NCBI RefSeq assembly: GCF_003334785.1
Contig: NZ_QOWV01000002.1
Source of the DNA: Escherichia coli
GTDB taxonomy: Bacteria > Pseudomonadota > Gammaproteobacteria > Enterobacterales > Enterobacteriaceae
Direction: 5' to 3' (one strand)
DNA length: 64,000 nt
Shown here in pieces: positions 1 through 64,000 of this stretch; positions within the stretch are counted from its first letter, which is position 1, and each line of letters opens with the position of its first letter. Below the pieces are notes generated by a model that saw only the letters and a program-made list of their open reading frames with translations, was not told the origin of the DNA and did no database searches. The translations under genes were made by a program, and so were the position numbers.

Positions 1-1
1 T

Positions 2-334
2 GATGACACCGGTTTACCAATGCTGGTCGTACGCGGGCCGTTCAATGTGGTTTGGCAACGTCTGCCAGCGGCGCTGGAAAAAGTGGGCATGAAAGTGACC
101 GACAGCACCCGTTCGCAGGGCAACATGGCCGTAACTTATAAGCCGCTGTCTGACAGCGACTGGCAGGAACTGGGCGCGAGCGATCCAGGCCTGGCATCCG
201 GTGACTATAAACTGCAGGTTGGCGATTTAGATAACCGCAGCAGCCTACAGTTCATCGATCCGAAAGGTCATACTCTGACTCAGAGTCAGAACGACGCGCT
301 GGTAGCTGTCTTCCAGGCTGCGTTTAGCAAGTAA
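2..334 (+). CDS. bamC: outer-membrane protein assembly lipoprotein BamC (NlpB), C-terminal part; 5' end outside window
   Basis: Frame continuous from position 2; translation ...[41 protein letters not shown] recognised as BamC C-terminus; hairpin+T-run directly downstream. Confidence 0.9.
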
Positions 335-341
335 AAATACA

Positions 342-367
342 GGGCTGGAATCATCCGGCCCTTTTTT
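342..367 (+). terminator. intrinsic terminator downstream of bamC
   Basis: gggctgga-atca-tccggccc followed by tttttt. Confidence 0.7.
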
Positions 368-377
368 CTGATATGAT

Positions 378-393
378 ACGCAAACGTGTGCGT
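378..393. promoter_or_regulatory. PurR-box-like 16-bp near-palindrome upstream of purC
   Basis: acgcaaacgtgtgcgt, 14/16 match to the pur operator palindrome ACGCAAACGTTTGCGT. Confidence 0.6.
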
Positions 394-440
394 CTGCAGG
401 AAAACGCGATTTTAGCGGTAATTCGCACGAAATTTGTTTG

Positions 441-497
<57 letters not shown>

Positions 498-546
498 AGA
501 CAGCAAAAGATTTTAAAACGTTAATTCACACCCAGGAGTGATAAAG

Positions 547-1260
547 ATGCAAAAGCAAGCTGAGTTGTATCGTGGTAAAGCGAAAACCGTATACAGCACG
601 GAAAACCCGGACCTGTTGGTGCTCGAATTCCGCAATGATACGTCAGCAGGGGATGGCGCGCGCATTGAGCAGTTTGATCGCAAAGGTATGGTGAACAACA
701 AGTTCAACTACTTCATTATGAGCAAACTGGCTGAAGCGGGTATCCCGACTCAAATGGAGCGTCTGCTCTCCGATACCGAATGTCTGGTGAAAAAGCTGGA
801 TATGGTGCCGGTTGAGTGTGTCGTGCGTAACCGTGCTGCTGGCTCTCTGGTGAAACGTCTTGGAATCGAAGAAGGTATTGAGCTGAACCCGCCGCTGTTC
901 GATCTGTTCCTGAAAAACGACGCCATGCACGATCCGATGGTCAACGAATCTTACTGCGAAACCTTTGGCTGGGTGAGCAAAGAGAACCTGGCGCGTATGA
1001 AAGAGCTGACCTACAAAGCGAACGACGTGCTGAAAAAACTGTTCGATGATGCTGGTCTGATTCTGGTCGACTTCAAGCTGGAATTTGGTCTGTACAAAGG
1101 CGAAGTGGTACTGGGTGATGAGTTCTCCCCGGACGGTAGCCGCCTGTGGGACAAAGAAACGCTGGAGAAAATGGACAAAGACCGTTTCCGCCAGAGCCTC
1201 GGTGGCCTGATCGAAGCCTATGAAGCCGTCGCCCGCCGCCTGGGTGTACAGCTGGACTGA
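547..1260 (+). CDS. purC: SAICAR synthetase (phosphoribosylaminoimidazole-succinocarboxamide synthase)
   Basis: ORF 538..1260; start trimmed to [18 protein letters not shown] (237 aa) which I recognise as PurC. Confidence 0.95.
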
Positions 1261-1427
1261 TTTTTCTGTTCATCATCTTGCCGTGCAGCTGGCACGGCAA
1301 GACAACCGCTCTCGGAATATATGCATTGAACGCTCATTCCTCCGCCATTTCATCCCGCTTTCCTGTGGTAATCTTCCTCTGAACCACCTACGATCATTTC
1401 TATAATGAATATATTGTTGAGGTATCT

Positions 1428-2291
1428 ATGCGTTGGCAAGGGCGACGTGAAAGTGACAATGTTGAAGACAGGCGCAACAGCTCTGGTGGTCCATCTATGG
1501 GCGGTCCCGGTTTTCGCCTGCCAAGCGGTAAAGGCGGGCTGATTTTACTGATAGTCGTGCTGGTTGCAGGCTACTATGGTGTTGATTTAACCGGGTTGAT
1601 GACCGGGCAGCCGGTTTCCCAACAACAATCAACGCGGTCAATTAGCCCAAATGAAGACGAAGCCGCAAAATTCACCTCGGTGATTCTGGCAACCACGGAA
1701 GACACCTGGGGACAACAGTTCGAGAAGATGGGTAAGACCTATCAGCAACCGAAGCTGGTCATGTACCGTGGAATGACGCGTACCGGCTGCGGGGCGGGCC
1801 AGTCCATAATGGGGCCGTTCTATTGCCCGGCGGATGGCACGGTTTATATCGATCTCTCCTTCTATGATGACATGAAAGACAAACTTGGCGCGGATGGCGA
1901 TTTTGCCCAGGGGTACGTTATCGCCCATGAAGTCGGTCATCATGTGCAGAAACTGTTAGGCATCGAGCCGAAAGTTCGTCAACTGCAACAAAACGCGACG
2001 CAGGCGGAAGTAAACCGCTTATCTGTGCGTATGGAACTCCAGGCCGACTGTTTTGCCGGTGTCTGGGGGCATAGTATGCAGCAGCAAGGCGTTCTGGAAA
2101 CCGGCGATCTGGAAGAGGCGCTGAACGCGGCGCAGGCCATCGGCGATGACCGTTTACAACAGCAAAGTCAGGGGCGAGTAGTACCAGACAGTTTCACTCA
2201 TGGCACTTCTCAGCAACGCTACAGCTGGTTGAAACGTGGTTTCGACAGCGGCGATCCGGCACAATGCAATACTTTTGGTAAAAGCATTTAA
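1428..2291 (+). CDS. ypfJ: putative neutral zinc metallopeptidase YpfJ
   Basis: 287-aa ORF with N-terminal TM segment and HExxH motif ([10 protein letters not shown]). Confidence 0.85.
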
Positions 2292-2305
2292 CTTCCGGGG
2301 CAGGG

Positions 2306-4321
2306 ATGGCTGAACTGACTGCGCTTCACACATTAACAGCGCAAATGAAACGTGAAGGGATCCGCCGCTTGCTGGTGTTGAGCGGGGAAGAGGGTTGGTG
2401 TTTTGAGCATACTCTTAAGTTGCGTGATGCCTTACCTGGCGACTGGCTGTGGATTTCGCCGCGGCCAGATGCTGAAAACCACTGTTCTCCCTCGGCACTA
2501 CAAACTTTACTTGGGCGCGAGTTCCGGCATGCGGTATTCGACGCCCGCCACGGCTTTGATGCCGCTGCCTTTGCCGCACTTAGCGGAACGTTGAAAGCGG
2601 GAAGCTGGCTGGTTTTGTTACTCCCTGTATGGGAAGAGTGGGAAAACCAACCTGATGCCGACTCGCTGCGCTGGAGTGATTGCCCTGACCCTATTGCGAC
2701 GCCGCATTTTGTCCAGCATCTCAAACGCGTACTTACGGCGGATAACGAGGCTATCCTCTGGCGGCAAAACCAGCCATTCTCGTTGGCGCATTTTACTCCC
2801 CGTACTGACTGGTACCCCGCGACTGGCGCACCACAACCAGAACAACAGCAACTCTTAAAGCAGCTAATGACCATGCCGCCGGGCGTGGCAGCGGTAACGG
2901 CTGCGCGTGGGCGCGGTAAGTCGGCGTTGGCAGGGCAACTCATTTCTCGTATTGCGGGCAGAGCGATTGTCACCGCGCCCGCAAAAGCGTCAACGGATGT
3001 ACTGGCACAATTTGCGGGCGAGAAGTTTCGCTTTATTGCGCCGGATGCCTTGTTAGCCAGCGATGAGCAAGCCGACTGGCTGGTGGTCGATGAAGCCGCA
3101 GCCATACCTGCGCCATTGTTGCATCAACTGGTATCGCGTTTTCCTCGAACGTTGTTAACCACTACGGTGCAGGGCTACGAAGGCACCGGACGTGGTTTTT
3201 TGCTGAAATTTTGCGCTCGCTTTCCGCATTTACACCGTTTTGAACTGCAACAGCCGATCCGCTGGGCGCAGGGATGCCCGCTGGAAAAAATGGTCAGCGA
3301 GGCACTGGTTTTTGACGATGAAAACTTCACCCATACACCACAAGGCAATATTGTCATTTCCGCATTTGAACAGACGTTATGGCAAAGCGATCCAGAAACG
3401 CCGTTAAAGGTTTATCAGCTCTTGTCTGGTGCGCACTATCGGACTTCGCCGCTGGATTTACGCCGGATGATGGATGCACCAGGGCAACATTTTTTACAGG
3501 CGGCTGGCGAAAACGAGATTGCCGGGGCGCTGTGGCTGGTGGATGAGGGTGGATTATCTCAACAACTCAGTCAGGCGGTATGGGCAGGTTTTCGTCGCCC
3601 GCGGGGTAATCTGGTGGCCCAGTCGCTGGCGGCGCACGGCAACAATCCACTGGCGGCGACATTGCGTGGACGGCGGGTCAGCCGGATAGCAGTTCATCCG
3701 GCTCGTCAGCGGGAAGGCACAGGGCGGCAACTTATTGCTGGTGCTTTGCAATATACGCAAGACCTCGACTATCTTTCGGTGAGTTTTGGTTACACCGGGG
3801 AGTTATGGCGTTTCTGGCAACGCTGCGGTTTTGTGCTGGTGCGGATGGGTAATCATCGGGAAGCCAGCAGCGGTTGCTATACGGCGATGGCGCTGTTACC
3901 GATGAGTGATGCGGGTAAACAGCTGGCTGAACGTGAGCATTACCGTTTACGTCGCGATGCGCAAGCTCTCGCGCAGTGGAATGGCGAAACGCTTCCTGTT
4001 GATCCACTAAACGATGCCGTCCTTTCTGACGACGACTGGCTTGAACTGGCCGGTTTTGCTTTCGCTCATCGTCCGCTATTAACGTCGTTAGGTTGCTTAT
4101 TGCGTCTGTTACAAACCAGTGAACTGGCATTACCGGCGCTGCGTGGGCGTTTACAGAAAAACGCCAGTGATGCGCAGTTATGTACCACACTTAAACTTTC
4201 AGGCCGCAAGATGTTACTGGTCCGTCAGCGGGAAGAGGCCGCGCAGGCGCTGTTCGCACTTAATGATGTTCGCACTGAGCGTCTGCGCGATCGCATAACG
4301 CAATGGCAATTATTTCACTGA
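2306..4321 (+). CDS. tmcA: tRNA(Met) cytidine acetyltransferase TmcA
   Basis: 671-aa ORF; Walker-A-like GRGKSAL, C-terminal GNAT-like region; matches TmcA (YpfI) length and N-terminus MAELTALHTL. Confidence 0.9.
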   Translation: MAELTALHTLTAQMKREGIRRLLVLSGEEGWCFEHTLKLRDALPGDWLWISPRPDAENHCSPSALQTLLGREFRHAVFDARHGFDAAAFAALSGTLKAGSWLVLLLPVWEEWENQPDADSLRWSDCPDPIATPHFVQHLKRVLTADNEAILWRQNQPFSLAHFTPRTDWYPATGAPQPEQQQLLKQLMTMPPGVAAVTAARGRGKSALAGQLISRIAGRAIVTAPAKASTDVLAQFAGEKFRFIAPDALLASDEQADWLVVDEAAAIPAPLLHQLVSRFPRTLLTTTVQGYEGTGRGFLLKFCARFPHLHRFELQQPIRWAQGCPLEKMVSEALVFDDENFTHTPQGNIVISAFEQTLWQSDPETPLKVYQLLSGAHYRTSPLDLRRMMDAPGQHFLQAAGENEIAGALWLVDEGGLSQQLSQAVWAGFRRPRGNLVAQSLAAHGNNPLAATLRGRRVSRIAVHPARQREGTGRQLIAGALQYTQDLDYLSVSFGYTGELWRFWQRCGFVLVRMGNHREASSGCYTAMALLPMSDAGKQLAEREHYRLRRDAQALAQWNGETLPVDPLNDAVLSDDDWLELAGFAFAHRPLLTSLGCLLRLLQTSELALPALRGRLQKNASDAQLCTTLKLSGRKMLLVRQREEAAQALFALNDVRTERLRDRITQWQLFH

Positions 4322-4394
4322 CTCCTTCAATTTTATCTCATGGTCATTGTGAGTCAGCGGCGTAAAATTAATGACATCAGTTAAGGAGTTCGCC

Positions 4395-5093
4395 ATGAAA
4401 CATGACCATTTTGTTGTTCAAAGCCCGGATAAACCTGCGCAACAGTTGTTACTGCTTTTCCACGGTGTCGGGGATAACCCGGTGGCAATGGGGGAAATAG
4501 GCAACTGGTTTGCACCGCTGTTTCCTGATGCGCTGGTGGTGAGTGTCGGTGGCGCGGAGCCGAGCGGTAATCCGGCGGGGCGTCAGTGGTTTTCGGTGCA
4601 GGGTATTACGGAAGATAATCGCCAGGCGCGTGTGGATGCGATCATGCCGACGTTTATTGAAACGGTGCGCTACTGGCAGAAACAGAGCGGAGTAGGGGCT
4701 AACGCCACGGCGCTCATCGGTTTCTCTCAAGGCGCGATTATGGTGCTGGAGAGCATTAAAGCCGAACCGGGCCTTGCTTCACGCGTCATTGCTTTTAACG
4801 GACGCTATGCGAGCCTGCCGGAAACTGCGTCTACAGCCACGACAATTCACCTGATTCATGGCGGTGAAGATCCGGTTATCGATCTGGCGCATGCGGTTGC
4901 TGCGCAGGAAGCGTTAATCAGTGCCGGTGGTGACGTGACGCTGGATATCGTGGAGGATTTAGGCCATGCGATCGACAATCGCAGTATGCAATTTGCCCTG
5001 GATCACTTGCGTTATACCATTCCGAAACATTATTTCGACGAAGCGCTAAGTGGCGGTAAGCCTGGCGATGATGATGTGATTGAAATGATGTAA
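4395..5093 (+). CDS. ypfH: esterase YpfH (alpha/beta hydrolase)
   Basis: ORF 4371..5093 trimmed to MKHDHFVVQSPDKPAQ (232 aa); GFSQG serine-hydrolase motif. Confidence 0.85.
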   Translation: MKHDHFVVQSPDKPAQQLLLLFHGVGDNPVAMGEIGNWFAPLFPDALVVSVGGAEPSGNPAGRQWFSVQGITEDNRQARVDAIMPTFIETVRYWQKQSGVGANATALIGFSQGAIMVLESIKAEPGLASRVIAFNGRYASLPETASTATTIHLIHGGEDPVIDLAHAVAAQEALISAGGDVTLDIVEDLGHAIDNRSMQFALDHLRYTIPKHYFDEALSGGKPGDDDVIEMM

Positions 5094-5104
5094 AAGACAG
5101 ATTA

Positions 5105-5190
5105 CCTGGCCTGATAAGACGCGTGAGCGTCGCATCAGGCATCGTTCACCATTGCCGGATGCGGCGTTAACGCCTTATCCGGCCTACGGT
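5105..5190. repeat. BIME (pair of inverted REPs) between convergent ypfH and ypfN
   Basis: cctgataagacgcgtgagcgtcgcatcaggc ... gccggatgcggcgttaacgccttatccggcctacg. Confidence 0.8.
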
Positions 5191-5202
5191 TGAGCACTCA
5201 GC

Positions 5203-5403
5203 TTACTTCTTCGGTTGATCCTTTTTCGGCCAGTCGTCGTCATCGTCCCACTTATCGTTGAAATCACGATGCGGGGGAAGCTCCGGCTTGTTGGCGAGAA
5301 ATTTCTTATGGTCGACGCGCTTGAGATCTTTAATCACGTTCAGCAGGACGCCTACCAAAAAGACAATCACCAGAATCCACCAATATTTAGCCAGCCAGTC
5401 CAT
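5203..5403 (-). CDS. ypfN: small membrane protein YpfN (UPF0370)
   Basis: ORF 5203..5427 trimmed to [24 protein letters not shown] (66 aa); single TM helix, acidic/basic tail. Confidence 0.8.
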
Positions 5404-5430
5404 GCTTATTTCCTCTTGCAGAACCACTCA

Positions 5431-6558
5431 TCAGGCGACGAGCTGTTCCATGATACGTTGATACATACGGGCAAGTAGCTGCAGGTCGGCAGCGTTCACA
5501 CATTCATTAATTTTATGAATAGTGGCATTGACCGGCCCGAGTTCCACCACCTGCGCCCCCATGCGGGCAATAAAGCGCCCGTCGGACGTTCCGCCTGTGG
5601 TCAGTAGCTGCGGTTTAATTTCATTATAGTGCTCAACCGCGTTAACGACCGCATCCACCAGTTTACCGCGCGCGGTCAAAAATGGCTGCCCGGAAAGCCA
5701 CCAATCCACCGTATAGCGCAGTTGATGTTTTTCAAGCAGGGCAAGCACCTGCGCTTTGATCATCTCATCAGTCAGTTCGGTGCTGAAGCGGAAGTTAAAC
5801 TGCACAAACAGTTCACCCGGAATAACGTTGTTACTGCCCGTTCCCGCCTGAATATTGGCAATCTGCATACTGGTCGCCGGGAAGAATTCATTGCCCTGAT
5901 CCCACTCAATAGCCACTAATTCATTAAGGAAAGGTGCTGCGCGATGTACCGGATTGTCAGCCAGATGTGGGTAGGCAACATGCCCCTGAACGCCATGAAT
6001 GGTAAGGTTGCAGGTTAATGATCCGCGACGACCATTTTTCACCACATCACCTACCACTTCGATACTCGACGGTTCGCCAACCAGGCAGTAATCGAGACGC
6101 TCATTACGTGCCATTAACGCTTCGACGACTTTTACCGTACCGTTGTGGGCACTGGCTTCTTCATCAGAGGTGATCAGAAATGCCAGTCGCCCCGTATGGT
6201 TGGGATGTTGTGCGACAAAACGTTCTGCCGCCACCACCATCGCCGCCAGCGAGCCTTTCATATCTGCCGCACCGCGCCCGAATAACATGCCGTCACGAAT
6301 GGTGGGTTCAAACGGGGGATTGATCCAACGATCGGCGTCGCCAGGCGGCACCACGTCGGTATGCCCGGCAAAGGCTAACGTTTCACCCTGCCCACGCCAT
6401 GCCCAAAAATTCTGCGTATCGGCAAAGTCCATGCGTTCAACGGTAAAACCGATCGCCTGCAAACGTTCAATCAACAAAGCCTGGCATCCTGCATCATCAG
6501 GACTCAGGGAAGGGCGGCGAATAAGCTGTTGTGTCAGCTCAATAACCGGGCACGACAT
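5431..6558 (-). CDS. dapE: succinyl-diaminopimelate desuccinylase
   Basis: 375-aa [29 protein letters not shown]; M20 peptidase family, recognised as DapE. Confidence 0.95.
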
Positions 6559-6561
6559 AGA

Positions 6562-6936
<375 letters not shown>

Positions 6937-7298
6937 TTATGAGAATAAATACTCATTTAAGGGTGAAAACATTTTGCCTGCAAATGATTATCAGGAAATA
7001 TAACATTATCGAAGTATTCAAATTAACAACTATTAAATAATATTAAACATTTTTAACGTAAACATTAAGAATATTCATCTTGTTATCTGTCTGTATTTTA
7101 ACCAGAATTAAATCAGTATTAGATGCCGTATGAATATCTCGAAATGTTGCTGTGTATCACATACAAATCATCACCGCAGGACCATAGTATTTACATAAGA
7201 TTTGTCCCCCGGAGGTAGTCATCGCAGCAATCGAGTAAATTAGCTTCACCACGGTATATTGTTTCCGTAGAATACCCATAATTATAAGAGAGGTTGTT

Positions 7299-7358
7299 AT
7301 GATTGAACGTGAACTGGGGAACTGGAAAGACTTTATCGAAGTTATGCTTCGTAAGTAA
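7299..7358 (+). CDS. ypfM: small protein YpfM (19 aa)
   Basis: ATG at 7299 preceded by agagagg RBS; MIERELGNWKDFIEVMLRK*; matches the known K-12 small protein; not in supplied ORF track (too short). Confidence 0.7.
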   Translation: MIERELGNWKDFIEVMLRK

Positions 7359-7418
7359 TTCCTGAGACAAAGTACAAACAGCAAGAACCCGCTGAGCAGG
7401 TTCTTAATCGGAAAGTTG

Positions 7419-7451
7419 AAAAAGGCGACACATTGGCATGTCGCCTTTTTT
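7419..7451. terminator. bidirectional intrinsic terminator between ypfM (+) and acrD (-)
   Basis: aaaaa-ggcgaca-cattggca-tgtcgcc-tttttt; A-run/T-run on both sides. Confidence 0.75.
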
Positions 7452-7456
7452 ATTGC

Positions 7457-10400
7457 TTATTCCGGGCGCGGCTTCAGCGGGAAGCGGCGGCGCACCAGCA
7501 CAAAGAACAGCGGCACGAAGTAAATAGCCAGAATAGTGGCCGAAATCATCCCGCCCATTACGCCAGTACCCACCGCATGCTGACCACCGGAACCGGCACC
7601 CGTGCTGGTTGCCATTGGCAATACGCCGAAGATAAATGCCAGCGAGGTCATCAGAATCGGGCGTAAACGCTGACGGCAGGCGTGGAGCGTCGCTTCAAAC
7701 AGGTCGTGGCCTTTTTGGTTCATCTCGTTAGCAAACTCGACGATCAGGATGGCGTTTTTCGCCGATAAACCAATGACCGTTAACAGGCCCACCTGGAAGT
7801 AAACGTCGTTTTCCAGCCCGCGCATCCAGGTTGCCAGCAGCGCGCCGATTACCCCCAGCGGCACGACCAGCATTACCGAGAACGGCACCGACCAGCTTTC
7901 ATACAACGCAGCCAGACACAGGAATACCACCAGCAAGGAAATGGCGTACAGCGCCGGAGCCTGCGCGCCGGAAAGCCGCTCCTGATACGACATCGCCGTC
8001 CACTCCAGACCAAAGCCGTTTGGCAGCTGCTTCACTAACGATTCCATAATATCCATCGCCGTACCGGTACTGACCCCCGGTGCGGCTTCCCCAACAATCT
8101 CAACCGCAGAATAACCGTTATAGCGTTCCAGACGCGGCGAGCCTGTTTCCCAGCGTGAGGTCGCGAAAGCAGAGAAGGGCACCATGCCGCCATCTTTATT
8201 TCGGACATACCAGAGATTGATGTCATCTGGCAGCATGCGATACGGCGCAGCTGCCTGCACATAGACTTTCTTCACGCGACCGCGATCCATAAAGTCATTC
8301 ACATAGCTCGAACCCCAGGCGGTTTGCAGTGTGTCGTTAATATCGTCGATAGCAACGCCCAGCGCCTGAGCTTTACGCTGGTCGATATCAATCTGCAACT
8401 GCGGACTGTCGTCGAGGCCGTTATGGCGCACACGGGTTAGCTCCGGGTTTTCCGCCGCCAGCGCCAGCAACTGATTACGTGCTGCCATCAGCGCATCGTG
8501 ACCCGCTCCAGCGTGGTCCTGCAACTCCATATCAAAACCTGCAGAACTACCAAGACCGCTAATTGCTGGCGGGCTGCTGGCGATAACGCGAGCTTCTTTA
8601 ATTTGGTTAAACGCCTTCGTTGCACGCTCGATAATGGCAAACGAGGTGCCGGTCTTACTGTCGCGTTCGCTCCAGTCTTTCAGGCGGATAAACATTCGCG
8701 CCACGTTTTGCCCGTTACCCCCAGGGCCAGAACCAACGGTGGCAAACACCGACATGATGTTGTCTTTTTCATGGGTGAAGTAGTATTTCTCGATTTGCTC
8801 AACGACTTTCAGGGTCTGTTGTTGCGTTGAACCGCTGGGCAACTGTACCGAGGTAGTAAACATGCCACGGTCTTCCAGCGGTAAGAACGACGTCGGCAAA
8901 CGCAGGAACAGGAACACCATGCCGCCAAGCAGCAGGACATAAATCACAATCCAGCGCAGGCTACGGTGGAGAATTTTCGCCACCCCTTTTTCGTAGCGTT
9001 CGGCGTTGCGGTTAAACATCTGGTTAAACCAGGCAAAAAAGCCTTTTTGCCCATGATGCTCACCTTTTTTCAGTGGCTTAAGTAGTGTGGCACACAGAGC
9101 CGGAGTGAGGATCATCGCTACCAGTACTGACAGCACCATCGCCGCAACAATGGTAATAGAGAACTGGCGATAGATGGCACCGGTGGTGCCGCCGAAGAAG
9201 GCCATTGGTACAAATACCGCCGAAAGAACCATCGCAATCCCGACCAGTGCCCCCTGGATCTGCCCCATCGATTTACGTGTGGCTTCGCGAGGAGTGAGTC
9301 CTTCCTCACTCATAATACGTTCGACGTTTTCCACCACCACGATGGCGTCATCCACCAGCAGACCGATCGCCAGCACCATCGCGAACATGGTTAAGGTGTT
9401 GACGCTGTAACCGAAGGCGTAAAGTACGGAGAAGGTTCCCATCAACACCACCGGCACGGCGATAGTGGGTATCAGCGTGGCGCGGAAGTTTTGCAGGAAC
9501 AGATACATAACGAGGAAAACCAGAGCGATAGCTTCCAGCAGCGTTTTCACCACGTCTTCAATGGAGGCTTTAACAAACGAGGTGGTTTCATACGCCACCT
9601 TGTATTCCAGTCCATGCGGGAAATACTGCGCCAGCTCGTCGAGACGATTGAGCACCAGCTCCGCTGTCGCCATTTCGTTAGCGCCGGAGGCCAGTTTTAC
9701 CCCCAGCCCGGAGGCTGGCTTACCATTGAAGCGGCTAAGATAATCGTATTTCTCCGCCCCCATTTCGACGGTGGCGACATCGCCCAGCCTTACCTCTGAG
9801 CCGTCCTGATTGACCCGCAAGGTGATATCGCGGAACTGTTCTGGTGTTTGCAGCAGTGACTGGGCGTTAATGGTGGCGTTGAGCGCCTGCTTATCGACGG
9901 AAGGTGTACCACCAAGTTGCCCAACCGCAATCTGCGCGTTCTGTGACTCAATGGCATCAGTGACATCTTTAGCCGTCATCTGGAAACTGTTGAGTTTCGC
10001 CGGGTCCAGCCAGATACGCATGGAATATTGCGAACCATAGGCATCGATATCCCCGACGCCATTCACGCGGCTTAACGGGTCCTGAATATTACTGGCAACA
10101 TAATCAGCAATATCCTGTTTATCCATCGAACCATCGGTAGAGACGAAGGCAATGGTCAGAATGTTGGTATCGCCGGTTTTACGCACCGTCACGCCCTGAT
10201 TTTGCACCGCCTGCGGTAACTTTCGCATGGCTGATTGCAGCTGGTTTTGTACTTGCTGCACGGCTTCGTCCGGATCGGTGCCTGCTTTAAAACTTAAAGT
10301 GACAGATGCCTGACCGGTGCCACTGCTCTGAGATGACATATACATGAGATTATCGAGGCCGGTCATATTTTGCTCGATAACCTGGGTCACGGTGTTTTCC

Positions 10401-10570
10401 AGCGTCTGGGCCGATGCGCCGGGATAGTTAGCGGTCACTCGCACATTCGGTGGCGCGAGATCGGGGTATTGTTCAACGGGCAATGAAAAAATCGCCAGGG
10501 TACCTGTCAGACACAACAGGATTGCCAGCACCCAGGCAAAAATGGGGCGATCAATAAAGAAATTCGCCAT
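7457..10570 (-). CDS. acrD: RND multidrug efflux pump AcrD (aminoglycoside efflux)
   Basis: 1037-aa [26 protein letters not shown]...; RND transporter, recognised as AcrD. Confidence 0.95.
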
Positions 10571-10733
10571 TAAAAGAGGACCTCGTGTTTCTGCGTATCG
10601 TTGTAGGCTTGACTTGCTTCACTGTAGCGGCAAGGTACGAGCCAATCGTGGAGAAAAAAAGGAGTTAATGTAAATTATCATGCCCTTTTATACTGAACCT
10701 TAAGTGCAAGTATTCTTTGGTCAGTAGGAGGCA

Positions 10734-12434
10734 TTACATTAACTGACTTTCCTCACCCTCCGCAGAGCGAAAGCTAATACTCACTAACGTGCCGCCGCCG
10801 GAAGGTTGTGAAAAAGTCAGCGTCCCACCTAGCCGTTCCGCGCGTTCGCGCATGATATTCAGACCATAATGACCTTCGGGTTCTTTCGGTTCACCGATAC
10901 CAATCCCGTTATCACGGATATAAACCGTGTGATTGCCGTCCGGCGCGGTGACGCAACTGACGGCGATTTCGCTGGCGTTGGCGTGCTTCATCGCATTCAG
11001 CACCGCTTCGCGAATAATTTGCAACAAATGCACCTGCATTTGCGCATCCAGTGCCAGGGTTGGCAGACGGCAGTCGAGGGTCAGTTTGGCGCTGGTTTGA
11101 TTTTGTAACGTATCCAGCATTTCCCTCAATGCGGAGGGGAGATCCGCCTGCTGCAGCGTCAGGCGGAAAGTAGTCAACAGCTCGCGTAACTGCCGATAAG
11201 CATCATTCAACGCCTGGGAAAAATCGGCCATGATACTTTGTGCGGTGGCGTTATCTTCCGGTATCGAACGCTTCAGTAACGTCAACTGGATACGTAAGTA
11301 AGAAAGTACCTGAGCCAGCGAGTCGTGCAATTCGCGGGCGATGGTCGCACGTTCTTCCATCAACAATAATTGCTGAAAATGCTTCTGCGCCTGATTAAAG
11401 TACAAACCGCGTCCCAGCATCGACGAAACGCTGTTAAGCAGCGGTTCTGATGATGAAACGTGACTATTTTGCCAGTGCAGTTCGCCGTAAACCGTCTCTT
11501 GCATTGTCACCGGTAAAATCTGCATCGGCAATTCCGGGTTTGGTTGCCCTTCGCTAATCCGCCAGTTTTCACCGACATTTAACTCCAGATATTCAGCCGC
11601 TTCATTGTCGCGAACAATCTGCAAAATATGGCGGAAACAATGCACATCAATCTGGCTAGTGTTCAGCGCCTGCGAACACTGATACAACACCTCCAGACGA
11701 CGCTTGGCCTCGTGGAGATCGCGGGTCTTTTCTTCTACTGACGCTTCCAGCGAACGGTACAATTTATGCAGCTCGCTCGACATCTGGTTAAAGGTTTTTG
11801 CAAGCAGACCAAGCTCATTCGGCAGGTTGGTATCCAGCGGCGGCGAGTCGAACTGCCCGTGTTCAATACGCTGACTGGCGGTAACCAGCTGATTCAGCGG
11901 GGCAACCACCTGATGGCGTATGCGGCGCAAAGTAAAAAAGACCAGCGTGAAAATACCGATGCCGCCAGCCAGGGAAATCGCCACCACCAGCAGCATTTTG
12001 CGTTCAGCGTAGTGCTGTAAAGCCAGTACGAACAGGTCTATCTGATTAACATAATTATTAATATTGGCCTGATACCACGGCAAATCGCCCTTGCTGAGCC
12101 GATTATTCATCTCCAGCCAGTTGGCATTCAGATGCGCATAGCGAGTTTTTACTGCTTCTGGCACATACCAGACGTTGAGGTTGGTTAATACCGGTGAATG
12201 CAGTGCCTGCTGAAATAACTGGCGATGTGCATTGAGTTGTGGACTGCCACTTTGCAAGTCGTAGCCCAGGCGGTAACTCTGCATACGCAGCGATCCGGCA
12301 ATATTGATAGCCTCAGCGTCGCGCAAACTGCTCGCCAGAGTTAGCAGAGCGATACCCGTGGAAAGAATCGACAGCAGCACAATGTAAAAAAAGGCCCGGG
12401 CCAGACTGGCCGAGACGGGTCGTTTAACAATCAC
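10734..12434 (-). CDS. narQ: nitrate/nitrite sensor histidine kinase NarQ
   Basis: ORF 10734..12449; start trimmed to GTG giving MIVKRPVSASLARAFFYIVLL (566 aa) as in K-12; HAMP + HisKA_3 + HATPase; true start (12434 vs 12449) uncertain. Confidence 0.9.
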   Translation of the reverse strand: MIVKRPVSASLARAFFYIVLLSILSTGIALLTLASSLRDAEAINIAGSLRMQSYRLGYDLQSGSPQLNAHRQLFQQALHSPVLTNLNVWYVPEAVKTRYAHLNANWLEMNNRLSKGDLPWYQANINNYVNQIDLFVLALQHYAERKMLLVVAISLAGGIGIFTLVFFTLRRIRHQVVAPLNQLVTASQRIEHGQFDSPPLDTNLPNELGLLAKTFNQMSSELHKLYRSLEASVEEKTRDLHEAKRRLEVLYQCSQALNTSQIDVHCFRHILQIVRDNEAAEYLELNVGENWRISEGQPNPELPMQILPVTMQETVYGELHWQNSHVSSSEPLLNSVSSMLGRGLYFNQAQKHFQQLLLMEERATIARELHDSLAQVLSYLRIQLTLLKRSIPEDNATAQSIMADFSQALNDAYRQLRELLTTFRLTLQQADLPSALREMLDTLQNQTSAKLTLDCRLPTLALDAQMQVHLLQIIREAVLNAMKHANASEIAVSCVTAPDGNHTVYIRDNGIGIGEPKEPEGHYGLNIMRERAERLGGTLTFSQPSGGGTLVSISFRSAEGEESQLM

Positions 12435-12639
12435 ACGCGTCTTCTCCACAAAAAATCATTAATGTTCCAGTTCGCTGAAACGCAATTTAGTCAGTGATGG
12501 GATTATTTGATCTGCCACAGTTTATAGCGAAATAGTTACTTATTCTGGGCACATGAACATTGCCGATTCCCCTGTAAGTCGGGTAATAACAACACTCATA
12601 TAAAGAATAAGGTTTTTACAACCAAAAAAGAAGGTCGTT
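12435..12639. promoter_or_regulatory. divergent narQ / aegA promoter region
   Basis: 205-bp AT-rich gap between divergent genes. Confidence 0.4.
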
Positions 12640-14619
12640 ATGAATCGTTTTATTATGGCCAACAGTCAGCAATGTCTGGGTTGTCATGCTTGTGAAATCG
12701 CCTGTGTCATGGCTCACAATGATGAGCAACATGTCCTGAGCCAACACCATTTTCATCCCCGAATTACGGTTATCAAACATCAACAGCAACGTAGTGCAGT
12801 GACCTGTCACCATTGTGAAGATGCGCCCTGCGCCCGTAGCTGCCCTAATGGCGCAATCAGCCACGTTGATGACAGCATTCAGGTCAATCAGCAAAAGTGT
12901 ATTGGCTGTAAATCCTGCGTGGTGGCCTGTCCTTTTGGTACGATGCAAATCGTCCTGACACCCGTCGCGGCAGGAAAAGTAAAAGCCACGGCGCATAAAT
13001 GCGACCTTTGTGCGGGGCGCGAAAACGGTCCTGCCTGTGTTGAGAATTGCCCGGCGGACGCGCTGCAACTGGTCACTGACGTCGCACTCTCCGGCATGGC
13101 GAAATCCCGCCGCTTGCGCACCGCGCGTCAGGAACATCAACCGTGGCATGCCAGTACCGCGGCGCAAGAAATGCCGGTAATGAGTAAAGTCGAACAAATG
13201 CAGGCAACGCCCGCGCGTGGCGAGCCGGATAAACTGGCGATTGAAGCGCGCAAAACCGGTTTTGATGAAATTTATCTGCCATTTCGCGCCGACCAGGCAC
13301 AACGGGAAGCCTCGCGCTGCCTTAAGTGCGGCGAGCACAGCGTTTGTGAATGGACCTGCCCGCTGCATAACCATATACCGCAGTGGATTGAACTGGTGAA
13401 AGCCGGAAACATCGACGCCGCCGTCGAGCTTTCTCACCAGACCAACACCCTGCCGGAAATTACCGGACGCGTTTGTCCGCAAGACCGTTTGTGTGAAGGT
13501 GCCTGTACTATTCGCGATGAGCACGGCGCGGTAACTATCGGCAACATTGAACGCTACATTTCAGATCAGGCGTTGGCGAAAGGTTGGCGTCCTGACTTAA
13601 GCCATGTCACCAAAGTGGACAAGCGGGTGGCGATTATCGGTGCAGGTCCGGCAGGGCTGGCCTGTGCGGATGTTCTGACCCGCAATGGCGTGGGGGTGAC
13701 GGTGTACGATCGCCATCCAGAAATCGGTGGCTTGCTCACTTTCGGCATTCCTTCTTTCAAACTGGATAAATCCCTGCTGGCACGCCGTCGGGAAATCTTC
13801 AGCGCGATGGGGATTCACTTCGAACTCAATTGTGAAGTGGGTAAAGATGTCTCTTTGGATTCGCTTTTGGAACAATACGACGCGGTCTTCGTTGGCGTAG
13901 GCACTTACCGTTCCATGAAAGCGGGTTTACCCAATGAAGATGCGCCGGGCGTTTATGACGCGCTGCCGTTCCTCATTGCCAACACTAAACAGGTGATGGG
14001 GCTCGAAGAGCTACCGGAAGAGCCGTTTATCAATACCGCCGGACTTAACGTCGTGGTACTGGGCGGCGGCGACACCGCGATGGACTGTGTGCGTACCGCA
14101 CTGCGCCACGGCGCGAGTAACGTCACCTGCGCTTATCGTCGTGATGAAGCTAACATGCCAGGCTCGAAGAAAGAAGTGAAGAACGCCCGCGAAGAGGGGG
14201 CCAACTTCGAATTTAACGTCCAGCCGGTGGCGCTTGAGCTGAATGAACAAGGTCACGTCTGCGGGATTCGTTTCCTGCGCACGCGTCTTGGAGAGCCGGA
14301 TGCCCAGGGGCGTCGGCGTCCAGTGCCGGTGGAAGGCAGTGAATTTGTCATGCCAGCCGACGCGGTGATTATGGCGTTTGGCTTCAATCCGCACGGGATG
14401 CCGTGGCTGGAGTCGCACGGTGTAACGGTAGACAAATGGGGCCGCATCATCGCGGATGTGGAAAGCCAGTACCGTTACCAGACCACCAATCCGAAAATCT
14501 TCGCTGGTGGTGACGCCGTGCGTGGTGCGGATCTGGTGGTTACCGCAATGGCAGAAGGACGTCATGCGGCACAGGGGATTATTGACTGGCTGGGGGTAAA
14601 ATCAGTCAAATCTCACTGA
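12640..14619 (+). CDS. aegA: putative Fe-S oxidoreductase AegA (ferredoxin-like N-domain + glutamate-synthase small-subunit-like domain)
   Basis: 659-aa ORF MNRFIMANSQQCLGCHACEIACVMAH; multiple CxxCxxCxxxCP motifs. Confidence 0.9.
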   Translation: MNRFIMANSQQCLGCHACEIACVMAHNDEQHVLSQHHFHPRITVIKHQQQRSAVTCHHCEDAPCARSCPNGAISHVDDSIQVNQQKCIGCKSCVVACPFGTMQIVLTPVAAGKVKATAHKCDLCAGRENGPACVENCPADALQLVTDVALSGMAKSRRLRTARQEHQPWHASTAAQEMPVMSKVEQMQATPARGEPDKLAIEARKTGFDEIYLPFRADQAQREASRCLKCGEHSVCEWTCPLHNHIPQWIELVKAGNIDAAVELSHQTNTLPEITGRVCPQDRLCEGACTIRDEHGAVTIGNIERYISDQALAKGWRPDLSHVTKVDKRVAIIGAGPAGLACADVLTRNGVGVTVYDRHPEIGGLLTFGIPSFKLDKSLLARRREIFSAMGIHFELNCEVGKDVSLDSLLEQYDAVFVGVGTYRSMKAGLPNEDAPGVYDALPFLIANTKQVMGLEELPEEPFINTAGLNVVVLGGGDTAMDCVRTALRHGASNVTCAYRRDEANMPGSKKEVKNAREEGANFEFNVQPVALELNEQGHVCGIRFLRTRLGEPDAQGRRRPVPVEGSEFVMPADAVIMAFGFNPHGMPWLESHGVTVDKWGRIIADVESQYRYQTTNPKIFAGGDAVRGADLVVTAMAEGRHAAQGIIDWLGVKSVKSH

Positions 14620-14686
14620 TAGCCTGCGCAGACAAACCCGACTTCACAGCGTAAGATAATTGTTCATTTCGCGCTGTGGAGTCGGT

Positions 14687-15262
14687 ATGACGCAACAAAT
14701 CACCCTCATTAAAGACAAAATTCTCTCCGATAACTATTTCACCCTGCACAACATTACTTACGATCTCACGCGCAAAGACGGCGAAGTTATCCGCCATAAA
14801 CGTGAAGTGTACGATCGCGGCAATGGTGCGACGATCCTCCTGTACAACACGAAGAAAAAGACCGTGGTTCTGATTCGTCAGTTCCGTGTCGCTACCTGGG
14901 TTAATGGCAATGAAAGCGGGCAGCTGATTGAAAGCTGCGCCGGGCTGCTGGATAACGACGAACCGGAAGTGTGTATTCGCAAAGAAGCGATTGAAGAGAC
15001 GGGCTATGAAGTGGGTGAAGTGCGCAAATTATTTGAACTGTATATGTCGCCAGGCGGTGTGACTGAGCTAATCCACTTTTTTATCGCCGAATACAGTGAC
15101 AATCAGCGCGCTAACGCCGGTGGCGGTGTCGAAGATGAAGATATTGAAGTGCTCGAGCTGCCGTTCAGCCAGGCGCTGGAGATGATCAAAACCGGCGAGA
15201 TACGTGACGGTAAGACGGTGTTATTGCTTAACTATTTGCAAACGTCACATTTAATGGACTGA
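14687..15262 (+). CDS. nudK: GDP-mannose pyrophosphatase NudK (Nudix hydrolase)
   Basis: ORF 14660..15262 trimmed to [18 protein letters not shown] (191 aa); Nudix box region [11 protein letters not shown]. Confidence 0.9.
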
Positions 15263-15387
15263 AAAATAACAATAATATTTCGTTGTTTATTATTGGCTCA
15301 ATCCGACAAATCCGATTGAGCCGCGCTACCTGCGCAACGAAGATACGACTTGTGCTGTTTGTTTGAACTTCTGGGGTCGTACCGTCC

Positions 15388-16431
15388 ATGCGCTATCGCA
15401 TTTTCCTTCTCTTTTTTTTCGCTTTGTTGCCGACGTCTTTGGTGTGGGCGGCACCAGCGCAACGGGCGTTTTCCGACTGGCAGGTCACCTGTAATAACCA
15501 AAATTTCTGCGTGGCGCGTAATACGGGCGATCATAATGGACTGGTGATGACCCTGAGCCGCAGCGCCGGGGCGCATACCGATGCCGTTTTACGTATTGAG
15601 CGCGGCGGATTGAAGTCGCCGGAGGCGTCAGAAGGGGAGATAGCGCCACGGCTGCTGTTAGATGGCGAGCCGTTGGCGTTAAGTGGTGACAAGTGGCGGA
15701 TTTCACCATGGTTATTAGTAACCGATGATACGGCAACCATCACCGCGTTTTTGCAGATGATTCAGGAAGGGAAGGCAATCACCTTACGCGATGGCGATCA
15801 GACCATTTCTCTGAGTGGCTTAAAAGCAGCGTTGTTGTTTATTGATGCTCAGCAAAAGCGCGTTGGCAGTGAAACCGCGTGGATCAAGAAAGGGGACGAA
15901 CCGCCGCTCAGCGTACCGCCCGCGCCTGCGCTGAAAGAGGTCGCGGTGGTTAACCCAACGCCGACGCCACTCTCACTCGAAGAACGCAACGATTTGCTGG
16001 ATTATGGAAACTGGCGGATGAATGGTCTGCGCTGCTCGCTTGATCCATTGCGTCGTGAGGTGAATGTCACTGCGCTGACTGATGATAAAGCGCTGATGAT
16101 GATTAGCTGTGAGGCAGGGGCCTATAACACCATTGATTTGGCATGGATTGTGTCGCGTAAAAAGCCACTAGCTTCGCGCCCGGTTCGGTTGCGTTTGCCG
16201 TTCAACAACGGTCAGGAGACGAATGAACTGGAACTGATGAACGCAACATTTGATGAGAAATCGCGTGAACTGGTGACCTTAGCGAAAGGGCGCGGATTAA
16301 GCGATTGTGGCATTCAGGCGCGCTGGCGCTTTGACGGTCAGCGTTTTCGCCTGGTGCGTTACGCCGCAGAACCCACCTGCGATAACTGGCATGGGCCAGA
16401 CGCCTGGCCCACGTTGTGGATCACCCGTTAA
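15388..16431 (+). CDS. ypfG: DUF1176 periplasmic protein YpfG
   Basis: 347-aa ORF with signal peptide MRYRIFLLFFFALLPTSLVWA. Confidence 0.85.
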   Translation: MRYRIFLLFFFALLPTSLVWAAPAQRAFSDWQVTCNNQNFCVARNTGDHNGLVMTLSRSAGAHTDAVLRIERGGLKSPEASEGEIAPRLLLDGEPLALSGDKWRISPWLLVTDDTATITAFLQMIQEGKAITLRDGDQTISLSGLKAALLFIDAQQKRVGSETAWIKKGDEPPLSVPPAPALKEVAVVNPTPTPLSLEERNDLLDYGNWRMNGLRCSLDPLRREVNVTALTDDKALMMISCEAGAYNTIDLAWIVSRKKPLASRPVRLRLPFNNGQETNELELMNATFDEKSRELVTLAKGRGLSDCGIQARWRFDGQRFRLVRYAAEPTCDNWHGPDAWPTLWITR

Positions 16432-16448
16432 ACAAAATGGCGGGACAT

Positions 16449-16520
16449 GTAGGCCGGATAAGACGCTGTAGGCCGGATAAGACGCGTCAGCGTCGCATCC
16501 GGCAATCAGCATCCGGCAAT
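16449..16520. repeat. REP cluster between convergent ypfG and tktB
   Basis: taggccggataagacgc repeated twice, then cgtcgcatccggca. Confidence 0.8.
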
Positions 16521-16525
16521 CACCA

Positions 16526-18529
16526 TCAGGCACCTTTCACTCCCAGCACCTTATGCGCTTTTGCCACAATATTCTCGGCGGTAAAGCCAAAGAACGGGAA
16601 CAGCTTATCCGCCGGAGCAGATTCCCCGTAACCCGTCATCCCGACAATTGCCCCTTTCAGACCAACATACTTGTACCAGTAATCGGCAATACCTGCTTCC
16701 ACCGCCACGCGAGCCGCAACGTTAGAAGGCAACACCGACTCCCGATATTCCTCATCCTGGGCGTCGAAAATATCGGTCGAGGGCAGGGAAACTACGCGTA
16801 CATTGCGACCTTCTCCTGCTAATTTCTCTGCCGCTTGCAGGGTAATTTCCATCTCTGAACCGGTGGCAATCAGAATAATATCTGGCTTACCGCCGCTGTC
16901 TTTCAGCACATAACCGCCACGAGCAATCTCTTTAACCTGATCCGGCGTACGTTCCACCTGGGCCAGATTCTGCCTTGAGAGGATCAGTGCCGTCGGTCCG
17001 TTGTGGCGCTCAACCGCCAGCTTCCAGCCCACCGCCGCTTCCACCTGATCGCACGGTCGCCAGGTGCTGAAATTTGGCGTTAAGCGCAGGCTGGCCAGTT
17101 GCTCAACAGCCTGGTGCGTCGGACCATCTTCGCCCAGGCCAATTGAGTCGTGGGTATAAACCATAATCTGCCGCGCTTTCATCAGTGCCGCCATCCGCGC
17201 GGCGTTACGGGCGTATTCAACAAACATCAGGAACGTCGCGGTATACGGCACAAAGCCGCCGTGGTGCGCGATGCCGTTGGCGATAGCGGTCATGCCAAAT
17301 TCACGCACCCCGTAGTGAATGTAGTTGCCCGCTGGATCTTCCTTCAGCGAAACAGAACCTTTCCAGATGGTCAGGTTGCTGGGAGCCAGATCCGCCGAAC
17401 CGCCGAGCAACTCAGGCAGCATCGGCCCGTAAGCGTTAAGCGTATTTTGCGAAGCCTTACGGGTAGCGATTTTCGCCGGATTTGCCTGTAACTCATTGAT
17501 ATATTTCTGAGTCGTTTTCTCCCAGTCCTTCGGTAAACCACCGCTCATCCGTCGGGTAAACTCTTCTGCCAGTTGCGGATGAGCCTTTTTATAGGCGGCA
17601 AACTTCTCATTCCAGCTCTGCTGCGCTTTTTCGCCTTTTTCACGGGCATCCCAGGCGTGATAAATCTCTTTAGGGATCTCAAATGGCGGATGGTGCCAGC
17701 CCAGTTTTTGCCGTGCCAGCGCCACTTCTTCTTCCCCCAGTGGTGCGCCGTGCGCCTCTTCCTTACCTGCTTTATTCGGCGAACCAAAGCCAATCACCGT
17801 ACGGCAGATAATCAGCGACGGCTTATCTTTCACGCTTTGCGCTTCAAGGATCGCTTCCTTCACCGCCTGCGGATCGTGACCGTCGATTTCATGGATCACA
17901 TGCCAGTGATAGGCTTCAAAACGTTTTGCCGTATCGTCGGTAAACCAGCCTTCTGTTTCACCGTCGATGGAAATACCGTTGTGATCGTAAAAACCAATCA
18001 GCTTGCCCAGTCCCAGCGTGCCTGCCAGCGAACAGACTTCGTGGGAAATACCTTCCATCAGGCAGCCGTCGCCCATAAACACATAGGTGAAGTGATCGAC
18101 GATCTCATGGTCTGGCTGGTTAAACTGCGCCGCCAGTGTACGCTCTGCTATCGCCAGCCCGACGGCGTTCGCCAAACCTTGTCCAAGCGGGCCGGTGGTG
18201 GTTTCAACGCCTGGCGTATAGCCAATCTCCGGGTGGCCTGGGGTTTTCGAATGCAACTGACGGAAGTTCTTCAGTTCTTCCAGCGGCAGGTCGTAACCGG
18301 TCAGATGTAGCAAACTGTAGAGCAGCATCGACGCGTGACCGTTGGAAAGAATAAAGCGGTCGCGATCATACCAGGTTGGGTCGGTAGGGTTATGTTTAAG
18401 AAAATCGTTCCACAGCACTTCGGCAATATCAGCCATGCCCATCGGCGCGCCGGGATGACCAGAGTTGGCTTTTTGTACCGCATCCATACTGAGTGCGCGA
18501 ATCGCATTGGCAAGGTCTTTTCGGGACAT
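16526..18529 (-). CDS. tktB: transketolase 2
   Basis: ORF 16526..18592 trimmed to [31 protein letters not shown] (667 aa); TPP-binding motifs. Confidence 0.95.
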
Positions 18530-18548
18530 ATAACACTCCGTGGCTGGT

Positions 18549-19499
18549 TTATAGTTTGGCGGCAAGAAGATCTTCCAGTTTGCGTTGATCAACGGCGAAC
18601 AGACGAATGCCTTCAGACAGTTTTTCTACCGCCATCGCATCCTGATTGTGCTCCCAACGGAACTCCGCTTCGCTCATGGGAGCTGGGCGTGGGAACGTCT
18701 GAGAAGGTGGGATTAATTTACGTACCACTGGCGAAACTTTTTCCTGCAGCTCCTTCAGTAAATTCGGTGCGATAGTCAGTCGATCGCAGCCGGTTAAGGC
18801 GAGGATTTGTTCGGTGCGACGGAAGCTCGCGCCCATCACAATGGTTTCATAGTGGTGTTGCTTATAGTAGTCGTAGATATTGCGCACCGATTTAACGCCC
18901 GGATCTTCTTCCACCACATACGGGTCCATCGGCTTGCGTGCCTGATACCAGTCATAAATACGCCCGACAAACGGCGAAATCAGAAAAACGCCTGCTTCCG
19001 CACAGGCCCGTGCCTGTGCAAAAGAAAACAGCAGCGTCAGGTTGCAGTTAATACCTTCTTTTTCCAGCTCTTCTGCCGCGCGAATTCCTTCCCAGGTCGA
19101 AGCCAGCTTGATCAGAATGCGTGATTTCTCAACGCCTTGTTGCTGATACAAGTCCACCAGATGGCGCGCCTTCTCAATACTCTTTTCTTTATCAAAAGAG
19201 AGGCGTGCATCAACTTCTGTTGACACGCGACCGGGTACGATTTTGAGGATTTCAGCACCGAAATTGACCGCCAGTTTGTCACACGCTGCGACCACCTGTT
19301 GTTCCTGGGTCTTGCCATTTTTTTTACCCCAGGCGATAGCATCGTCTATTAAATGCTCATATTGTGATAATCCGGCAGCTTTGAGTAACAGCGAAGGATT
19401 GGTGGTGGCATCCTGGGGATGATAATGGCGAATGGACTCAATATCGCCGCTGTCTGCCACGACAGTGGTGAACTGTTTGATGCCGTCTAACTCGTTCAT
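18549..19499 (-). CDS. talA: transaldolase A
   Basis: 316-aa [26 protein letters not shown]; immediately upstream of tktB (talA-tktB operon). Confidence 0.95.
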
Positions 19500-19787
19500 A
19501 GGAAATACTCCTTGAAAAGTAAAGTGTTAGATGAGTGCGTTAATTCACACTTCTGAGAAATTTCGCTAAACGCATCAAAAAAGCATAGCAGACAGGCATG
19601 GTATTGCTGGATTAAGCAGGTAACATCAGTGTTATAGGATTATTACCAAAACATTATATTAATGGTGAGAGTTTGGACTTGCTCAAAGTCTGTAGACTCC
19701 GGCAGGGTAATAATGTGCGCCACGTTGTGGGCAGGGGCTGTTGCCCACACACTTTATTTGTGAACGTTACGTGAAAGGAACAACCAA
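19500..19787. promoter_or_regulatory. divergent talA-tktB / maeB promoter region
   Basis: 288-bp gap between divergent genes. Confidence 0.4.
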
Positions 19788-22067
19788 ATGGATGACCAGT
19801 TAAAACAAAGTGCACTTGATTTCCATGAATTTCCAGTTCCAGGGAAAATCCAGGTTTCTCCAACCAAGCCTCTGGCAACACAGCGCGATCTGGCGCTGGC
19901 CTACTCACCAGGCGTTGCCGCACCTTGTCTTGAAATCGAAAAAGACCCGTTAAAAGCCTACAAATATACCGCCCGCGGTAACCTGGTGGCGGTGATCTCT
20001 AACGGTACGGCGGTGCTGGGGTTAGGCAACATTGGCGCGCTGGCAGGCAAACCGGTGATGGAAGGCAAGGGCGTTCTGTTTAAGAAATTCGCCGGGATTG
20101 ATGTATTTGACATTGAAGTTGACGAACTCGACCCGGACAAATTTATTGAAGTTGTCGCCGCGCTCGAACCAACCTTCGGCGGCATCAACCTCGAAGACAT
20201 TAAAGCGCCAGAATGTTTCTATATTGAACAGAAACTGCGCGAGCGGATGAATATTCCGGTATTCCACGACGATCAGCACGGCACGGCAATTATCAGCACT
20301 GCCGCCATCCTCAACGGCTTGCGCGTGGTGGAGAAAAACATCTCCGACGTGCGGATGGTGGTTTCCGGCGCGGGTGCCGCAGCAATCGCCTGTATGAACC
20401 TGCTGGTAGCGCTGGGTCTGCAAAAACATAACATCGTGGTTTGCGATTCAAAAGGCGTTATCTATCAGGGCCGTGAGCCAAACATGGCGGAAACCAAAGC
20501 CGCATATGCGGTGGTGGATGACGGCAAACGTACCCTCGATGATGTGATTGAAGGCGCGGATATTTTCCTGGGCTGTTCCGGCCCGAAAGTGCTGACCCAG
20601 GAAATGGTGAAGAAAATGGCTCGTGCGCCAATGATCCTGGCGCTGGCGAACCCGGAACCGGAAATTCTGCCGCCGCTGGCGAAAGAAGTGCGTCCGGATG
20701 CCATCATTTGCACCGGTCGTTCTGACTATCCGAACCAGGTGAACAACGTCCTGTGCTTCCCGTTCATCTTCCGTGGCGCGCTGGACGTTGGCGCAACCGC
20801 CATCAACGAAGAGATGAAACTGGCGGCGGTACGTGCGATTGCAGAACTCGCCCATGCGGAACAGAGCGAAGTGGTGGCTTCAGCGTATGGCGATCAGGAT
20901 CTGAGCTTTGGTCCGGAATACATCATTCCAAAACCGTTTGATCCGCGCTTGATCGTTAAGATCGCTCCTGCGGTCGCTAAAGCCGCGATGGAGTCGGGCG
21001 TGGCGACTCGTCCGATTGCTGATTTCGACGTCTACATCGACAAGCTGACTGAGTTCGTTTACAAAACCAACCTGTTTATGAAGCCGATTTTCTCCCAGGC
21101 TCGCAAAGCGCCGAAGCGCGTTGTTCTGCCGGAAGGGGAAGAGGCGCGCGTTCTGCATGCCACTCAGGAACTGGTAACGCTGGGACTGGCGAAACCGATC
21201 CTTATCGGTCGTCCGAACGTGATCGAAATGCGCATTCAGAAACTGGGCTTGCAGATCAAAGCGGGCGTTGATTTTGAGATCGTCAATAACGAATCCGATC
21301 CGCGCTTTAAAGAGTACTGGACCGAATACTTCCAGATCATGAAGCGTCGCGGCGTCACTCAGGAACAGGCGCAGCGGGCGCTGATCAGTAACCCGACAGT
21401 GATCGGCGCGATCATGGTTCAGCGTGGGGAAGCCGATGCAATGATTTGCGGTACGGTGGGTGATTATCATGAACATTTTAGCGTGGTGAAAAATGTCTTT
21501 GGTTATCGCGATGGCGTTCACACCGCAGGTGCCATGAACGCGCTGCTGCTGCCGAGTGGTAACACCTTTATTGCCGATACATATGTTAATGATGAACCGG
21601 ATGCAGAAGAGCTGGCGGAGATCACCTTGATGGCGGCAGAAACTGTCCGTCGTTTTGGTATTGAGCCGCGCGTTGCTTTGTTGTCGCACTCCAACTTTGG
21701 TTCTTCTGACTGCCCGTCGTCGAGCAAAATGCGTCAGGCGCTGGAACTGGTCAGGGAACGTGCACCAGAACTGATGATTGATGGTGAAATGCACGGCGAT
21801 GCAGCGCTGGTGGAAGCGATTCGCAACGACCGTATGCCGGACAGCTCTTTGAAAGGTTCCGCCAATATTCTGGTGATGCCGAACATGGAAGCTGCCCGCA
21901 TTAGTTACAACTTACTGCGTGTTTCCAGCTCGGAAGGTGTGACTGTCGGCCCGGTGCTGATGGGTGTGGCGAAACCGGTTCACGTGTTAACGCCGATCGC
22001 ATCGGTGCGTCGTATCGTCAACATGGTGGCGCTGGCCGTGGTAGAAGCGCAAACCCAACCGCTGTAA
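19788..22067 (+). CDS. maeB: NADP-dependent malic enzyme (malic enzyme domain fused to PTA-like domain)
   Basis: 759-aa [26 protein letters not shown]. Confidence 0.95.
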
Positions 22068-22110
22068 TTTTTTTTAACTCTCACGCTTACCCTGAATATT
22101 CAGGGTAAGC

Positions 22111-22359
22111 AGTTTAGCTGCAATATATTAGTAAAGCTTATTACTGAGTTTGCGAATAATAAAAAAAAGCAGTCTATATAATATCTCGATATTATTTTAT
22201 TTATATTCATGCGTTGCATATGAAAGTTTATGCACCACAGCGAATATCTCTCCATTCTTAGTGATCTACCTCACCTTTTAAACGCGCTTGCCGAATTTTG
22301 TTATTTACTCTGACGAAAAATTGTCACGATACACGAAAGTTTTTCACAGGCGGCGACTC
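22111..22359 (+). promoter_or_regulatory. AT-rich region upstream of eutS; probable main promoter/EutR-responsive control region of the eut operon
   Basis: about 250 bp of AT-rich non-coding DNA immediately 5' of the first eut gene; no specific site resolved. Confidence 0.45.
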
Positions 22360-22695
22360 ATGGATAAAGAACGCATCATTCAGGAATTTGTGCCCGGCAA
22401 ACAGGTCACACTGGCGCATCTCATCGCGCATCCCGGTGAGGAACTGGCGAAGAAAATCGGCGTTCCGGATGCGGGCGCAATTGGCATTATGACGCTAACT
22501 CCCGGCGAAACGGCGATGATCGCCGGTGATTTAGCGCTGAAAGCCGCTGATGTGCATATCGGTTTTCTCGACCGATTCAGCGGTGCATTGGTGATTTATG
22601 GCTCGGTGGGCGCAGTAGAAGAAGCGTTATCACAAACCGTCAGCGGTTTAGGTCGCTTATTAAATTATACGCTTTGTGAAATGACCAAAAGTTAA
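22360..22695 (+). CDS. eutS: ethanolamine utilisation microcompartment shell protein EutS
   Basis: ORF 22288..22695 trimmed to [25 protein letters not shown] (111 aa). Confidence 0.9.
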
Positions 22696-22707
22696 TACGA
22701 GGCATTC

Positions 22708-23187
22708 ATGAAACGAATTGCGTTTGTGGGTAGCGTCGGGGCAGGAAAAACAACGTTATTTAATGCGTTGCAGGGGAATTATACCCTCGCCAGAAAAACA
22801 CAGGCCGTGGAATTTAATGATAAGGGCGATATTGATACGCCGGGTGAATATTTTAACCATCCCCGCTGGTATCACGCCTTAATTACCACGCTACAGGATG
22901 TAGACATGCTGATCTATGTCCATGGCGCAAATGACCCGGAAAGTCGGTTGCCTGCCGGGTTGCTGGATATTGGCGTCAGCAAACGGCAAATCGCCGTCAT
23001 CAGTAAAACGGACATGCCAGATGCTGACGTCGCCGCAACGCGAAAGTTATTGCTTGAGACGGGCTTCGAAGAGCCGATTTTCGAGCTAAACAGCCACGAC
23101 CCGCAAAGCGTGCAGCAACTGGTGGATTATCTGGCATCTCTCACCAAACAGGAGGAAGCAGGTGAAAAAACTCATCACAGCGAATGA
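22708..23187 (+). CDS. eutP: ethanolamine utilisation protein EutP (GTPase/acetate kinase-like)
   Basis: 159-aa ORF with P-loop GSVGAGKTT. Confidence 0.9.
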   Translation: MKRIAFVGSVGAGKTTLFNALQGNYTLARKTQAVEFNDKGDIDTPGEYFNHPRWYHALITTLQDVDMLIYVHGANDPESRLPAGLLDIGVSKRQIAVISKTDMPDADVAATRKLLLETGFEEPIFELNSHDPQSVQQLVDYLASLTKQEEAGEKTHHSE

Positions 23188-23863
23188 TATTCGTGAAGTA
23201 CACGCGCGCGGCGAACAGGCAATGTCCGTGGTTCTGCGCGCCAGCATTATTACCCCGGAAGCCCGTGAAGTGGCGGATCTACTGGGTTTTACCATCACCG
23301 AATGTGATGAATCGATCCCGGTAACGGCGTCCGTGCCCGCCAGCGTGCCAGCCGACAAAACCGAAAGCCAGCGCATCCGCGAAACCATCATTGCCCAGCT
23401 GCCGGAAGGCCAGTTTACCGAAAGCCTGGTCGCACAGCTGATGGAAAAAGTGATGAAGGAAAAACAGTCGCTGGAGCAGGGCGCAATGCAGCCGAGCTTC
23501 AAATCGGTGACCGGCAAAGGCGGCATCAAAGTGATTGATGGCAGTAGCGTCAAGTTTGGTCGTTTCGACGGCGCAGAGCCGCATTGCGTGGGCTTGACTG
23601 ATCTTGTGACCGGAGACGACGGCAGCAGCATGGCCGCCGGTTTTATGCAGTGGGAGAACGCATTCTTCCCGTGGACCCTGAACTACGACGAAATCGACAT
23701 GGTGCTGGAAGGGGAGCTGCATGTTCGCCACGAAGGCCAAACCATGATCGCCAAAGCAGGCGACGTGATGTTTATCCCGAAAGGCTCCAGCATCGAATTT
23801 GGTACGACATCCAGCGTGAAATTCCTGTATGTCGCCTGGCCGGCTAACTGGCAATCCCTATGA
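23162..23863 (+). CDS. eutQ: ethanolamine utilisation protein EutQ (cupin; acetate kinase activity)
   Basis: 233-aa ORF MKKLITANDIREVHARGEQAM; overlaps eutP 3' end by 26 nt. Confidence 0.9.
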   Translation: MKKLITANDIREVHARGEQAMSVVLRASIITPEAREVADLLGFTITECDESIPVTASVPASVPADKTESQRIRETIIAQLPEGQFTESLVAQLMEKVMKEKQSLEQGAMQPSFKSVTGKGGIKVIDGSSVKFGRFDGAEPHCVGLTDLVTGDDGSSMAAGFMQWENAFFPWTLNYDEIDMVLEGELHVRHEGQTMIAKAGDVMFIPKGSSIEFGTTSSVKFLYVAWPANWQSL

Positions 23864-24663
23864 AAGATTTCATCACCGAAGCATGGCTAAGAGCGAACCA
23901 TACGCTCAGCGAAGGCGCAGAGATCCATCTCCCTGCGGACAGTCGCCTGACGCCCTCTGCCCGGGAGTTGCTGGAAAGCCGCCATCTGCGCATCAAGTTT
24001 ATTGACGAGCAGGGCCGCCTGTTTGTTGACGATGAACAGCAGCAGCCGCAGCCCGTTCATGGGCTGACCAGTAGCGATGAACATCCGCAGGCGTGCTGCG
24101 AACTGTGTCGCCAGCCGGTGGCAAAAAAGCCGGATACGCTGACTCACCTGTCGGCGGAAAAAATGGTCGCCAAAAGCGATCCGCGTCTGGGTTTTCGCGC
24201 GGTTCTCGACAGCACCATTGCGCTGGCAGTGTGGCTGCAAATTGAACTGGCGGAACCGTGGCAGCCGTGGCTGGCGGATATCCGTTCGCGTCTTGGCAAC
24301 ATTATGCGCGCCGATGCGCTGGGGGAACCGCTGGGCTGCCAGGCGATTGTCGGGCTTTCTGACGAAGATCTGCATCGGCTTTCTCATCAGCCGCTGCGCT
24401 ATCTCGACCACGATCATCTGGTGCCGGAAGCCAGCCACGGGCGCGATGCTGCGTTGCTCAATCTGCTACGCACCAAAGTGCGGGAAACCGAAACCGTAGC
24501 GGCGCAGGTCTTTATCACCCGCAGCTTTGAAGTATTACGCCCGGACATTTTGCAGGCGCTGAACCGCCTTTCGAGCACGGTCTACGTGATGATGATCCTG
24601 AGCGTAACGAAGCAGCCGCTAACGGTGAAGCAGATCCAACAACGACTGGGGGAAACGCAATGA
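23860..24663 (+). CDS. eutT: cob(I)alamin adenosyltransferase EutT
   Basis: 267-aa [23 protein letters not shown]; start overlaps eutQ stop (ATGA). Confidence 0.9.
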
Positions 24664-35646: not shown

Positions 35647-36147
35647 ATGATCAATGCACTGGGATTGCTGGAAGTGGACGGCATGGTCGCCGCGATAGAT
35701 GCAGCGGATGCCATGCTCAAAGCAGCTAACGTTCGTCTGCTCAGTCACGAAGTGCTTGACCCTGGTCGCTTAACGCTGGTGGTGGAAGGCGATCTGGCGG
35801 CGTGTCGTGCGGCGCTGGACGCAGGTTGTGCTGCCGCGATGCGTACCGGGCGTGTCATCAGCCGCAAGGAGATCGGTCGGCCAGACGATGACACCCAGTG
35901 GCTGGTTACTGGCTTTAACCGCCAGCCGAAGCAACCCGTAAGGGAACCCGACGCGCCAGTTATCGTCGCGGAATCTGCTGACGAGTTGTTGGCGCTGTTA
36001 ACATCAGTACGTCAGGGAATGACGGCAGGAGAAGTGGCTGCCCACTTTGGCTGGCCGCTGGAAAAAGCCAGAAATGCGCTCGAACAGCTCTTTTCTGCCG
36101 GGACGTTACGTAAACGCAGTAGTCGTTATCGTCTCAAGCCCCATTAA
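35647..36147 (+). CDS. eutK: BMC shell protein EutK (BMC domain + C-terminal HTH-like domain)
   Basis: ORF 35641..36147 trimmed to MINALGLLEVDGMVAAIDAADAM (166 aa). Confidence 0.9.
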   Translation: MINALGLLEVDGMVAAIDAADAMLKAANVRLLSHEVLDPGRLTLVVEGDLAACRAALDAGCAAAMRTGRVISRKEIGRPDDDTQWLVTGFNRQPKQPVREPDAPVIVAESADELLALLTSVRQGMTAGEVAAHFGWPLEKARNALEQLFSAGTLRKRSSRYRLKPH

Positions 36148-36192
36148 CCTGTCGGAGGTGCCGGGTGTCCTACAACACCCGGCATTAACATC

Positions 36193-37245
36193 ATGAAAAA
36201 GACCCGTACAGCCAATTTGCACCATCTTTATCATGAACCCTTACCCGAAAACCTGAAGCTCACGCCGAAGGTCGAAGTGGATAATGTTCATCAACGACAG
36301 ACAACGGATGTCTATGAACATGCTTTAACGATTACCGCCTGGCAGCAGATTTACGATCAGCTGCATCCGGGCAAGTTTCATGGTGAATTTACGGAAATTC
36401 TACTCGATGATATTCAGGTTTTTCGTGAATACACCGGTCTGGCGCTGCGTCAGTCGTGCCTGGTCTGGCCGAACTCGTTCTGGTTTGGCATTCCGGCGAC
36501 GCGCGGTGAGCAGGGATTTATCGGTTCGCAATGTCTGGGAAGCGCGGAAATCGCCACCCGCCCTGGTGGCACTGAATTTGAACTGAGCACGCCGGATGAT
36601 TACACGATCCTGGGCGTGGTGCTTTCTGAAGATGTCATCACCCGGCAGGCTAACTTTTTGCATAACCCGGATCGGGTATTACATATGTTGCGTAACCAGT
36701 CGGCGCTGGAAGTGAAAGAGCAGCATAAAGCCGCGCTGTGGGGCTTTGTCCAACAGGCGCTGGCGACGTTTTGCGAGAATCCGGAAAATCTCCATCAGCC
36801 TGCAGTGCGAAAAGTGCTGGGGGATAATTTGCTAATGGCGATGGGGGCCATGCTGGAAGAAGCGCAACCAATGGTGACGGCGGAAAGCATCAGTCATCAG
36901 AGTTACCGTCGATTGCTTTCCCGCGCCCGTGAATATGTGCTGGAAAACATGTCCGAACCGGTGACGGTGCTGGATTTGTGTAATCAACTGCATGTCAGCC
37001 GCCGCACGCTACAAAACGCGTTTCACGCTATTTTAGGCATTGGCCCGAACGCGTGGCTGAAACGCATTCGCCTGAACGCCGTACGCCGCGAACTGATAAG
37101 TCCGTGGTCGCAAAGTATGACGGTAAAAGACGCCGCCATGCAGTGGGGATTCTGGCATCTGGGGCAATTTGCCACGGATTACCAGCAGCTGTTTTCCGAG
37201 AAGCCGTCACTGACGCTGCATCAGCGGATGCGGGAGTGGGGGTGA
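36193..37245 (+). CDS. eutR: AraC-family transcriptional activator of the eut operon EutR
   Basis: 350-aa [26 protein letters not shown]; C-terminal AraC-type HTH. Confidence 0.95.
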
Positions 37246-37250
37246 GGGAG

Positions 37251-38153
<903 letters not shown>

Positions 38154-39023
38154 TTATCGCTTTTTCGAATGTGCTTTCTGGTTGTCGAACCAGTGGAAAT
38201 AACTGATCACGCCTTCAGCAATCGCTGTGGCGATTTTCTGACGAAACGCCGCCGTGCCTAACAGCCGTTCTTCTTCCGGGTTGGTGATAAACGAGGTTTC
38301 CACCAGCACCGAAGGAACCGACGGTGATTTCAACACCACAAATGCCGCTTGTTCGGTGTTGCGGCTGTGCAGTTTATGCACCGGCTTAATCTTCTTCAGA
38401 ATATGCGAGCCGAGCGTCAGACTATTTTTAATGGTATCTGTTTGCACCAGATCAAACAGCACTTGTTGCAATAGGTGATCCTTGTCAGTCGCCTTTTTAC
38501 CGGCAACTTCATCGGCGCGGTTTTCGCGTTCAGACAGGTATTTCGCCATTGCGCTACTTGCCCCACGGTTAGAGAGGGCAAATACCGAAGCACCGGCAGC
38601 TTTCGGGTTGGTAAAGCCATCGGCATGAATTGACATAAACAGATCTGCGCCATGTTTATGGGCGATTTCAACGCGATCGTAAAGTGGGATAAACGTATCG
38701 CCAGAACGCGTTAAACGCGCATCAATCCCATGATTACGCAAAATGGAACGGACGTTTTTAGCAATCGCCAGCACCACATGTTTTTCTTTCGAACCGTTGC
38801 GTCCGATCGCTCCGGTATCAATTCCGCCGTGACCTGGATCGAGAACAACGACACGTTTGCCGCCAGATTTTTTGGCTTTCGGCTTGCTGTGTCCGTTGCT
38901 GGTTTTTAAAAGTTCGTCTTTGGCGATGGCTTGCGACATTCCTGACAACGTCAGGGCAGCCAAACCGGCTTTCAGCACCTGGCGGCGCGAAGTGAGTGTT
39001 TTTAGTGGTTTAAAAGTGCTCAT
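38154..39023 (-). CDS. amiA: N-acetylmuramoyl-L-alanine amidase AmiA (Tat-exported)
   Basis: 289-aa ORF with twin-arginine signal MSTFKPLKTLTSRRQVLKAGLAALTL. Confidence 0.95.
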   Translation of the reverse strand: MSTFKPLKTLTSRRQVLKAGLAALTLSGMSQAIAKDELLKTSNGHSKPKAKKSGGKRVVVLDPGHGGIDTGAIGRNGSKEKHVVLAIAKNVRSILRNHGIDARLTRSGDTFIPLYDRVEIAHKHGADLFMSIHADGFTNPKAAGASVFALSNRGASSAMAKYLSERENRADEVAGKKATDKDHLLQQVLFDLVQTDTIKNSLTLGSHILKKIKPVHKLHSRNTEQAAFVVLKSPSVPSVLVETSFITNPEEERLLGTAAFRQKIATAIAEGVISYFHWFDNQKAHSKKR

Positions 39024-39236
39024 ACGGCCTGAGTTGTAATAATAAAGTTCCAGATGTTATATCGTATCGCGTAATCCGTTACGACGGTTTGCTGTTGAGA
39101 ATTGTTTTACTTTTCATTTCAATAGTTGACAACTCCCCATTATGCCACTTTTTCAACCGATTTTCGTCAGATATTGGCTAATTCGACCGTTCACGCCATA
39201 ATCAGCCTTTTAACCCGCAAAAAGGTAACGAATACC

Positions 39237-39662
39237 ATGGAGATACGCGTATTTCGCCAGGAAGATTTCGAAGAGGTCATCACCCTTTGGGAGCGTTGCG
39301 ACTTGCTGCGTCCGTGGAACGATCCGGAAATGGACATCGAGCGTAAGATGAACCATGACGTCAGTTTGTTTTTGGTCGCTGAGGTAAACGGTGACGTGGT
39401 CGGAACGGTGATGGGCGGTTATGACGGGCATCGCGGGTCTGCTTATTATCTTGGCGTGCATCCAGAGTTTCGTGGGCGTGGGATTGCCAATGCGTTGCTT
39501 AATCGGCTGGAGAAAAAGCTGATTGCTCGTGGCTGCCCGAAAATTCAGATCAATGTGCCGGAAGATAACGACATGGTGCTCGGAATGTATGAACGCCTGG
39601 GATATGAACACGCCGACGTGCTGAGTCTGGGTAAGCGTTTGATTGAAGATGAAGAGTACTGA
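39237..39662 (+). CDS. ypeA: GNAT-family N-acetyltransferase YpeA
   Basis: ORF 39126..39662 trimmed to [21 protein letters not shown] (141 aa); GNAT motif [10 protein letters not shown]. Confidence 0.85.
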
Positions 39663-40098
39663 GTTTCATCCTGTCCATTATGATGCGCACGGTCGCCTGC
39701 GTTTACCCTTGCTCTTCTGGCTTGTGCTATTGCTTCAGGCGCGAACCTGGGTGCTGTTTGTCATTGCCGGTGCGTCGCGCGAGCAGGGTACTGCGCTGCT
39801 AAATCTGTTTTATCCCGATCACGATAATTTCTGGCTGGGGCTGATTCCTGGCATTCCGGCGGTGCTGGCGTTTTTGTTGAGCGGTCGGCGGGCTACGTTT
39901 CCTCGCACCTGGCGTGTACTCTATTTTCTGTTGCTGTTGGCGCAGGTGGTTTTACTTTGCTGGCAACCGTGGCTGTGGCTGAACGGTGAATCCGTTAGCG
40001 GTATCGGTCTGGCGCTGGTAGTGGCGGATATTGTGGCGTTAATCTGGCTGCTGACCAATCGACGTTTACGCGCTTGTTTTAATGAAGTAAAAGAATAA
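39649..40098 (+). CDS. yfeZ: inner membrane protein YfeZ
   Basis: ATG at 39649 (ORF track starts TTG 39643); [17 protein letters not shown], 149 aa, hydrophobic; overlaps ypeA 3' end. Confidence 0.85.
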
Positions 40099-40158
40099 CG
40101 GCACTTTTTGGTGAATTTGCACTCCAAGCAACGTTATTGAATAACCAAAGGAAGTGAC

Positions 40159-40734
40159 ATGAAATCGCTGCGTTTAATGTTATGCGCTATGCCATTGATG
40201 CTGACCGGCTGTTCCACGATGTCGTCAGTTAACTGGTCTGCCGCTAACCCGTGGAACTGGTTTGGGTCGTCCACCAAAGTGAGCGAGCAGGGCGTGGGTG
40301 AATTAACGGCGTCCACACCACTGCAAGAACAAGCCATTGCCGATGCGCTTGATGGCGATTATCGCCTGCGCAGCGGAATGAAAACCGCGAACGGCAACGT
40401 GGTGCGCTTTTTTGAAGTGATGAAGGGCGACAACGTGGCGATGGTGATTAACGGCGATCAAGGCACGATCAGTCGCATTGACGTGCTGGATAGCGATATT
40501 CCTGCTGACACCGGTGTTAAAATCGGTACACCGTTTAGCGACCTTTACAGCAAAGCATTTGGCAATTGCCAAAAAGCTGATGGTGATGATAATCGTGCCG
40601 TCGAATGTAAAGCCGAAGGCAGTCAACATATTAGCTACCAGTTCAGCGGGGAATGGCGTGGTCCTGAAGGGTTAATGCCTTCGGACGATACCCTGAAAAA
40701 CTGGAAAGTCAGTAAAATTATCTGGCGGCGTTAA
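40159..40734 (+). CDS. yfeY: lipoprotein YfeY (DUF1131)
   Basis: 191-aa ORF with lipobox MKSLRLMLCAMPLMLTGCS. Confidence 0.85.
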   Translation: MKSLRLMLCAMPLMLTGCSTMSSVNWSAANPWNWFGSSTKVSEQGVGELTASTPLQEQAIADALDGDYRLRSGMKTANGNVVRFFEVMKGDNVAMVINGDQGTISRIDVLDSDIPADTGVKIGTPFSDLYSKAFGNCQKADGDDNRAVECKAEGSQHISYQFSGEWRGPEGLMPSDDTLKNWKVSKIIWRR

Positions 40735-40745
40735 TTTGCGTCTGA

Positions 40746-41729
<984 letters not shown>

Positions 41730-41752
41730 GCGTTTCTGATTCATTGATTAAA

Positions 41753-41780
41753 GGCCAGGCAGTAACATTACTGACTGGCC
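41753..41780 (+). repeat. 28-bp hairpin, copy 1 of a direct repeat flanking the yfeX-downstream BIME
   Basis: ggccaggcagtaacattactgactggcc; second copy at 41935..41962 differs at 2 positions. Confidence 0.8.
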
Positions 41781-41811
41781 TCAGATTGTTGACCAAGTGC
41801 GCGTTGTACAC

Positions 41812-41925
41812 GCCGGATGCGGCGTGAACGCCTTATCCGGCCTACGAAATCGTGCTAATTCAATATATTGTGGGCTCCACGTAGGCCTGATAAGCGTAGC
41901 GCATCAGGCAGTTTTGCGTTTGTCA
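41812..41925. repeat. BIME (REP - 24-bp spacer - inverted REP) downstream of yfeX
   Basis: gccggatgcggcgtgaacgccttatccggcctacg aaatcgtgctaattcaatatattg ... gtaggcctgataagcgtagcgcatcaggca; ~90% identical to the reverse complement of 52735..52840. Confidence 0.85.
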
Positions 41926-41934
41926 GCACTCTCA

Positions 41935-41967
41935 GACCAGCCAGTAACATTACTGACTGGCCTTTTT
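41935..41967 (+). terminator. hairpin (copy 2 of the 28-bp repeat) followed by TTTTT; likely intrinsic terminator of yfeX
   Basis: gaccagccagtaacattactgactggcc + ttttt. Confidence 0.6.
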
Positions 41968-41968
41968 A

Positions 41969-43273
41969 TTACTTCTGCTTTAACGCCGCATACACCTGAT
42001 CAACTACCCAACCATAAGTTGCAATCGGCAACTGACCGCTTTCGAACATATTGGGATTCTTTTGCGGATCGGCAACCGGCGAATGTGGCTTGTTGCTTAA
42101 CATCACAATCGTCATATGATTCACCGGATCGATAACGGTCACCGTTCCGGTCCAGCCAGTGTGACCGTAGGTTTGCGGGCTTGCCAGCGTGCCAAACGTC
42201 GGCGTCATGGTGGCATTACCATTCACGCGCCAGCCGAGGCCAAAAGTGGCATCTTCCTTAGAGCTGGTGGTGAACATCTTCACCGTTTCCGCATTGAACA
42301 GCTGCACATCACCATAGCCCCCGCCGTTCAGCATCGTTTGCATTAACACCGCAATATCGCCGGTATTGGAAAACAAACCTGCGTGCCCGGAAACGCCGCC
42401 CATCGAATAAAAGGCTTTTTCATCGTGCACCTGACCCCAGAGAGTGGAGGTGCGGATATTCGGGAAATGGATCACGCCATCGCGGGTATTGCCGTTCAAT
42501 TCCGTGGCGGCAATTTGTTGCGGTTTAAAGCCTTTCAGCAGCGGGTTAAATACCGTATGTGTCAGGCCGAGCGGGCGATAAATCGACTCTTCAACATAGC
42601 GGTCAAGCGGCTGACCGGTAACCGACTCGACGATAAATCCAAGCAGCATATAATCGACATCGCTGTAGATATGTTTGCTGCCGGGCTGATATTCCAGCGG
42701 CGTGCGCTTGATCATCTCCAGCGTCTGGCCTTTATCCTGGGAATATAACGCGCCCGCGACCGCTTTATTCGGGTATTGCGGATCTGCCGGGAAACCGCCG
42801 CTGTGATGCAGCAGGTCAGAAATCCGCAGGGTGTTTTTGCCTTTAATGGTGTCATTTGGACTATCGGCAAACCCCGGAATATATTTCGCAATCCGATCGT
42901 CAGGATGCAGTTTGCCTTCGCTCATCAGCTTTTGCAGGGCGAAGTTCGTGGCGTACATTTTGGTGTTTGAGGCCAGGTCATACAGCGTCCCGGTGGTGGC
43001 TTTGACAGGCTGTTCCATCAACACGCTGCCATCGTACTTTTTCGCCGCTCCCCAGGCTTTGCGATACACAATCTGATTATCTTTAATGATCAGCAGGTTT
43101 ACGCTGGGATAACCGACATCAACTTGCTGGCTAATCCAGCGATCCATCTGGTTAAGCCGTTCGACGTTAAACCCTGCTTTCTCTGGCGAGCTTTCTGTCA
43201 GAACAGGGTATTTTGCGGCGCTGACGCTACAACTAACAGCCAGCAGAGAAAGATAGAGCATTGTCCGTTTCAT
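41969..43273 (-). CDS. yfeW: penicillin-binding protein 4B-like serine hydrolase (class C beta-lactamase fold) YfeW
   Basis: ORF 41969..43360 trimmed to signal-peptide start MKRTMLYLSLLAVSCSVSAA (434 aa); start lies 4 nt after murP stop; exact start uncertain. Confidence 0.8.
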   Translation of the reverse strand: MKRTMLYLSLLAVSCSVSAAKYPVLTESSPEKAGFNVERLNQMDRWISQQVDVGYPSVNLLIIKDNQIVYRKAWGAAKKYDGSVLMEQPVKATTGTLYDLASNTKMYATNFALQKLMSEGKLHPDDRIAKYIPGFADSPNDTIKGKNTLRISDLLHHSGGFPADPQYPNKAVAGALYSQDKGQTLEMIKRTPLEYQPGSKHIYSDVDYMLLGFIVESVTGQPLDRYVEESIYRPLGLTHTVFNPLLKGFKPQQIAATELNGNTRDGVIHFPNIRTSTLWGQVHDEKAFYSMGGVSGHAGLFSNTGDIAVLMQTMLNGGGYGDVQLFNAETVKMFTTSSKEDATFGLGWRVNGNATMTPTFGTLASPQTYGHTGWTGTVTVIDPVNHMTIVMLSNKPHSPVADPQKNPNMFESGQLPIATYGWVVDQVYAALKQK

Positions 43274-43277
43274 GATA

Positions 43278-44702
<1,425 letters not shown>

Positions 44703-44705
44703 GGG

Positions 44706-45602
44706 TTATTCCTTGTCTAAAACCTGACGAATAAAGCCGCCGTGTTGATCCAGGCGTTTTTTAGCTTCTGCGGCATCGAGATTTTTCAGCACCATCACAA
44801 TGGCCGTTTTACAGTTGCGCTCGCAAGCAATTAACGCCGCTTCCGCTTGCTCTGCGCTACATCCGGTGGCGTTTTTAACAATATTGACCTGTCGCACATG
44901 CAGTTTTTCGTTGGTGGCGACCACATCGACCATCAGGTTGCCGAACACTTTGCCGGATTTAATCATCAGCCCGGTGGAAAGCATATTGAGCACCAGTTTC
45001 TGCGCTGTACCTGCTTTCATCCGCGAAGAACCGGTAACAACTTCGGCACCTACAATCGGTGTAATGGCAAACTCAGCGGTGGTTGAAACGGCGCTCCCCG
45101 GATTACAGGAAATTCCCACTGTGCGGCAGCCGAGCTGGCGTGCGTATTCCAGTCCGGCAATCACATACGGCGTGCGACCGCTGGCAGCAATGCCAACCAC
45201 CACATCCTGTGCCGTTAAATTAATATTTTTCAGATCATTAACACCGCCTTCCCGGCTATCTTCCGCGCCTTCCACCGCGTGCTGAATGGCATATTCGCCG
45301 CCAGCAATCAAACCAACCACCAGACCCGGTTTCACGCCGTAGGTGGGCGGACATTCGCTGGCATCCAGAATCCCCAGACGACCGGATGTTCCCGCACCGA
45401 GGTAAATCAGACGCCCGCCGCCGCTTACCTGGGCGTGGATAACATCGATCGCCGCGGCGATATCCGGCAGTACGCGCTCAACGGCAAGCGGTACGGTTTT
45501 ATCTTCATCGTTGATAATCCGGCACATTTCCAGCGTCGATACGCGGTCAATTTCAGCCGAGGCGGTGTTCGAGCCTTCAGTAATCATCTTTTCAAATTGC
45601 AT
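44706..45602 (-). CDS. murQ: N-acetylmuramic acid 6-phosphate etherase
   Basis: 298-aa [29 protein letters not shown]; SIS domain. Confidence 0.95.
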
Positions 45603-45765
45603 CGGTGGTGACCTTACTATTTACGATCAAATAATTGCAGATGTATGGAATCATATATCCCGAATTGACAGGCTTAAAGGAATCATTGAGTCTACACTCG
45701 CAGAGTGTGAAGAGCGTCATAAGAACTTAAGCGGAATTTATGCTGCCAGCCCAGGAGAGTGGAAG
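45603..45765. promoter_or_regulatory. divergent murQP / murR promoter-operator region
   Basis: 163-bp gap between divergently oriented murQ and murR; MurR (RpiR family) is known to act here; sites not resolved. Confidence 0.5.
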
Positions 45766-46623
45766 ATGTTGTACCTGACGAAAATAAGCAATGCGGGGAG
45801 TGAATTCACCGAAAACGAGCAAAAAATCGCTGACTTTCTGCAGGCCAACGTGAGTGAGCTGCAATCCGTTTCTTCACGGCAGATGGCGAAACAGCTCGGC
45901 ATTAGCCAGTCGAGCATAGTGAAATTTGCCCAAAAACTCGGCGCGCAAGGATTTACTGAATTGCGTATGGCGTTAATAGGCGAATACAGTGCCAGCCGGG
46001 AGAAAACGAATGCCACGGCACTGCACCTGCACAGTTCGATTACCAGTGATGATTCGCTGGAAGTGATCGCGCGCAAACTGAATCGCGAAAAAGAGCTGGC
46101 GCTGGAGCAAACCTGCGCGTTGCTCGATTACGCGCGGCTGCAAAAAATCATTGAGGTCATCAGTAAAGCACCGTTTATCCAGATAACGGGCCTGGGCGGA
46201 TCGGCGCTGGTGGGGCGCGATCTGTCGTTCAAACTGATGAAAATTGGCTATCGCGTGGCCTGCGAAGCCGACACGCACGTACAAGCCACCGTTTCCCAGG
46301 CGTTGAAAAAAGGCGATGTACAAATCGCTATCTCTTACAGCGGCAGTAAAAAAGAGATTGTCTTGTGCGCAGAAGCGGCACGAAAGCAGGGGGCAACGGT
46401 GATTGCCATTACTTCTCTGACTGACTCTCCGCTGCGGCGGCTGGCGCATTTCACCCTCGATACCGTTTCCGGAGAAACCGAATGGCGTAGCTCGTCGATG
46501 TCTACCCGCACGGCGCAAAATTCTGTTACCGATTTACTGTTTGTTGGCCTTGTGCAACTCAATGATGTGGAGTCATTGAAAATGATTCAGCGCAGCAGTG
46601 AGCTAACACAACGCCTGAAATGA
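45766..46623 (+). CDS. murR: RpiR-family transcriptional repressor MurR
   Basis: ORF 45511..46623 trimmed to [25 protein letters not shown] (285 aa); HTH + SIS domain; divergent from murQ. Confidence 0.9.
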
Positions 46624-46751
46624 TGCATAAAGCAGCGACTGGATTGAGATTTTCCTGAATTAGTGAGCTGATCCGCAGCAATATTTTGTTTATCCTGTAT
46701 TTTCAGAGGGAATGGAGTGTAACGCTCTGTATTAACAAGGAGAGCATTAAA

Positions 46752-47543
46752 ATGGGTAAACTCACGGGCAAGACAGCACTGATTACGGGCGCATTGCAGG
46801 GAATTGGCGAAGGAATTGCCAGAACTTTTGCACGTCATGGCGCGAACCTAATCTTGCTGGATATCTCCCCTGAGATCGAAAAGCTGGCGGACGAACTGTG
46901 TGGTCGTGGTCATCGCTGTACGGCGGTTGTCGCCGATGTGCGTGACCCGGCGTCGGTAGCCGCAGCTATCAAACGCGCGAAGGAAAAAGAAGGGCGCATT
47001 GATATCCTGGTGAATAACGCAGGCGTTTGTCGTCTGGGCAGTTTCCTCGATATGAGCGATGACGATCGCGATTTCCATATTGACATCAATATTAAAGGCG
47101 TATGGAACGTCACGAAGGCGGTGCTGCCGGAGATGATTGCCCGCAAAGATGGTCGCATTGTGATGATGTCTTCAGTCACTGGTGATATGGTGGCCGATCC
47201 TGGCGAAACGGCGTACGCCTTAACGAAAGCGGCGATTGTTGGCCTGACAAAATCGCTGGCGGTGGAGTACGCGCAGTCTGGTATTCGCGTTAACGCCATT
47301 TGCCCGGGATACGTGCGCACACCAATGGCGGAAAGCATTGCCCGCCAGTCGAACCCGGAAGATCCAGAGTCGGTGCTGACTGAAATGGCGAAAGCAATCC
47401 CGATGCGTCGCCTCGCCGATCCGCTGGAAGTCGGCGAACTGGCGGCCTTCCTCGCATCGGATGAATCCAGCTATTTAACTGGTACACAGAATGTGATTGA
47501 TGGCGGCAGCACACTGCCGGAGACGGTTAGCGTCGGTATCTGA
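46752..47543 (+). CDS. ucpA: short-chain dehydrogenase/reductase UcpA
   Basis: ORF 46686..47543 trimmed to MGKLTGKTALITGALQGIGEGIA (263 aa); Rossmann TGxxxGIG motif. Confidence 0.9.
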   Translation: MGKLTGKTALITGALQGIGEGIARTFARHGANLILLDISPEIEKLADELCGRGHRCTAVVADVRDPASVAAAIKRAKEKEGRIDILVNNAGVCRLGSFLDMSDDDRDFHIDINIKGVWNVTKAVLPEMIARKDGRIVMMSSVTGDMVADPGETAYALTKAAIVGLTKSLAVEYAQSGIRVNAICPGYVRTPMAESIARQSNPEDPESVLTEMAKAIPMRRLADPLEVGELAAFLASDESSYLTGTQNVIDGGSTLPETVSVGI

Positions 47544-47554
47544 TTCACCTCTGT

Positions 47555-47585
47555 TTCCTCCCTGCATTTGTGGGGAGGATTTCGT
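47555..47585 (+). terminator. possible weak terminator downstream of ucpA
   Basis: cctccc-tgcatttgtg-gggagg then atttcgtctt (poor U-tract). Confidence 0.35.
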
Positions 47586-47846
47586 CTTGAACTAAGTTCA
47601 CCAGGCTATTTTATTTGTCATTTTGGCCCCGGGCAGTGCTCGAAATCCTCACGTACTATGTGTACGCTCCGGTTTCTCCGCGCTGTTCGTGTCCAAACTG
47701 ACTGCAACAATTACGCCTGTTGAACCAAGTTCTTATTCCCTTTTCAACTTCCAAATCACCAAACGGTATATAAAACCGTTACTCCTTTCACGTCCGTTAT
47801 AAATATGATGGCTATTAGAAAGTCATTAAATTTATAAGGGTGCGCA
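47586..47846 (+). promoter_or_regulatory. cysP promoter region (CysB-dependent in K-12)
   Basis: 260-bp AT-rich non-coding region upstream of cysPUWAM; sites not resolved. Confidence 0.45.
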
Positions 47847-48863
47847 ATGGCCGTTAACTTACTGAAAAAGAACTCACTCGCGCTGGTCGCTTCTCTGCTG
47901 CTGGCGGGCCATGTACAGGCAACGGAACTGCTGAACAGTTCTTATGACGTCTCCCGCGAGCTGTTTGCCGCCCTGAATCCGCCGTTTGAGCAACAATGGG
48001 CAAAAGATAACGGCGGCGACAAACTGACGATAAAACAATCTCATGCCGGGTCATCAAAACAGGCGCTGGCGATTTTACAGGGCTTAAAAGCCGACGTTGT
48101 CACTTATAACCAGGTGACCGACGTACAAATCCTGCACGATAAAGGCAAGCTGATCCCGGCCGACTGGCAGTCGCGCCTGCCGAATAATAGCTCGCCGTTC
48201 TACTCCACCATGGGCTTCCTGGTGCGTAAGGGTAACCCGAAGAATATCCACGATTGGAACGACCTGGTGCGCTCCGACGTGAAGCTGATTTTCCCGAACC
48301 CGAAAACGTCGGGTAACGCGCGTTATACCTATCTGGCGGCATGGGGCGCAGCGGATAAAGCTGACGGTGGTGACAAAGGCAAAACCGAACAGTTTATGAC
48401 CCAGTTCCTGAAAAACGTTGAAGTGTTCGATACTGGCGGTCGTGGCGCGACCACCACTTTTGCCGAGCGCGGCCTGGGCGATGTGCTGATTAGCTTCGAA
48501 TCGGAAGTGAACAACATCCGTAAACAGTATGAAGCGCAGGGCTTTGAAGTGGTGATTCCGAAAACCAACATTCTGGCGGAATTCCCGGTGGCGTGGGTTG
48601 ATAAAAACGTGCAGGCCAACGGTACGGAAAAAGCCGCCAAAGCCTATCTGAACTGGCTCTATAGCCCGCAGGCGCAAACCATCATCACCGACTATTACTA
48701 CCGCGTGAATAACCCGGAGGTGATGGACAAACTGAAAGACAAATTCCCGCAGACCGAGCTGTTCCGCGTGGAAGACAAATTTGGCTCCTGGCCGGAAGTG
48801 ATGAAAACCCACTTCACCAGCGGCGGCGAGTTAGACAAGCTGTTAGCGGCGGGGCGTAACTGA
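47847..48863 (+). CDS. cysP: thiosulfate/sulfate ABC transporter periplasmic binding protein
   Basis: 338-aa ORF with signal peptide [25 protein letters not shown]. Confidence 0.95.
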
Positions 48864-49696
48864 TGTTTGCTGTCTCCTCCAGACGCGTGCTGCCGGGCTT
48901 TACCTTAAGCCTCGGCACCAGTCTGCTGTTTGTGTGCCTGATTTTGCTGCTGCCGCTCTCCGCGCTGGTGATGCAACTGGCCCAGATGAGCTGGGCGCAG
49001 TACTGGGAGGTGATCACCAACCCGCAGGTGGTCGCGGCCTACAAAGTAACGCTGCTGTCGGCGTTTGTGGCATCGATTTTTAACGGCGTTTTCGGTCTGC
49101 TGATGGCGTGGATCCTAACCCGCTATCGCTTCCCAGGCCGCACGCTGCTTGATGCGCTGATGGATTTACCCTTTGCGCTGCCAACGGCTGTCGCCGGTTT
49201 AACGCTGGCCTCGCTCTTTTCCGTAAACGGTTTTTACGGTGAATGGCTGGCGAAGTTTGATATCAAAGTCACCTATACATGGCTGGGGATTGCGGTGGCT
49301 ATGGCCTTTACCAGCATTCCGTTTGTGGTGCGTACCGTGCAGCCGGTGCTGGAAGAGTTAGGCCCGGAATATGAAGAAGCGGCGGAAACGCTTGGTGCAA
49401 CGCGCTGGCAGAGTTTCTGCAAAGTGGTGCTGCCGGAGCTTTCTCCGGCGCTGGTGGCGGGCGTGGCGCTGTCGTTTACCCGTAGTCTTGGTGAATTTGG
49501 CGCGGTGATTTTTATCGCCGGAAATATCGCGTGGAAGACGGAAGTGACGTCGCTGATGATTTTTGTGCGCTTACAGGAGTTTGATTACCCGGCAGCGAGC
49601 GCGATTGCTTCGGTGATCCTCGCGGCATCTCTGCTGCTGCTGTTCTCAATTAACACTCTGCAAAGTCGCTTTGGTCGGCGTGTGGTAGGTCATTAA
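48863..49696 (+). CDS. cysU: sulfate/thiosulfate ABC transporter permease CysU (CysT)
   Basis: 277-aa [24 protein letters not shown]; start overlaps cysP stop (TGATG). Confidence 0.95.
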   Translation: MFAVSSRRVLPGFTLSLGTSLLFVCLILLLPLSALVMQLAQMSWAQYWEVITNPQVVAAYKVTLLSAFVASIFNGVFGLLMAWILTRYRFPGRTLLDALMDLPFALPTAVAGLTLASLFSVNGFYGEWLAKFDIKVTYTWLGIAVAMAFTSIPFVVRTVQPVLEELGPEYEEAAETLGATRWQSFCKVVLPELSPALVAGVALSFTRSLGEFGAVIFIAGNIAWKTEVTSLMIFVRLQEFDYPAASAIASVILAASLLLLFSINTLQSRFGRRVVGH

Positions 49697-50571
49697 TGGC
49701 GGAAGTTACCCAATTGAAGCGTTATGACGCGCGCCCGATTAACTGGGGCAAATGGTTTCTGATTGGCATCGGGATGCTGGTTTCGGCGTTCATCCTGCTG
49801 GTGCCGATGATTTACATCTTCGTGCAGGCATTCAGCAAGGGGCTGATGCCGGTTTTACAGAATCTGGCCGATCCGGACATGCTGCACGCCATCTGGCTGA
49901 CGGTGATGATCGCGCTGATTGCCGTACCGGTAAACCTGGTGTTCGGCATTCTGCTGGCCTGGCTGGTGACGCGCTTTAACTTCCCTGGACGCCAGTTACT
50001 GCTGACGCTACTGGACATTCCGTTTGCCGTATCGCCGGTGGTTGCCGGTCTGGTGTATTTGCTGTTCTACGGCTCTAACGGCCCGCTCGGCGGTTGGCTC
50101 GACGAGCATAACCTGCAAATTATGTTCTCCTGGCCGGGAATGGTGCTGGTCACCATCTTCGTGACGTGTCCGTTTGTGGTGCGCGAACTGGTGCCGGTGA
50201 TGTTAAGCCAGGGCAGCCAGGAAGACGAAGCGGCGATTTTGCTTGGCGCGTCCGGCTGGCAGATGTTCCGTCGCGTCACATTACCGAACATCCGCTGGGC
50301 GCTGCTTTATGGCGTGGTGTTGACCAACGCCCGCGCAATTGGCGAGTTTGGCGCGGTGTCGGTGGTTTCCGGCTCGATTCGCGGCGAAACCCTGTCGCTG
50401 CCGTTACAGATTGAATTGCTGGAGCAGGACTACAACACCGTCGGCTCCTTTACCGCTGCGGCGCTGTTAACGCTGATGGCGATTATCACCCTGTTTTTAA
50501 AAAGTATGTTGCAGTGGCGCCTGGAGAATCAGGAAAAACGCGCACAGCAGGAGGAACATCATGAGCATTGA
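49696..50571 (+). CDS. cysW: sulfate/thiosulfate ABC transporter permease CysW
   Basis: 291-aa [27 protein letters not shown]; start overlaps cysU stop (TAATG). Confidence 0.95.
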
Positions 50572-51658
50572 GATTGCCAATATTAAGAAGTCGTTTGGTC
50601 GCACCCAGGTGCTGAACGATATCTCACTGGATATTCCTTCAGGTCAGATGGTCGCGTTGCTGGGGCCGTCCGGTTCCGGGAAAACCACGCTGCTGCGCAT
50701 TATCGCCGGGCTGGAGCATCAAACCAGCGGGCATATTCGCTTCCACGGCACCGACGTGAGCCGCCTGCACGCACGTGATCGTAAAGTCGGTTTCGTGTTC
50801 CAGCATTACGCGCTGTTCCGCCATATGACGGTGTTCGACAATATCGCTTTTGGCCTGACGGTGCTGCCGCGTCGCGAGCGCCCGAATGCCGCAGCCATCA
50901 AAGCGAAAGTGACAAAATTGCTGGAAATGGTCCAGCTTGCCCATCTGGCGGATCGTTATCCGGCGCAGCTTTCCGGCGGCCAGAAACAGCGCGTGGCGCT
51001 GGCGCGCGCGCTGGCTGTGGAACCGCAAATTCTGCTGCTTGATGAACCGTTTGGCGCGCTGGATGCGCAGGTGCGTAAAGAGCTGCGTCGCTGGCTGCGT
51101 CAACTCCATGAAGAACTAAAATTCACCAGCGTTTTTGTGACCCACGATCAGGAAGAAGCGACCGAAGTAGCTGATCGTGTAGTTGTGATGAGCCAGGGCA
51201 ATATTGAACAGGCTGACGCGCCGGATCAGGTATGGCGCGAACCGGCGACCCGTTTTGTGCTCGAATTTATGGGCGAAGTGAACCGCCTGCAGGGAACCAT
51301 TCGCGGCGGGCAGTTCCATGTTGGCGCGCATCGCTGGCCGCTGGGCTACACACCTGCGTATCAGGGGCCGGTGGATCTCTTCCTGCGCCCTTGGGAAGTG
51401 GATATCAGCCGCCGTACCAGCCTCGATTCGCCGCTGCCGGTACAGGTACTGGAAGCCAGCCCGAAAGGTCACTACACCCAATTAGTGGTGCAGCCGCTGG
51501 GGTGGTACAACGAACCGCTGACGGTCGTGATGCATGGCGACGATGCCCCGCAGCGTGGCGAGCGTTTATTCGTTGGTCTGCAACATGCGCGGCTGTATAA
51601 CGGCGACGAGCGTATCGAAACCCGCGATGAGGAACTTGCTCTCGCACAAAGCGCCTGA
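50561..51658 (+). CDS. cysA: sulfate/thiosulfate ABC transporter ATP-binding protein CysA
   Basis: 365-aa ORF; Walker [13 protein letters not shown] signature LSGGQKQR; overlaps cysW by 11 nt. Confidence 0.95.
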
Positions 51659-51679
51659 TAGGTTGAGTGAATGTTAAAC

Positions 51680-51712
51680 GCCCGGAGGCGCTTCCCGCGA
51701 TCCGGGCTTTTT
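51680..51712 (+). terminator. hairpin + T5 between cysA and cysM
   Basis: gcccgga-ggcgcttcccgcga-tccgggc-ttttt. Confidence 0.6.
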
Positions 51713-51729
51713 AATGGCAAGGTTTGTAA

Positions 51730-51769
51730 CCTGTAGACCTGATAAGACGCGCAAGCGTCGCATCAGGCA
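51730..51769. repeat. single REP between cysA and cysM
   Basis: cctgtagacctgataagacgcgcaagcgtcgcatcaggca. Confidence 0.7.
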
Positions 51770-51791
51770 ACACCACGTATGGATAGAGATC

Positions 51792-52703
51792 GTGAGTACA
51801 TTAGAACAAACAATAGGCAATACGCCTCTGGTGAAGTTGCAGCGAATGGGGCCGGATAACGGCAGTGAAGTGTGGTTAAAACTGGAAGGCAATAACCCGG
51901 CAGGTTCGGTGAAAGATCGTGCGGCACTTTCGATGATCGTCGAGGCGGAAAAGCGCGGGGAAATTAAACCGGGTGATGTCTTAATCGAAGCCACCAGTGG
52001 TAACACCGGCATTGCGCTGGCAATGATTGCCGCGCTGAAAGGCTATCGCATGAAATTGCTGATGCCCGACAACATGAGCCAGGAACGCCGTGCGGCGATG
52101 CGTGCTTATGGTGCGGAACTGATTCTTGTCACCAAAGAGCAGGGCATGGAAGGTGCGCGCGATCTGGCGCTGGAGATGGCGAATCGTGGCGAAGGAAAGC
52201 TGCTCGATCAGTTCAATAATCCCGATAACCCTTATGCGCATTACACCACCACTGGGCCGGAAATCTGGCAGCAAACCGGCGGGCGCATCACTCATTTTGT
52301 CTCCAGCATGGGGACGACCGGCACTATCACCGGCGTCTCACGCTTTATGCGCGAACAATCCAAACCGGTGACCATTGTCGGCCTGCAACCGGAAGAGGGC
52401 AGCAGCATTCCCGGCATTCGCCGCTGGCCTACGGAATATCTGCCGGGGATTTTCAACGCTTCTCTGGTGGATGAGGTGCTGGATATTCATCAGCGCGATG
52501 CGGAAAACACCATGCGCGAACTGGCGGTGCGGGAAGGAATATTCTGTGGCGTCAGCTCCGGCGGCGCGGTTGCCGGAGCACTGCGGGTGGCAAAAGCTAA
52601 CCCTGACGCGGTGGTGGTGGCGATCATCTGCGATCGTGGCGATCGCTACCTTTCTACCGGGGTGTTTGGGGAAGAGCATTTTAGCCAGGGGGCGGGGATT
52701 TAA
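51792..52703 (+). CDS. cysM: cysteine synthase B (O-acetylserine sulfhydrylase B)
   Basis: ORF 51714..52703 trimmed to GTG start giving (M)STLEQTIGNTPLVKLQRMGPDNG (303 aa); PLP-lysine motif SVKDRAA. Confidence 0.9.
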   Translation: MSTLEQTIGNTPLVKLQRMGPDNGSEVWLKLEGNNPAGSVKDRAALSMIVEAEKRGEIKPGDVLIEATSGNTGIALAMIAALKGYRMKLLMPDNMSQERRAAMRAYGAELILVTKEQGMEGARDLALEMANRGEGKLLDQFNNPDNPYAHYTTTGPEIWQQTGGRITHFVSSMGTTGTITGVSRFMREQSKPVTIVGLQPEEGSSIPGIRRWPTEYLPGIFNASLVDEVLDIHQRDAENTMRELAVREGIFCGVSSGGAVAGALRVAKANPDAVVVAIICDRGDRYLSTGVFGEEHFSQGAGI

Positions 52704-52734
52704 GGATTAATAGCATCGGAGACTGATGACAAAC

Positions 52735-52840
<106 letters not shown>

Positions 52841-52891
52841 ATAAACAAAGCGCACTTTTTTAACAGTTGTTGCTGCCGACAAATGCAGTAT

Positions 52892-53626
52892 TTAATTTTC
52901 GTGAGGAAACGCCGTAAGGTCATCAATCATTTTTTGAAGTATTGGTGAGTCCTGACCGTCACCCCATTGAAGAATTTTTGCGGTAAGCTGATGACGCGCT
53001 AGTGCATTGAGTCCCATCTTTTTAAGTTTATGGGAGATTTTACCCATGACTTTAATCTGACCGAATGCAGTTGCGTAGGTAATCATATTGCTCTGGATAG
53101 TGCTCATTTCATCGACTAGTAATTGCGCACGAACATCCTCTTCAAGAATACTGTCCATAGCGATGTATTTCATACCCCACATAGTTTCAATTAACATTTG
53201 AGGGAAATCAGCACAGTCCAGATCCGGCTCTTTACGGAGGCTATTTTCAAGAACGTTTAGAGCATCAGCACCTTCATCGCTGCCAAAAGGAGATTCTTCA
53301 TCCCAGCAACACATATAAAGTGGATCAGTAAAATGGCACTGGAAGTTTGGGTGTGACGTTTTAACATGTAACCCAATTTCTTCATCATCAAAATAGTAGC
53401 GATCCATGAAGTTAAACTTTGGATCTTCTTGATAGCCTTTCTTCATTTTTGCGGCAATCAATTTACTGGCTTCTTTCAGACACTGTTCTTCATTATCGAA
53501 CTCTTTTGTCTGGAATTTACCAATACTACCTACCTTGCCATAGTTGACAGCTAAACTATCCCCTTCGTAATCTATCCACCAAAATTTATTCGATTTTTCA
53601 TCGTGATAAATAAAGCGTTTTTTCAT
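52892..53626 (-). CDS. yfeS: WGR-domain protein of unknown function YfeS
   Basis: 244-aa ORF MKKRFIYHDEKSNKFWWIDYEGDSLAVNYGKVGSIGKFQTKEF (WGR-like N-terminus); visibly AT-rich relative to neighbours. Confidence 0.8.
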   Translation of the reverse strand: MKKRFIYHDEKSNKFWWIDYEGDSLAVNYGKVGSIGKFQTKEFDNEEQCLKEASKLIAAKMKKGYQEDPKFNFMDRYYFDDEEIGLHVKTSHPNFQCHFTDPLYMCCWDEESPFGSDEGADALNVLENSLRKEPDLDCADFPQMLIETMWGMKYIAMDSILEEDVRAQLLVDEMSTIQSNMITYATAFGQIKVMGKISHKLKKMGLNALARHQLTAKILQWGDGQDSPILQKMIDDLTAFPHEN

Positions 53627-53658
53627 GTTACCTCCTGTAAATGCCTTCCCAAAGCGGA

Positions 53659-54033
53659 TTAATTTCCTTCCGCAGGCACCGTTTTATCCGTCTGCGCAAT
53701 TAACGCATGTAAAAAAGGCTGTGCGTTCTCATCGCTCTTACCGGGGATCTTCACAATATACGGCTTCCCAGTAATCGATGACGACGAAGCAACCTTATCA
53801 ATAAACTGCTCGGCAGTGTCAATGCGGTTACGGGTATTGCCGAGCTTCAGACGCAGATGAGAAACCGCTTCATAGCAGGTATGTTCATCACCGTTGCGCA
53901 CAAATATCAAATCCTTTTTCTGTGCTAATCCCTCCAGCATGGCGTTGATGCGGGCTTCTTCATGGGCAGTTAACTTCGCGTAAACGGGGAGTGTCATTAG
54001 TAGTGTAATGACCAGACAAATGATTTTCTTCAT
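53659..54033 (-). CDS. yfeK: secreted protein of unknown function YfeK
   Basis: 124-aa ORF with signal peptide [19 protein letters not shown]. Confidence 0.8.
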
Positions 54034-54058
54034 TGAATTACCTTATCCTTGTTTTGTG

Positions 54059-54101
<43 letters not shown>

Positions 54102-54137
54102 TTACGATGAGGATCATCGGCAAGGAGAAAAAATTAA

Positions 54138-54989
54138 ATGAGTAGTTTGTTGTTGTTTAACGATAAGAGTAGGGCACTGCAGGCGGATATCGTCGCTGTG
54201 CAGTCGCAGGTGGTTTACGGCAGCGTGGGCAACAGCATTGCCGTGCCTGCTATCAAACAGAACGGCCTGAATGTCTTTGCCGTGCCGACGGTATTGCTGA
54301 GCAATACGCCGCATTATGACACTTTCTACGGTGGTGCGATTCCGGACGAATGGTTTAGCGGCTATTTGCGTGCGCTTCAGGAGCGTGATGCGCTGCGCCA
54401 ACTTCGTGCTGTAACCACGGGCTATATGGGAACGGCATCGCAAATCAAAATCCTTGCCGAGTGGCTGACTGCGCTACGCAAAGACCATCCTGACCTATTG
54501 ATCATGGTCGATCCGGTGATTGGCGATATTGATAGCGGAATTTATGTCAAACCTGACCTTCCCGAAGCGTATCGACAATATTTACTGCCGCTGGCGCAGG
54601 GAATTACCCCCAATATCTTTGAGTTGGAAATCCTGACCGGTAAAAATTGCCGCGATCTCGACAGTGCCATTGCTGCCGCAAAAAGTCTGCTTTCAGACAC
54701 ATTAAAATGGGTGGTGGTTACCAGCGCCTCCGGTAATGAAGAAAATCAGGAGATGCAGGTTGTGGTGGTCACTGCCGACAGCGTGAATGTCATTTCCCAT
54801 TCACGGGTAAAAACCGACCTGAAAGGGACTGGCGACCTGTTTTGTGCTCAGCTCATCAGTGGCTTGCTGAAAGGGAAGGCGTTAACCGATGCAGTGCACC
54901 GAGCGGGGTTGCGCGTACTGGAAGTGATGCGCTACACCCAGCAGCATGAGAGCGATGAATTGATTTTGCCGCCGCTGGCGGAAGCATAA
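54138..54989 (+). CDS. pdxK: pyridoxal/pyridoxine/pyridoxamine kinase
   Basis: 283-aa [36 protein letters not shown]. Confidence 0.95.
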
Positions 54990-55017
54990 AAAAATGGCGC
55001 CGATGGGCGCCATTTTT
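54990..55017. terminator. bidirectional intrinsic terminator between convergent pdxK and crr
   Basis: aaaaa-tggcgcc-gatg-ggcgcca-ttttt. Confidence 0.8.
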
Positions 55018-55031
55018 CACTGCGGCAAGAA

Positions 55032-55541
55032 TTACTTCTTGATGCGGATAACCGGGGTTTCACCCACGGTTACGCTACCGGACAGTTTGATCAGTTCTTT
55101 GATTTCGTCCATGTTGGAGATAACAACCGGAGTCAGGGTAGACTTGGCTTTCTCTTCCAGCAGCGGCAGATCAAATTCAATGACAGTATCGCCAACTTTC
55201 ACGCGCTGACCTTCTTCAGCAATACGCTTGAAGCCTTCGCCTTTCAGTTCAACGGTGTCGATACCGAAGTGGACGAACAGTTCAACGCCGCTATCAGATT
55301 CGATAGAGAATGCGTGGTTGGTTTCAAAGATTTTACCAATGGTGCCGTCTACTGGCGCGACCATTTTGTTACCCGTTGGTTTGATAGCAATACCATCACC
55401 AACGATTTTTTCCGCAAAAACGACATCCGGCACGTCTTCGATATTGACGATCTCGCCAGAGAGCGGAGCAATGATCTCAATAGTTCCGGTATCCTTCTTG
55501 TCGTCGGAAACCAGAGATTTCAGTTTATCGAACAAACCCAT
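55032..55541 (-). CDS. crr: PTS glucose-specific EIIA component (EIIA-Glc)
   Basis: 169-aa [42 protein letters not shown]. Confidence 0.97.
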
Positions 55542-55581
55542 GATCTTCTCCTAAGCAGTAAATTGGGCCGCATCTCGTGGA

Positions 55582-57309
55582 TTAGCAGATTGTTTTTTCT
55601 TCAATGAACTTGTTAACCAGCGTCATTAACTCGTCCGTTGTCGGTTGAGCAAGAGCCTGCTCTGCTAACACCTTCGCATCTTCGAAGTTCGTGTTACGGA
55701 TAATCTTCTTAATGCGCGGGATAGAAATGGCGCTCATAGAGAATTCGTCCAGACCCATCCCCAGCAACAGAAGTGTAGCACGTTCATCGCCAGCAAGCTC
55801 ACCACACATGCCAGTCCATTTGCCTTCAGCATGAGAAGCATCAATAACTTGCTTGATCAAGTTCAGCACGGACGGTGACATTGGCTGGTAAAGGTGTGAA
55901 ATCATATCATTACCACGGTCAACTGCCAGAGTGTACTGCGTTAAATCATTGGTGCCGATACTAAAGAAATCAACTTCTTTGGCTAAATGACGTGCAATTG
56001 TTGCGGCAGCCGGTGTTTCCACCATTACGCCGATTTCAATTGACTCGTCAAACGCTTTACCTTCGTCGCGCAGTTCCTGTTTGTAGATTTCGATCTCTTT
56101 GCGCAGTGCACGCACTTCTTCAACAGAGATGATCATCGGGAACATAATGCGCAATTTACCGAAAGCCGAGGCACGCAGGATAGCGCGGAGCTGATCGCGC
56201 AGGATCTCTCTACGATCCATCGCGATACGGATAGCGCGCCAGCCGAGGAACGGGTTCTCTTCTTTCGGGAAGTTCATGTATGGCAGCTCTTTGTCGCCGC
56301 CGATGTCCATGGTACGAACGATAACCGCTTGCGAGCCACACGCTTCAGCCACTGCTTTGTAAGCAGCAAACTGTTCTTCTTCAGTGGGCAGTGCGTCGCG
56401 GTCCATGAACAGGAACTCAGTACGATACAGACCAACGCCTTCAGCGCCGTTACGCTCTGCACCTTCAACGTCACGAACCGTACCAATGTTAGCGCATACT
56501 TCTACCTGGTGACCGTCCAGCGTAATAGCTGGCAGATCTTTCAGTTTAGCAAGCTCTGCTTTTTCAGAAGCCACTTGCTCCTGAACAGCGCGCATTTTAT
56601 CAATAACTTCGTTGGTTGGATTGACGTAAACCTGATTATTTACGGCATCCAGAATCAGATAGTCGTCATTTTTCACCTGAGAGGTGACGCTACCGGTACC
56701 CACGATAGCAGGTAGTTCCAGAGAACGCGCCATGATAGAGGTGTGGGAAGTACGGCCACCCGCGTCGGTGATGAAACCCAGCACCTTCTTCAGGTTCAGC
56801 TGTGCGGTTTCGGACGGCGTCAGGTCAGCGGCAACCAGAATGACTTCATCCTGAATGGCGCTCAGGTCGATAATCTTCAGGCCCAGGATGTTGCGCAGCA
56901 GGCGCTTACCGATATCACGTACGTCAGCCGCACGTTCTTTCAGGTATTCATCATCCAGCTCTTCCAGGGCAGAAGCCTGACCTTCGATAACTTCATGAGC
57001 AGCTGCGTCAGCTGTCATGTGCTTATCTTTAATCAGGGCTATGATTTCCTGCTCCAGCTCCTCATCTTCGAGCAGCATAATATGCCCTTCAAAGATGGCT
57101 TCTTTTTCTTCACCGAACGTTTCACCAGCTTTCGTTTTGATCGTTTCCAGCTGGGCTGATGCCTTGGCACGACCGCTCAGAAAACGTTCAACTTCCTGAT
57201 CAACCTGGTCGGCAGAAATTTTTTTCCGGTCAATGACAATTTCGTCTTCTTTCAGAAGCAGAGCTTTACCGAAAGCGATACCCGGGGATGCTAAAATGCC
57301 TGAAATCAT
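55582..57309 (-). CDS. ptsI: PTS enzyme I (PEP-protein phosphotransferase)
   Basis: 575-aa [33 protein letters not shown]. Confidence 0.97.
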
Positions 57310-57353
57310 AACCCTACCTTACTTGTGACTGATTTTTAAAAGAACCCGGGAAA

Positions 57354-57611
57354 TTACTCGAGTTCCGCCATCAGTTTAACCAGATGTTCAACCGCTTTCT
57401 GCTCGTCTTCGCCTTCTGCGGAGATAGTCACAACGGTACCTTGAGTCAGGCCCAGAGTCTGCAGTTTAAACAGGCTTTTCGCGCTGGCGCTTTTGCCGTT
57501 GGAAGTCACAGTAATTTCAGAAGTGAAGCCCTTAGCTTCTTTTACAAACTGGGCAGCAGGGCGGGTGTGCAGACCGTTCGGAGCGGTAATGGTAACTTCT
57601 TGCTGGAACAT
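57354..57611 (-). CDS. ptsH: PTS phosphocarrier protein HPr
   Basis: 85-aa [32 protein letters not shown] (His15 region). Confidence 0.97.
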
Positions 57612-57943
57612 TGTATTTCCCCAACTTATAGGTTTAGTGTTGTGGAACTAAAGTCTAGCCTGGCGGTTCGACTTTAGCCTGTATTGTTAGCGCCAGTTTT
57701 TAACAGACGCGACGCACGAAGAGCGCAATACAGTCCATTGCTGGCGGGTGTTGACCGCTGACGTTTCGTACGTCATTAAACATTATGCCGCTAAAGGAAG
57801 AATTGAACCAAATCATAAAATCGATTCAGCTTTGGCTTTTCCTGTAACGATTAATTTCGCGCATCAAAATAATTAGTCTGGTTAAATACCAGTTCCGACA
57901 GGCTGAATCAATGCCAGGAGGGGCGAAAGTTTGAAGCAGGCCA
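57612..57943 (-). promoter_or_regulatory. ptsHI-crr promoter region
   Basis: 330-bp non-coding region upstream of ptsH; known multi-promoter region regulated by CRP and Mlc in K-12; sites not resolved. Confidence 0.45.
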
Positions 57944-57972
57944 CAAAAAAGCACCTAAAAAGGTGCTTTTTT
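57944..57972. terminator. intrinsic terminator downstream of cysK (hairpin flanked by A-run and T-run)
   Basis: aaaaaa-gcacct-aaaa-aggtgc-tttttt. Confidence 0.75.
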
Positions 57973-57994
57973 ACGCATTTTTAACAAGCTGGCA

Positions 57995-58966
57995 TTACTG
58001 TTGCAATTCTTTCTCAGTGAAGAGATCGGCAAACAATGCGGTGCTTAAATAACGCTCACCCGATGATGGTAGAATAACCACAATATTCTTGTTGGTAAAG
58101 CTTTCATCTTCTTGTAGTTTCAACGCCGCGGCAACAGCTGCTCCAGAAGAGATACCTGCAAGAATACCTTCTTCTTCCATCAGACGACGCGCGGTAGAAA
58201 TCGCTTCTTCATTGGTGATGCCAATGACTTTATCGACCAGCTTGAGATCGAGGTTAGCCGGGATAAAACCAGCGCCAATACCCTGAATTTTATGCGGGCC
58301 AGGTTTAATCTCTTCACCTGCCAGCGCCTGGGCGATAACTGGAGAATCGGTTGGCTCAACGGCGACAGAGATAAGATCGGTCTTGCCTTTGGTGCCTTTA
58401 ATGTAGCGGCTGACGCCAGTCAGCGTACCGCCAGTCCCAACGCCAGCAATAAATACATCAACCTGACCGTCGGTATCTTCCCATATCTCCGGACCGGTGG
58501 TCTTTTCGTGAATTTCAGGGTTTGCCGGATTGCTGAATTGTTGCAGCAGCAGGTATTTCTCTGGATTGCTGGCGACAATTTCTTCTGCTTTTTGGATTGC
58601 GCCTTTCATGCCTTTAGCACCTTCCGTCAGCACCAGGTTTGCACCTAACGCTTTCAGCAGCTTGCGGCGTTCAATACTCATGGTTTCTGGCATGGTCAGG
58701 GTGAGTTTGTAACCGCGAGCGGCAGCTACATAGGCCAGTGCAATCCCGGTATTACCGCTGGTCGGTTCAACCAGTTCAACGCCTGGTTTCAGCACGCCGC
58801 GCTTTTCGGCATCCCAAATCATGTTGGCACCGATACGGCACTTAACGCTGAAGCTGGGGTTACGAGATTCCACCTTCGCCAGAATGCGTCCGTTACCGAT
58901 GCGATTCAGGCGAACCAGCGGCGTGTGACCGATAGTCAGCGAGTTATCTTCAAAAATCTTACTCAT
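57995..58966 (-). CDS. cysK: cysteine synthase A (O-acetylserine sulfhydrylase A)
   Basis: 323-aa [47 protein letters not shown]. Confidence 0.97.
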
Positions 58967-59150
58967 GGCCTGTCCTTAACTGTATGAAATTGGGATACAA
59001 CAGGTAGCATACCCGCTCAGAGAATATGCGGAAGTAAGGATTTAGCATATCTATATACAGAAGGGAAATAATGACATGCAAGATGGAATAAGGGGCGGCA
59101 TAAGCCACCCCTGTTTCACACAAACGGTTTACAAAATAACCGGTAGATTG
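58967..59150 (-). promoter_or_regulatory. cysK promoter region
   Basis: 184-bp gap between cysZ stop and cysK start, same strand. Confidence 0.4.
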
Positions 59151-59912
59151 TTACCGCCACATCGCGTGTTTATCGCGATAGCAATCGACCCACATCGCCG
59201 TCGCGCCACAAACGGCAACGGGCATGATGAACAGATTAAGCAGCGGGATCATCGTAAACAGGCTGGTTAAAGCACCAAACTGCATATTGGTGATTTTGCG
59301 TGTGCGCAGGGCGGTGCGCATCTCTTTAAACGGCACTTTGTGGTTATCGAAGGGGTAATCGCAATACTGGATGGCTAACATCCAGGCGCTAAACAGGAAC
59401 CACAGTACCGGCGCGACGGTTTGCCCAATACCAGGGATGAAGTAAAGAATTAGTAATACAATTGCGCGCGGCAGATACCAGGCAAATTTTTGCCATTCGC
59501 GTTTCATGATTCGCGGCACATCTTTCATGATACCGAAAATCCCGGTATCTGGCGGTGTAGCGCCAGTCAATCGTGCTTCCAGTTGTTCAGCCAATAAACC
59601 GTTAAACGGAGCGGCAATCCAGTTAGCAATCGTGGAGAAGAAATAGCCAAACACTAACAGCACAGAGATGACAGCCAGAGGCCACAACAGATAACTCAGC
59701 CATTGTAGCCAGTCCGGAACGTAACTCATGAGAGTCGGGATCCAGACATCGAGCTGTGTAAAGAGCCACCAGAATGCGCCCCCCATCAACAAAATATTGA
59801 CCAGCAGCGGTAAAATAACGAAACGCCGAATCCCAGGTTGCGAGACGAGCTTCCAGCCTTGCGCAAAATAGTAAAAACCGCTGCGTGGGGCAGATGTGAA
59901 TGATGAAACCAT
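59151..59912 (-). CDS. cysZ: sulfate transporter CysZ
   Basis: 253-aa polytopic [34 protein letters not shown]. Confidence 0.9.
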
Positions 59913-60141
59913 AATCAGGATGAGCTCCTTTTGACCAATCCCAGGAAAATTCTGCGTATTTTACCGGGTAATTGCGCAATGGACAGTTAGGATATGTTCG
60001 AAAAAACAGCAAAAAGCACGATTTCATCTATCTTTGTGCTGTGAAAGTTAATAGTGCACTTGCACTTGAGGTAATCGGCAAATACTCTTAGTGAGTAAAT
60101 GTTTGCCGTGGTGGCAAGGTGTTAGAACAACAGAGAATATA

Positions 60142-61128
60142 ATGATGCAGGATTTGCGTCTGATATTAATCATTGTTGGCGCGATCGCCATAATCGCTTT
60201 ACTGGTACATGGTTTCTGGACCAGCCGTAAAGAACGATCTTCTATGTTCCGCGATCGGCCATTAAAACGAATGAAGTCAAAACGTGACGACGATTCTTAT
60301 GACGAGGATGTCGAAGATGATGAGGGCGTTGGTGAGGTTCGTGTTCACCGCGTGAATCATGCCCCGGCTAACGCTCAGGAGCATGAGGCTGCTCGTCCGT
60401 CGCCGCAACACCAGTACCAACCGCCTTATGCGTCTGCGCAGCCGCGTCAACCGGTCCAGCAGCCGCCTGAAGCGCAGGTACCGCCGCAACATGCTCCGCA
60501 TCCAGCGCAGCCGGTGCAGCAGCCTGCCTATCAGCCGCAGCCTGAACAGCCGTTGCAGCAGCCAGTTTCGCCACAGGTCGCGCCAGCGCCGCAGCCTGTG
60601 CATTCAGCACCGCAACCGGCACAACAGGCTTTCCAGCCTGCAGAACCCGTAGCGGCACCACAGCCTGAGCCTGTAGCGGAACCTGCTCCAGTTATGGATA
60701 AACCGAAGCGCAAAGAAGCGGTGATTATCATGAACGTCGCGGCGCATCACGGTAGCGAGCTAAACGGTGAACTGCTTCTTAACAGCATTCAACAAGCGGG
60801 CTTCATTTTTGGCGATATGAATATTTACCATCGTCATCTTAGCCCGGATGGCAGCGGCCCGGCGTTATTCAGCCTGGCGAATATGGTGAAACCGGGAACC
60901 TTTGATCCTGAAATGAAGGATTTCACTACTCCGGGTGTCACTATCTTTATGCAGGTACCGTCTTACGGTGACGAGCTGCAGAACTTCAAGCTGATGCTGC
61001 AATCTGCGCAGCATATTGCCGATGAAGTGGGCGGTGTCGTGCTTGACGATCAGCGCCGTATGATGACTCCGCAGAAATTGCGCGAGTACCAGGACATCAT
61101 CCGCGAAGTCAAAGACGCCAACGCCTGA
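60142..61128 (+). CDS. zipA: cell division protein ZipA (FtsZ membrane anchor)
   Basis: ORF 60091..61128 trimmed to [26 protein letters not shown] (328 aa); N-terminal TM, long P/Q-rich linker, C-terminal FtsZ-binding domain. Confidence 0.95.
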
Positions 61129-61156
61129 TACACTTAAGGCAAATTAACTCCTCTTC

Positions 61157-61181
61157 GAACCCCCGCTTGTCGGGGGTTTTT
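61157..61181 (+). terminator. intrinsic terminator downstream of zipA
   Basis: aa-cccccg-cttgt-cggggg-ttttt. Confidence 0.75.
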
Positions 61182-61189
61182 AGCATTGA

Positions 61190-63214
<2,025 letters not shown>

Positions 63215-63215
63215 G

Positions 63216-63434
63216 ATGGAAAAAGAGCAGCTGATTGAAATAGCCAATACGATAATGCCGTTTGGCAAATACAAAGGGCGTCGCTTAATCGACCTGCCGG
63301 AGGAGTATCTGCTGTGGTTTGCCCGCAAAGATGAGTTCCCGGCAGGGAAGCTCGGTGAGCTAATGCAAATCACGCTGCTGATTAAAACCGAGGGGCTGAC
63401 GCAACTGGTCCAGCCCCTGAAGCGTCCGCTTTAA
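63216..63434 (+). CDS. ypeB: small protein YpeB (DUF3820)
   Basis: ORF 63123..63434 trimmed to MEKEQLIEIANTIMPFGKYKGRRLIDLPEEYLLWFARKDEFPAGKLGEL (72 aa); ATG 1 nt after ligA stop. Confidence 0.8.
   Translation: MEKEQLIEIANTIMPFGKYKGRRLIDLPEEYLLWFARKDEFPAGKLGELMQITLLIKTEGLTQLVQPLKRPL

Positions 63435-64000: not shown

Follow-up and report, generated by a model that had tools for sequence, protein, structure and literature searches.

What is the perfect palindrome that stands directly behind maeB in Escherichia coli? In the window (the whole 64,000-nt stretch of DNA analyzed here), maeB, the gene for NADP-dependent malic enzyme, occupies 19788–22067 on the plus strand as a 759-aa open reading frame that agrees with RefSeq E. 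coli annotation, including MG1655 b2463. The first gene of the eut operon, eutS, follows on the same strand at 22360–22695, placed by its open reading frame and by annotation. Between the two lies the palindrome GCTTACCCTGAATATTCAGGGTAAGC at 22085–22110, 26 bp long, perfect, and 249 nt from eutS. The initial annotation of this DNA described 12-bp arms around a 2-nt center, 18 nt past the maeB stop and ahead of the eut control region. The repeat is real and its context is as described, with two adjustments. The maeB stop codon TAA is at 22065–22067 and the palindrome starts 17 nt downstream. The repeat is also better stated as 13+13: a repeat finder returns two 13-nt arms that are 100% complementary with zero gap, the ‘ta’ center being self-complementary. 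Arms of 12 bp with a 2-nt center remain a valid description of the DNA but not of an RNA, in which two nucleotides cannot form a loop.

Palindromes of this size are expected about 0.001 times in 64 kb. The pattern appeared in 0 of 100 shuffles, even with three mismatches allowed, and the window itself contains one occurrence at three mismatches. It is the longest among only seven perfect short-loop hairpins of the window. The others are at 7419–7450, 54990–55017, 57945–57972, 1276–1302, 36159–36184 and 40788–40810; the first three of these have the A-run, GC stem and T-run typical of bidirectional intrinsic terminators, and the hairpin at 7419–7450 corresponds to the one that the TRS table prints for the ypfM terminus (PMC10687069). 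The maeB–eutS spacer of the window is identical to that of E. coli K-12 MG1655, where the palindrome lies at 2576055–2576080 on the minus strand (NC_000913.3). Matching E. coli chromosome records annotate maeB and eutS on either side, and the palindrome itself carries no annotated feature.

RNA fold and tail sequence

In maeB-sense RNA the palindrome is predicted to fold into an 11-bp stem with six G-C pairs and an AUAU loop, at about −19.5 kcal/mol for the hairpin alone. Most E. coli have G rather than A at 22111, which extends the stem to 12 bp (C22084–G22111). The structure thus has the stability and placement of a terminator hairpin: 11–12 bp, about −19.5 to −22 kcal/mol, on the sense strand and 17 nt past the stop codon.

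A terminator U-tract would hold about five or more U in the 8 nt after the stem; here the tail AGUUUAGC holds three. On the DNA, the plus-strand tail AGTTTAGCT has three T in its first eight positions and the minus-strand tail GTGAGAGTTAAAAAAAA has no U-run. A d’Aubenton-Carafa-style T-tract score gives 0.9 for K-12, 0.6–2.0 across E. coli variants, 2.3–2.65 for sister Escherichia and 4.5–5.6 for the orthologous maeB terminators of other genera, and a consensus promoter and terminator scan of the window made no call at the palindrome. The earlier statement that neither strand carries a U-tract is therefore essentially right, the tail being U-poor (AGUUUAGCU), and the view that this is not a canonical intrinsic terminator holds for E. 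coli by both the score and the scan. A bidirectional terminator was rejected, since maeB and eutS run in the same direction and no U-run follows the hairpin on the minus strand. An Rfam search at a permissive E-value returned chance-level matches only (E of 3 or more), all far below gathering scores.

The U-poor tail at 22111–22122 (AGUUUAGCUGCA in K-12) is hypervariable among E. coli strains. Its variants are AGTTTAGC (K-12), GGTTTAGC (most strains), GGTTTGGC, GGTTTTCC, GGTCCAGC and GGTTAAGT. The variant GGUCCAGC, listed also as GGTCCAGC, has almost no U directly past the stem and is found in at most 546 E. coli records (up to about 10%), an upper bound that may include partial alignments. 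On the other side of the hairpin, the eight-T run right after the maeB stop (22068–22075) is found in K-12 and in genomes identical to it; most E. coli read TTCTTTTTT there and others TTCATTCTT.

Conservation in Escherichia and related genera

With a 36-nt query centered on the palindrome, 5,410 of 5,426 complete E. coli genomes each show a single locus; the two ‘places’ per genome that this search reports are the two strands of one palindrome. The initial annotation had proposed looking for the same palindrome upstream of other genes, and across E. coli genomes it has no second copy. A REP/BIME repeat was rejected on the same count. Like the REP/BIME elements that stabilize mRNA 3′ ends, the sequence is an extragenic palindrome at the end of an mRNA and could block exonucleases; it differs from them in being single-copy, and it bears no resemblance to the REP consensus.

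Across about 5,400 E. coli genomes the palindrome is invariant while its flanks vary. When ten diverse E. coli genomes are aligned, none of its 26 columns varies, whereas the non-conserved spacer around it varies in 28 of 159 (17.6%; P ~0.0065). The stretch of the spacer that varies most is the 12 nt that follow the palindrome, with changes in 6 of 12 columns. The block at 22251–22359 varies in 3 of 109 columns within E. coli. The AT-rich 140–150 nt that separate the hairpin from this block (22111–22250) are Escherichia-specific and indel-prone, and in E. coli SCPM-O-B-8794 (L014) they are shorter and differ in sequence. E. coli strain 19AR0656 (NZ_CM132277.1; L002, 4113–4900) offers a natural deletion of terminator and eut promoter: an IS1 starts right after ...CAACCGC of maeB and gives maeB a new stop; the hairpin, the entire spacer, eutS and the 5′ portion of eutP are gone, with the IS1 in their place. 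A genomic SELEX study reports a binding peak of the RNA polymerase–RpoS holoenzyme in the eutS–maeB spacer (PMC5493296).

Our sample of non-coli Escherichia consists of E. whittamii, E. sp. E1V33 and E. sp. MOD1-EC7003, and leaves out E. albertii and E. fergusonii. The first two species have GCTTACCCTGAGTAATTCGGGGTAAGC followed by GATTTTTATATT; MOD1-EC7003 has GCTTACTCTGGATTATTCGGGGTAAGC followed by GGTTTTATTGC. The sister tails are T-richer than those of E. coli (GATTTTTATATT, GGTTTTATT). None of the three species has an intact DNA dyad, and an extra base at the center changes the loop length by 1 nt. The RNA pairing is kept. Of the 12 stem pairs compared across Escherichia, eight are invariant and three have changed in a single arm, in each case to U·G or G·U on the maeB strand; the pair C22084/22111 is unpaired in K-12 only. 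On the opposite strand the same one-sided changes are A·C mismatches, and the predicted fold energies of the plus and minus strands separate accordingly: −20.7 vs −16.3 kcal/mol in E. whittamii and E. sp. E1V33 (L011, L012) and −19.7 vs −8.8 kcal/mol in MOD1-EC7003 (L013).

This one-sided G·U pattern is what an RNA stem on the maeB strand would predict, and the opposite of what a dimeric DNA site would predict, which gives modest grounds for an RNA-level reading. Covariation support for the stem is likewise modest: these species show three independent one-sided changes and no compensatory double change, and in a shuffle control of the pairing 500 of 500 shuffles reach the observed value, giving no separation. 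Queried against E. coli genomes, the E. whittamii version of the hairpin has no match, and the MOD1-EC7003 version finds only ordinary E. coli at about 82% identity. An exact look-up of the EutS protein returned only E. coli with the same hairpin.

To compare genera we scanned for EutS with one genome per species, which yielded 63 loci. Where eutS is the next gene after maeB (Citrobacter, the Klebsiella oxytoca group, Pseudocitrobacter, Yokenella), the two are separated by only about 158–160 nt. In 25 or more loci of Citrobacter, Klebsiella, Pseudocitrobacter, Yokenella and Salmonella, a GC-rich hairpin followed by T6–7 stands about 20 nt past the maeB stop, for example GGCGCGGGTTTCTCCCGCGC followed by TTTTTTATTT. 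This terminator almost abuts a block (TTCTTAGTGATCYACYTCACCTTTTAAA...GCCGAATTTTGTTATTTAC...) whose conservation reaches as far as eutS in every genus and also in E. coli. A terminator of this kind follows maeB in Salmonella diarizonae as well, even though eutS is 2.1 kb away. The E. coli palindrome sequence is absent from all other genera, in which an unrelated terminator hairpin holds the same position. Conservation across Enterobacteriaceae, a check that had been suggested earlier, thus extends to the position of a hairpin; the sequence is Escherichia-only, and among the Escherichia compared the perfect dyad is found in E. coli only.

Because other genera have their terminator at this place, the palindrome takes the position of the maeB terminator and falls outside the eut control block. 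A terminator role had been dismissed too fast, since in related genera the maeB terminator stands at the homologous position. The canonical intrinsic terminator of maeB in Citrobacter, Klebsiella, Yokenella and Salmonella has the form GGCGCGGG-loop-CCCGCGCC-TTTTTTATTT. The E. coli hairpin shares with it the position past the stop, the strand, a comparable stability and the job of separating maeB from eutS. It differs in a stem that is unrelated in sequence, longer (11–12 bp) and AU-richer, in a U-tract that is cut to UUU or lost, and in read-through that is sensitive to Rho inhibition. From this comparison of sequences, the hairpin appears to be the Escherichia replacement for the canonical GC-rich hairpin and U-run, with a U-tract that seems to have decayed further in E. 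coli.

The maeB boundary takes other forms in some species. Klebsiella pneumoniae ATCC 13883 (L037, 2783–2890) has two tandem hairpins after maeB, the first GC-rich without a U-run and the second followed by TTTTT, a different solution to the same boundary. In Intestinirhabdus alba (L039, ~470–500) the post-maeB hairpin GGCCCTTATCCC-GGCA-GGGGTAAGGGCC has no T-run and eutS is 2.5 kb away; this hairpin shares a CTTA.CCC / GGG.TAAG core with the Escherichia hairpin, by shared ancestry or by chance. Citrobacter amalonaticus (L024, ~2685–2900) and Citrobacter sp. MGH106 (L034, ~2770–2895) have an extra 125–210 nt between the maeB terminator and the eut block, containing an imperfect palindrome (…AACTTACTAAAGTAAGTGGCTGG…) reminiscent of ERIC/IRU elements. 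In two Salmonella genomes maeB and eutS are not adjacent: they are 2.1 kb apart in subsp. diarizonae (L016, 890–3000), and subsp. arizonae (L015) has no maeB within 3 kb upstream of eutS.

The block at 22251–22359, the presumed eut promoter and control region, is conserved from Escherichia to Citrobacter, Klebsiella and Yokenella directly upstream of eutS and excludes the palindrome. Within it, AGTGATCTACCTCACC at 22260–22275 matches 8 of 10 positions of the CRP consensus TGTGA-N6-TCACA, and its GTGATC...TCAC core is kept in Citrobacter, Klebsiella and Yokenella. It is likely a catabolite-control site for the eut promoter. A search of the eut literature for the sequence of an EutR binding site did not find one.

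Mapped 3′ ends and Rho dependence

Published maps of MG1655 place the end of the maeB transcript at the hairpin. One table lists a ‘Primary’ maeB terminus at 2576046–2576055(−) and prints the same hairpin, with −19.5 kcal/mol and three U downstream (PMC10687069). SMRT-Cappable-seq, which reads full-length primary transcripts, gives transcription termination sites at 2576049/2576050, flagged as novel for b2463 (maeB), and the reads that end there start at maeB promoters (PMC6131387). After conversion, checked against NC_000913.3, the steady-state 3′ ends at 2576046–2576050(−) (PMC6131387, Supplementary Data 1) correspond to 22115–22119 in the window. The 3′-end mapping proposed by the initial annotation can therefore be answered from two published datasets: maeB mRNA ends 5–9 nt past the stem, within or just after UUU. 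For the three start sites, the reads that end at the site, pass it by at least 50 bp or end within 50 bp number 11/0/12, 37/3/2 and 21/4/7 (PMC6131387). Only 0–12% of steady-state reads pass, with a median extension of 86–135 bp, and an extended maeB–eutS–eutP transcript variant is recorded in the same data (PMC6131387). The Term-seq tables of Adams et al. (2021), covering three conditions, list no maeB or eutS 3′ end (PMC7815308), and the TERMITe supplements have no maeB entry.

Read-through past maeB is sensitive to the Rho inhibitor bicyclomycin. In supplementary file 2 of Adams et al. (2021), 2575860(−) is entered as a Rho termination region with a Rho score of 5.50 (p = 1.5e-13) and read counts of 161 and 21, then 195 and 140 (PMC7815308). 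The printed score equals (140/195)/(21/161), and we took the columns as upstream and downstream, without and then with bicyclomycin, an order deduced from the arithmetic and the biology. With this column order the downstream/upstream ratio rises from 0.13 to 0.72 under bicyclomycin, in 800-nt windows to which new initiation in the AT-rich spacer or the eut genes could contribute. The listed position corresponds to 22305, about 195 nt downstream of the hairpin and just past a C-rich, G-poor patch at 22231–22310. This patch is a candidate rut (Rho-loading) region and the only one of its kind in the spacer; its excess of C over G is mild (C/G ~2.3–2.4), and the first 100 nt past the hairpin are AT-rich with C/G below 1. 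A literature search combining maeB and bicyclomycin gave nothing useful.

The combination resembles a known class. Dar and Sorek (2018) described E. coli transcripts that are terminated by Rho and whose ends lie at stable stem-loops lacking U-tracts, structures that shield them from PNPase and RNase II. They suggested that a change in U content can convert one termination mode into the other, and that cases with weak U-tracts use both modes (PMC6061677). The maeB end likewise has a stable stem-loop shortly past the stop with few U after it, a precise steady-state 3′ end immediately downstream, bicyclomycin-sensitive read-through past the gene end, and a mild excess of C over G further downstream. 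It departs from the class in its short UUU, which may allow some direct intrinsic release, the ‘transition state’ of those authors.

How the maeB transcript ends

Judged by its position, the pairing kept in sister species and the mapped 3′ ends, the palindrome acts as RNA on the maeB strand. We think it probable, though well short of certain, that it is the stem-loop that ends maeB mRNA, working both as a leaky, U-poor terminator and as a hairpin that protects the 3′ end, while Rho completes the insulation of eut. A polymerase leaving maeB would transcribe the hairpin 17 nt past the stop codon. Because only a short UUU follows, intrinsic release would be partial and the hairpin at best a leaky terminator. 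Escaping polymerases would continue into the untranslated spacer, where Rho would stop them in the space of some 200 nt, ahead of eutS or close to its start. Exonucleases working 3′ to 5′ would then trim the tails back to the hairpin and stall there. The outcome would be a stable maeB mRNA ending 5–9 nt past the stem, with the eut operon kept apart from maeB transcription. Such insulation agrees with the finding that on ethanolamine plus B12 MaeB is not co-induced with the Eut proteins (PMC11334477). The relative shares of intrinsic and Rho-dependent termination, like the trimming by exonucleases, are what we infer from these data. The earlier suggestion of an RNA processing hairpin stands as far as an RNA-level role is concerned, with a hairpin that defines or protects the 3′ end; processing of the RNase III type does not stand.

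The main rival is a plain Rho-independent terminator of reasonable efficiency, in which the 11–12-bp hairpin and (A/G)GUUU release most polymerases and Rho has no meaningful part. We regard this as a serious alternative, although a rather unlikely one. The 3′ ends in or near UUU and the 0–12% of SMRT-Cappable-seq reads that pass the site (PMC6131387) fit a fairly efficient intrinsic terminator equally well, and the positional homology to the canonical terminators of other genera and the T-richer tails of sister Escherichia also speak for it. It leaves unexplained the rise in read ratio under bicyclomycin. The low T-tract scores and the silent consensus scan count against it, as does the tail itself, the most variable part of the spacer next to an invariant hairpin and almost U-free in the GGUCCAGC records.

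Three further readings seem to us very improbable, the last of them slightly more so than the other two. The protein-binding site proposed earlier would be a DNA operator, a perfect dyad bound by a dimeric transcription factor for eut or maeB. A 26-bp perfect dyad that is invariant in about 5,400 E. coli genomes and lies upstream of the eut control region invites this idea, and the inner CTGAAT·ATTCAG, with its TGAAT/ATTCA-like half-sites, loosely recalls LacI/GalR-type (Cra-like) or ArgR half-sites. The half-site spacing is presumably unfit for either, since the central CG of Cra is missing and ARG boxes follow TGAAT-N4-ATTCA. Unlike such operators, the dyad has no repeat elsewhere in the genome and is not conserved in sister species, where one-sided changes and the central 1-nt insertion alter the half-site spacing and keep the RNA pairing. 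It is also absent from other genera that keep the eut control block, and in E. coli it lies 150 nt upstream of that conserved block, outside it. A full-text literature search for the core 16-mer CCCTGAATATTCAGGG returned no paper. The binding-site proposal is thus not supported. A second reading is that an endonuclease processes the transcript here, or that the hairpin forms the 3′ end of a small regulatory RNA originating in the 3′ untranslated region of maeB. The defined 3′ end beside a stable hairpin would suit it, and regulatory RNAs from 3′ untranslated regions are common in enterics. However, maeB has a 3′ untranslated region of only some 50 nt, which matches no Rfam family. RNase III needs about two helical turns, so a stem of 11–12 bp is too short and an RNase III site was rejected; a cruciform or SbcCD target was rejected as too short as well. 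The reads ending here are, moreover, full-length primary transcripts from maeB promoters (PMC6131387). Finally, the hairpin could be a functionless relic, such as a scar left when an insertion gave Escherichia its own AT-rich spacer; compared with the 158–160-nt spacers of Citrobacter and Klebsiella, this hairpin and some 150 nt of AT-rich sequence are indeed peculiar to Escherichia. An invariant hairpin amid variable flanks, pairing preserved across Escherichia species and RNA 3′ ends that map at the hairpin are not what a relic would show.

A maeB terminal hairpin of this sort is an ordinary transcript-end structure of a known kind. Both the hairpin and its 3′ end are already tabulated in published E. 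coli 3′-end maps and have never been discussed individually. This closes the question we began with: the palindrome is read as the maeB terminal hairpin and not as a new regulatory site. It marks the point of insulation between maeB and eut, which is useful for engineering or annotating the locus. A more speculative consequence, which we hold to be doubtful, is that a U-poor, Rho-assisted hairpin may make the maeB–eut boundary tunable in Escherichia. If so, transcripts started at the acetate-induced maeB promoter would run on into eutS and eutP whenever Rho works less well, or in certain growth conditions; both genes would then be expressed independently of EutR, and malic enzyme would be coupled to ethanolamine catabolism; read-through maeB–eutS–eutP transcripts are on record (PMC6131387).

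The sole mildly interesting aspect is evolutionary. The locus looks like a clean natural case of terminator turnover, with a textbook terminator in related genera, an intermediate form in sister Escherichia and a U-poor, Rho-sensitive form in E. coli. This gradient fits the published idea that U content shifts a terminator between intrinsic and Rho-dependent modes.

Follow-up and report, generated by a model that had tools for sequence, protein, structure and literature searches.

Some mRNAs carry a Shine-Dalgarno sequence that lies too far from its start codon to act in linear form and is brought within reach by a hairpin in the intervening spacer. The described examples are two genes of phage T4: in gene 38 a hairpin cuts the distance between Shine-Dalgarno sequence and AUG from 22 to 5 nt, and in gene 25 from 27 to 11 nt (PMC3014915, PMC7297116). 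Mutations destabilising either hairpin lowered translation, and DMS probing together with phylogeny bore out the gene 25 hairpin, which distant relatives lack (PMC3014915). This work, reviewed in PMC3014915 and PMC7297116, goes back to Gold 1988, Nivinskas et al. 1999 and Malys & Nivinskas 2009. Aseev et al. use the term ‘noncontiguous or split’ for such sites and regard noncontiguous initiation regions as rare (PMC7297116).

Here we analyse a hairpin in the spacer between eutK and eutR of Escherichia coli, which shares several properties with the T4 sites. At eutR, as in the two phage genes, the Shine-Dalgarno sequence is too distant in linear form (34 nt, compared with 22 and 27 nt in T4), and a stable spacer hairpin would bring that distance down (to 8–10 nt, compared with 5 and 11 nt). 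The hairpin is found in close relatives in both systems, while distant relatives possess a contiguous ribosome-binding site, and eutR resembles gene 25 further in that each site occupies an intercistronic junction (gene 26-25 and eutK-eutR). Unlike eutR, a chromosomal gene for which the evidence is that of sequence, the T4 genes belong to a phage and their sites were proven by mutagenesis, reporter fusions and DMS. The two systems also differ in that a proximal Shine-Dalgarno sequence coexists with, or substitutes for, the distant one in some eutR lineages, and in that they share no sequence homology. Cellular mRNAs provide a partial parallel: in E. coli thrS and rpmE, as proposed for eutR, a conserved stable stem-loop interrupts the initiation region without blocking it (PMC7297116). 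However, the thrS and rpmE hairpins stand between an AU-rich enhancer and the Shine-Dalgarno sequence and serve as the operator for an autogenous repressor protein (PMC7297116), whereas the eutR hairpin divides the Shine-Dalgarno sequence from the AUG.

The regulator encoded downstream of this hairpin is expressed from the operon promoter P1, and this is the basis of a positive feedback loop (PMC5821096, review). According to a further study, control of eutR mRNA also runs through RNase E and through MavR, an sRNA that binds to the coding sequence of eutR, and EutR promotes virulence factor expression in EHEC (PMC8565329). Our literature search found no description of a eutK-eutR stem-loop or of the eutR ribosome-binding site, and the MavR-eutR paper mentions neither ‘stem-loop’ nor ‘eutK’ (PMC8565329).

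Results

The eutK-eutR junction

The window, by which we mean the whole stretch of 64,000 nt that was analysed, is E. coli DNA; several E. coli chromosomes match the 760 bp around the feature with 100% identity, and in them the flanking genes are annotated eutK and eutR. Orthologues of eutK combine PF00936 with PF16365 (EutK_C). Given the positions of the eutK stop codon and the eutR start codon (Table 1), the two genes are separated by a spacer of 45 nt (36148–36192), compared with roughly 10 nt at the eutC-eutL and eutL-eutK junctions. A scan of 35400–37400 with the sigma-70 consensus for the weak promoter P2 returned no match. The initial annotation of this DNA had named both genes correctly, and the coordinates it gave for a 9-bp stem within the 45-nt spacer, 9 nt from the eutR ATG, proved exact. 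It overlooked the GGAGG at the 5' side of the stem, as well as the fact that there is no Shine-Dalgarno sequence between the stem and the ATG.

Table 1. Features at the eutK-eutR junction, in window coordinates
Feature	Position	Strand	Basis or remark
eutK CDS, microcompartment shell protein with EutK_C helix-turn-helix tail	35647..36147	+	ORF; RefSeq eutK of 501 nt has the same end
eutK stop codon TAA	36145-36147	+	
GGAGG, proposed only Shine-Dalgarno sequence of eutR	36154..36158	+	34 nt before ATG in linear form
Hairpin, 5' arm, U + GCCGGGUGU	36159..36168	+	
Hairpin, hexaloop CCUACA	36169..36174	+	varies freely in Escherichia: CAUAUA, CGUACA; UAUG in E. whittamii
Hairpin, 3' arm, ACACCCGGC + A	36175..36184	+	covaries with 5' arm
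A/U-rich single-stranded spacer UUAACAUC, 8 nt, stem to AUG, without Shine-Dalgarno sequence	36185..36192	+	
Tentative AUG-masking helix, 5' arm UCAUGA-A-AAAGA	36191..36202	+	fold; codons 2-3 synonymously invariant
eutR CDS, AraC-family activator, 350 aa	36193..37245	+	start ATG 36193-36195
Tentative AUG-masking helix, 3' arm UCUUU-A-UCAUGA, codons 11-15	36225..36236	+	fold; synonymous invariance

The hairpin in E. coli

The perfect 9-bp stem GCCGGGTGT/ACACCCGGC has the DNA arms gccgggtgt (36160–36168) and acacccggc (36175–36183), which enclose the loop cctaca. It can be extended to 10 perfect base pairs through T36159-A36184 (U-A in the RNA), and ViennaRNA adds two optional G.U pairs, which join G36157 and G36158 to U36186 and U36185, respectively. 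Taken by itself, the 10-bp hairpin is predicted at −18.6 kcal/mol; the values without and with the G.U pairs are −19.2 and −21.5 kcal/mol. The stem lacks the character of an RNA thermometer: it is predicted to retain −17.1 kcal/mol at 42 °C and −14.8 kcal/mol at 50 °C, and it contains neither the Shine-Dalgarno sequence nor the AUG. One fold showed long-range pairing of CUGUCGG (36149–36155) with eutR codons 4–6; this pairing was absent in other sequence contexts and was rejected.

A search of the window for perfect hairpins with a stem of 9 bp or more and a loop of 3–10 nt gave 20 nested matches at 8 sites, compared with a mean of 2.8 in 40 dinucleotide shuffles, and the 101-nt fold that contains the eutK-eutR hairpin has a z score of −2.4. 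On its own sequence the hairpin is merely modestly above chance, and the comparative data decide. A permissive Rfam scan of 35000–37500 gave chance-level matches only (E ~6 and ~16 bits, compared with gathering scores of 37–39).

Compensatory changes in the stem

A scan for EutR with one genome per species yielded 63 loci, and protein-cluster look-ups contributed 10 more. Conservation of the stem in other eut operons, on which the initial annotation had staked its reading, is what we found, together with covariation. The hairpin is present at the eutK-eutR junction in 40 sequences from at least 8 genera, with 18 distinct arm combinations; these come from Escherichia, Citrobacter, Klebsiella, Salmonella, Pseudocitrobacter, a Pluralibacter MAG, Intestinirhabdus, Phytobacter and other Enterobacteriaceae. 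Across species, predicted stem energies range from −16.7 to −23.6 kcal/mol, with 0–2 nt before the stem and 8–11 nt after it.

The basal five pairs, mostly G-C, C-G, C-G, G-C and G-C, are nearly invariant in most species, and the broader sample reveals covariation here as well, with U-A at pair 2 in Phytobacter and A-U at pair 5 in L071. Higher in the stem, the genera differ by compensatory changes: pair 7 is U-A, C-G, G.U or A-U, pair 9 is U-A, C-G or U.G, and pair 10 is U-A, G-C or C-G. A single double change, from U-A to C-G, distinguishes the stems of E. whittamii and E. coli.

Since stem and loop lengths differ between genera, a covariance-model alignment misplaced the top three pairs; it was set aside for base-anchored counting and for RNAalifold on a MAFFT alignment that was not fitted to structure. 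On the latter, RNAalifold predicts the basal 8 pairs, with standard pairs in 94.4% of cells, double changes in 5 of the 8 pairs and a covariation score of 0.355, compared with 0.161 ± 0.025 in shuffles. None of 500 shuffles matched the observed paired fraction, the double-change count or the covariation score, and controls with slid partners were 28–48% paired. In the base-anchored count of the 18 arm combinations, 95.1% of cells were paired and double changes occurred at 6 of 9 positions, values that none of 1000 shuffles reached. There were about 15 G.U cells compared with 5 A.C cells, and paired cells amounted to ~95% on the plus strand and ~89% on the minus strand. The helix therefore works better on the plus strand, that is, in the eut mRNA, and the excess of G.U over A.C cells disfavours both a DNA palindrome and a minus-strand RNA. 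These comparisons indicate that the hairpin is real and is kept as a sense-strand RNA stem-loop by compensatory changes across enteric bacteria; that it is a selected RNA structure appears almost certain.

Within E. coli, 5,362 of 5,390 records have at least 99% identity over the 61 nt around the hairpin, which at this length means no difference, while 1,381 of 5,422 records are merely 95–99% identical over the surrounding 760 bp. A rare variant has a 1-nt deletion within the 3' arm.

The near-invariance of the five lowest pairs in most species might be taken to mark a protein-binding site, in which the hairpin, or a DNA palindrome, is bound by the C-terminal helix-turn-helix of EutK or, at the GGA beside the stem, by CsrA. 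EutK_C is encoded upstream at all hairpin loci, and BMC genes without EutK_C are not followed by the hairpin. A review describes this domain as ‘mysterious’ and suggestive of nucleotide binding, with no role identified (PMC5821096), and CsrA overproduction represses a P2-eutR fusion in Salmonella (PMC10433801). However, the co-occurrence of EutK_C and hairpin is confounded by synteny and phylogeny, and Buttiauxella has EutK_C together with an 18-nt spacer and no stable hairpin. Moreover, the base pairs covary, as in the changes at pair 2 in Phytobacter and pair 5 in L071, so that pairing rather than sequence is conserved; the loops vary freely, and the G.U pairs speak against a DNA palindrome. 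We consider a protein-binding site highly improbable. Slightly more improbable still is the specific variant in which EutK would bind the hairpin of its own mRNA through the C-terminal helix-turn-helix and thereby gate EutR translation at the split site or tether eut mRNA to the nascent microcompartment. Binding of this kind would couple the making of the shell to the regulator's positive feedback loop.

A Shine-Dalgarno sequence on the far side of the hairpin

The GGAGG upstream of the hairpin adjoins the 5' side of the stem and reads GGAGGUG if the first stem bases are counted. In E. coli it lies at −39 to −35 and gives the strongest anti-Shine-Dalgarno duplex in the 50 nt upstream of eutR (−10.8 kcal/mol, −41 to −33), while a search of −20 to −1 found no such duplex better than −1.7 kcal/mol. 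The 8–9 nt from stem to ATG (UUAACAUC) contain nothing complementary to the 3' end of 16S rRNA. The stem-adjoining GGAGG reaches −10.0 to −10.8 kcal/mol in E. coli, Citrobacter, Klebsiella, Salmonella, Pseudocitrobacter and Phytobacter; the upstream GGAGA or GGAGC found in L066 and L071 forms a weaker duplex (−5.6 to −6.6 kcal/mol). In 12 other representatives the best duplex within −20 to −1 is −0.9 to −2.4 kcal/mol, with the exception of L073 at −5.5 kcal/mol. Folding of the 10-bp stem would reduce the distance between Shine-Dalgarno sequence and AUG from 34 nt to 8 nt, or to 10 nt if counted from the G-C closing pair. With the width of the helix end added, an effective spacing of 8–10 nt lies at the long end of the functional range.

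Among the 40 sequences with the hairpin, GGAG does not vary. In each of them 0–1 nt separate the end of GGAG(G) from the G-C anchor pair, and on the other side the AUG is 9–10 nt away from that pair, while the hairpin in between measures 23–27 nt, or 75–77 nt with −48 kcal/mol in Intestinirhabdus alba. From these alignments, it appears that insertions and deletions are tolerated at the top of the hairpin and not in its flanks; the conservation of the flanks partly reflects shared ancestry, since the sampled species are related. One eutR orthologue is annotated from a TTG inside the hairpin.

More distant relatives provide a natural comparison. In Brenneria, Lonsdalea, Pectobacterium, Samsonia and Dickeya the hairpin is absent and GGAGG is located 9–10 nt before the eutR ATG, the very spacing that remains once the hairpin is removed from the sequences that have it. 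Intermediate arrangements also exist: L068, whose EutR is 73% identical, and Yokenella have Shine-Dalgarno sequences on both sides of the hairpin, and L067, whose EutR is 78% identical, has the hairpin, lacks the upstream Shine-Dalgarno sequence and carries GGAG 3 nt before the AUG. As judged from these sequences, an effectively spaced Shine-Dalgarno sequence is retained in every lineage, be it close to the AUG in linear form or brought near by the hairpin. It also follows from L067 that the hairpin can exist without bridging.

The persistence of the hairpin in L067, whose Shine-Dalgarno sequence is downstream, is one reason to ask whether its function concerns mRNA stability or processing. 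In this plausible alternative, which is compatible with a split site, the hairpin would act at the last intercistronic junction by holding up 3'-to-5' exonucleases or keeping RNase E away, so that the eutS-eutK message and the eutR segment could differ in lifetime, in the manner of REP elements and other intercistronic stem-loops, and GGAGG would be secondary. A GC-rich and stable hairpin (−17 to −24 kcal/mol) without a U-tract, located just past a stop codon within an operon, is what one would expect, as is a spacer of 45 nt where the eutC-eutL and eutL-eutK junctions measure about 10 nt. Control of eutR mRNA by RNase E and MavR, as described in that study (PMC8565329), points in the same direction. 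However, a role in stability leaves unexplained why an invariant GGAG(G) always lies 0–1 nt from the stem, why the distance from stem to AUG is fixed at 9–10 nt while the hairpin ranges from 23 to 75 nt, and why a further Shine-Dalgarno sequence is missing from the main clade. Nor is the element multi-copy, as it is found at one junction in 312 kb with a covariance model. As the main function of the hairpin we regard this reading as unlikely, if one to be taken seriously.

The likeness to REP elements and intercistronic stabilisers is itself limited. The eutR hairpin shares with them GC-richness, GCCGG...CCGGC ends, the lack of a U-tract and a position just past a stop codon in an operon. Unlike REP, it is single-copy in the DNA searched and 24–27 nt rather than ~35 nt in length, its match to the REP consensus is confined to the GCCGG ends, and its upper stem changes by compensation between genera instead of following a genome-wide repeat family. 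The covariance-model search of 312 kb (the window and 50 loci) placed the element at the eutK-eutR junction only. A REP element was rejected on the grounds of this single site and of length and sequence.

Attenuation and damping as alternatives

A GC-rich stem-loop ahead of the last gene of a long operon might also serve as a transcriptional attenuator that limits read-through from P1 into eutR, as the initial annotation had suggested. With a Rho-independent terminator the eutR hairpin has the GC-rich stem-loop in common and lacks the U-tract. The stem is followed by ATTAACATC (AUUAACAUC in the RNA) in E. coli and mostly by TTAAAAGATC or ATAAAAGATC (UUAAAAGAUC or AUAAAAGAUC) in other species, none of which is a T/U tract. 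Neither strand has a U-tract past the stem in any of ~40 species, so that the hairpin is not an intrinsic terminator; a terminator scan likewise gave no call. Moreover, P1-driven expression of eutR underlies the known feedback loop (PMC5821096). The proposal of attenuation is thus not supported, and we give it hardly any credence.

The hairpin could instead damp translation, either as an obstacle beside the Shine-Dalgarno sequence that cuts eutR initiation and holds the regulator at a low level, or by stalling ribosomes that terminate at the eutK stop codon, which would yield less EutK. REP hairpins close to stop codons reportedly stall terminating ribosomes and lower output (Liang, Rudd and Deutscher, 2015, Mol Cell). 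The eutR hairpin starts 11 nt past the eutK stop codon in E. coli, and the stem starts 4–12 nt past the stop codon in every lineage. In E. coli, the optional G.U pairs reach the last two G of GGAGG (−21.5 kcal/mol compared with −19.2 kcal/mol), whose predicted probability of being unpaired is low, and a second conserved helix, described below, is predicted to mask the AUG, as would suit a start site that is weak by design. However, the G.U extension is not a conserved feature, and an anti-Shine-Dalgarno duplex of about −10.8 kcal/mol would easily displace it. Occlusion normally buries the Shine-Dalgarno sequence or the AUG in a stem, and neither lies inside the eutR stem. If the hairpin were purely a hindrance, the main clade would be left without a ribosome-binding site. 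Damping therefore seems quite unlikely to us as the function of the hairpin. The initial annotation had left two options for the ribosome-binding site, namely occlusion and positioning. Occlusion survives at most in a weak form, as the two optional G.U pairs touch GGAGG and the stem covers no Shine-Dalgarno sequence, whereas positioning is the option favoured by the sequences, in which the only Shine-Dalgarno sequence lies upstream of the hairpin and would move from 34 nt to 8–10 nt upon folding.

E. coli also has a mini-ORF in the spacer, which begins with GTG at 36165–36167, 6 nt past GGAGG, and ends after 7 codons with TAA at 36186–36188, 4 nt before the ATG. Coupling of eutR translation to this mini-ORF by termination and reinitiation was rejected, as Salmonella, Citrobacter and Klebsiella have no start codon at this place and E. 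whittamii loses the GTG.

A predicted second helix at the eutR start codon

Downstream of the hairpin, we noted a tentative second helix that would mask the AUG (Table 1). Its local fold is predicted at −9.7 kcal/mol, and the predicted probability that the AUG is unpaired is ~0 in 11 of 14 species. Synonymous sites of codons 2–3 and 11–15, which form its arms, are invariant in 34 of 36 unique sequences, whereas Leu9, Leu23, Val27, Glu28 and Asp30 vary freely; the helix is lost in two lineages. The pairing of the AUG together with this synonymous invariance makes the eutR start site look heavily structured. Ensemble predictions show partial pairing of GGAGG in E. coli as well (probability unpaired 0.03–0.78). 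With GGAGG partly and the AUG almost fully paired, net translation of eutR may be low regardless of the hairpin.

Discussion

We propose that the eutK-eutR spacer provides the eut mRNA with a ribosome-binding site of the split (noncontiguous) kind. In its linear form GGAGG, 34 nt upstream of the AUG, would be too distant to direct initiation. The 10-bp hairpin fills the gap, and once it is folded 8–10 unpaired nucleotides would remain between Shine-Dalgarno sequence and AUG, a distance suitable for initiation. Once bound at GGAGG, a 30S subunit could thus place the AUG in its P site while the hairpin protrudes, as experiments have shown for T4 genes 38 and 25. We infer that ribosomes use this GGAGG and that formation of the hairpin raises, rather than lowers, EutR translation. 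It is conceivable that a Shine-Dalgarno sequence held in this way by the hairpin also lets a waiting 30S subunit sit until the AUG-masking helix opens.

On balance, we lean towards bridging of the Shine-Dalgarno sequence to the eutR AUG as the main role of the hairpin. Since the hairpin persists in one lineage whose Shine-Dalgarno sequence is proximal rather than upstream of it, it probably serves, or at first served, a further function between eutK and eutR, for instance as a barrier to mRNA decay, with the ribosome-binding site accommodated around it.

Reporter data from Salmonella are of some relevance to the proposed split site. A translational P2-eutR'-'lacZ fusion extending from −454 to +104 spans the eutR leader and is expressed, and overproduction of CsrA, a GGA-binding protein, represses it (PMC10433801). 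The GGA within GGAGG is predicted to be single-stranded beside the stem and not in its loop. Repression by CsrA fits a functional Shine-Dalgarno sequence that contains GGA, without proving it.

The arrangement at eutR, with a distance of 34 nt that would become 8–10 nt, agrees at the sequence level with the T4-type split site in every respect. On this evidence, eutR would be a new case of the rare T4-type split ribosome-binding site, located in a chromosomal regulator gene. If this is true, it would provide a chromosomal and phylogenetically well-supported example of a type for which the papers cited here name only two phage genes. There would be practical consequences as well. Predictors of ribosome-binding sites and gene callers whose search is limited to 5–15 nt upstream of the start codon will register no Shine-Dalgarno sequence for eutR, and eutR constructs cloned from the ATG or with a short leader will lose the ribosome-binding site.

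Ethanolamine use is driven by EutR, and the level of EutR sets the positive feedback loop. If the hairpin is needed to carry the only Shine-Dalgarno sequence to the start codon of eutR, the dosage of this regulator would depend on the folding of an RNA in each of Escherichia, Salmonella, Citrobacter and Klebsiella.

Structure around the eutR start codon

Besides the eutK-eutR hairpin, a second helix is predicted to mask the start codon of eutR, with a calculated local folding energy of -9.7 kcal/mol. The AUG is predicted to be paired in 11 of 14 species, and codons 2-3 and 11-15 show no synonymous change in 34 of 36 unique sequences while neighbouring codons vary. The helix is gone from the junction loci L065 (a K. 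pneumoniae-like metagenome contig) and L073. Within the eutK-eutR hairpin there also opens a seven-codon frame, VSYNTRH, found in E. coli only. Since this frame is not kept in Salmonella, Citrobacter, Klebsiella or E. whittamii, it is probably fortuitous, as judged from sequence comparison.

Positions of the features discussed (window coordinates, or those of the named locus)
Feature	Position	Remarks
Second helix, predicted	36191-36202 with 36225-36236	eutR -2 to +10 paired to codons 11-15
VSYNTRH frame	36165-36188	Opens at GTG 6 nt past GGAGG; TAA 4 nt before eutR ATG
A-run/GC hairpin/T-run palindromes	54990-55017; 57945-57972	
Further perfect hairpins, 9 bp or longer	1276-1302; 7421-7448; 15295-15322; 40788-40810	From the chance-level census of the window
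L067, deeper-branching EutK-EutR junction	1450-1500	Shine-Dalgarno sequence 3' of hairpin
L068, deeper-branching EutK-EutR junction	1455-1500	Shine-Dalgarno sequence on both sides of hairpin
L030 (Yokenella), deeper-branching EutK-EutR junction	1957-2000	Shine-Dalgarno sequence on both sides of hairpin
L065, start as deposited	1501-1521	
L028 (Intestinirhabdus alba), enlarged hairpin	1908-1990	

Other palindromes and fused Eut proteins

Two palindromes elsewhere in the window, each a GC hairpin between an A-run and a T-run, look like bidirectional intrinsic terminators. A perfect 11-bp palindrome, GCTTACCCTGAATATTCAGGGTAAGC (22085-22110), lies 18 nt past the stop of a 759-aa ORF (19788-22067), presumably maeB. 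About 250 nt beyond the palindrome is an ATG at 22361 that probably starts eutS, which opens the eut operon. With no T-run after it, the palindrome may be either a terminator hairpin or a site for a protein. Five E. coli proteins (P0003, P0004, P0008, P0056 and P0079) carry EutB, EutC or BMC Pfam domains fused to EutR, and imply that certain strains or assemblies have in-frame deletions within the eut operon.

Variation of the junction in relatives

In E. coli NCTC 13148, the 3' arm of the hairpin is short by 1 nt at the equivalent of window position 36177 (ACACCCGGC to AC-CCCGGC), a variant that is rare in E. coli, where it falls among only 28 records differing anywhere in the 61-nt region. 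In L065, the deposited EutR starts at a TTG within the hairpin loop and measures 357 aa versus 350; this start was probably mis-called, most likely because the true ATG has no Shine-Dalgarno sequence nearby. The three deeper-branching junctions may represent intermediate stages on the evolutionary path to the split site, the proposed arrangement in which the hairpin brings a distant GGAGG close to the eutR ATG. In Intestinirhabdus alba, the hairpin is enlarged to about 75-77 nt (-48 kcal/mol), with the basal pairs unchanged, GGAGG immediately 5' and the ATG 9-10 nt beyond, and this junction amounts to an insertion experiment made by nature.

Follow-up and report, generated by a model that had tools for sequence, protein, structure and literature searches.

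The spacer between the convergent genes yfeX and yfeW in Escherichia coli K-12 contains a complete BIME-1 element flanked by two direct copies of the same hairpin, and a comparison of alleles determined that the element is present or absent together with one of these copies. The alleles compared show this spacer to be one ancestral A-tract/hairpin/T-tract, a putative terminator serving both genes, into which BIME-1 has been inserted. Unrelated hairpins are duplicated in the same way at other BIME-1 loci, and the loci surveyed show whole-hairpin duplication to be an apparent family-wide signature of BIME-1. We consider it likely that BIME-1 integrates by cuts staggered across both feet of a target hairpin, with repair of the resulting gaps duplicating the hairpin.

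The yfeX-yfeW intergenic region and its duplicated hairpin

The window, that is, the whole stretch of E. coli DNA analyzed, is 64 kb in length. Within the window, yfeX (40830..41729, plus strand) encodes a porphyrinogen / Dyp-type peroxidase and was assigned from the open reading frame list, its translation and the RefSeq annotation of identical DNA in K-12 W3110; the last base of its stop codon is 41729. The convergent gene yfeW (pbp4b, penicillin-binding protein 4B) occupies 41969..43273 on the minus strand, where a RefSeq CDS of 1,305 nt falls in an open reading frame at 41969-43360 and the stop codon is at 41969-41971. The spacer between the two genes is 239 bp long.

Two hairpins, which represent the left and right target-site duplications, were located in this spacer with a repeat finder and RNA folding: copy 1 at 41752..41781 and copy 2 at 41934..41963. 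Together they form a 30-nt direct repeat with 28/30 (93%) identity and a spacing of 182 bp. Copy 1 has the sequence AGGCCAGGCAGTAACATTACTGACTGGCCT, which is also that of the single hairpin in the empty alleles L001 and L003, and copy 2, with two substitutions relative to copy 1, has the sequence AGACCAGCCAGTAACATTACTGACTGGCCT. A preliminary description of this DNA had reported a 28-bp sequence that recurs with 2 mismatches, and the recurrence is real, as the 28-mer is found twice in the 64-kb window at ≤3 mismatches and recurred in 0 of 100 shuffles. The copies match at 28/30 positions in direct register and at 25/30 as reverse complements, and the duplication is thus direct. The K-12 copies differ at 2/30 positions, so the event at yfeX is not a fresh one.

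Each copy has a stem of 13-14 bp. Folding of both hairpins, a check that the preliminary description had proposed, gave RNA energies between -11 and -21 kcal/mol over both strands, and the z-scores range from -3.7 to -5.3. Copy 1 folds with -20.4 kcal/mol on the plus strand, where no T-tract follows, and with -19.7 kcal/mol on the minus strand, where it is followed by TTTAAT. Copy 2 folds with -11.3 kcal/mol on the plus strand, where it is followed by TTTTT, and with -20.8 kcal/mol on the minus strand, where the 13-bp stem is fully paired and no T-tract follows. The T-tract lies directly 3' of copy 2 on the plus strand (41963..41967), and the hairpin with TTTTT is also seen in single-hairpin alleles. 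Copy 2 and this tract had been taken for the yfeX terminator, and they are predicted from sequence to be a probable intrinsic terminator. A consensus terminator scan called none because the strict consensus disallows the internal stem mismatch. Copy 1, read on the minus strand and followed by TTTAATCAA, is the distal hairpin of the yfeW transcript. No known RNA family in Rfam accounts for the hairpin, and the REP-derived matches (naRNA4, ES036) are all below threshold.

The BIME-1 element

The DNA between the copies had been described as mostly a REP-spacer-REP BIME. The BIME assignment stands but "mostly" does not, since the entire 154 bp is one member of a repeat family. The complete unit (41781..41934, plus strand) was delimited by family identity, by BLAST with a consensus and by its absence as a block, with one hairpin, from empty alleles; each of its boundaries with the hairpins carries a 1-nt ambiguity. 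It runs from 5' TCAGATTGTTGAC to GTCAGCACTCTCA 3', the right end also being given as GTCATCAGTCTCA, and has the layout Y REP-L linker-Z1 REP. The yfeX element is ~90% identical to its paralogs (e.g. those at fepA-entD and yqjF-yqjG) across 153/154 nt, and each of the 5,426 complete E. coli genomes searched contains such paralogs.

An inverted-repeat search identified imperfect terminal inverted repeats at 41781..41797 (inverted repeat I1) and 41918..41934, both given on the plus strand. These cover the outer ~16-17 nt and match at 13/17 positions in the family consensus (P ~1e-5 for 13/17) and at 12/17 in K-12. The internal features, also on the plus strand, begin with a Y-type REP or palindromic unit at 41812..41845 (GCCGGATGCGGCGTGAACGCCTTATCCGGCCTAC), which is supported by inverted repeats I5 and I2, ends in CTAC and has a sub-threshold Rfam match to the REP-derived naRNA4; a REP ending in CTAC is an iREP in the Ton-Hoang nomenclature. 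The L linker that follows (35 nt, 41846..41880) is conserved among BIME-1 paralogs, has a sub-threshold Rfam match to ES036/CssrF at 41846-41888 and contains a candidate IHF-consensus-like site at 41858-41870, ATTCAATATATTG, with a 12/13 match (1 mismatch) to WATCAANNNNTTR. The Z1-type REP at 41881..41909, recognized from its sequence and inverted repeats, is GTAGGCCTGATAAGCGTAGCGCATCAGGC and begins with GTAG. The Y and Z1 typing of the REPs follows the palindromic unit consensus in combination with the published definition of BIME-1.

By that definition, BIME-1 occurs as one unit of ~140 bp per locus and has y and z1 REPs joined by a long linker L, which is conserved and in many cases holds an IHF site (PMC3333891, PMC1187871). 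The element in the window is alike in having inverted Y and Z1 palindromic units with GTAG/CTAC tags, a long conserved linker, a length in the range of ~140-155 bp and an extragenic position at gene 3' ends. The family is multi-copy and extragenic with one unit per locus, and it was found at >20 distinct loci in Escherichia and gut-metagenome contigs; the exception is the yfeX site of other Escherichia species, where 2-7 units form arrays. The element is also MITE-like, with terminal inverted repeats, target-site duplication and filled and empty sites, the last at three polymorphic E. coli loci.

Filled and empty alleles in E. coli

The preliminary description had suggested a search for empty-site alleles that carry a single hairpin and no BIME. 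Such alleles were found, and ~74% of the 5,426 complete E. coli genomes have one hairpin. The full K-12 arrangement of hairpin-BIME-hairpin is present in 1,401 / 5,426 genomes. Flanks, hairpin and yfeW are present in 3,989 genomes, of which ~1,400 are filled, and the ~2,590 in which yfeX, one hairpin and yfeW are intact and the region is exactly 182 bp shorter were obtained by subtraction, as the junction query joins both half-matches. In the same way, the 1,400 matches to an internal-junction query for E. coli alleles with at least two units are the filled alleles counted again, with the half-matches of one-unit alleles joined. The remaining ~1,440 genomes mostly have one hairpin that adjoins a yfeW deletion, e.g. 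BL21 and Nissle.

The empty alleles L001, L002 and L003 have one hairpin, are exactly 182 bp shorter and are otherwise colinear with K-12 through the left flank, the hairpin and the right flank. In the alleles near K-12 the single hairpin has the sequence of copy 1 and keeps the right-hand flank of copy 2, TTTTTATTAC. The unit gained or lost at yfeX is therefore the element plus one hairpin, which is the outcome expected from target-site duplication. The proposal of BIME entry into a terminator hairpin, with a flanking direct repeat as the result, is supported both by these empty alleles and by the same signature with other hairpins at yqjF-yqjG, uidC-ydgA and some eight more loci.

The same signature at other BIME-1 loci

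Two further loci are polymorphic in E. coli. The hairpin at yqjF-yqjG is another one, AACGAGGAG-loop-CTCCTCGTT, and in the 78 genomes in which the site is filled it stands directly repeated on either side of BIME-1; the empty allele of K-12 and most other genomes is 178 bp shorter, with ACGAGGAGGAAGCTCCTCGT present once. At the convergent pair uidC-ydgA, AACGCCGGAG-loop-CTCCGGCGTT is present at both sides of BIME-1 in 1,751 genomes. In the empty allele, which is shorter by 181 bp, AACGCCGGAG..CTCCGGCGTT occurs once.

Additional loci were found through exact matches to the conserved element ends in species-representative genomes and in a metagenome collection, the scan of which supplied further BIME-1 loci; the sample consists of loci with such matches in a few genomes. 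At ~11 of roughly 22 surveyed loci a locus-specific hairpin is directly duplicated against both element ends, a tally that takes in degenerate or end-diverged cases (L013/L033, L023, L035 and L115). An anchored ungapped repeat score lies at 12-24 for 6/16 distinct loci, above the threshold of 8; the highest score among 240 mismatched pairs of left and right flanks was 6, and 3,000 random positions had their 99.9th percentile at 8. By gapped alignment, 7 of the 15 loci with both termini intact are above the 99th percentile of the null. At all seven, 0-4 nt separate the repeat from the element ends, a distance of 0-2 nt at the six best-preserved loci; most of the repeats fold as hairpins, as do both copies at the five best-preserved loci, with -3 to -16 kcal/mol. 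The duplications are 16-30 bp long, equal to the hairpin in each case, and all of them are direct; an inverted duplication, such as a fold-back origin would give, was rejected because every pair fits better in direct register. Across many independent loci the BIME-1 element has ends that agree to the nucleotide.

About half of the surveyed loci have the hairpin at one side only or have no duplication. Examples with no duplication are fepA-entD, L017, a second BIME-1 in the window (52718-52871) and an insertion in Escherichia sp. E1V33 at a site corresponding to window position 40099/40100. The fepA-entD element is found at the same site in four scanned Escherichia genomes and in 30+ gut-metagenome contigs. 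The flanks of the E. whittamii locus L030 map apart in E. coli (near rlmC and argG), and no filled/empty comparison was obtained for that locus.

Age and later dynamics at yfeX

The filled yfeX site extends beyond E. coli. E. whittamii (L026) has one unit, Escherichia sp. E1V33 (L034) has two tandem units, Escherichia sp. MOD1-EC7003 (L037 and L038, which are contiguous) has seven units and eight hairpins with a period of 182 bp, and E. albertii (L010) has one unit without the right hairpin. The flanking genes of E. whittamii, E1V33 and E. albertii, three of the four non-coli species with MOD1-EC7003 left out, are 90-94% identical to those of K-12, with 96% in one 304-bp stretch of E1V33. The yfeX-site units of the five Escherichia species have common substitutions that are missing from the paralogs, the yfeX-site and paralog letters being GACCAAG / GACAAAG, TACAC / TTCAT and GTCAGCAC / GTCATCAG. 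Because all units have the same site-specific substitutions, there was one old insertion at yfeX and the arrays arose via local duplication; repeated independent insertions as the source of the arrays are ruled out by the same substitutions.

E. albertii has lost the right hairpin along with 655 bp of yfeW, and the deletion starts at the position of 41934, the exact right end of the element, as expected if the element ends are processed enzymatically. The filled alleles in four other Escherichia species indicate that E. coli may have reached its single-hairpin alleles secondarily, by precise deletion between the hairpin repeats and not by retaining a never-occupied site. A precise deletion and a never-occupied site would leave identical sequence at yfeX. 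Salmonella enterica and Citrobacter freundii were uninformative as outgroups, as the DNA downstream of their yfeX is not syntenic and has unrelated terminators. The filled yfeX allele is trans-specific, and no recent, phylogenetically polarized BIME-1 insertion was found among the loci surveyed.

Once formed, the two 28-bp direct repeats around a large palindrome would act like a minisatellite, which could undergo precise deletion to one hairpin (~74% of E. coli) or tandem amplification (2 and 7 units). This resembles precise excision of the Tn10/Tn5 type, in which slippage takes place between target duplications that bracket inverted repeats. The yfeX site likewise has direct repeats around a large palindrome, and the expected product is the single-hairpin allele; the direct repeats of BIME-1 loci differ from those of Tn10/Tn5 in that they are 16-30 bp long and are themselves hairpins.

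A model for insertion and the alternatives

As the length of the duplication follows the length of the hairpin, the most likely geometry is one cut per strand, placed symmetrically at the feet of the hairpin. The feet would be 16-30 bp apart in B-DNA and would become adjacent upon cruciform extrusion of the palindrome or its folding in single-stranded DNA. If the feet are brought together only in the extruded or folded form, the choice of target would be structural and not sequence-based, which is consistent with the unrelated sequences of the duplicated hairpins. The 3' ends of the element would then be joined to the 5' ends of the target, and gap filling would copy the hairpin at each side.

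The most plausible enzyme for this step would be a dimeric, hairpin-binding Y1/HUH TnpA-REP (RAYT; YafM in K-12) that acts on both strands, an assignment that is speculative. No tnpA-REP gene is present within the 64-kb window, and K-12 MG1655 has tnpA-REP (PMC3333891). The E. coli K-12 protein is a Y1 enzyme for which cleavage and rejoining of BIME DNA has been shown in vitro, at C|T sites close to REP hairpins (PMC3333891). Canonical transposition of the IS200/IS605 type by Y1 enzymes uses a single strand and leaves the target unduplicated (PMC3333891, PMC2817692), so a duplication made by a RAYT would need a non-canonical reaction on two strands. The loci do not follow the IS200/IS605-like pattern of RAYT mobility without target duplication, since about half of them have a duplication of 16-30 bp. 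A more specific form of the model, which we put forward tentatively and regard as less probable than the staggered cuts themselves, is that the structure measures the integration: a RAYT dimer would recognize any stable hairpin extruded from two strands, typically a terminator, and would cut each strand at the same foot, so that the duplication equals the hairpin. The inserted BIME would in this case be double-stranded or two-stranded. If true, this would provide the first footprint of REP spread at the level of sequence, and it would explain how REPs build up at gene 3' ends without loss of termination and why precise loss and tandem amplification are concentrated at BIME-1 loci.

Several other explanations have to be weighed against staggered cutting. 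Hairpins are known sites of replication pausing and slippage, and a replisome stalled at a terminator hairpin could, with no transposase, switch template to a folded BIME-1 elsewhere, copy it from base to base, return upstream of the hairpin and copy the hairpin again. The DNA has properties that would suit such copy-choice: the element and the 226-nt hairpin-BIME-hairpin composite are each long imperfect palindromes with the element ends at the base, the composite can fold as one long hairpin (DNA fold -56.6 kcal/mol, z = -8.2), and the junctions have 1-3 nt of microhomology (T/TC at the left, A at the right). We nevertheless regard copy-choice as unlikely, as ends that are exact to the nucleotide at many loci are more typical of enzymatic end recognition than of microhomology switching, flanking sequence of the donor was never co-transferred at the loci examined, and the adjacent deletion in E. 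albertii begins exactly at the element end. Slightly less probable again is that duplications arose with variable lengths that were independent of structure and that selection retained those of a whole hairpin, by which termination of both neighboring genes was kept. Two of the three polymorphic E. coli loci do lie between convergent genes with a common terminator (yfeX/yfeW and uidC/ydgA), and the differences between copies are mainly in loops or are compensatory (L012), which suggests that both copies are maintained as hairpins; variable duplications of 3-26 bp, as recorded for YPAL in PMC2229807, also fit a filter of this kind. Against it, the boundaries of the duplications are 0-2 nt from the hairpin feet at at least 7 loci, no intermediate or partial duplications are seen among the well-preserved copies, duplication-free loci such as fepA-entD persist, and a REPIN duplication rate of ~1e-8 per generation (bioRxiv 10.1101/2021.07.10.451892) would provide scant raw material for selection.

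The preliminary description had also raised the reading that the hairpins are independent elements, that is, separate and merely similar terminators of yfeX and yfeW with a BIME between them. Each hairpin does have a U-rich tail for a different gene (TTTTT after copy 2 for yfeX and TTTAAT after copy 1 on the minus strand for yfeW). This reading is effectively refuted, and we give it almost no weight, as single-hairpin alleles serve both genes with one hairpin, the 28/30 identity in direct register is without chance expectation, and the pattern is repeated with unrelated hairpins at about ten other loci. The hairpins are best seen as what would have been a single ancestral two-way terminator that was later duplicated.

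Comparison with known systems

The element at yfeX is itself no different from the BIME-1 (also RIP or RIB, REP-IHF-REP) that has been described; what is added here is that the unit of presence or absence is the element with one locus-specific hairpin. Presence and absence of BIME-1 between strains is noted in PMC1187871, where Bachellier 1997 is cited and "excision of a whole BIME-1" is mentioned, and in PMC3333891. Provisionally, the duplication of a target hairpin by BIME-1 or REPINs appears to be new: no description of it was found in PMC3333891, PMC8266576, PMC3116915, PMC3337134, PMC8049555, PMC3733652 or PMC2884548, a set that does not cover the older primary literature.

In the REPIN-RAYT system, REP doublets are mobilized by TnpA-REP, a domesticated IS200-like Y1/HUH enzyme, and BIME-1 is likewise a REP doublet that can be folded as a long hairpin. 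Pseudomonas fluorescens SBW25 has tandem repeats of a REPIN with flanking sequence (PMC3116915), and these resemble the 2- and 7-unit arrays at yfeX. The published models for REPIN-RAYT invoke a single strand, no target duplication and integration beside an existing REP or BIME, in contrast to the loci analyzed here, where hairpins other than REPs serve as targets and undergo duplication.

The YPAL or RU-2 repeats of Yersinia are the closest precedent. They belong to another genus and are classed as MITEs without a link to REP or RAYT, and the likeness to BIME-1 is one of description only. De Gregorio et al. are said to have reported in 2006 that many YPAL targets overlap sequences like rho-independent terminators. 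According to PMC2229807 (citing De Gregorio 2006), YPAL are ~168-bp palindromic intergenic repeats that are not AT-rich and have no terminal TA. The same source gives 3-26 bp for the target duplications, places the targets across or beside regions of dyad symmetry, and records filled and empty sites between strains.

The geometry also recalls the acquisition of CRISPR spacers. Cas1-Cas2 integrates a spacer by two staggered attacks at the ends of a partly palindromic repeat of ~28-36 bp, gap filling duplicates the whole repeat, and repeated rounds or recombination lead to arrays of repeat and insert. The analogy is one of geometry only, as the yfeX site has no cas genes or leader. The "spacers" at yfeX are near-identical BIME-1 units with common site-specific substitutions, and because they are copies of one element the arrays are not successive acquisitions but the result of local tandem duplication.

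Probable consequences for transcription, and significance

Flanked by an A-tract and, on its opposite side, a T-tract, the ancestral hairpin would be able to terminate both convergent genes. In the filled allele the transcripts of yfeX and yfeW would each pass a first hairpin that has no U-tract, continue through BIME-1 and stop at the distal hairpin, the one followed by a U-rich tail. From this arrangement we infer that termination would be preserved in both directions after the duplication and that both mRNAs would gain a REP-containing 3' UTR, the two being mutually complementary.

The route by which REPs and BIMEs spread has been an open question since their discovery, and the current models are based on the single-strand chemistry of IS200/IS605. 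A recurrent direct duplication of hairpin length places a hard constraint on models of the mechanism, pointing to two cuts, one per strand, at the feet. The signature would account for the location of BIME-1 at the 3' ends of transcription units, its presence or absence between strains and its tandem amplification. For annotation, a "terminator-REP-terminator" arrangement is to be taken as a single insertion event.

Rare alleles of the yfeX site contain IS200C, IS1 or IS621, and the IS621 of E. coli HS is inserted in the Z1 REP directly 3' of GTAG.

Differences between the flanking hairpin copies

Where a BIME-1 unit lies between two direct copies of a hairpin, the copies differ in ways that hint that both are kept as hairpins. 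At locus L012 (positions 4008-4201), the difference between the two copies is a C-G pair replaced by T-A, a compensatory change, and at other loci the differences between copies fall mostly in the loops. In K-12, the two substitutions in copy 2 of the yfeX hairpin (window 41934-41963) result in a fully paired stem in the minus-strand RNA.

Other BIME-1 units, BIME arrays and REPs

A second BIME-1 unit is found on the minus strand at window 52718-52871. The right end of this unit is intact (…GTCATCAGTCTC), the left end has been replaced or truncated, and a flanking hairpin duplication is absent. A left-truncated BIME-1 was also observed upstream of yfeY in Escherichia sp. E1V33 (L034, 2142-2277), at the window equivalent of 40099/40100, and K-12 carries the empty site at this insertion point (aaagaataac|ggcacttttt). 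Neither a hairpin nor a clear duplication accompanies the E1V33 unit, and thus the direct duplication of a locus-specific hairpin against both BIME-1 ends is not a rule that all insertions follow. Isolated matches to the Y-type REP at window 447-481, 5153-5187, 29892-29927, and 29992-30027 are single REPs or portions of other BIMEs. Further tandem BIME arrays were observed in Escherichia sp. MOD1-EC7003, one of 8 units with a 107-bp period (L039, 2652-3545) and one of 3 units with a 130-bp period (L037, 9423-9813); the absence of hairpins between their units suggests a separate mode of amplification.

Insertion sequences and deletions at the yfeX-yfeW site

IS621, of the IS110 family, is the bridge-RNA recombinase element for which REPs are known targets. 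In E. coli HS (NC_009800.1; L123, 1170-2455), IS621 lies within the Z1 REP of the yfeX BIME-1, directly 3' of the GTAG tag (window equivalent 41884/41885), and both hairpin copies of this allele are intact. An IS200C element, of the Y1/HUH transposase family and with a frameshifted tnpA, is present in an empty-site allele (L005, NZ_CP163451.1, 588-1305). The single hairpin of this allele is followed by TTTTT, and IS200C is inserted immediately 3' of that tract (window equivalent 41967/41968), and so a relative of the RAYT superfamily has used the 3' foot of the yfeX hairpin as a target. In one K-12-type allele (L121, NZ_CP024260.1, ~580-1345), a copy of IS1B separates the BIME region from the stop codon of yfeW.

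In E. albertii (L010, 1118-1323), yfeW is a deletion remnant when compared with window 41934-42589 and 42792-43102. The start of one E. albertii yfeW deletion coincides exactly with the right end of the BIME-1, and in this it resembles the deletions that arise next to transposons. Roughly one in four E. coli genomes, BL21 and Nissle among them, has also lost most of yfeW/pbp4b (window roughly 42010-43270); these alleles (L003 and L004, from BL21 and others, 1519-1605) retain the single hairpin and, at the 3' end of yfeW, ~45 nt.

Follow-up and report, generated by a model that had tools for sequence, protein, structure and literature searches.

The cysPUWA transcript of Escherichia coli has its mapped 3′ end at a GC-rich hairpin and T-run between cysA and cysM, and a separate cysM-only transcript starts just upstream of the same hairpin. 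As a whole, this arrangement is probably best read as an operon-internal intrinsic terminator combined with partial read-through, an internal promoter, and poor translation of cysM from a GTG codon. The CysB-driven cysPUWA transcript would end at the terminator, one base past the T-run, and cysM would be reached by two routes. One is the fraction of cysPUWA transcripts that reads through; the other is a weak extended -10 sigma-70 promoter (TTGCTC-N17-TGaTAGGTT), whose transcripts, starting at 51671, would also have to pass the terminator. Translation of cysM would be kept low by the GTG codon and a weak Shine-Dalgarno sequence, and the REP element in the cysM leader would be a later, Escherichia-specific insertion, dispensable and providing at most a second stable hairpin. 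An initial annotation of this DNA had suggested that cysM is tuned apart from the transporter genes, and this is supported by the transcript maps, by the only non-ATG start among the five genes, and by the weakest Shine-Dalgarno pairing.

The window, that is, the whole stretch of 64,000 nucleotides that was analyzed, is of the E. coli K-12 type. Between 51600 and 51850, the sequence shows 100% identity to K-12 strains, and a match to this 251-nt segment exists in each of the 5426 complete E. coli genomes searched, with at least 80% of it covered in 5421. Window positions are converted by x = 2591375 - NC_000913.3 coordinate, the region being the reverse complement of MG1655 2536500-2545500. 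The cysA-cysM spacer (51659-51791, 133 nt) is identical to MG1655 2539584-2539716. The cysP, cysU, cysW, and cysA genes are coupled through overlapping stop and start codons, as had been noted initially, with a single shared base at cysP/cysU (TGATG) and at cysU/cysW (TAATG), and an overlap of 11 nt at cysW/cysA. The positions first assigned to the hairpin, the T-run, the REP, and the GTG codon were all exact on inspection of the sequence (Table 1).

Table 1. Features of the cysPUWAM region, in window coordinates
Feature	Position	Strand	Remarks
cysP	47847-48863		ORF list and MG1655 annotation
cysU	48863-49696		ORF list and MG1655 annotation
cysW	49696-50571		ORF list and MG1655 annotation
cysA CDS	50561..51658	+	TGA stop at 51656-51658; 100% identical to MG1655 b2422
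-35-like hexamer TTGCTC	51636..51641	+	in the last cysA codons (L-A-L); 17 bp upstream of the -10-like hexamer
Extended -10-like element TGaTAGGTT	51656..51664	+	overlaps the cysA TGA stop; TAGGTT at 51659-51664
5′ start of cysM-only transcript	51671 (= NC_000913.3 2539704, reverse)	+	SMRT-Cappable-seq, PMC6131387, one dataset
Putative terminator stem-loop	51680..51707	+	7-bp GC-rich outer stem around a 3-bp inner helix
U-tract TTTTT, then AAT	51708..51712	+	read from the sequence; T-run columns invariant in alignment A1
3′ boundary of cysPUWA unit	51713 (= 2539662)	+	PMC10667835 Table S7; one base beyond the T-run
Insertion of ~66 nt carrying the REP	51713..51778		alignment A1
REP	51730..51769	-	core 51733-51768, Z2-type; GTAG at 51733-51736 on the + strand
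Weak Shine-Dalgarno-like GGA	51781..51783	+	8 nt before the cysM start codon
cysM CDS	51792..52703	+	GTG at 51792-51794; ORF and annotation

The hairpin and the mapped transcript ends

The outer stem of the hairpin is formed by pairing of GCCCGGA (51680-51686) with TCCGGGC (51701-51707), six of the seven pairs being G-C. It begins 21 nt past the cysA stop codon, a distance that should keep the stem clear of the terminating ribosome. The fold has a predicted energy of -19.1 kcal/mol (z = -2.84), which was equalled by 1 of 200 shuffled sequences; taken alone, as a single sequence, the E. coli hairpin is only moderately unusual. The stem abuts UUUUUAAU, with no gap between stem and U-tract, and the T-tail score is 3.88, compared with 4.17 and 5.13 for two reference tails. 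The cysA-cysM hairpin escaped a simple terminator scanner, as its 7-bp stem surrounds a 14-nt "loop" that contains the inner 3-bp helix. Each of the 5426 complete E. coli genomes has the segment of about 45 nt around the hairpin as a single copy with at least 95% identity. A terminator acting on the minus strand was considered and rejected: the reverse complement folds with -18.9 kcal/mol, yet GTTTAACATT comes next and there is no T-run.

Two transcript maps place an end between cysA and cysM. Table S7 of PMC10667835, which gives transcript units derived from the SEnd-seq data of Ju et al. 2019 in NC_000913.3 coordinates, lists operon 310 as 2539662-2543558 on the minus strand (3897 nt), containing cysA, cysP, cysU, and cysW, with TTS = 1 and zero PNPase, RNase II or RNase R "stop" sites. 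The boundary at 2539662 lies 6 nt past the stem and 55 nt past the cysA stop codon. In the SMRT-Cappable-seq study (PMC6131387), the transcript from the cysP start (2543558) comprises b2425, b2424, b2423, and b2422, and is classed as "ShorterEnd" relative to the cysPUWAM operon of RegulonDB. The row "b2421 2539704 reverse novel" of the same table describes a cysM-only transcript with a 5′-triphosphate start; the pdxK and yfeK rows agree with NC_000913.3 coordinates. Two independent full-length methods, SEnd-seq and SMRT-Cappable-seq, close the unit before cysM. The mapping of 3′ ends at the hairpin had been proposed initially as the test of a separation between cysA and cysM, and the boundary at 51713, together with the cysPUWA-only transcript, answers it in favor of that proposal.

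Other datasets bear on the same boundary less directly. Neither the curated Term-seq 3′-end tables of Adams et al. 2021 nor the TERMITe tables contain an end at cysA or cysM, which may reflect their thresholds and low expression. Long reads under-sample 5-kb transcripts, and a missing full-length cysPUWAM read does not equal complete termination. An lsrR deletion in avian pathogenic E. coli was reported to increase cysUWA about ninefold, with cysM and cysP both unchanged (PMC13393413). This indirect result fits a separation of cysUWA from cysM; the unchanged cysP, which a single cysP promoter for cysPUWA does not readily explain, weakens it. In an RNase III study (PMC3082872), cysM was grouped with other cys genes as co-regulated, a finding that is compatible with partial read-through into cysM. 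At the other end of the operon, a terminator-like hairpin (47556-47579), TCCTCCCTGCATTTGTGGGGAGGA followed by TTTCGTCTTG, lies just past the ucpA ORF, upstream of cysP; SMRT-Cappable-seq nonetheless lists a ucpA-cysP read-through transcript (b2426 and b2425) from 2544664.

For the conservation of the hairpin, loci with genes for relatives of CysM were taken from other species (80 loci, without Salmonella and Klebsiella). The spacer was taken only where cysA lies upstream of cysM, and a hairpin was counted if it reached -8 kcal/mol or lower and abutted a T-run. Such a hairpin and T-run were found in 52 of 58 orthologous Enterobacterales spacers, compared with 10.9 +/- 2.6 (maximum 18) in dinucleotide shuffles; this count, like the others given below (41/60, 57/60, and so on), ignores shared ancestry. 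It is because of this conservation that the hairpin goes beyond chance. The stem begins GCCCGG.. in Escherichia and Citrobacter, GCGGCC.. in Cedecea, Siccibacter, and Shimwellia, GGCAACCC.. in Serratia, and GGGCGGG.. in Pantoea, and the T-run is invariant beside these stems of unrelated sequence. The stem sequence has turned over while structure and position were retained, which is the signature of a selected terminator. Several properties by which intrinsic terminators are recognized are found here: a stable GC stem, a U-tract within 0-2 nt, a 3′ end in vivo, and a structure that is kept while its sequence changes. The hairpin and U-tract are most likely a genuine Rho-independent, operon-internal terminator, at which RNA polymerase would be predicted to stop alone, independently of Rho and of RNases.

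Maps of 3′ ends do not separate termination from trimming to a stable stem, and the mapped end might also have been produced by RNA processing. The hairpin would then serve mainly as an RNA-stability element: transcription would read through into cysM, the transcript would be cut downstream, and exonucleases would trim it back to the stem, so that cysPUWA is protected while the cysM segment decays faster. The stem is stable enough to invite this explanation, and the REP adds a second stem of -20 kcal/mol. Differential mRNA stability set by a REP is known from the malE-malF operon, and stem-loops that set differential stability within operons are well established, being the theme of PMC10667835. 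Nevertheless, trimming appears unlikely as the main origin of the end at 51713. The end falls at the close of the U-tract, 6 nt past the stem, where intrinsic termination typically occurs; in the operon table, the unit has no "stop" entry for PNPase, RNase II or RNase R; and an invariant T-run beside unrelated stems would be superfluous if the hairpin served only to block exonucleases. Termination at the U-tract, with partial read-through into cysM, is the reading that we prefer.

A candidate promoter on the cysA stop codon

The cysM-only transcript has its mapped 5′ start in the short stretch between the cysA stop codon and the hairpin, 13 nt from the former and 9 nt from the latter. A search for a promoter in 51713..51791, downstream of the hairpin, had been proposed initially; none was found there by scanner or by eye, and the only mapped start lies upstream of the hairpin. 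The start falls 7 nt past the TAGGTT hexamer, within the 5-9 nt expected downstream of a -10 element, in a single dataset; the Cappable-seq supplement contains nothing at this position. The two candidate hexamers match the consensus at 3/6 positions each, and a consensus scanner reported no sigma-70-like site anywhere in 47300-53200, TTGCTC-N17-TGaTAGGTT included. The pattern TTG-N17-TGnTAnnnT is expected 1.6 times by chance in 64 kb, and in a single genome the motif occurs at chance frequency. In full-text searches of the open literature, neither a promoter of E. coli cysM nor read-through from cysA to cysM was found to be discussed.

The support comes from conservation between species. Of 60 orthologues, 43 have TTG at the -35 position, 56 end cysA with TGA, and 45 have TAnnnT directly after the stop. 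All three promoter features are co-located in 41 of 60 orthologous loci, from Escherichia to Serratia, Yersinia, Pantoea, and Erwinia. A count over whole 6-kb loci gave a single occurrence of the motif in 45 of 81 of them, in nearly every case at the cysA stop codon. Within the -35 TTG, one base alone can vary freely without changing the protein, namely the third base of a Leu/Val/Ile codon; it is T in 45 of 53 cases, compared with 9.5 expected from codon use elsewhere in cysA. The start-site dataset and this conservation point to TTGCTC-N17-TGaTAGGTT as a candidate weak internal promoter for cysM. It would be an odd arrangement, with a promoter firing directly into a terminator that occupies +10 to +43.

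The order of the elements is kept across the spacers: promoter-like motif, 13-24 nt, hairpin, T-run, 17-36 nt, GTG. It is also found where cysM has another neighbor. In Kluyvera genomosp. 1 (L012 67-2430), cysM is preceded not by cysA but by a 787-aa gene that was judged by eye to be rhamnosidase-like; in strain RIT691, a gene other than cysA precedes cysM, and Enterobacter sp. ENT03 has a different upstream region (L021, L019). In all three, the region before cysM still ends in TAGACC-N17-TGATAnnTT. In Rahnella bruchi (L034 1289-2263), cysA and cysM are separated by a gene that appears by eye to be prepilin-peptidase-like, and upstream of cysM there is a new TTGCCA-N17-TGtTAATTT with a hairpin and T7. 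In both Kluyvera and Rahnella, a promoter-form motif, a hairpin, and a T-run all still lie 5′ of cysM, despite the non-cysA neighbor.

That the conserved order of elements travels with cysM when its upstream neighbor is not cysA would also be expected if promoter, hairpin, and T-run formed a dedicated, regulated leader of cysM, in other words, an attenuator. Most transcripts starting at 51671 would then stop at 51713 as a 43-nt RNA. Read-through at other loci can depend on the start site and the growth condition (SMRT-Cappable-seq, PMC6131387). The geometry speaks against such a leader, as the 9 nt between start and stem offer no space for an alternative anti-terminator structure. No Rfam family was matched in 47000-53500 besides REP-type matches, and the variation of the stem sequence between genera argues against a specific site for a ligand or protein. 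A dedicated leader of this kind is considered distinctly improbable, and so is the part of the proposal in which a trans-acting factor, or else nucleotide or sulfur status, would control read-through.

Translation of cysM and the REP element

The GTG at 51792 is the annotated start of cysM and encodes residue 1 of the crystallized protein, in keeping with its initial assignment: residues 1-303 of PDB 2bhs match residues 1-303 of the 303-aa CysM protein. GTG is used in 57 of 60 Enterobacterales orthologues that adjoin cysA (and TTG in two), as well as in Dickeya and Pectobacterium, where cysM is not adjacent to cysA. Relatives outside the Enterobacterales apparently have mostly ATG starts. Among cysP, cysU, cysW, cysA, and cysM, only cysM lacks an ATG start, and pairing of the 22 nt before its start codon with the 16S 3′ end is the weakest of the five (-3.1 kcal/mol, compared with -5.1 for cysP, -6.1 for cysU, -6.2 for cysW, and -10.3 for cysA). 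The TGGAcAG preceding cysM is conserved in relatives with short spacers. These sequence features suggest low translation initiation on cysM, and a lower level of CysM.

Two further possibilities at the start of cysM were rejected. An ATG directly after the T-run (51714) opens a frame (ORF 51714-52703) that crosses the REP in frame and would give a 329-aa CysM; it lacks a Shine-Dalgarno sequence, the additional stretch is missing outside Escherichia, and one additional T in a divergent E. coli locus (L002) destroys the frame. A helix that would mask the GTG (51772-51797) has a predicted energy of only -4.4 kcal/mol, like that of unrelated spacers, and was taken as chance.

The core of the REP (51733-51768, minus strand) has no mismatches to the consensus of the Z2-type REP family. 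It folds with -20 kcal/mol (z = -4.6) and ends 22 nt before the cysM GTG. The REP-derived Rfam family naRNA4 gives a partial match on the minus strand (51737-51769; 34.1 bits, below the gathering score of 59.5) that is limited to model positions 44-76. When the REP was included in the 251-nt query, megablast reported a median of 5 and a maximum of 18 places per E. coli genome; the hairpin alone gave one. In alignment A1, made with relatives that have short spacers, E. coli and E. albertii show the insertion of about 66 nt that carries the REP, and Citrobacter, Lelliottia, Siccibacter, and Shimwellia lack it; from the T-run to the GTG there are 84 nt in Escherichia, compared with 17-36 nt in most other genera. 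The REP had been described initially as one of the elements that separate cysA from cysM. It is indeed present, but as an Escherichia-specific insertion that lies outside the conserved arrangement.

REP-type sequences occur elsewhere in the window and in related spacers. On the minus strand, the class of the cysA-cysM REP is represented twice more (5105-5140 and 16468-16503), compared with 0.00 expected in the window. Two REP-type hairpins (52764-52846) lie between the convergent genes cysM (ending at 52703) and yfeS (ending at 52892); Rfam ES036/CssrF matches 52764-52806 on the minus strand with 40.9 bits, above its gathering score, and naRNA4 matches 52810-52846 on the plus strand, below it. 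They probably constitute a BIME at the 3′ end of cysM. The end of the cysM 3′-UTR is given in PMC10667835 as 2538651, corresponding to window position 52724.

In Enterobacter-type spacers (L011, L013, L015-L018, L047, L003), the space is filled by two inverted REP-like palindromes (GCCCGGTGGCGCT.CGCTTACCGGGCCTAC ... GTAGGCC...), the second of which is followed by T5-7 and also serves as the terminator stem. The spacer of a locus labelled Pseudocitrobacter faecalis (L004 1404-1565) measures 159 nt and contains a near-identical E. coli-type hairpin with two REPs past it; the CysM proteins of this locus and of E. coli share 97% identity. The REP content of the cysA-cysM spacer, to judge from such comparisons, evidently undergoes fast turnover. 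The E. coli hairpin aligns with a REP-like stem of Citrobacter; the two may share common descent, with the terminator derived from a REP. The idea that the E. coli hairpin is itself a repeated REP of the Enterobacter/Citrobacter type was rejected, as it is single-copy in E. coli and has no fuzzy match in the window.

REP and BIME elements have been linked to attenuation and to mRNA stabilization, and the REP, rather than the hairpin, might be the functional regulator, acting through Rho-dependent attenuation, stabilization of the upstream RNA, or masking of the cysM ribosome-binding site, with the hairpin being secondary. Its very stable fold, its position 22 nt before the GTG, and its retention in 5421 of 5426 E. 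coli genomes would suit such a role. However, Citrobacter, Lelliottia, Siccibacter, Shimwellia, and most other genera keep the terminator and the GTG without a REP, the mapped 3′ end lies at the U-tract and not at the REP, and the predicted helix at the start codon is weak (-4.4 kcal/mol), making a primary role for the REP very improbable. It is scarcely credible that the hairpin is a chance palindrome in one uniform cysPUWAM transcript: the modest z of -2.84, the silent scanner, and the two Term-seq tables without the site (Adams et al. 2021, TERMITe) are outweighed by the occurrence in 52 of 58 spacers compared with about 11 expected, by the single copy in all E. coli genomes, and by two full-length methods in which the unit stops short of cysM. 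A uniform transcript is contradicted by the mapped 3′ end at 51713.

Relation to known systems and significance

Operon-internal intrinsic terminators that set different levels of upstream and downstream expression are known from rplL-rpoB and rpsU-dnaG. Further cases, prs-dauA and dapA-bamC, are described in PMC6131387. The cysA-cysM spacer resembles them in having a GC hairpin and U-tract between co-directional genes of one annotated operon, with a 3′ end at the U-tract, and in that the downstream gene, cysM, still needs either read-through or its own promoter. It differs in that the candidate promoter lies upstream of the terminator, on the preceding stop codon, so that the terminator is met within the first 43 nt. 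The candidate promoter itself is similar to extended -10 sigma-70 promoters (TGnTATAAT with a poor -35) in its TGn and TAnnnT, its TTG at 17 bp, and the 5′-triphosphate end 7 nt downstream, and is unlike them in that its hexamers match at only 3/6 positions each and half of the element consists of coding sequence and a stop codon.

Like the Z2-type REP and BIME elements exemplified by malE-malF, the cysA-cysM REP is an extragenic consensus palindrome of about 36 nt with a GTAG end, present in many copies per genome and located inside an operon. Unlike them, it is single, with no BIME pair, and lies 71 nt past the stop codon, downstream of a terminator; as it is not conserved outside Escherichia, a role in the conserved regulation is not implied. 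The GTG of lacI is a known non-ATG start that holds translation low. The GTG of cysM and its weak Shine-Dalgarno sequence, conserved across a bacterial order, resemble such low-translation starts, a likeness that is read here from the sequence.

The arrangement was largely already known, as the key ends are present in public tables. E. coli is the best-studied bacterium, and each of the four components (intrinsic terminator, internal promoter, REP, non-ATG start) belongs to a known kind of feature. Less familiar are the position of the candidate promoter upstream of the terminator, on a stop codon, and the conservation of the whole arrangement, GTG included, across an order. The order-wide GTG, the position of the terminator, and the stop-codon motif provide a tidy case of selection at synonymous and stop-codon positions, not a new principle. 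A regulated leader, if true, would constitute an undescribed, cysM-specific control in Enterobacterales that is independent of CysB.

In databases and most papers, cysPUWAM is treated as one operon with one promoter, whereas the sequence and two transcript maps describe the transporter genes and cysteine synthase B as separate expression units. The distinction matters for the interpretation of cys-regulon transcriptomes, where cysM often behaves unlike cysUWA, for the polar effects of cysA mutations, and for the engineering of cysteine and thiosulfate assimilation.

Follow-up and report, generated by a model that had tools for sequence, protein, structure and literature searches.

Evidence for horizontal acquisition of yfeS, a strain-variable gene of Escherichia coli that encodes a WGR protein with a possible immunity-type function

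WGR domains grip nucleic-acid ends in PARPs, and nucleic-acid binding, shown for the PARPs, has been proposed for the family as a whole. The domain is shared by PARP1, PARP2 and PARP3, by the Bacteroides fragilis protein Q64V53 (PDB 2ra8), a WGR-LRR protein of the 'STM4015 family', by E. coli proteins of the MolR/YehI type, in which it is combined with DUF4132, and by YfeS of E. coli, the subject of this analysis. Compared with the PARPs, YfeS has a lysine in place of the motif arginine, and by Pfam and fold search it lacks their ADP-ribosyltransferase, helical-subdomain and zinc-finger modules. The C-terminal module of 2ra8 is a leucine-rich repeat, whereas that of YfeS is an unrelated acidic helical domain. 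The WGR domains of MolR/YehI-type proteins are 44–47% identical to that of YfeS over residues 3–74, but the BLAST similarity ends at residue 74 and Pfam finds no DUF4132 in YfeS.

A second group of described systems bears on the genes found near relatives of YfeS. The immunity proteins of polymorphic toxins are small, cytoplasmic, patchily distributed across phyla and found in heterogeneous arrays, and several Imm families were named solely as 'found in heterogeneous polyimmunity loci' (Zhang et al. 2012). The rAID-1 clusters consist of at least two co-directional genes with a GC content of 41% or less, separated by repetitive integron-like intergenic sequences; they contain Imm-SUKH, Imm11, Imm26, Imm-ANK and many hypothetical genes, and have at their 5' end a XerD-like tyrosine recombinase with at least 44% identity to BF9343_RS08045 (Ross et al. 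2019). The YfeS family is absent from Zhang et al. (2012) and from the supplement of Ross et al. (2019), and we found no publication in the searchable literature that ties either WGR or YfeS to immunity.

We examined yfeS within a window of 64,000 nt, the whole stretch of DNA analysed here, which covers the cysW-cysA-cysM / yfeS-yfeK / pdxK / crr-ptsI region of E. coli. The gene encodes a protein of 28.2 kDa (pI 5.0) that begins with MKKRFIYHDEKSNKFWW and in which sequence analysis finds neither a signal peptide nor a hydrophobic segment. It lies 32 nt downstream of yfeK on the same strand, while cysM converges on it from the opposite side. The spacer between yfeK and yfeS provides yfeS with its own ribosome-binding site, and a scan of these 32 nt found no sigma-70-like promoter. 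The only models matched by YfeK are the 'hypothetical protein' models PRK10318 and DUF5329. The genes and signals of the locus are:

52892..53626, minus strand, yfeS coding sequence, 244 amino acids plus stop.
53631..53635, minus strand, Shine-Dalgarno sequence GGAGG of yfeS.
53659..54033, minus strand, yfeK, a core enterobacterial gene of 124 amino acids with a signal peptide (DUF5329).

The original prediction held that yfeS is AT-rich, near 40% GC by eye, relative to cysM and pdxK, and measurement agrees: yfeS has 39.2% GC (GC1 50.6, GC2 30.2, GC3 36.7), compared to 56.5% for cysM and 52.1% for pdxK, as well as 58.7% for cysA, 46.4% for yfeK and 53.2% for the whole window. Among all 735-nt windows yfeS falls at the 0.5th percentile, with only one other equally AT-rich place in the 64 kb, and its GC3 is the lowest among the 56 ORFs of at least 100 amino acids (mean 0.587, SD 0.061; second lowest 0.50). 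A proposed comparison of codon usage gave a mixed result, in that GC3 sets yfeS apart but a home-made codon-typicality index, built from the window's own genes, discriminates little. Since yfeS ranks only ninth of 56 by this index, we consider the index uninformative and GC3 the clear signal.

Comparison with strains that lack yfeS reveals the gene as part of a discrete insert. We inspected the empty allele in an O157:H7 strain and in isolates from a urinary tract and from a chicken. In these three genomes just 2 bp lie between the cysM and yfeK stop codons, and YfeK is 122 amino acids long and ends in ...KTVPAQ. In the filled allele, 967 nt replace the 8 nt ATTATTGC of the empty allele and supply a new 3' end to yfeK, such that YfeK ends in ...KTVPAEGN. 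The insert and its parts, for which no strand is assigned, are:

52705..53671, the 967-nt insert, consisting of a REP pair, yfeS and the new yfeK 3' end.
52743..52842, two REP elements forming a BIME, located downstream of yfeS within the insert.
52704..52711, left copy of GGATTAAT, an 8-nt direct repeat that bounds the insert.
53656..53663, right copy of the same repeat, within which yfeK of the filled allele has its stop codon.

The REP pair matches Rfam ES036 (40.9 bits) and part of naRNA4, and elements of this kind occur in tens of copies per E. coli genome. Apart from the 8-nt direct repeat and the REP pair, we found no mobility feature in the insert: it has no integrase, transposase or tRNA gene. 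We considered that the empty allele might be a simple deletion between the two copies of GGATTAAT, but rejected this origin because the sequence of the empty allele (…GCGCAATAATC…) differs from the predicted product.

The insert is polymorphic within E. coli. The yfeS segment is present in 1387 of 5426 complete genomes (25.6%), always in a single chromosomal copy, while every E. coli genome searched has yfeK and the flanks, such that 74% of E. coli carry yfeK alone. The yfeS alleles fall into two classes, one of 1,223 records with identities of 99% or more and one of 165 records at 95–99%. An apparent plasmid copy of 70% identity (NZ_CP098226.1) was discarded, since it is a frameshift-ridden version of the same chromosomal ptsI-cysA region. 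The original prediction described yfeS as conserved in K-12; the gene is indeed present there, but 'conserved' is too strong, because yfeS is accessory within E. coli and truncated in Shigella.

Outside Escherichia, contigs from Pseudocitrobacter have the arrangement yfeK(...PAEGN)-yfeS-REP-cysM with junction sequences identical to those of K-12, and in P. faecalis the site is empty, with YfeK ending in ...PAQ and a gap of 2 bp. Thus, both alleles segregate in both genera. In Klebsiella the same junction holds a SnoaL-like gene, and in Salmonella only a doubtful ORF of 116 codons. When K-12 is compared with Pseudocitrobacter, yfeS has a dS of 0.19, 2.4–6.7 times below the flanking genes cysM (0.45), crr (0.63) and yfeK (1.27); between two E. 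coli alleles it is likewise lower in yfeS (0.06) than in cysM (0.16) or yfeK (0.30). The lower dS of yfeS places the spread of the cassette later than the divergence of the flanking genes, with homologous recombination through yfeK and cysM as the presumed route. On these sequence comparisons, yfeS is best described as a strain-variable cassette of ~1 kb that has been exchanged between genera, rather than as a core gene.

The wider distribution of YfeS does not follow that of the enterobacteria. When 100,044 species were scanned, each represented by a single genome, 174 relatives emerged, and among the best 80 of these the sole enterobacterial ones were in a Pseudocitrobacter MAG (94% amino acid identity) and an Escherichia sp. 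fragment. The other relatives within the best 80 are 31–58% identical and come from Paenibacillus, Bacteroides, Dysgonomonas, Neisseria, Fusobacterium, Clostridia and others. The next-closest YfeS proteins (~50–65% identical) similarly lie outside Enterobacteriaceae, with Paenibacillus, Bacteroides, Dysgonomonas, Lysinibacillus and Clostridium as named sources, and relatives of lower identity occur in Neisseria, Fusobacterium, Porphyromonas, Exiguobacterium and one archaeal MAG. Thus, the horizontal acquisition of yfeS that the original prediction suggested from composition is now strongly supported at the sequence level by the atypical composition, the presence/absence polymorphism, the incongruent phyletic pattern and the low dS. 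Specifically, the insertion is polymorphic at a frequency of one in four genomes, the junction recurs in Pseudocitrobacter, dS is lower than in the flanks, no orthologue was found elsewhere in Enterobacteriaceae among the best 80 of the 174 relatives, and the nearest named relatives are Firmicutes and Bacteroidota.

We examined the protein itself by sequence searches and structure prediction, which divide it into two domains:

53414..53602, minus strand, WGR domain by Pfam, residues 9–71, mildly basic (pI 8.6).
52895..53413, minus strand, C-terminal domain (YfeS_C), residues 72–244, predicted to be all-alpha, with a net charge of -15 and a pI of 4.6.
53258..53395, minus strand, the most conserved stretch in alignments, residues 78–123, YFDDEExG..TSHPNF..Y..PFGSDEGxDxL.

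The N-terminal WGR-like motif of the original prediction is a true WGR domain both by sequence and by predicted fold. It matches PF05406, the sole Pfam domain in YfeS, with an E-value of 1.2e-17 (64.2 bits, positions 11–78 of the 79 in the model), and the predicted fold superposes on solved WGR domains, which are the PDB relatives of this part of the protein only. Among 61 homologues W16 and G30 are invariant, and the motif reads N-Y-G-K, with K31 (at least 90% conserved) where arginine is expected. The AlphaFold2 model built from the 61-sequence alignment (pLDDT 96.7, pTM 0.93) has two domains: the WGR part, a four-stranded sheet with a helix, and, after a conserved extended segment, a bundle of long helices.

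The C-terminal region could not be assigned in the original prediction, and searches of Pfam and of structures likewise find no match to any described family. Residues 72–244 have no significant matches in Pfam, NCBIfam, PADLOC, PHROGs or PDB sequences, and a fold search found no solved relative in the PDB, although the domain modelled alone by AlphaFold2 has a pLDDT of 96.0. Ten residues are invariant in the 61 homologues (T90, H92, Y104, P113, G115, D117, G119, D121, K192 and G195), and the invariant residues cluster in the motif TSHPxF...PFG[SN]DxGxD. A profile of residues 72–244, searched against 1.84 billion representative proteins with a cut-off of E < 1e-3, identified 764 clusters, many of them stand-alone proteins of ~165–190 amino acids and others with one or two WGR domains or, in some cases, longer fusions. 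Since it occurs both alone and in several fusions, and has neither a Pfam family nor a solved structure, YfeS_C is an independent mobile domain.

Pfam searches with 42 of the YfeS_C proteins found WGR in 11, DUF4253 in four and DUF4240 in one, as well as a weak Imm26-like N-terminal region with an E-value of only 0.15. To our knowledge, neither DUF4253 nor DUF4240 is a proven immunity domain. Strong acidity is a family-wide feature of the C-terminal domain (mean net charge -15, pI 4.6), in contrast to the WGR part, which ranges from near neutral to basic. A search of AFDB50 with the model of the C-terminal domain yielded only uncharacterised relatives, some of them labelled 'MolR family', and these labels appear to have been carried over from the annotation of the WGR-containing MolR. 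Identity between phyla is 50–58%, an unusually high conservation for a protein engaged in an arms race.

We compared the genomic neighbourhoods of 80 YfeS-family loci and found no neighbour that is conserved across taxa, since sharing occurs within genera only. Most of these neighbourhoods consist of housekeeping genes. In Neisseria, gatC and gatA flank an islet of four genes that includes the homologue, an arrangement comparable to the position of yfeS between cysM and yfeK in E. coli. In four Bacteroidales loci (L009, L016, L017 and L023), the homologue is one of 8–10 small, unrelated co-directional genes with a GC content of 33.8–37.5%, compared to 39–43% in the surroundings, and the arrays contain two or three copies of 53–66-nt intergenic repeats composed of a hairpin and a CCATTA motif. 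By Pfam, these arrays contain Imm43, Imm26, Imm11, Tdi1 (T6SS immunity), two LRR proteins, one ankyrin protein and many DUFs. Similarly, 19 neighbours in Firmicutes and Neisseria include Imm68, Imm10, SUKH-1/5/6, DUF4303, DUF4253 and DUF4240; these names are a plain listing of neighbours rather than a measure of enrichment. DUF4303 is itself predicted as an immunity domain in Stenotrophomonas.

Judged by the gene content of its neighbourhoods, the YfeS family would qualify as one of the families of heterogeneous polyimmunity loci in the sense of Zhang et al. (2012), and, like the immunity proteins described there, its members are small, cytoplasmic and patchily distributed across phyla, and occur in heterogeneous arrays. 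Unlike those proteins, YfeS has no toxin gene immediately upstream (~85 loci) and no Imm or SUKH match in Pfam, and it is more conserved than a typical immunity protein. Indeed, in the ~85 loci, including three contexts of stand-alone C-domains, no toxin gene adjoins any member of the family; the identifiable large upstream genes encode an S-layer-like protein, a LysR regulator and an IS5 transposase, and several others have no NCBIfam match. The layout and content of rAID-1 are matched by the four Bacteroidales loci only, and not by the single-gene locus of E. coli, where yfeS is solitary, with neither array nor recombinase. Next to the Bacteroidales arrays we located no XerD-like recombinase, and the gene at the far-side boundary is RsgA. 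There was one Phage_integrase match among 41 array-region proteins, which is not tied to a position, and a candidate recombinase of 329 amino acids (L016:1664-2650) was rejected, as it is an LRR protein.

We tentatively favour the view, to which we give a little less than an even chance, that YfeS is an orphan immunity-type binding protein. The gene itself is best explained as a horizontally acquired single-gene cassette of ~0.97 kb with its REP pair, which entered between cysM and yfeK, where the two stop codons converge, and has since passed between Escherichia and Pseudocitrobacter, with recombination in the core genes on either side as the route. The yfeK transcript, which depends on sigma-E, probably also carries yfeS in K-12, where translation would start from the gene's own ribosome-binding site. 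The product is predicted to be a soluble, cytoplasmic protein in which a WGR 'head' packs against an acidic all-alpha domain. Its proposed role would be to bind, without enzymatic activity, and thereby neutralise a toxin that rival bacteria deliver, with the acidic C-domain as the putative toxin-binding surface. What the analysis shows directly is the composition, the insertion polymorphism, the phyletic pattern, the domain architecture, the predicted fold and the content of the neighbourhoods; we infer the immunity function, a role of the C-domain in binding and the kind of target. We do not rate the function higher because no toxin neighbours were found, the contexts are mostly housekeeping, conservation across phyla is high, and a histidine and aspartates are invariant.

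The published experimental data on YfeS are consistent with the original prediction that the protein is functionally uncharacterised, in that the searchable literature offers screens only, and a survey of hypothetical proteins in K-12 from 2025 was likewise unable to assign a function to yfeS. The literature treats yfeK and yfeS as a single unit under sigma-E control, with both genes induced together by envelope stress and following restriction attack, and in ETEC a MarA ChIP peak is reported between yfeS and cysM. Overexpression of YfeK arrests growth, while overexpression of YfeS has no effect; we counted this harmlessness in favour of an immunity function. The Keio deletion of yfeS is sensitive to boric acid (MIC of 45–50 mM compared to 100 mM), and complementation is partial, to 65 mM. 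This sensitivity, the only reported phenotype, is unrelated to interbacterial antagonism, and we counted it against an immunity function, as we did the null result with PADLOC.

The main alternative is that YfeS is a sensor or an accessory factor in repair that binds nucleic acid, nucleotide or ADP-ribose, with the WGR domain seated on a DNA or RNA end or lesion, as in PARP1–3, and the His/Asp-rich loop of the C-domain binding a metal or ligand or performing catalysis. We consider this alternative unlikely, although its chance is appreciable, since the 50–58% identity between phyla and the invariant H92, D117 and D121 fit a ligand, metal or catalytic site better than the interface of a protein in an arms race.

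A somewhat smaller chance, still worth weighing, attaches to the idea that yfeS in E. coli is a functionless or near-neutral passenger in decay, kept by hitch-hiking and recombination. In favour of this, yfeS is an accessory gene that is interrupted by IS1 in one strain and truncated in another, with numerous truncated forms in the protein clusters of E. coli and Shigella; moreover, the lack of phenotype upon overexpression and a dN/dS above that of the neighbouring genes are both consistent with decay. Nevertheless, the dN/dS of 0.13–0.22 indicates purifying selection on the sequence of yfeS, though weaker than on its neighbours, 1378 of the 1387 carriers retain at least 80% of the gene at 95% nucleotide identity or more, and the phenotype of the Keio deletion can be complemented in part.

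Within the immunity proposal itself, a more specific form holds that proteins combining WGR with YfeS_C are a hitherto unrecognised, widely exchanged immunity family directed against nucleic-acid-targeting or ADP-ribosylating interbacterial toxins, in which the WGR domain, as in PARPs, would dock either on an ART-fold toxin or on the nucleic acid that is the toxin's substrate, leaving the acidic C-domain to block the toxin. This form is doubtful, and we rate it slightly below the passenger explanation.

A role for YfeS in the sigma-E envelope-stress response, together with periplasmic YfeK, would account for two genes that lie 32 nt apart on the same strand and are reported as one co-induced sigma-E unit, but we consider such a role quite improbable. 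YfeK is kept across Enterobacteriaceae without yfeS and stands alone in nearly three quarters of E. coli, YfeS has no signal peptide, and in the loci compared outside the E. coli/Pseudocitrobacter setting a DUF5329 gene never adjoins a YfeS homologue. Since most E. coli and other genera have yfeK without yfeS, the co-regulation by sigma-E is likely a by-product of the landing site. Least probable of all, with only a slight chance, is a role in anti-phage defence or counter-defence: one homologue lies beside BREX-like genes (a BrxA Pfam match among the neighbours and a 1195-aa gene downstream), three phage protein families in PHROGs match, and one C-domain homologue of the stand-alone type appears in short database records that carry the label Listeria phage, but the PHROG matches cover WGR only (beyond residue 70 they are weak, with E above 0.06), the Listeria phage records are unannotated fragments of 6–8 kb, there is no PADLOC match, and no recurrent association with defence genes was found in the 80 loci.

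The analysis has several consequences for E. coli and for the WGR family. The gene is among the few in E. coli K-12 that remain without a function, and for it there is now a testable proposal. Its C-terminal part represents a second, mobile domain family, with hundreds of clusters but no Pfam entry or solved structure. Moreover, that yfeS varies among strains bears on how knock-out screens in K-12, the one with boric acid among them, are to be read. If the immunity proposal proves false, a well-documented small horizontal insertion remains. If it proves true, YfeS would provide the first functional context for bacterial WGR domains and a new member of the pool of orphan immunity genes exchanged among gut bacteria; and if its targets were nucleic-acid-targeting or ADP-ribosylating toxins, K-12 would carry an orphan immunity gene from a pool shared with distant relatives in the gut and the environment, among them Bacteroidales and Firmicutes.

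The 967-nt insert that carries yfeS is bounded by a short direct repeat and holds two further elements downstream of the gene. The relevant features, in window coordinates, are as follows.

52704-52711 and 53656-53663: 8-nt direct repeat GGATTAAT, lying exactly at both insert ends
52743-52842: REP pair (BIME), within the insert, downstream of yfeS
52859-52873: TTTAACAGTTGTTGC (reverse complement gcaacaactgttaaa), just 3' of the yfeS stop, within the acquired insert
51714-52703: cysM as a mechanical ORF (start 51714, 329 aa); in RefSeq the protein has 303 aa and starts at 51792

The stop codon of yfeK falls within the right-hand copy of GGATTAAT (53656-53663). Judged from the sequence, the two copies resemble a target-site duplication, but despite this resemblance we found no transposase or integrase in the insert. 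We considered that genomes without yfeS might have arisen by simple deletion between the GGATTAAT repeats, and rejected this explanation since such an event would have left a sequence other than that of the empty allele. Pseudocitrobacter carries a nearly identical copy of the REP pair, and therefore the REP pair travels with the yfeS cassette; compared with Rfam, this element exceeds the gathering score for ES036/CssrF and matches naRNA4 in part. The sequence next to the yfeS stop is that of a MarA ChIP-seq site reported in ETEC, in the intergenic region between the convergent yfeS and cysM genes (TTTAACAGTTGTTGC / gcaacaactgttaaa; PMC5684230). The extra N-terminus of the 329-aa cysM ORF is probably not translated.

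Only one other stretch of the 64-kb window is as AT-rich as yfeS: it spans ~6376-7700, reaches a minimum of 36.7% GC over 735 nt, and overlaps the interval that separates the ORF at 6562..6918 from the one at 7457..10570.

Homologues of YfeS in other genomes occupy several settings, three of which are given here in locus coordinates.

L039-L045, ~5100-9600: four-gene islet in Neisseria, inserted between gatC and gatA
L013, 4312-6933: Dysgonomonas homologue, wedged between genes of 330 aa and 289 aa, the intervening gaps measuring 21 and 3 nt
L014, 7249-12074: homologue with probable BREX genes ~500 nt downstream

The Neisseria islet, which is bounded by translation genes, encodes a 161-aa protein of unknown function, the YfeS homologue, a protein with DUF6714 and a second protein of unknown function, of 198 aa. 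The Dysgonomonas neighbors are probably the AAA_3 (MoxR-like) and DUF58 Pfam matches of the neighbor set, and that set also includes a BrxA match; at L014, a 1195-aa gene lies downstream. Four Bacteroidales loci (L009, L016, L017 and L023) are low-GC arrays of 8-10 small co-directional genes, spaced by repeated 53-66-nt elements with a hairpin and a CCATTA motif, and encoding Imm43, Imm26, Imm11, Tdi1, LRR and Ank proteins along with the YfeS homologue. These arrays resemble the recombinase-associated orphan-immunity arrays rAID-1 (Ross et al. 2019); a recombinase of the rAID-1 type was sought for them and not located.

Disruptions of yfeS include an IS1 insertion within the gene in E. coli strain LR-03 (H1/H21), a half-length gene in E. 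coli ET650 (H50), and truncated proteins of 101-155 aa in Shigella. Nearby, in E. coli EC1 (L002), an IS4 element has inserted between pdxK and crr. We discounted an apparent plasmid-borne yfeS on NZ_CP098226.1 (L084; 50 kb, labelled an E. coli plasmid): its ptsI-crr-pdxK-yfeK-yfeS-cysM-cysA region lacks annotation and is a frameshift-ridden copy of the chromosomal one, and the record looks rather like a noisy or misassigned assembly.

The gene setting of yfeK also differs among Pseudocitrobacter (L085/L090), Klebsiella (L088) and Salmonella (L087). In Pseudocitrobacter, where a CSS-motif EAL gene adjoins crr, a SnoaL-like gene is located upstream of yfeK, and in Klebsiella such a gene is located between yfeK and cysM; GntR and GATase genes separate pdxK from yfeK in both Salmonella and Klebsiella. 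The yfeK junction is a small accessory-gene hotspot.
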